The notes beneath the pieces are model-generated. The model was not told where the DNA came from and did not search any database. It saw only the letters and a program-made list of their open reading frames with translations. The position numbers and the translations under genes were made by a program. A stretch of 16,322 nt of DNA from Promethearchaeota archaeon. GTDB taxonomy: Archaea; Asgardarchaeota; Lokiarchaeia; Sigyniarchaeales; SOKP01. Below are positions 1 through 16,322 of this stretch, one piece after another. Within the stretch, counting starts at the first letter, position 1, and the number at the start of each line of letters is the position of its first letter. The DNA lies in NCBI GenBank assembly GCA_048938895.1, contig JBHLLU010000036.1:24792-41113 (forward strand), in the 5' to 3' direction.

Positions 1-83
1 TACTATACTAGATCAATTTGTACCATGCCTTTGTTTTATAGAAATGAAAGTATTGATTTCAAACAAGCATTCCAATAAAAATA

Positions 84-90
84 TTTAAAT
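84..90 (+). promoter_or_regulatory. Putative archaeal TATA box for the solute-binding protein gene
   Basis: TTTAAAT preceded by an A-rich BRE-like tract, about 80 nt upstream of ATG 169. The AT-rich background makes this weak. Confidence 0.4.
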
Positions 91-114
91 TCTTATACTG
101 ATAAATTATGATAA

Positions 115-137
115 TTGTTAATCTTCGCGATTAACAA
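115..137. promoter_or_regulatory. Perfect 9-bp inverted repeat (operator or 5'-UTR hairpin)
   Basis: TTGTTAATC-ttcgc-GATTAACAA, about 25 nt downstream of the putative TATA box, near the expected transcription start. Confidence 0.55.
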
Positions 138-168
138 GATCTAAATAAATAAAAAAGGGCAAAAAACA

Positions 169-2646
169 ATGAAAAAGAAGTTTAGTGGATTATTTTTCCT
201 TTTAGTTTTAGTCTCTATATCAATATTTACATATCCATCGATTCAATATAAAAATCCTAAAAAATCAATCGAATTCACTCAAAGTCCTAATATTGCAGCT
301 AACGTCCCATTTATTGTGTGTTATGACCACAATCCCTCTGCTCTTGATATCGTCGATACATTGGATACACCAACAAGGAACATCCAACATCAGGTGGTAG
401 AAGGTTTAGTAGAATATGATCTTTCAGATCATCCTAATTATACTATAGTTCCTACTCTTGCTGAGTCTTGGATTTGGAAGAACCCTACTGAAATCAGTTT
501 TATGTTAAGAAAGGGAGTACAATTTCACGATGGACATTCAATGACTGCCGCAGACGTAAAGTGGAATTTTGAGAGGGTTCAATATTTCATTAATGCTACA
601 GGCACTCTTCCAAGCAACACGACCGCTGCTTACCCTCGTTCTCTATTCTTCCATCTTGATGGAACACCTATTTTTGATAGTTTTAAGATTAATGGGCTCT
701 ATAATTTTACTATTGTGTTAACCAAACCTTTTGGTGCCTTATTGGATTTGCTCTGTTTTGGTGTTACTGATATTTTATCACCGTTTTCAACTCCAAGATA
801 TCAATATTTGGATTTAGATACAGAGATTTTAGTTGGAACTGGTCCTTTCGTTTATGATGGATTTACACGGGATGTAGATGTAAGATTCCATGCTTTTCGC
901 AGTTATTGGCAAGGAGAAGCATCAATTAAAGAAATGAATTGGGAGATTCTAGAAGATGATACTGAGAGAATGATTGCTGCTCTAGCAGGAGATTATGATA
1001 TAGTGCAAGGTGTACCATTGACTTGGCTCAATACCTTTAGAGATAATCCTATTTTTCATGTAGAAGATATTGGAGAAGATCTTTATTATTTCTACATGGA
1101 GCTTTACTGTGGTAATAGGAATACCGATGGTACTCCTCTAGGTGGGCCCCAATTCCAGAAAAATAATGCTACCTTCAGAAGAGCTCTCGCATTAGCTATT
1201 AACTATACTTATATCTACGATGAAGTTCAAAATGGATATGCCGATGAAGGAACTCCAGCCGTTCCAAGAGCTATGCCAGGACATAATGACTCGGTTGTTC
1301 AAGCCAGTGATAGTAAATTTACATGGGAAGAGAATGTCGAAAAAGCAAGAGAAATTATCAAAACAATGTGGGGTCTCGCCCAAGCAGGTGATTGGAATAC
1401 CACATATCCTGGTCCTGATGAGGCACTTTGGACAGGAAATACATTTAGAACCCTTGAAGTCAATAGACACTTTGGAAGCAGTACCAATCAACGTCTTAAT
1501 CTATTATTGGATTGGAGCTTTGAATTAATTGGTGTTGATACGCATGAAACTATTAGACAATGGAATGATTACTTAGAAGTAGGTGAAAACTCTCCATGGG
1601 AAATGGATATAGGATATCTTGGAAGGTATCCTGATTATCTTAATCCATACAACATGATTGACCCATTATTTAACCTTGCTTCTCATTCTTGCTTCTCAAG
1701 AATAAACGATACAAGTCCGGGCGGATTAACTGAATTGATGAATGCTGCTGCTACTGAAACTAACCTAACAATACAATTAGAATATTATCAAGCTATTCAG
1801 TCATTAATATATGATATTGAACGTCCAGTAAACCCTGCAAGTCACTGTCATATCTCAGGTTGGGTTTATTTCATGTATTCATGTCATAAAGCAGGATTGG
1901 TAGACTTTCATTATAATGTTTTACAATTACTTGATTTATATTCAATAGAATGGGCTCCAGCTAATTTCTTTTTAGACTCTGATGCTGCTAGCCCCGAACG
2001 GTATGGAAATTTTAACTTAACCTGGTCTGATTCCCAAAGAGCTGATAATTATTCTATTCTTACATATCATAGATATATAACTGAAATTAATAGTAGCCTA
2101 ACTCAACTAGCCTTTCAAGATGCGAGTTCACCATACCCTATTACAGGATTTCCAGAAGGAGATCATTATTTCATAGTTGTGGCATATAATGACAAAGGAT
2201 ATACATTGTCTAATTGTATTAATGTAACTGTTTTATTTTTTAAACCAGGACCGTTCAATTTATACTCTACCGCCGATACACCAGATACTGATGGAAGTTT
2301 TATTCTGTATTGGACTAATTCTTCTGGAGCAAGAAACTATTCAATTTATAGTTCTGATTCTTTTATTACAAATCTAGATCCAGGACTATCCTTAGAAGCC
2401 GAGGATACAAACACACCTTATGCAATCTCTGATTTGGGAAATGGTGATTATTTTTTCATTGCTGTTGCATATAATGAGTCCGGTTATACTTTATCAAATT
2501 GCATTGAGGTTGAAGTTCAACTTGAAAAAGAAGAATTTATTCTTGGATATAATGGATATTTATTAACTACAATTATTGGCTTGATATCTGTGGTTAAAAT
2601 TTCTAGATACAAAAGAAAGAAGTTGAAAGAAGGAATCAATAATTAA
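169..2646 (+). CDS. ABC transporter solute-binding protein family 5 (OppA/DppA-like) with two C-terminal FN3-like repeats and a Loki-CTERM-like anchor
   Basis: N-terminal signal peptide (MKKK plus hydrophobic run). SBP_bac_5 motifs P.LAESW, LRKGVQFHDG..MTAADVKWNFER, VGTGPF and FRRALALAIN. About 17 N-x-S/T sequons. C-terminal ILGY, hydrophobic segment and basic tail. Confidence 0.92.
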   Translation: MKKKFSGLFFLLVLVSISIFTYPSIQYKNPKKSIEFTQSPNIAANVPFIVCYDHNPSALDIVDTLDTPTRNIQHQVVEGLVEYDLSDHPNYTIVPTLAESWIWKNPTEISFMLRKGVQFHDGHSMTAADVKWNFERVQYFINATGTLPSNTTAAYPRSLFFHLDGTPIFDSFKINGLYNFTIVLTKPFGALLDLLCFGVTDILSPFSTPRYQYLDLDTEILVGTGPFVYDGFTRDVDVRFHAFRSYWQGEASIKEMNWEILEDDTERMIAALAGDYDIVQGVPLTWLNTFRDNPIFHVEDIGEDLYYFYMELYCGNRNTDGTPLGGPQFQKNNATFRRALALAINYTYIYDEVQNGYADEGTPAVPRAMPGHNDSVVQASDSKFTWEENVEKAREIIKTMWGLAQAGDWNTTYPGPDEALWTGNTFRTLEVNRHFGSSTNQRLNLLLDWSFELIGVDTHETIRQWNDYLEVGENSPWEMDIGYLGRYPDYLNPYNMIDPLFNLASHSCFSRINDTSPGGLTELMNAAATETNLTIQLEYYQAIQSLIYDIERPVNPASHCHISGWVYFMYSCHKAGLVDFHYNVLQLLDLYSIEWAPANFFLDSDAASPERYGNFNLTWSDSQRADNYSILTYHRYITEINSSLTQLAFQDASSPYPITGFPEGDHYFIVVAYNDKGYTLSNCINVTVLFFKPGPFNLYSTADTPDTDGSFILYWTNSSGARNYSIYSSDSFITNLDPGLSLEAEDTNTPYAISDLGNGDYFFIAVAYNESGYTLSNCIEVEVQLEKEEFILGYNGYLLTTIIGLISVVKISRYKRKKLKEGINN
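1957..2517 (+). repeat. Tandem ~90-aa FN3/Ig-like protein repeats (1957-2232 and 2245-2517)
   Basis: Both copies share P..F.L.S.A..P...G.F.L.W..S..A.NYSI ... GD..FI.VAYN..GYTLSNCI.V.V. Confidence 0.85.
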
Positions 2647-2662
2647 GAATAAAAAGTTATAA

Positions 2663-2671
2663 TTTTTTTTT
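2663..2671 (+). terminator. Oligo-T archaeal terminator candidate
   Basis: T9 tract 16 nt after the SBP stop codon, between convergent genes. Confidence 0.5.
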
Positions 2672-2684
2672 CACTCTAATTATA

Positions 2685-3470
2685 TTATTCGGGTATAGTT
2701 GCTACAGCTCGAACCCAACCAGCACTAGCTCTTGCTATTTTTATCGGAAAGCAATAAATAGTTGCCCCTGTGGAAGGAACTTTGTCTAAATTACTAAGTT
2801 TTTCCATTTGAAAATATCCTAATTCAATCCCTGCAAAATGACCTTCCCAAATAATGGAAGGATCCTTAGTTTTCTCCCATTTTTGGGCAGTTATTGAAAA
2901 AGGGGCATCCCACGACCACGAATCAGTACCGACAATGTGAACTCCTTGTTTAATAATGTAAAGTGTAGCTGCTTTTCCCACGCCTACTCCATGATCCACA
3001 AATTCTCTTGTTCCATAATATTTAGGAGCTGTAGTGTGAATACACAAAATATCCCCTTCTTTTAATTGGTGATTAATTTCTTCTAATTTCTGGTCGATAT
3101 CATCTGGAGTTAAAACATAGCCATCCTCATAATTCGTACAGTTAAGAACGATTAGTGACCCAATACACCATTCTAAAGGTATCTGATCTATAGTCATTGC
3201 CCTTTTCTCACCAATTTTTCTATCTTGAATAGAAGCAAAATGCCATGGGGCATCCATGTGTGTTCCATTATGGGTGCCAAGAGTTATCCTCTCAGTTGCC
3301 CAACCTGTTCCGATAGGCAAATACTGTTCATGGTTTAAATTAAAAATAAGTCCCATCTGTTTAGCTCCGGTAGAATGATCATTATATTCAATCTTTAATT
3401 CTGTACCTTCAGGATCAAACAACATTTCACTCGGGTTAATTAATGGGATTGATAAATCAACAAATTTCAA
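2685..3470 (-). CDS. Cyclase family metal-dependent hydrolase (kynurenine formamidase-like)
   Basis: HNGTHMDAPWH (HxGTHxDxPxH) motif, N-terminal VDLS, GTDSWSWD and MEKLSNLD...FPIKI...AGWVRAVA. TTG start. Confidence 0.92.
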   Translation of the reverse strand: MKFVDLSIPLINPSEMLFDPEGTELKIEYNDHSTGAKQMGLIFNLNHEQYLPIGTGWATERITLGTHNGTHMDAPWHFASIQDRKIGEKRAMTIDQIPLEWCIGSLIVLNCTNYEDGYVLTPDDIDQKLEEINHQLKEGDILCIHTTAPKYYGTREFVDHGVGVGKAATLYIIKQGVHIVGTDSWSWDAPFSITAQKWEKTKDPSIIWEGHFAGIELGYFQMEKLSNLDKVPSTGATIYCFPIKIARASAGWVRAVATIPE

Positions 3471-3523
3471 GTATGCTCAGCTCATTTTGTATAATTTATA
3501 ATTTTATAAATGTAATATTTCAT

Positions 3524-4393
3524 TCATATCTTTAATAACTTCGCACCATTGAGCCCCATAATTTTGTCAACTTCATCTTTAGTTAGAAAATCAATACGAT
3601 CAAAATAATCTACAGCAATTTCTATCATTTCCGGATTATTACCATCTGAGCCAAAAAGAATTTTATGTATTCCTATAATTTCATTTGCTTGCAGCAATAA
3701 ATCTTTCAATCGAGAAGGCATCATATAGGCTAAATTACTTAAATCCAAATAGACATTAGGATACTGAGCTGCTAAGGCAATTGCAATATCAGTAAATGGA
3801 TAACCCATATGAGTTATTATCAGGTTTGCTTTTGGAAATGAACTAGCAAGACTGTCAATATATATAGGATTTGAATAAGTAAGTACGTTTCTCCTTGTTC
3901 CAGGAGGGGGATACCCACAATGCATTACGACAGGAATTTTAAATTTTTGAGCTGCTTCTAAAACGGGATAGATTAATTGATCATTTAGATATTTATTTCT
4001 AAATGTAAGCATAATTTTGAATCCTTTATAACCTCCCTCATTAACTGAACTTTCTATTTCAGATTGAACATCGAGGATATTATCTGATTTCTCAGGTGGA
4101 TTATAGAATGGAATAAAGACCCCTGGGGCAAAATCAACCCACTTCTTTACTTCTAAATTTTCGTTCTTGTTGACTGGTAATAATACAACTTTATCGATAT
4201 TTGCGTTTCTTAAATGCATTATCGTCTTTTCCATAATGTTGCTAGCTTCTATAGATCTTATATTTTGCATTTTTTTTATCATCCTTTCATAAAATCCATA
4301 TCCTCTAAAGATCATTGCTCCTGCTTCTGCCATTTTCCTTGCATCTATAGGGGGAAAAAGATGACAATGAAAGTCAATTCTCACTTCTAACAC
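3524..4393 (-). CDS. Amidohydrolase_2 family metal-dependent hydrolase/decarboxylase
   Basis: IDFHCH (DxHxH), GFKI, PVVMHCG, ITHMGYP, NVYLDLS, KILFGSD and IMGLNGAKLL. GTG start, with an alternative GTG at 4384. Confidence 0.9.
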   Translation of the reverse strand: MLEVRIDFHCHLFPPIDARKMAEAGAMIFRGYGFYERMIKKMQNIRSIEASNIMEKTIMHLRNANIDKVVLLPVNKNENLEVKKWVDFAPGVFIPFYNPPEKSDNILDVQSEIESSVNEGGYKGFKIMLTFRNKYLNDQLIYPVLEAAQKFKIPVVMHCGYPPPGTRRNVLTYSNPIYIDSLASSFPKANLIITHMGYPFTDIAIALAAQYPNVYLDLSNLAYMMPSRLKDLLLQANEIIGIHKILFGSDGNNPEMIEIAVDYFDRIDFLTKDEVDKIMGLNGAKLLKI

Positions 4394-4473
4394 TCATTTA
4401 GATATTTAGAATATGATAACTCTCATGATGAATTAAATTAGAATGTTATGAAATAATCATCAAATGATAAGGA

Positions 4474-4935
4474 TTAATCCCTAAAAACAGTTCTAATGCG
4501 ATCTTCTAATTTTATTCTTAGATCTCCAAGAATTTCATCCACTTGGGGCTTAAATTTCTTAAAGAATTTTGATCCTTTAGTGAAGATGTCTTTAAGATCA
4601 TATTTTTTAAGAAAAAGAGAATAAATCTTCTTGAGGTGTTGAAGTACAAATTCATGGTCTGTTTTTTTTTCAATTATTGCAAAAACTAATAAAGGCTGAA
4701 GAATCTCTTCCTTATCTTTTGAAGTTTGAACCATTTCATAATAACAAATAATTTCAAAATTAGAAAGAGATATAACGTATATCTCATCCCCAAATACTTC
4801 ATTAATGTAATCTTCAAGCCCACTAAGAAATCGATTCCGTATGTTAGGATCCAATATTTTATCTGCTGACGAATAATACTTGATTTCAAGAAGTTTTTTA
4901 AGCCCTAAATTTATCCCGATTTCTAAAACGGCCAT
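4474..4935 (-). CDS. Probable longin-like domain protein (Asgard eukaryotic-signature type)
   Basis: The pattern fits a longin fold: two N-terminal strands, helix DPNIRNRFLSGLEDYINEVFG, strands ending LLVFAII, helix LKKIYSLFLKKY and a final F..FKPQVDEIL helix. This is pattern recognition only. Confidence 0.6.
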   Translation of the reverse strand: MAVLEIGINLGLKKLLEIKYYSSADKILDPNIRNRFLSGLEDYINEVFGDEIYVISLSNFEIICYYEMVQTSKDKEEILQPLLVFAIIEKKTDHEFVLQHLKKIYSLFLKKYDLKDIFTKGSKFFKKFKPQVDEILGDLRIKLEDRIRTVFRD

Positions 4936-4950
4936 TTTTCTTTACCAACG

Positions 4951-5682
4951 TTAGTTTGAATTATAGAAGGGAAGGGTGCTAAGTTTCTTATGGATTTCAT
5001 TAAATGGATGTAAAATCATCTTTTGTGCAAGAGTTAATACATCTTCAGTTCCAGAATAGATATCATACCATTTTATAGCCTTTCCATAAACTTTTTTTAA
5101 CATTGATTTCCTATTTAAGAATGCATCTTTAGCAATCTCCTTGGAAATCTCTGAGGTTGATTCTTTGAGGACTTTTTCTATTGCTGTTTTTAATTTCATT
5201 TTGGGTTTTTCTTGAATTTTTTTAACCACTTTGTTCATATAATCTTGATACTCGCTTAAATAATCCAGAATACTCTCCGCCGATTTAACAACTTTTTGAG
5301 CATCAATTTTACCTACATCAAAACTTTGAAAAGTTTCTTCAATTTTTTCTTTAGCTCTTCTCACAAGATCATCTTTGATTTCCTTAATGAGAACTTCTAC
5401 TGAACCTAAACCAGATACAATATCATTAGCCTTCTGTTTTAAATTTAAAAGTAGTTCTTTATCTAATTCTATTGGTGAAGTCTGTTGGATCTCTTGAACA
5501 TCTTTAATACTCTCAACCTGTGAGTTATTAATTTCATTCAATGTGAATTCTTTATTATCAGCATTCTGTTGTTCTTGTTCTTTACATGATGGACAAGTCC
5601 CACTATACATATGTACTTCACCAATAAAAGTCTCAGTATTATATACCTTTTTACATGTTTCACAATGTACAAATTTTACCAT
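4951..5682 (-). CDS. Hypothetical protein: N-terminal Zn-ribbon plus helical/coiled-coil region
   Basis: CETC...CPSC, then a Q/N/E-rich linker, then a K/E-rich amphipathic helical region. It ends 15 nt before the longin-like gene. Confidence 0.8.
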   Translation of the reverse strand: MVKFVHCETCKKVYNTETFIGEVHMYSGTCPSCKEQEQQNADNKEFTLNEINNSQVESIKDVQEIQQTSPIELDKELLLNLKQKANDIVSGLGSVEVLIKEIKDDLVRRAKEKIEETFQSFDVGKIDAQKVVKSAESILDYLSEYQDYMNKVVKKIQEKPKMKLKTAIEKVLKESTSEISKEIAKDAFLNRKSMLKKVYGKAIKWYDIYSGTEDVLTLAQKMILHPFNEIHKKLSTLPFYNSN

Positions 5683-5880
5683 AATTAAACCCTAATTATT
5701 ATGCTCTAAATATTAGTTTAAAGTATTTTATTCATATTATAAATTTAATGTATATTTAATCAGAATCATTTAATTTAAGGAATTTCAATCCCAGGGAGTT
5801 CTACTTTTAAAAATTTGCCCTTTTACCATAGAAGGTTTCCATCATGTCTTTGATTTTGAATTGTAAGTATGAAATGAAAT

Positions 5881-6840
5881 TTATCTTTTCTTTTTCTGAT
5901 ATCTCATCTGTTTCCTGTTTTGAAACGCACCTCTTCTCTCCATTTCTTTCAAGGTATACCTTTCGAGTACATATCGTGATACGGGTAATATTGATTCAGC
6001 ATTATTTAGATATTCCTGTAGTTTTCTCGGCAATTCCCTTACAATATTTTGTACTACTTCTTTAGGATCAATTGAAATACGATATTTATAAAAACCCTTA
6101 TTTAAATTTGTAATATCAGTAAGTAAATACCTAACCGCTTTATCAATTCTTATTCGTTCAGGTGTATCAATGAAAGTTTTATAATTGTATAAGACTGACT
6201 GAGAAACATCCATTGTAACTAAACCATTCTCATTTATCATAAGATTGTCATTACTATAATCTCCGTGTATCATTTGAGCGTCTAGAAATACACGGGCTAT
6301 AATGTCAATAGCCTCGTAGAGAATATTTTCAGGATCGTCGATCTCACTAATATTCACATCACTAAGTAAGGGTGCTGGTATTAGAGAATCTTCCTCAATA
6401 TTAATAAATTCCATCATCATGATATTTTTTAATAAATATCTTGGTTTAGGAACGGGTACGCTTGCTTTATGGAGTTCATATAAATTCCAATACTCTTGTT
6501 TTGCCGCAATAGACGCCATTGCTTCTTTTGAAATATGATGAGTACCCTGTAGACGTTTTTTTATAGTACTGGTGAAATATCTAAAAACTTTAGCACAAAC
6601 TAATTCGTTTGTCTCCTTTTCTTGAGCTAGAAGAACTGTTGCTTCCTTTCCTGCACCAATAACAGAAAAAACCTTTTTAATTTTTCCTGTGGCAAGGAGT
6701 TGATCTGTGGCTTCTTTAACAGTTATTTCTCTTAATGGAACTCTGTAGTCCTCTCTTTGTTCATTTAAAAAGTGTCTACTTTTCGAAACTTTTATCCCAT
6801 ACTTTTGATCAAATTTTTTATTTGTCATTTCTAACCTCAT
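5881..6840 (-). CDS. rio1: RIO-family (RIO1-like) atypical Ser/Thr kinase/ATPase
   Basis: P-loop GAGKEATV, CAKVFR lysine, VPVPKP, MMMEFI hinge, HGDYSNDN catalytic loop and MDVSQ metal loop. No RIO2-type N-terminal wHTH is apparent. The true start is probably ATG 6828, which has GAGGT at 6838-6834. Confidence 0.92.
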   Translation of the reverse strand: MRLEMTNKKFDQKYGIKVSKSRHFLNEQREDYRVPLREITVKEATDQLLATGKIKKVFSVIGAGKEATVLLAQEKETNELVCAKVFRYFTSTIKKRLQGTHHISKEAMASIAAKQEYWNLYELHKASVPVPKPRYLLKNIMMMEFINIEEDSLIPAPLLSDVNISEIDDPENILYEAIDIIARVFLDAQMIHGDYSNDNLMINENGLVTMDVSQSVLYNYKTFIDTPERIRIDKAVRYLLTDITNLNKGFYKYRISIDPKEVVQNIVRELPRKLQEYLNNAESILPVSRYVLERYTLKEMERRGAFQNRKQMRYQKKKR

Positions 6841-6862
6841 TTCTGTTTATGAATTTTTTATT

Positions 6863-7060
6863 GGTGAAACGCACTTCACCCTTATTATTTATCACAATTT
6901 ATGCTGTAAATCCAAATATCTCTAAAATTCTAAATTGAATTTGACTTGGATTTACGAATTATGACTTTACCTAAAATCCTTTCAGGAACTAAAACAGACG
7001 TATAAGTAGTGTTATTAATGGTAAAACATACCTATTGAGGTCTGTTCTTTTTTCCTAAAA
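6863..7060 (-). promoter_or_regulatory. Structured RNA leader (three stem-loops) upstream of the RIO kinase
   Basis: Nested helices 7060-7052/6988-6980, 7047-7040/6999-6992 and 7036-7029/7023-7017. A 10-bp perfect stem 6955-6946/6915-6906 has an inner 6-bp stem. A 6-bp hairpin lies at 6880-6863. Several imperfect pairs are G-U only on the minus strand. Confidence 0.6.
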
Positions 7061-7089
7061 TCCGATGCTTTATACATATTTTCATCCAT
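7015..7089 (-). CDS. Putative 24-aa leader peptide / small protein MDENMYKASDFRKKEQTSIGMFYH
   Basis: ATG 7089 to TAA 7015. Shine-Dalgarno GAGGTGA at 7104-7098 with an 8-nt spacer. TATA-like boxes at 7143-7137 and 7118-7111. Too short for the ORF track. Confidence 0.55.
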   Translation of the reverse strand: MDENMYKASDFRKKEQTSIGMFYH

Positions 7090-7216
7090 TCGAACAATCA
7101 CCTCACTATGTTTTTATACAATCAATGATTCTGGAGTTATAAATATTATCCTCCTCTGGATGAATTAAGGTTTCGCATTTCTTTATCCACACAAGTTATA
7201 AAACAATAAAAAAAAG

Positions 7217-7222
7217 TTTAAA
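7217..7222 (+). promoter_or_regulatory. Putative TATA box for a leaderless nitroreductase transcript
   Basis: An A-tract (BRE-like) followed by TTTAAA, centred about 26 nt upstream of ATG 7246, which has no SD. Confidence 0.5.
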
Positions 7223-7245
7223 TCGTTTAAAACGTCTTAAATTTT

Positions 7246-8055
7246 ATGTCTATTGTTGGAGTTAATCAGGAATTATGTTCTCAGTGTAAAAAATGCATAA
7301 CAGATTGTACAAGAGGTCTCTTTAGGGAAGACTCTTCTGCGAAGATACTTCGTATTGCTGATCCCTTTAATACCTGCAATTTTTGTGGTAAATGTGTTGC
7401 AATTTGCTCTGAAAATGCTATAATATGGGAGGGGGATTGGGAAGATGATGTGGAATCTTATCCAGGTGTAAAAAATTATGAGGAAAATGTTTCCTATGAA
7501 AATTTAATGCAACTTTTAAAAGCAAAAAGATCAGTTCGACAATATAAAAAGAAACCAATCCCTCGAGAGGTCCTTAAGAAAGTTTTTGAAGCCATGCGTT
7601 ATGCTTCAAGTGCAGATAACCGTAGAGCATGGAAATTTGCAGTGGTGTCGGATCCTGCGCTAATTAAAAAATTAAGTCAAGAATCGATAAAAATTGTTTA
7701 TCAGTATATTGGATTTCCCTCAGCAGATGCTGCATTGAAGTATTTTGAATCAATTGATAAGGATCCCATTTTTCATAAAGCCCCAACTGTAATTTTTCTG
7801 GCCACGGGTCCAACAGGTTCGATGCCTCTGGTTGATTCTGGAATTATCCTTACATACGGTCAGCTTGCTGCCCATACACTTGGTTTAGTAACTTGCTGGA
7901 TTGGAATGGCTCATGGACTTGGGATGAATAAAGAAGCGATGGAAATTATTGGATTAGAAGGACAAATTCATGGGGTTTTAACGATTGGGTATCCTGCAGT
8001 TAGATATATACGAACTCCTCCTCGAGCACCTTTAGATGTAGTAGGATTAGAATAA
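7246..8055 (+). CDS. Nitroreductase family protein with N-terminal 2x[4Fe-4S] ferredoxin domain
   Basis: CSQCKKCITDC and CNFCGKCVAIC cluster motifs. Nitroreductase motifs KRSVRQY, ASSADNRRAWKF, LAAHTLGLVTCWIG and IGYP. Confidence 0.93.
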   Translation: MSIVGVNQELCSQCKKCITDCTRGLFREDSSAKILRIADPFNTCNFCGKCVAICSENAIIWEGDWEDDVESYPGVKNYEENVSYENLMQLLKAKRSVRQYKKKPIPREVLKKVFEAMRYASSADNRRAWKFAVVSDPALIKKLSQESIKIVYQYIGFPSADAALKYFESIDKDPIFHKAPTVIFLATGPTGSMPLVDSGIILTYGQLAAHTLGLVTCWIGMAHGLGMNKEAMEIIGLEGQIHGVLTIGYPAVRYIRTPPRAPLDVVGLE

Positions 8056-8060
8056 AAAGT

Positions 8061-9563
8061 TTAGTTATCAGTCATTGGGATTAAAAAAATGAATTTACTA
8101 CCTTTAGTGTAATCTCCTTCAACTTTATCTTCAACCCAAATCTTACCACCATAATTTTCTATAATCTTTTTTACAAGAGTCAAACCAAATCCTAGACCCT
8201 TTGTTCCTTTTTCTTTTTTGAATCTTTCTTCAAAGATAAGTATTTTCCTTTTGTCAGGAATCCCCATACCATTGTCTATTATTTCAAATTTAATGAATTT
8301 TGTGTTTTTTTGCAATTCTTTGGAAACTCTTATAACAATCTCAACTTTCGGTTTATCATTGTAATTAATAGCATTGATTATTAAATTTTCAAAAACATCG
8401 ATTAAAAGATCATTAGTTTGGATATAAATTTCATCTTGAAATGAATCTATAGAAATATCAATATTCTGATTCCCTTTAATTACATTTATCGTATCTTTCA
8501 GTAATTTGTTCAATTCAATAGTCTTATATGATTTTTCTGTACTATCTAAAGAAGATAGTTTTTGGACGTTAGCAACTAATTTCTTCCCTCGTAAAAATTG
8601 TGTTTTAACTATTTCATATAGGTTTGTTAATTCACTTTTTTTTTCCGGTTCATTTAGATATTGCTCACTTAGTTCAATTGAGAAGCCTATATTCGTAAGT
8701 ATATTGTTGATATCATGATAGAACAAATCTTTGTATAATTCAGCTCTATTATAAGCTTCTCGAAATTTTTTCTCAGATTGTTTTAACATCCTCTCTGCTT
8801 CTTTTTTTTCAGTAATATCTCGAGTAAATCCGTAAAAACCGATTTTTCTTCCTGCAACATCATATCTTAAATAAAATGACCCTTCAAAAGTACGTATTTC
8901 TCCATCATTTCTTGTAACTTGACTTTCAAAAATACCTTTTGGAAGATTATTGACATATACATTATTAAAAGTTTTAAATACATCTGATATTGTTTTTTCA
9001 TCTACAAATTTACCATAGCTGTTTCCTAAAAGCTCTTTTTTAGGTACTCCTAAATATCTGCTTATATAGTCATTTACATATGTATAATTTCCCTTAAGAT
9101 CTACTTCAAAATATCCATCCTCAATGTTCTCAATGATTTCTCTATATTTTTTATCTGATTCCATTAAGTTTTGTTGTGTTTCCTTCATTTGAGTTATATC
9201 TCTTAACAATACCACTATTTTGGCAGGATCAGTATAATCGCGAAATGAACCATTCACTGAAAATGGGATGAAATATCCATTTTTATGCAGTATTCTAATT
9301 TCAGCAGAAAATTTATTCTTATTTTTTATTATATTAGTGCTTATCTTGTCTATTATTCTTGATCTATCATCATGATGTATAAGATTAATGAAATTTTCTC
9401 CAATTATTTCTTTTAAATCATAACCAAGTAAGTCAAAAGCTTGTTTATTACTATAACCAATAGTTAAATCTAGTTCTAATTCAAATAATATATCCAAAAT
9501 ACTATTTATAAGGTTGAAATAACTAATTTCAGGGCTTTTTATTTCATCAAATGGGTTACTCAT
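8061..9563 (-). CDS. Cytoplasmic PAS-PAS sensor histidine kinase
   Basis: Two PAS/PAC domains, each ending in RDIT. H-box FYHDINNIL, N-box FENLIINAINYN, G1 DNGMGIP and G2 GLGFGL. No transmembrane helix is apparent. Confidence 0.93.
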   Translation of the reverse strand: MSNPFDEIKSPEISYFNLINSILDILFELELDLTIGYSNKQAFDLLGYDLKEIIGENFINLIHHDDRSRIIDKISTNIIKNKNKFSAEIRILHKNGYFIPFSVNGSFRDYTDPAKIVVLLRDITQMKETQQNLMESDKKYREIIENIEDGYFEVDLKGNYTYVNDYISRYLGVPKKELLGNSYGKFVDEKTISDVFKTFNNVYVNNLPKGIFESQVTRNDGEIRTFEGSFYLRYDVAGRKIGFYGFTRDITEKKEAERMLKQSEKKFREAYNRAELYKDLFYHDINNILTNIGFSIELSEQYLNEPEKKSELTNLYEIVKTQFLRGKKLVANVQKLSSLDSTEKSYKTIELNKLLKDTINVIKGNQNIDISIDSFQDEIYIQTNDLLIDVFENLIINAINYNDKPKVEIVIRVSKELQKNTKFIKFEIIDNGMGIPDKRKILIFEERFKKEKGTKGLGFGLTLVKKIIENYGGKIWVEDKVEGDYTKGSKFIFLIPMTDN

Positions 9564-9755
9564 CCTTGAACCTCTTATTGAAAGATAACTTAAAACAAAA
9601 ATATAATAGACTTCTAAAATTTAATCTTTTCTTAAGAAAGTTTTTTTTTTCTTTTGTTATGAAGACTTTATAAAATTAAAAAATATTATTAGAGAAAAGT
9701 AGATCAATAAAAACGGATGAAAATTATTAGATTTTCTAATATCCCTAAGTGTTAT

Positions 9756-10301
9756 TCAATCTTTCTTTTGCTCTGATAACCATTTATTAAAACTTTGTTT
9801 TTCTTTTATTTTAAATTTCTTTAAATAAGGATAAAATATTTTAAAATCTCTCTCTGTATCAACCACTCCTTCATGGGCGATTCTTGTTGAGTCATCATAC
9901 TCATAGAGAAAGGCCGGCTTCCCTTGCTTTTTTAGATACTTGAGATTTTCTGCAATAACCCCACTATTGTTCTGCCATATGACAAGGGCAAAATCGCAGT
10001 CCGCCATCATATTTCTTTCCCTTTCCTTAAGTCTATCTCCATACTTCACATCTCTCCATCCTCCAGCATTATATCTCAAAGTTCTGGCATTTCCAACTAT
10101 AACATTCTTATAATTCTTCGATGCGAGATAATCCTGAAATAATCTGCATGATCCCCGAGCTTCGGCAACAATAATAGTGACATCTTTTCTCATGGCATCA
10201 TCAAGTCTCTCTTTAATTCTTGAGGGTAAAACCTTTGCATTATAGCCACTACTCCCCATCAAAAGTAATTTATTTCCTTTAGAATAAGTCCATAATTTCA
10301 T
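9756..10301 (-). CDS. Probable SLOG-superfamily (YspA-like) Rossmannoid nucleotide-binding protein
   Basis: LLLMGSS, IIVAEARG...FQDYL, R.N.G.W and ERERNMMADCDFALVIWQNNS...LKKQGKP resemble the SLOG consensus (GS; GxAxG; RN..M...D....WDG.S.GT...GKP). Confidence 0.65.
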   Translation of the reverse strand: MKLWTYSKGNKLLLMGSSGYNAKVLPSRIKERLDDAMRKDVTIIVAEARGSCRLFQDYLASKNYKNVIVGNARTLRYNAGGWRDVKYGDRLKERERNMMADCDFALVIWQNNSGVIAENLKYLKKQGKPAFLYEYDDSTRIAHEGVVDTERDFKIFYPYLKKFKIKEKQSFNKWLSEQKKD

Positions 10302-10525
10302 TTTGATGATTTTTTGCCTCGCATTATATTCTTTCTTTAGCTATTTTTTCTCTTTTATAACTTTCTTCAGAAATTCTTCTTTAACGATTTTCCTAATTAA
10401 ATATATTACTCTTAATATCTTAAAAATATAGAGGATTGTAGGTAATGAATGCTAAAAACTAAAACGTGTAAGAATAAATATAAGTAATTTCTCAAAAATT
10501 GTAACAAAGTGTTTAATAATTCGAT

Positions 10526-11737
10526 ATGGCTAAAATTGGATCTTTTTTTGCTTTTGAACTCGAGGATACGGGAGAACAGAAGGAATTATTCTTCTCTGAG
10601 AAAGATATAGCACAATATCTTGATCCAGAACAAGTCCTAATCCTTATTAGAGAAGATTTAAGGAGGATTTTCATATGGAATGGGGCTAAATCACCAGTTA
10701 AAAAAAGATTCATAAGTTCCAAAGTTGCTCGAGAGATACAAGGAGAATTATTGAAGGATCCTCATTTCCATCAATGTAAAATTGTCTCTGTTGACCAAGG
10801 AGATGAGGTCGAAGAATTCCTTGATGCGTTTAATTTGGAATCAATGGAAGTTGAAGAAACATTAGAAGATATGAGATATGTGCGCAATAGTGATAAACCC
10901 AAAGTTAAAAATAAGAAAAAATTTCCCAAGGAACGGGAATTTACAATTAATCAGTACTTAAAACTGAGATTAATTAAAGGACAAACTGTAATTTATATTG
11001 ATGATAAACCCTTTCATCAATGTAAATATCTTCTTCTGAACCTTACTCAAAAGGATTTTACTGAATTTGAACATATTGACTCAATTGACGAAGCATTCGA
11101 GATTTATAATCAAATGGATAAGAATCATGAAAAGGATCACGAGTTAATTGATCCTATATCGGAATTCATCGGTCATTGCTCTAATCTCCAAGCATGGTAT
11201 GAATATGATTATGATCTTAGAATTCTTCATAGTAGTTTATCCATCCCCTTGTTAAAGAAAATTGCATTATTAGGAGATACAAAAGCTATTATTCGGCTTA
11301 AAGAAAGTATCGCTACTAGGATTGCCTCAAAAAATTTTAATACAATCATATTTTACCTGAACGAGAAATATTTCCAATTGTTTTCAAATGATGAACTGGA
11401 AGCCATGTTTGATGATTGGCTTGAGAAAAACGTTAGTTTTGCCTTTATGGAGAAGAGGCGATTATGGTACCCCCTATTAAAGGAATTGATTGAACGCGGA
11501 ATCACCCGAGCCCAAAAAATCATTAAAAACGAAATTATTTTCTATTTAAAAAGTGTTAATTTTGAAGCATATCGATATTTATTAATGAATGATTTTTTTA
11601 AGCTTCTGAATTTAGAGGATCTTGAGGAACTTTATGACTTAATTCCAAAAAAAGATAAAATCGCTATGCGACGAGTTGAAGCGCTAATTCTTAAAGCAAC
11701 TCTTAAAAAGAGAAGAAATCTAAAAGTAGAAAGCTAA
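10526..11737 (+). CDS. Gelsolin-like domain fused to a Lokiarchaeia-expanded uncharacterised domain and a tandem helical repeat
   Basis: Residues ~30-103 (LDPEQVLIL...IFIWNGAKSPVKKRF...VDQGDEVEEFLDAF) match the gelsolin consensus LD..D.FIL....IYIW.G......QG.E...F. From residue 138, EFTINQYLKLRL...QCKYLLLN...SIDEA...EFIGHCSNLQAW...LHS...PLLKK. Confidence 0.85.
   Translation: MAKIGSFFAFELEDTGEQKELFFSEKDIAQYLDPEQVLILIREDLRRIFIWNGAKSPVKKRFISSKVAREIQGELLKDPHFHQCKIVSVDQGDEVEEFLDAFNLESMEVEETLEDMRYVRNSDKPKVKNKKKFPKEREFTINQYLKLRLIKGQTVIYIDDKPFHQCKYLLLNLTQKDFTEFEHIDSIDEAFEIYNQMDKNHEKDHELIDPISEFIGHCSNLQAWYEYDYDLRILHSSLSIPLLKKIALLGDTKAIIRLKESIATRIASKNFNTIIFYLNEKYFQLFSNDELEAMFDDWLEKNVSFAFMEKRRLWYPLLKELIERGITRAQKIIKNEIIFYLKSVNFEAYRYLLMNDFFKLLNLEDLEELYDLIPKKDKIAMRRVEALILKATLKKRRNLKVES
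11246..11638 (+). repeat. Two 56-aa helical protein repeats with a 75-aa period (11246-11413 and 11471-11638)
   Basis: Ungapped alignment of PLLKKIALLGDTKA...NF...LEAMFD with PLLKELIERGITRA...NF...LEELYD gives 18/56 identities, counted by hand. Confidence 0.8.
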
Positions 11738-11747
11738 TTGATAAATT

Positions 11748-12293
11748 TTAGTATCTTAATCTTTCTTGACCTATTGTAGAGAGACCTCCATGACCTGGAT
11801 ATATTTTAAACTCATCCGAAATCTTAGGATAGTATAATATTTTTCTAATACTTGCCATAAGATATTCATAATTCATAAGTTGTCTTGGGAGCCTTCCTCG
11901 TAATAGGGTATCACCAGTGAAGATTAGAGTATTTTTATAATCTATCAGCATTATGTCATTTTTAGTGTGACCTGGGGTTTCAATTACATGAAGCCGTTCT
12001 GATCCTATTTCAATTATATCATTTTCTTTTACAAAATGAATATCTTCAAGATTTGATTTTCCAACACCATTGATCAAAAGGGGGATATTAAAATATTCCA
12101 TAATATCATAAGCACATTGAATATGATCGTGGTGTGGGTGTGTGCCTATTAAATAAATCGGTTTATATCCTCCTCTCTTAATACTATTTATAACTTCGTA
12201 AGAATCAATCCCAGGATCGATAATTCCAATTTCTTTTGTACTTTCATCTCCAAAAAGGTAACAATTTGTTCTGAATCTACCACTCACCTTCAA
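11748..12293 (-). CDS. MBL-fold metallo-hydrolase (glyoxalase II-like)
   Basis: TNCYL, IIDPG, THPHHDHI (HxHxDH), TPGHT, FTGDTL and YPGHG. The real start may be ATT at 12308. Confidence 0.93.
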   Translation of the reverse strand: MKVSGRFRTNCYLFGDESTKEIGIIDPGIDSYEVINSIKRGGYKPIYLIGTHPHHDHIQCAYDIMEYFNIPLLINGVGKSNLEDIHFVKENDIIEIGSERLHVIETPGHTKNDIMLIDYKNTLIFTGDTLLRGRLPRQLMNYEYLMASIRKILYYPKISDEFKIYPGHGGLSTIGQERLRY

Positions 12294-12495
12294 CTGATCT
12301 AAGATAATATTACATCACCGCTTTATTCAATAATAATAAATAGGATGAGAAAAAGTCAAATATTTTATTATTTTTCTTATTTCGATCAAATAAAATATTA
12401 CAAATGAGCAAAGAAAGTTTAAAAGGTAACTTGTCGATATTATAAGTAAATCCATAGTGTAAATATTATAAAAAAGTATTAGGAGAAGTGAGAAT

Positions 12496-13023
12496 ATGTA
12501 TTGCCCTCATTGTGGCACAAAATTAGCCGATTCAAATCAAAAATATTGTCATAATTGTGGAATTGAAGTCCAAGCAACATCTAATATAAATAGTTATGAA
12601 CCTGAAATAATACAAAGTAAACCGGAACCTAAAACGTATTATGCCCCTGTCGTACCGGGGCAAAGACAATCACAAATAGGACTCCCTGGAAAATATTCAA
12701 GATTATGTTTAGGGTTAGCTTTAACTTCCGTATTAATAGGAATAATATCTTTGGCTGTGGGCTATAGTTTTTTAAGGAGTTATGATTGGGGATATGATCC
12801 CATAGTAAGAATATTGATACCAACAGTAAACCTACCGATACGTATAGGAGGGTTAATCGCGGGTATCTTTGGTAAAGTAAACGGATCAAAAGCAGAAATT
12901 TTCGAACCTTATAACGATTCTGAAAAAGCAGGGAGTATTTTTGCAACTTTCGGGATTATTATAAATTCTATAGGAATTTTTCTAGTACTTTTCGGTCCGT
13001 TTTCCATTATAGGGTATTGGTAA
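12496..13023 (+). CDS. Zinc-ribbon domain membrane protein
   Basis: MYCPHCG...YCHNCG, a P/Q-rich linker and three hydrophobic segments. SD AGGAG at 12481-12485. Confidence 0.88.
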   Translation: MYCPHCGTKLADSNQKYCHNCGIEVQATSNINSYEPEIIQSKPEPKTYYAPVVPGQRQSQIGLPGKYSRLCLGLALTSVLIGIISLAVGYSFLRSYDWGYDPIVRILIPTVNLPIRIGGLIAGIFGKVNGSKAEIFEPYNDSEKAGSIFATFGIIINSIGIFLVLFGPFSIIGYW

Positions 13024-13186
13024 TTAATTGTTTATTATATAAATTTCTAAACATAAACAATAGATATCTTATTTTTTCATATCTATCCTAGCTTTATTAA
13101 TGTTCAACGAAAAAATCATATATAATCCAATATTTTGAACAAAATAATATAATGTTGAAACAACTTATTGGTATTTTGTCAAAGAT

Positions 13187-14785
13187 TTGATGGAAAAGAT
13201 GAGTGATTCAGTTATCGAAATTGTTGATTTGTTTTATAAGCCAAGATCAGTTGCAGTTATTGGTGCTTCGAAAGTTCCTATGAAAGGTGGGAACCGTATT
13301 GTTAAAAACTTATACAGAAATGGTTTCAAAGGTCCGATTTATCCTATTAATCCTAACTATAATGAAGAAGATGAACTATGTGGTTTTAAATTTAAAAGAT
13401 CTGTATTAGATATTGAAGACGAAGTAGATCTTGCCATTTTTTATGTAAACAATCGTATTGTAACTAAGATTCTAAAAGATTGTGTCAATAAAGGAGTAAA
13501 AGCGGCAATTATACAAAGTGCTGGTTTTGAGGAAGTAGGAGTAGAAGGATTAAAATTAAGGGATGAAATTGCTGCTATTACCGAGAATTTCTCCAAGTTA
13601 CGTATTGTCGGGCCTAACTGTATGGGAATCAGTCGGTTCGATGGAAATTATAAGGACAAAGAAGGAGGCTTCTTCACTGGACAATTTACTCTAACGAATT
13701 ATAAAAGAGGTAATGTGGCGATCATCACCCAAAGCGGGTTCTTGAATGGTGGAATCGCACCACTAATTTTTCAACAATATCCAAATCTGGGATTTAGATA
13801 CATTGTTTCCATTGGTAACAAAATGGACTTAGGAGAAAATGAATTTTTAGAATATATCTTAAAAGATGATACTGTAAATGTTATAGCAATTTATTTAGAG
13901 TCGTTTAAAGAGCCCAGAAAATTCATCTCATTATGCAGAGAAGCAAAAAAATTACCTAAAAAAACCATTATTCTTGTAAAAGGTGGGAAAACAAGCCAAG
14001 GGATGAAAGCAGCTTCAAGTCACACAGGAGCTTTAGCTGAAGATGAAAGATTGATAGATGCAATTATTAAGCAGGCAGGAGTGATTCAAGCAAATAATTT
14101 CTTTGAAATGTTCCAATTTCTAAGAACATTTTCCATGATGTATAAGTCCGGCAAAGAGTTCCCCCGAAAAGGAAATATCGCTCTTGTTGTTGGGAGCGGG
14201 GGAATGGGAACTGTTATGGGAGATGTTGCAGTGAAATATGGATTAAAATTCCCTGAATTTGGGGAGAAGAGTTATAATATTCTAAAAAGCGTGTTTCCTG
14301 ATTGGATGCCTCCAAACCGATTTGCTCTTGTTGACTCTTGGCCAACGATGGAAAAAGCAATGAGTGACGCAGCCAAAAAAACCAAAAACACTAATAAAAA
14401 CTCAAACAAAAATGGATCTATAAATGGAAGTGAAAGGGATCTGTTTCGTATGATGGGTTCTTCTGGAAATGTTATGCAAGTAATTCAAAGAGCTGTGTTA
14501 GAAGAACCTAAAATAGAAGGATTATTTACATCAATGCCGGGAGGTCCAAGAGGACGGGAAGGAACATTGGACTTTATGAAAAAGATGCTGGAAGGCATAG
14601 CAAAATATCCTAAACCGATATTCTTTTATTCTGTGATGGAAAGTGAGGGAACGTTAGAAATGTTACGAACGTATGGGGAATATAATATTCCTGTATTTTC
14701 TAGAACAGAAGATGCTGCCAAAAATTTTGCGATTTTGGTTCAAGAAACAAAAAATAAAGAGAAATTTTTAAAATCATTAAAGTAA
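13187..14785 (+). CDS. acdA: ADP-forming acyl/acetyl-CoA synthetase alpha subunit
   Basis: PRSVAVIGAS, IYPINP, SAGFEE, RIVGPNCMG, TQSG, SIGNKMD, YLES and the phospho-His motif ASSHTGAL. There is no fused ATP-grasp beta domain. The start could be 13187, 13190 or 13199. Confidence 0.9.
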   Translation: MMEKMSDSVIEIVDLFYKPRSVAVIGASKVPMKGGNRIVKNLYRNGFKGPIYPINPNYNEEDELCGFKFKRSVLDIEDEVDLAIFYVNNRIVTKILKDCVNKGVKAAIIQSAGFEEVGVEGLKLRDEIAAITENFSKLRIVGPNCMGISRFDGNYKDKEGGFFTGQFTLTNYKRGNVAIITQSGFLNGGIAPLIFQQYPNLGFRYIVSIGNKMDLGENEFLEYILKDDTVNVIAIYLESFKEPRKFISLCREAKKLPKKTIILVKGGKTSQGMKAASSHTGALAEDERLIDAIIKQAGVIQANNFFEMFQFLRTFSMMYKSGKEFPRKGNIALVVGSGGMGTVMGDVAVKYGLKFPEFGEKSYNILKSVFPDWMPPNRFALVDSWPTMEKAMSDAAKKTKNTNKNSNKNGSINGSERDLFRMMGSSGNVMQVIQRAVLEEPKIEGLFTSMPGGPRGREGTLDFMKKMLEGIAKYPKPIFFYSVMESEGTLEMLRTYGEYNIPVFSRTEDAAKNFAILVQETKNKEKFLKSLK

Positions 14786-14786
14786 G

Positions 14787-16322
14787 TTATATCTCTCGAG
14801 CAAAATCATGAGCATCTTTTATGGCTTCTCGAATGTCTCTCGGTTGATTACAATCTCCAATAAACACTATTTTAGGAATTTTGCCTTCAAACTCTTTTTC
14901 TAATTTCTTTTTTTCTGTAATTCGAGATCCACAAAACACTAGAGTATCTGCTTCAATAAAATGTTCTTCACCTTTATTATCGAGATATTTAACTTCAGTA
15001 TCAGTTACATCTTCCAGTTTGGAATTATATATTAAAGGTAAGTTCTTCTCTTTGAAGTACTCATAAATCCATAAATACCTTCCAGAAAGTCCCCTGATTG
15101 ACCTACCCATAACATCCTCTTGTCCAATAATGGCTTTAACGTTATATCCCTGTTCCAGTAAGGTTATTGCTGTTTCAACTCCTCCACGCCAATAGGTATC
15201 AAGCCCCCATATAACTATGTCTTTCCCTAATGATTTACTCTTTAGAATTGCTTCATCTTGGGTTACTACATTTGTTCTATCTTTGTATTTAATAGGAACT
15301 GTAGCTTTAGTTCCAATTGCGAACACTAAGACATCCGGATTCATAGAAATAATATCATCCATACTTAAATCACTATTTAGATGGATTGGTGTTTCGAGTA
15401 TGTTCAATTGATGCTGCAACCAATTTGGTAAATTCAAATACTCTTCCTTTTTATATTCTGCTGCAACTAGATGTATTAAACCCCCGAGTTTATCTGATTT
15501 TTCATAAAGATGAACTTGATGACCACGAATCGCACATACCCGAGCTGCTTCCATTCCGGCAATTCCTCCCCCTAAAATTAGGATCTTCTTGGGATTAGTC
15601 GTGGGTACTATATCTTTTTGAAAAGGACCGGTATAGGGATCATATACGCAGACTCCTGCTCCACATGCAGCGATACACCCGAAACAGGTTTTTATTTCTT
15701 CAATATGACCATTGAAGTATTTGTTGGCGGATTCAGGATCACAAATTAATTGTCTTCCCAAATTAATTATATCTGCTTTTCCTTGTTGGATAAAGTCATC
15801 AGCCATTTTTAGATTTGTAATTCTCCCCACTCCCATAACTGGAATATCAACAACATTTTTTATACTAGCAGCTAAATGTATAAAACCCCCTTGAGGAATA
15901 TAAGAGGGTGGTGTAATCCCTTGAGGAGTTCTTACATTTATACCCATACTGACGTCTAAACAATCAACTCCTAGTTTTTCATACATTTGAGCATTTTTTT
16001 TAGCATCCTCAAGTTTTATACCTTCTTTGGTTAAACTATCTCCCGCTATTCTAAAAATAATTGGAGGTTCCTCGCCTATCGCTTTTCTTATTTTACTAAT
16101 CGTTTCTTTAGCAAACCGAAAATTATTTTCCAGAGATCCCCCATATTCATCTGTGCGCTGATTATAATAGGGTGAGATGAAATCATGATATAATGTCCCA
16201 TGGGTGCTATGTACTTCAATGTAATCAAATCCACCTTGAATCCCATTTGAAGCTGCTTGAGCCATGAGATCTTCTATCCCAAGTATCATTTCTTTAGTTA
16301 AAGGAACAATTTGTATATCATT
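14787..16322 (-). CDS. NADH:flavin oxidoreductase (OYE TIM barrel, Fe-S motif, FAD/NAD domain; FadH/BaiH-like), 5'-truncated by the window edge
   Basis: GFDYIEVHSTHG, NQRTDEYGGSLEN, GRQLICDP, a Cys cluster and ILGGGIAGMEAA. The frame stays open from ATG 16289 to the window end (NDIQIVPLTKE), so the N-terminal half of the barrel lies outside the window. Confidence 0.92.
   Translation of the reverse strand, partial: NDIQIVPLTKEMILGIEDLMAQAASNGIQGGFDYIEVHSTHGTLYHDFISPYYNQRTDEYGGSLENNFRFAKETISKIRKAIGEEPPIIFRIAGDSLTKEGIKLEDAKKNAQMYEKLGVDCLDVSMGINVRTPQGITPPSYIPQGGFIHLAASIKNVVDIPVMGVGRITNLKMADDFIQQGKADIINLGRQLICDPESANKYFNGHIEEIKTCFGCIAACGAGVCVYDPYTGPFQKDIVPTTNPKKILILGGGIAGMEAARVCAIRGHQVHLYEKSDKLGGLIHLVAAEYKKEEYLNLPNWLQHQLNILETPIHLNSDLSMDDIISMNPDVLVFAIGTKATVPIKYKDRTNVVTQDEAILKSKSLGKDIVIWGLDTYWRGGVETAITLLEQGYNVKAIIGQEDVMGRSIRGLSGRYLWIYEYFKEKNLPLIYNSKLEDVTDTEVKYLDNKGEEHFIEADTLVFCGSRITEKKKLEKEFEGKIPKIVFIGDCNQPRDIREAIKDAHDFAREI

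Follow-up and report, generated by a model that had tools for sequence, protein, structure and literature searches.

In the window analysed here, a 16,322-nucleotide stretch of DNA from a Promethearchaeota archaeon, a gene for a RIO-domain protein is preceded on the minus strand by a leader (7146-6829) that comprises a TATA-like box, the Shine-Dalgarno (SD) sequence GAGGTGA, an open reading frame (ORF) of 24 codons and a long hairpin. The locus raises the question of what such a leader does in front of this gene. A preliminary description interpreted it as attenuator-like, with translation tuning the expression of a RIO ribosome-maturation kinase. According to the present analysis, the leader is probably a cis-acting, ribosome-sensing upstream-ORF RNA switch. 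The small ORF that is kept open and the mutually exclusive helices overlapping it are retained from the earlier interpretation; the RIO-specific role, the F-R-K-K codons and the duplicated GGAUUUUAGG as the core of the switch are not.

Layout and folding of the leader

The coordinates given in the preliminary description were all verified on the minus strand. The features are as follows.

7146-7137, minus strand: TATA-like box atatttataa, candidate promoter of the leader
7114-7092, minus strand: seg1, the 5' arm of helix P1 (AAAACAUA, UGAGGU, UUGUUC); duplex with the ORF interior predicted at -16.4 kcal/mol
7104-7098, minus strand: SD1, GAGGTGA, the SD of the small ORF; GAGGT identical in 32 of 32 aligned leaders
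7089-7015, minus strand: small ORF, 24 codons plus TAA, ATG at 7089, translated as MDENMYKASDFRKKEQTSIGMFYH followed by the stop
7060-6980, minus strand: P2, long nested hairpin; the stop codon of the ORF (7017-7015) lies in its apical part
7047-7037, minus strand: seg2, GAACAGACCUC, anti-SD segment common to P1 (with seg1) and P2 (with seg3)
6999-6980, minus strand: seg3, U-rich 3' arm of P2, with GUCUGUUU at 6999-6992 and UUCCUGAAA at 6988-6980
6986-6970, minus strand: P3, small alternative hairpin CCUGAAA-GGA-UUUUAGG, using the second GGAUUUUAGG copy
6955-6906, minus strand: hairpin closed by the 10-bp stem GUAAAUCCAA/UUGGAUUUAC (6955-6946 with 6915-6906), present in MFE folds
6880-6863, minus strand: hairpin GGUGAA-gugcgu-UUCACC, directly before the RIO ribosome-binding site, present in MFE folds
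6838-5881, minus strand: Rio1-like paralog, SD GAGGT at 6838-6834, likely ATG at 6828, alternative ATG at 6840, stop at 5881

The long nested hairpin described earlier is returned by RNAfold, which pairs UUUUAGGAA (7060-7052) with UUCCUGAAA and GAACAGAC (7047-7040) with GUCUGUUU, and draws the inner stem slightly differently from the AAUAGGUA/UACCAUU pairing first suggested. The folding energies are better than those of shuffled sequences. The P2 region (7066-6978, minus strand) reaches -24.5 kcal/mol against -12.5 for shuffles (sd 2.7; z -4.39; 0 of 200 as good), and the whole 305-nt leader reaches -63.4 against -48.9 (sd 4.5; z -3.2; 0 of 100 as good). As had been argued from the G-U pairs, the minus-strand RNA is favoured: for 6966-7115 the opposite strand folds at -19.3 compared with -27.5, and the hairpin is not formed.

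A second helix, P1, is absent from the preliminary description. Here, the ORF's own SD/start region (7114-7092) pairs with the middle of the ORF (7047-7037). The fold of 7115-7015 on the minus strand has an MFE of -19.0 (z -2.36), matched by 5 of 200 shuffles, and P1 covers at least four of the five SD nucleotides in 23 of 32 leaders. P1 is more widely conserved than P2, with z-scores of -2 or lower at 30 and 23 of 36 loci, respectively; these values are less strict than those of the single-locus folds because the 36-locus scan used mononucleotide shuffles. P2 is weak in five groups (A2, G, H, A3 and B, the last with MK-D1 and L. ossiferum) and was not detected in group F1.

The preference of seg2 depends on how much of the leader is modelled. 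For transcripts ending at the stop codon, the pairing probability between SD and ORF is at least 0.5 in 28 of the 32 leaders, and 0.99 in that of the window. Once seg3 is added, seg2 pairs forwards in 14 leaders and backwards in 18. The two states have energies of -62.7 and -63.1 kcal/mol in the full leader of the window.

GGATTTTAGG is present twice on the minus strand (7063-7054 and 6979-6970), and GGAUUUUAGG, a U4 run, follows seg3. The small alternative hairpin that uses the second repeat copy was recovered as P3, which forms in the full-leader fold of L008 and L053 when P1 is enforced. The duplication is nevertheless not the core of the switch: GGAUUUUAGG is retained in L053 and L054, and its first copy is lost in L054. 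The main switch appears to be the choice between SD:mid-ORF pairing (P1) and mid-ORF:downstream pairing (P2). The hairpin with the 10-bp stem shows one mismatch in L053 and is unrecognisable in L054.

Conservation of the leader and the genes behind it

When the 405-nt intergenic DNA was compared with 40 relatives by BLAST, it matched solely in the AT-rich first 55 nt beside a nitroreductase gene, and orthologous leaders were therefore located via the RIO protein. An SD with a small ORF is found before 36 of 37 orthologous RIO-paralog loci with upstream DNA, in three Asgard families; 32 of these leaders are distinct. The preliminary description had named a lack of conservation, of covariation or of a folding energy better than shuffled sequence among the outcomes that would refute it; the leader passes on all three counts (36 of 37 loci; 0 of 20,000 permutations; the energies given above).

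The covariation of P1 and P2 was tested by register-free duplex comparisons. Cognate arms pair better than the arms of other groups in 13 of 13 groups for P1 and in 12 of 13 for P2, and a double-centred permutation test on 13 group representatives gave 0 of 20,000 for each helix. Within group A (nine leaders), 86.3% of the P2 cells are paired, compared with 36-60% when the arms are slid, and compensatory changes occur at 5 of 13 pairs. On a single-register P1 consensus, 65.8% of cells are paired against 60.9% in shuffles, and double-change cells number 22 where shuffles give 8.4, none of 500 shuffles scoring as high. Only such cell-based measures exceed the shuffles on this consensus, where five pairs are changed on both sides against 4.4 expected (233 of 500 shuffles as high); re-alignment with a covariance model left the P1 counts unchanged. 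RNAalifold gave no consensus helix for all 32 leaders, because the helix register shifts between groups. The cross-group comparisons establish P1 and P2 as two competing predicted helices that share seg2 and both co-vary.

The reading frame is conserved, whereas the peptide is not. In the first 21 codons, frame 0 contains no stop in any of the 32 leaders, compared with 87 stops in frame +1 and 64 in frame +2. The start codon is AUG in 30 leaders and GUG in two, and lies 9-13 nt after GAGGU; the length is 21-27 codons in 34 of 35 leaders and 32 codons in the remaining one. Variable sites are distributed over codon positions 1, 2 and 3 as 50, 54 and 57, i.e., without codon-position periodicity, and the N- and C-terminal parts of the peptide diverge even among close relatives. 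No common repeated residue and no cluster of regulatory codons was found in the peptides across groups, nor a conserved nascent-peptide stalling motif; the central motif tracks the RNA rather than the reading frame, and the nucleotide motif CAGACACC is read in a different frame in L045 and L046. Taken as a pattern of substitutions, this supports a small ORF that is held open by selection while its peptide sequence is free to vary. The F-R-K-K codons, over which the progress of a ribosome had been suggested to switch the fold, are not conserved.

TATA-like hexamers accumulate 51-60 nt before the start of the small ORF: 19 of 33 leaders, from 7 of 14 groups, have one there, compared with counts of 2-5 in adjacent bins. 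Between L008 and L053, promoter and 5' UTR share an identity of 0.84 and the DNA further upstream one of 0.41. For the same pair the small ORF (0.83) and the spacer (0.82) are conserved above the fourfold-degenerate sites of the RIO gene (0.69).

The gene behind the leader had been taken for a RIO ribosome-maturation kinase. Its product matches Pfam RIO1 at 2.6e-24, and its best PDB match is Rio1 4otp (2.7e-24). Like canonical archaeal Rio1, it contains a RIO domain with the catalytic HGDxSxxN motif and the metal-binding Asp columns (HGDxSxxN and D..Q are invariant in 20 orthologs), and among known structures Rio1 proteins are its nearest relatives by sequence. Unlike canonical Rio1, it lies far below the equivalog cutoff, with an NCBIfam Rio1 score of 71 bits against 480, and it is not generally present: the paralog is patchy, with 3 carriers among 54 genomes of the genus and 22 among 400 of the phylum. 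It also has a conserved N-terminal motif of its own. The genome of the window encodes a canonical Rio1-like gene elsewhere, to which the paralog is 33% identical. By these comparisons the gene is a predicted accessory Rio1-like kinase/ATPase paralog, not the housekeeping RIO.

A leader of the same type precedes a GNAT acetyltransferase gene in three genomes (G086, G100 and G034), at a distance of 106-118 nt and with no RIO paralog behind it. These leaders carry new, covarying helix arms; their scores are just 37, 35 and 22 bits, with z-scores of only -0.6 to -2.0 for the folds. Three further GNAT orthologs have no such leader. Judged by its genomic contexts, the leader type is portable between two unrelated enzyme families, so the RIO-specific ribosome-biogenesis feedback suggested earlier is not required and is weakened as an explanation.

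The comparison of loci establishes a strict linkage of the predicted leader to its downstream gene. The leader always lies upstream on the strand of the gene, with no conserved ORF in the spacers, while the genes neighbouring leader and RIO vary from locus to locus. In G069, the small ORF has lost its start codon (ATG to ATA) along with the core of the RIO gene.

A proposed mechanism and its alternatives

With a promoter some 55 nt upstream of the small ORF, the transcript would begin with a 5' UTR of about 25 nt that contains a strong SD. Once transcribed, seg2 would pair back to the SD/start region (P1) and close the ribosome-binding site of the small ORF. Forward pairing of seg2 with the U-rich segment past the stop codon (P2) would reopen the SD. 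A ribosome on the small ORF would melt both P1 and P2 and halt in the apical part of P2, so that the passage of the ribosome would count, not the encoded peptide. The balance between the P1, P2 and ribosome-occupied states would then set the expression of the gene behind, Rio1-like or GNAT. We infer that the small ORF is translated and that leader and gene are co-transcribed; the whole output step is likewise conjectural. It could consist in a premature transcript end after P2 and its U run versus read-through, or in the release of seg3, which might then pair near the ribosome-binding site of the gene.

An alternative is that the leader forms a separate transcription unit of about 130-150 nt, a small or dual-function RNA that ends at P2, and that RIO is transcribed separately, from a promoter within the spacer. 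Such an RNA would act in trans, with or on the downstream enzyme, or by transcriptional interference. This reading is unlikely. Several observations speak in its favour. A U run of at least four is found within 12 nt of the end of P2 in 16 of 32 leaders (it is missing in most of group C), and in group D, U5-U6 directly follows the long hairpin in four of five leaders, the fifth, L043, having U4 only. The spacers are long and variable (106-551 nt) and contain conserved TATA-like blocks, ccagaatataaact in A2 and atatttttaaat in D, E and H, which makes internal spacer promoters possible in some groups. One copy, L117, is an orphan leader with no gene behind it.

A separate unit would also fit the weak connection between the switch and the RIO ribosome-binding site. 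Constrained folding gave no family-wide effect on this site: relative to P1, its modelled accessibility in the P2 state rises in 12 of the 32 leaders, falls in 7 and stays the same in 13, with a trend in group A alone, where it is higher with P2 in eight of nine. No consistent pairing partner of the site, and no consistent helix joining it to the switch, was found in the 26 of 32 leaders scanned; the best partner differs by group and does no better than shuffled sequence, with z-scores from +1.2 to -3.3. Against a separate unit stand the invariable upstream position on the strand of the gene with no conserved ORF between, and the spacers themselves: TATA-like hexamers do not accumulate at any fixed distance ahead of the downstream gene, and T runs of at least five are missing from 10 of 15 group-A and group-C spacers. 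Furthermore, the occurrence before two unrelated enzyme families is easier to reconcile with a portable cis element than with an RNA that has one specific partner, and the joint loss of start codon and RIO core in G069 also speaks against a separate unit.

It is quite improbable that P1 itself is the sensor, i.e., an SD:anti-SD hairpin switched by temperature or by a protein instead of by translation, for example by the encoded RIO-type protein in autogenous control via mimicry of an rRNA site. P1 is the most widely conserved helix and covers most of the SD in the majority of leaders noted above, and according to PMC5815136 RNAs, among them mimics of rRNA helices, regulate Rio ATPases. The leader, however, also precedes the GNAT gene where a RIO paralog was not found, so RIO autoregulation cannot be general. 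Moreover, a thermometer or protein-binding hairpin needs no ORF with a conserved stop position, whereas all 32 leaders retain the reading frame.

Finally, a functional micropeptide (a kinase partner, a substrate or a RiPP-like precursor) whose expression the hairpins merely tune was rejected as highly improbable: SD, start codon, length and frame are all conserved and a Q-T-P-like centre recurs in several groups, but variability is even over the codon positions, the termini differ between close relatives with no constraint at the amino-acid level, the recurrent centre falls on the anti-SD nucleotides and is translated in a different frame in L045 and L046, and no conserved modification genes were found in the locus neighbourhoods.

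Comparison with known systems and occurrence

In bacteria, control by leader peptides is a textbook mechanism and relies on coupled transcription and translation. The proposed ribosome-sensing switch resembles the trp, his, leu and pheA attenuators in its short leader ORF with its own SD, in its overlapping exclusive helices (1:2, 2:3 and possibly 3:4), and in a stop codon within the switch and a peptide that serves no purpose as such. It differs from them in lacking a series of regulatory codons that all specify a single amino acid, and its first helix sequesters the SD of the leader ORF itself. Half of the Asgard leaders have no clear hairpin-plus-U-tract terminator, and they precede a kinase/ATPase and an acetyltransferase rather than biosynthetic operons. 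Archaeal RNA polymerase terminates differently from the bacterial enzyme. A scan for bacterial-type promoters and terminators gave a single terminator-like site; it lies at 6863-6880 on the plus strand, where that strand has no gene to terminate. The counterpart in L055 of the minus-strand hairpin at 6880-6863 is GGAGA/UCUCC, in which U:A has become A:U by changes on both sides.

Kinetic or fold-back sequestration of a ribosome-binding site is known from the phage MS2 maturation-gene leader and the hok mRNA. As in these RNAs, the SD would be free only until a complementary segment is transcribed, in the Asgard leader about 60 nt on, and an alternative pairing would set the time for which the site is open. 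In contrast to them, what would be sequestered is the ribosome-binding site of an upstream ORF without function and not that of the main gene; its complement lies within that same ORF.

Translation attenuation by the leaders of inducible resistance genes (ermC and cat/cmlA type; compare PMC5499644) is similar in that the translation state of a leader ORF remodels downstream pairing, that modifying enzymes lie downstream and that a portable module stands before different genes. In contrast, the Asgard leader contains no conserved stalling peptide, and no conserved helix covers the ribosome-binding site of its gene, from which it is separated by the long spacers.

By analogy, the leader looks like an archaeal counterpart of the bacterial leader-peptide control elements. 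Full-text literature searches yielded no description of archaeal leader-peptide control, and Rfam contains no such family. In Rfam searches of the window no match reached the gathering score, with chance-level matches alone in 6700-7350 (E 0.9-8), all far below the gathering scores; a tRNA scan of the window found nothing. The leader would thus apparently be an archaeal first, as a conserved, covariation-backed element with a clear anatomy. A bolder and rather unlikely extension is that it represents the first archaeal family of leader-peptide-type sensors, in which perturbed translation (ribosome-targeting compounds, cold, immature small subunits) induces modifying enzymes. If true, a portable module would gauge the initiation and run of ribosomes on a dummy ORF, as the Asgard equivalent of the bacterial leaders behind the induction of erm, cat and similar genes. 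Attention is also drawn to two unstudied enzymes, the GNAT acetyltransferase and the patchily distributed Rio1-like paralog, which would apparently be under a common control logic; this hints at a shared, possibly translation-related, role in stress.

The leader has so far been found only in Asgard-labelled genomes. It is present in 20 of 20 named Asgard records, including Promethearchaeum syntrophicum MK-D1 and Ca. Lokiarchaeum ossiferum, and its presence in both cultured Asgard strains makes it directly testable. In the MK-D1 record (L093) the leader occupies locus positions 996-1095 and RIO starts near 1408; in the L. ossiferum record (L110) the leader occupies locus positions 952-1050. The leader model R1 finds one copy in the genome of the window at 58 bits, the next best match scoring 24.6 bits, and within the genus three genomes with the RIO paralog, one decayed copy, one false match and nothing else. 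R1 matches inside protein-coding ORFs (L075, L116, L118 and L119) and those scoring below 20 bits (L019 and L028) were discarded. In genus g49, R1 matches 16 of 22 genomes, compared with 15 of 22 that contain the RIO paralog; the extra match lies 33 nt from the end of its contig.

Architecture and conservation of the leader

The RIO-domain gene of the window is separated from a divergent ferredoxin-nitroreductase gene by a gap of 405 nt, the minus strand of which carries the leader. All leader coordinates of the preliminary description proved correct on re-reading of the sequence.

Features of the leader region in the window
7246-8055, plus strand: ferredoxin-nitroreductase gene, divergent from the RIO gene
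7146-7137, minus strand: TATA-like box
7104-7098, minus strand: GAGGTGA, Shine-Dalgarno (SD) sequence of the small ORF
ATG at 7089, end at 7015, minus strand: small ORF of 24 codons
7060-6980, minus strand: P2, the long nested hairpin
7047-7037, minus strand: mid-ORF segment seg2, GAACAGACCUC, shared by helices P1 and P2
6979-6970, minus strand: second copy of GGAUUUUAGG
6955-6946 pairing with 6915-6906, minus strand: hairpin with a 10-bp closing stem
6880-6863, minus strand: small hairpin GGUGAA/UUCACC, just before the RIO ribosome-binding site
GAGGT 6838-6834 and ATG 6828, minus strand: RIO ribosome-binding site
6828/6840-5881, minus strand: RIO-domain gene

Folding energies were compared with shuffled controls, as had been proposed. 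The 305-nt stretch reaches a z-score of -3.2, and P2 alone folds with -24.5 kcal/mol (z -4.39), with none of 200 dinucleotide shuffles being as good. The suggested preference for the minus-strand RNA is borne out, with -27.5 for minus-strand 6966-7115 versus -19.3 for its plus strand, in which the P2 hairpin is lost. Rfam and tRNA scans gave no match.

A second proposed check concerned conservation upstream of orthologous RIO genes. At 21 of 22 genome loci, GAGGTG (or GGAGGT) followed by an ORF of 21-32 codons is located on the same strand, 174-551 nt before the RIO gene; the sole locus lacking it, L052, is an outlier at 35-40% identity. A metagenome scan yielded 16 further loci, and the arrangement is present in all 15 that include upstream DNA. 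In total, 36 of 37 RIO-paralog loci carry the SD and small ORF, corresponding to 32 distinct leader sequences, here sorted into lettered groups. The leader is also found in 20 of 20 named records, which are probably the same genomes as those under other handles and so not independent of them. GAGGT is invariant, and the small ORF starts 9-13 nt after GAGGU, 30 leaders using AUG and two GUG. TATA-like hexamers concentrate 51-60 nt before this start (19 of 33 leaders versus 2-5 in adjacent bins), so that transcription probably begins some 25-30 nt ahead of the small ORF.

Several minor features surround the leader. The 5' arm of the hairpin at 6863-6880 resembles an SD and its 3' arm an anti-SD, and groups D and E have similar GGUGA...UCACC pairs close to the RIO start. 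On the plus strand the same hairpin was called as terminator-like, with no gene there to end. An ORF of 67 aa (6735-6938, plus strand), antisense to the RIO start and the spacer, is probably spurious. Directly 3' of the RIO gene, two minus-strand ORFs of 243 aa (4951-5682) and 153 aa (4474-4935) match no Pfam family at E <=0.001 and have no counterpart behind the RIO gene at loci L009 or L010.

Competing helices and predicted switching

In P2, mid- and late-ORF nucleotides pair with a U-rich segment (seg3) 20-80 nt past the stop codon, which itself sits in the apical part of the helix. A second helix, P1, was overlooked in the preliminary description: seg2 is complementary to the small ORF's own SD and spacer (seg1). 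The window's P1 joins UGAGGU to ACCUCA and UUGUUC to GAACAG. Both arms vary in concert between groups, as seg1/seg2 are GGUGUUUGUUU/AAACAAACACC in L009, AGGUGUAAUGUUG/CAACAUACACUU in L034 and CCCG.GGU...GGUGCAA/UUGCAC.CAAACC.CGGG in group D; in L064 the helix spans 18 bp, the AUG included. The competing helices proposed earlier are retained, with the main switch corrected to one that involves the SD of the small ORF.

Helix covariation, likewise suggested as a check, is found for both helices. By per-sequence duplex energy (mononucleotide shuffles), P1 reaches z <=-2 at 30 of 36 loci and P2 at 23 of 36. In a register-free test, each arm matches its own partner better than those of other groups in 13 of 13 groups for P1 and 12 of 13 for P2; none of 20,000 permutations reached the observed value for either helix, using one representative per group with row and column centring. 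In an alignment of the nine group-A leaders, 86.3% of P2 cells are paired versus 36-60% when the partners are slid, both sides have changed in five of 13 pairs, and the covariation score was matched by one of 500 shuffles. The single-register consensus of P1 over 32 leaders has 65.8% of cells paired versus 60.9% in shuffles and 22 double-change cells versus 8.4 (as high in none of 500 shuffles), and its count of pairs with double changes is no higher than in shuffles. RNAalifold found no helix across all 32 leaders because the helix register varies between groups.

In transcripts ending at the stop codon, the SD is predicted to pair with the ORF interior at a probability of 0.5 or more in 28 of 32 leaders (0.99 in the window). 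With 80 nt added past the stop, the predicted partner of seg2 lies downstream in 14 leaders and upstream in 18. The P1- and P2-enforced folds of the window's full leader are calculated at -62.7 and -63.1, a gap of 0.4 kcal/mol; in eight of 32 leaders the two folds lie within 1.6 kcal/mol of each other. In the modelled P1 state of the window, the small hairpin CCUGAAA-GGA-UUUUAGG noted previously would form, and GUCUGUUU would pair with AAACAGA (6848-6842), adjoining the RIO SD. Predicted accessibility of the RIO site is higher in the P2 state in group A alone (8 of 9 leaders), and no helix links the switch consistently to the downstream ribosome-binding site across leaders.

Several observations bear on whether leader and RIO gene share a transcript. 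In favour, the fixed-distance TATA peak occurs before the small ORF only, 10 of the 15 leaders with short spacers (those of groups A and C) lack T runs of at least five, the spacers hold no conserved ORF, and their conservation is somewhat above that of fourfold sites. Against it, or ambiguous, are conserved TATA-like blocks within some spacers, U runs after P2 in 16 of 32 leaders (clearest in group D) and the inconsistent connection to the downstream ribosome-binding site. The motif atatttttaaat, a possible TATA box or T5 termination signal, is located 115-130 nt before the RIO start in L043, L047-L050, L045, L046 and L064, members of three leader groups that otherwise diverge.

Reading frame and peptide of the small ORF

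Over the first 21 codons, frame 0 is free of stops in all 32 leaders, whereas frames +1 and +2 contain 87 and 64 stops, spread over 31 and 28 leaders; this contrast is partly ascertainment, as start codons were picked by seeking an ORF after the SD. Despite this selection, an ORF follows the SD at the homologous position in every locus. Counting three GNAT-linked leaders, its length is 24 codons in 14 leaders, 25 in seven, 21 in five, 22 in four, 27 in three, and 23 and 32 in one each. The sole length outlier, the 32-codon ORF of L034 and L093 (the Promethearchaeum syntrophicum MK-D1 record), has lost the stop at codon 25 (TAA to TTA) that the close relative L059 keeps.

Nucleotide identity of the small ORF matches RIO amino-acid identity (0.59-0.87) and exceeds that of RIO fourfold-degenerate sites (0.33-0.69). 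Variable sites within groups are spread evenly over codon positions 1, 2 and 3 (50, 54 and 57), and the N- and C-terminal residues vary even among close relatives. The recurrent peptide centre E/K-Q-T-P/S coincides with a conserved nucleotide block, CAGACACC, which lies in a different reading frame in L045 and L046. Judged by sequence comparison, this pattern marks a regulatory leader ORF rather than a functional micropeptide, which was rejected on the even codon positions and the frame change of the central block. The F-R-K-K codons, over which ribosome progress had been suggested to switch the fold, are as irrelevant as the peptide itself.

Genes downstream of the leader

The preliminary description named the downstream gene a RIO ribosome-maturation kinase. 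Its RIO domain is confirmed (Pfam 2.6e-24), with Rio1 proteins as closest solved relatives, but a housekeeping identity is not: it scores 71 bits on an equivalog model with a cutoff of 480, and a second, much more Rio1-like gene on contig 39 of the same genome (33% identity) scores 205. By its sequence, the leader-linked gene is an accessory Rio1-like paralog. Orthologs share 49-60% identity with it and occur in three of 54 genomes of the genus and 22 of 400 of the phylum, confined to three families (f1, 3, including its own genome; f2, 4 of 14; f16, 15 of 22). When one genome per prokaryotic species was scanned with a pattern, 20 loci emerged, 19 with Asgard-type labels and one labelled only 'uncultured archaeon'; P. 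syntrophicum MK-D1 and Ca. Lokiarchaeum ossiferum are among them. In 20 orthologs the catalytic-loop and metal-binding columns do not vary. Flanking genes vary from locus to locus, so the conserved unit is leader plus RIO gene. An N-terminal motif, ..HNQ.IGF..Y.K...GRE, is common to many of the paralogs, and the window's protein has part of it (about 6828-6740).

R1, a covariance model of the SD-to-stop part, scores 33-84 bits on all 32 leaders. It finds one copy in the window's own genome (58 bits; next best 24.6 bits, E 0.24) and nothing above 20 bits at 23 canonical RIO loci. Among the 54 genomes of the genus, it matches the three with the RIO paralog, genome G069 and one site within an ORF. 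Single copies occur in 16 of 22 genomes of genus g49; 15 of these have the RIO paralog, and the sixteenth match lies 33 nt from a contig end. Family f2 gives three RIO-linked leaders, an orphan (L117), the GNAT-linked L115 and three matches rejected as false, being within a conserved ORF. In G069 (L072, contig C17), the leader (about 1501-1594 of the locus, minus strand) scores 75.7 bits with recognisable helices, its small-ORF start is changed from ATG to ATA, and the RIO gene is down to a 116-aa remnant (965-1315, minus strand) that fuses N- and C-terminal parts and lacks the kinase core; leader and remnant are read as a decayed copy. The orphan L117 (G035, contig C353, 1501-1600 of the locus) is a second leader copy of 51.9 bits, with P1 weakened by two mismatches and no forward ORF of at least 60 aa behind it.

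The leader also precedes GNAT acetyltransferase genes. L115 (genome G034) and L120 (G086, one of 151 genomes sampled from the phylum) have a TATA-like box, GAGGTG and an ATG 10 nt later, with a small ORF of 23 or 22 codons. Their arms have newly co-varied (GGUGUUAAUU/AAUUAACACC and GGUGUUAGUU/AACUAACAC), and L120 has a perfect 9-bp forward partner, CUAACACUU/AAGUGUUAG, 9 nt past the stop. The GNAT gene follows after 118 nt (L115; Pfam 4.4e-18) or 106 nt (L120; 6.9e-21), with no specific family matched. A third ortholog (L128, G100) has a leader 118 nt before the gene, and three others are without one. The three leaders score weakly (37, 35 and 22 bits), and none of their folds is significant by itself (z -0.6 to -2.0); the combined features, rather than single scores, make a convincing case that they are real.

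Presence before two unrelated enzymes disfavours an RNA dedicated to RIO biology and argues for a portable cis-regulatory module. The core of the attenuator-like leader proposed earlier is supported, namely a leader ORF with competing helices, conserved and co-varying; the role of the peptide with its F-R-K-K codons and the specificity for RIO are not. Bacterial ribosome-dependent attenuators and translation-attenuation leaders would be mechanistically closest; the regulatory codons of the former and the stalling motif of the latter are absent from the Asgard leader. The parts of the literature covered by a search contain neither an archaeal leader-peptide switch nor a RIO-gene leader, an absence there that is not proof.

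Two further RIO loci have GNAT neighbours. In L146 (G141, contig C7, a g49 genome; 604-3620 of the locus), the leader and RIO gene are followed on the same strand by a 274-aa ORF, a GNAT homolog and a 385-aa ORF. This homolog, two genes downstream of the RIO paralog, has 324 aa and 31% identity to the leader-linked GNAT, and the array may be an operon joining both families. In L009, a different GNAT lies directly 3' of the RIO gene.
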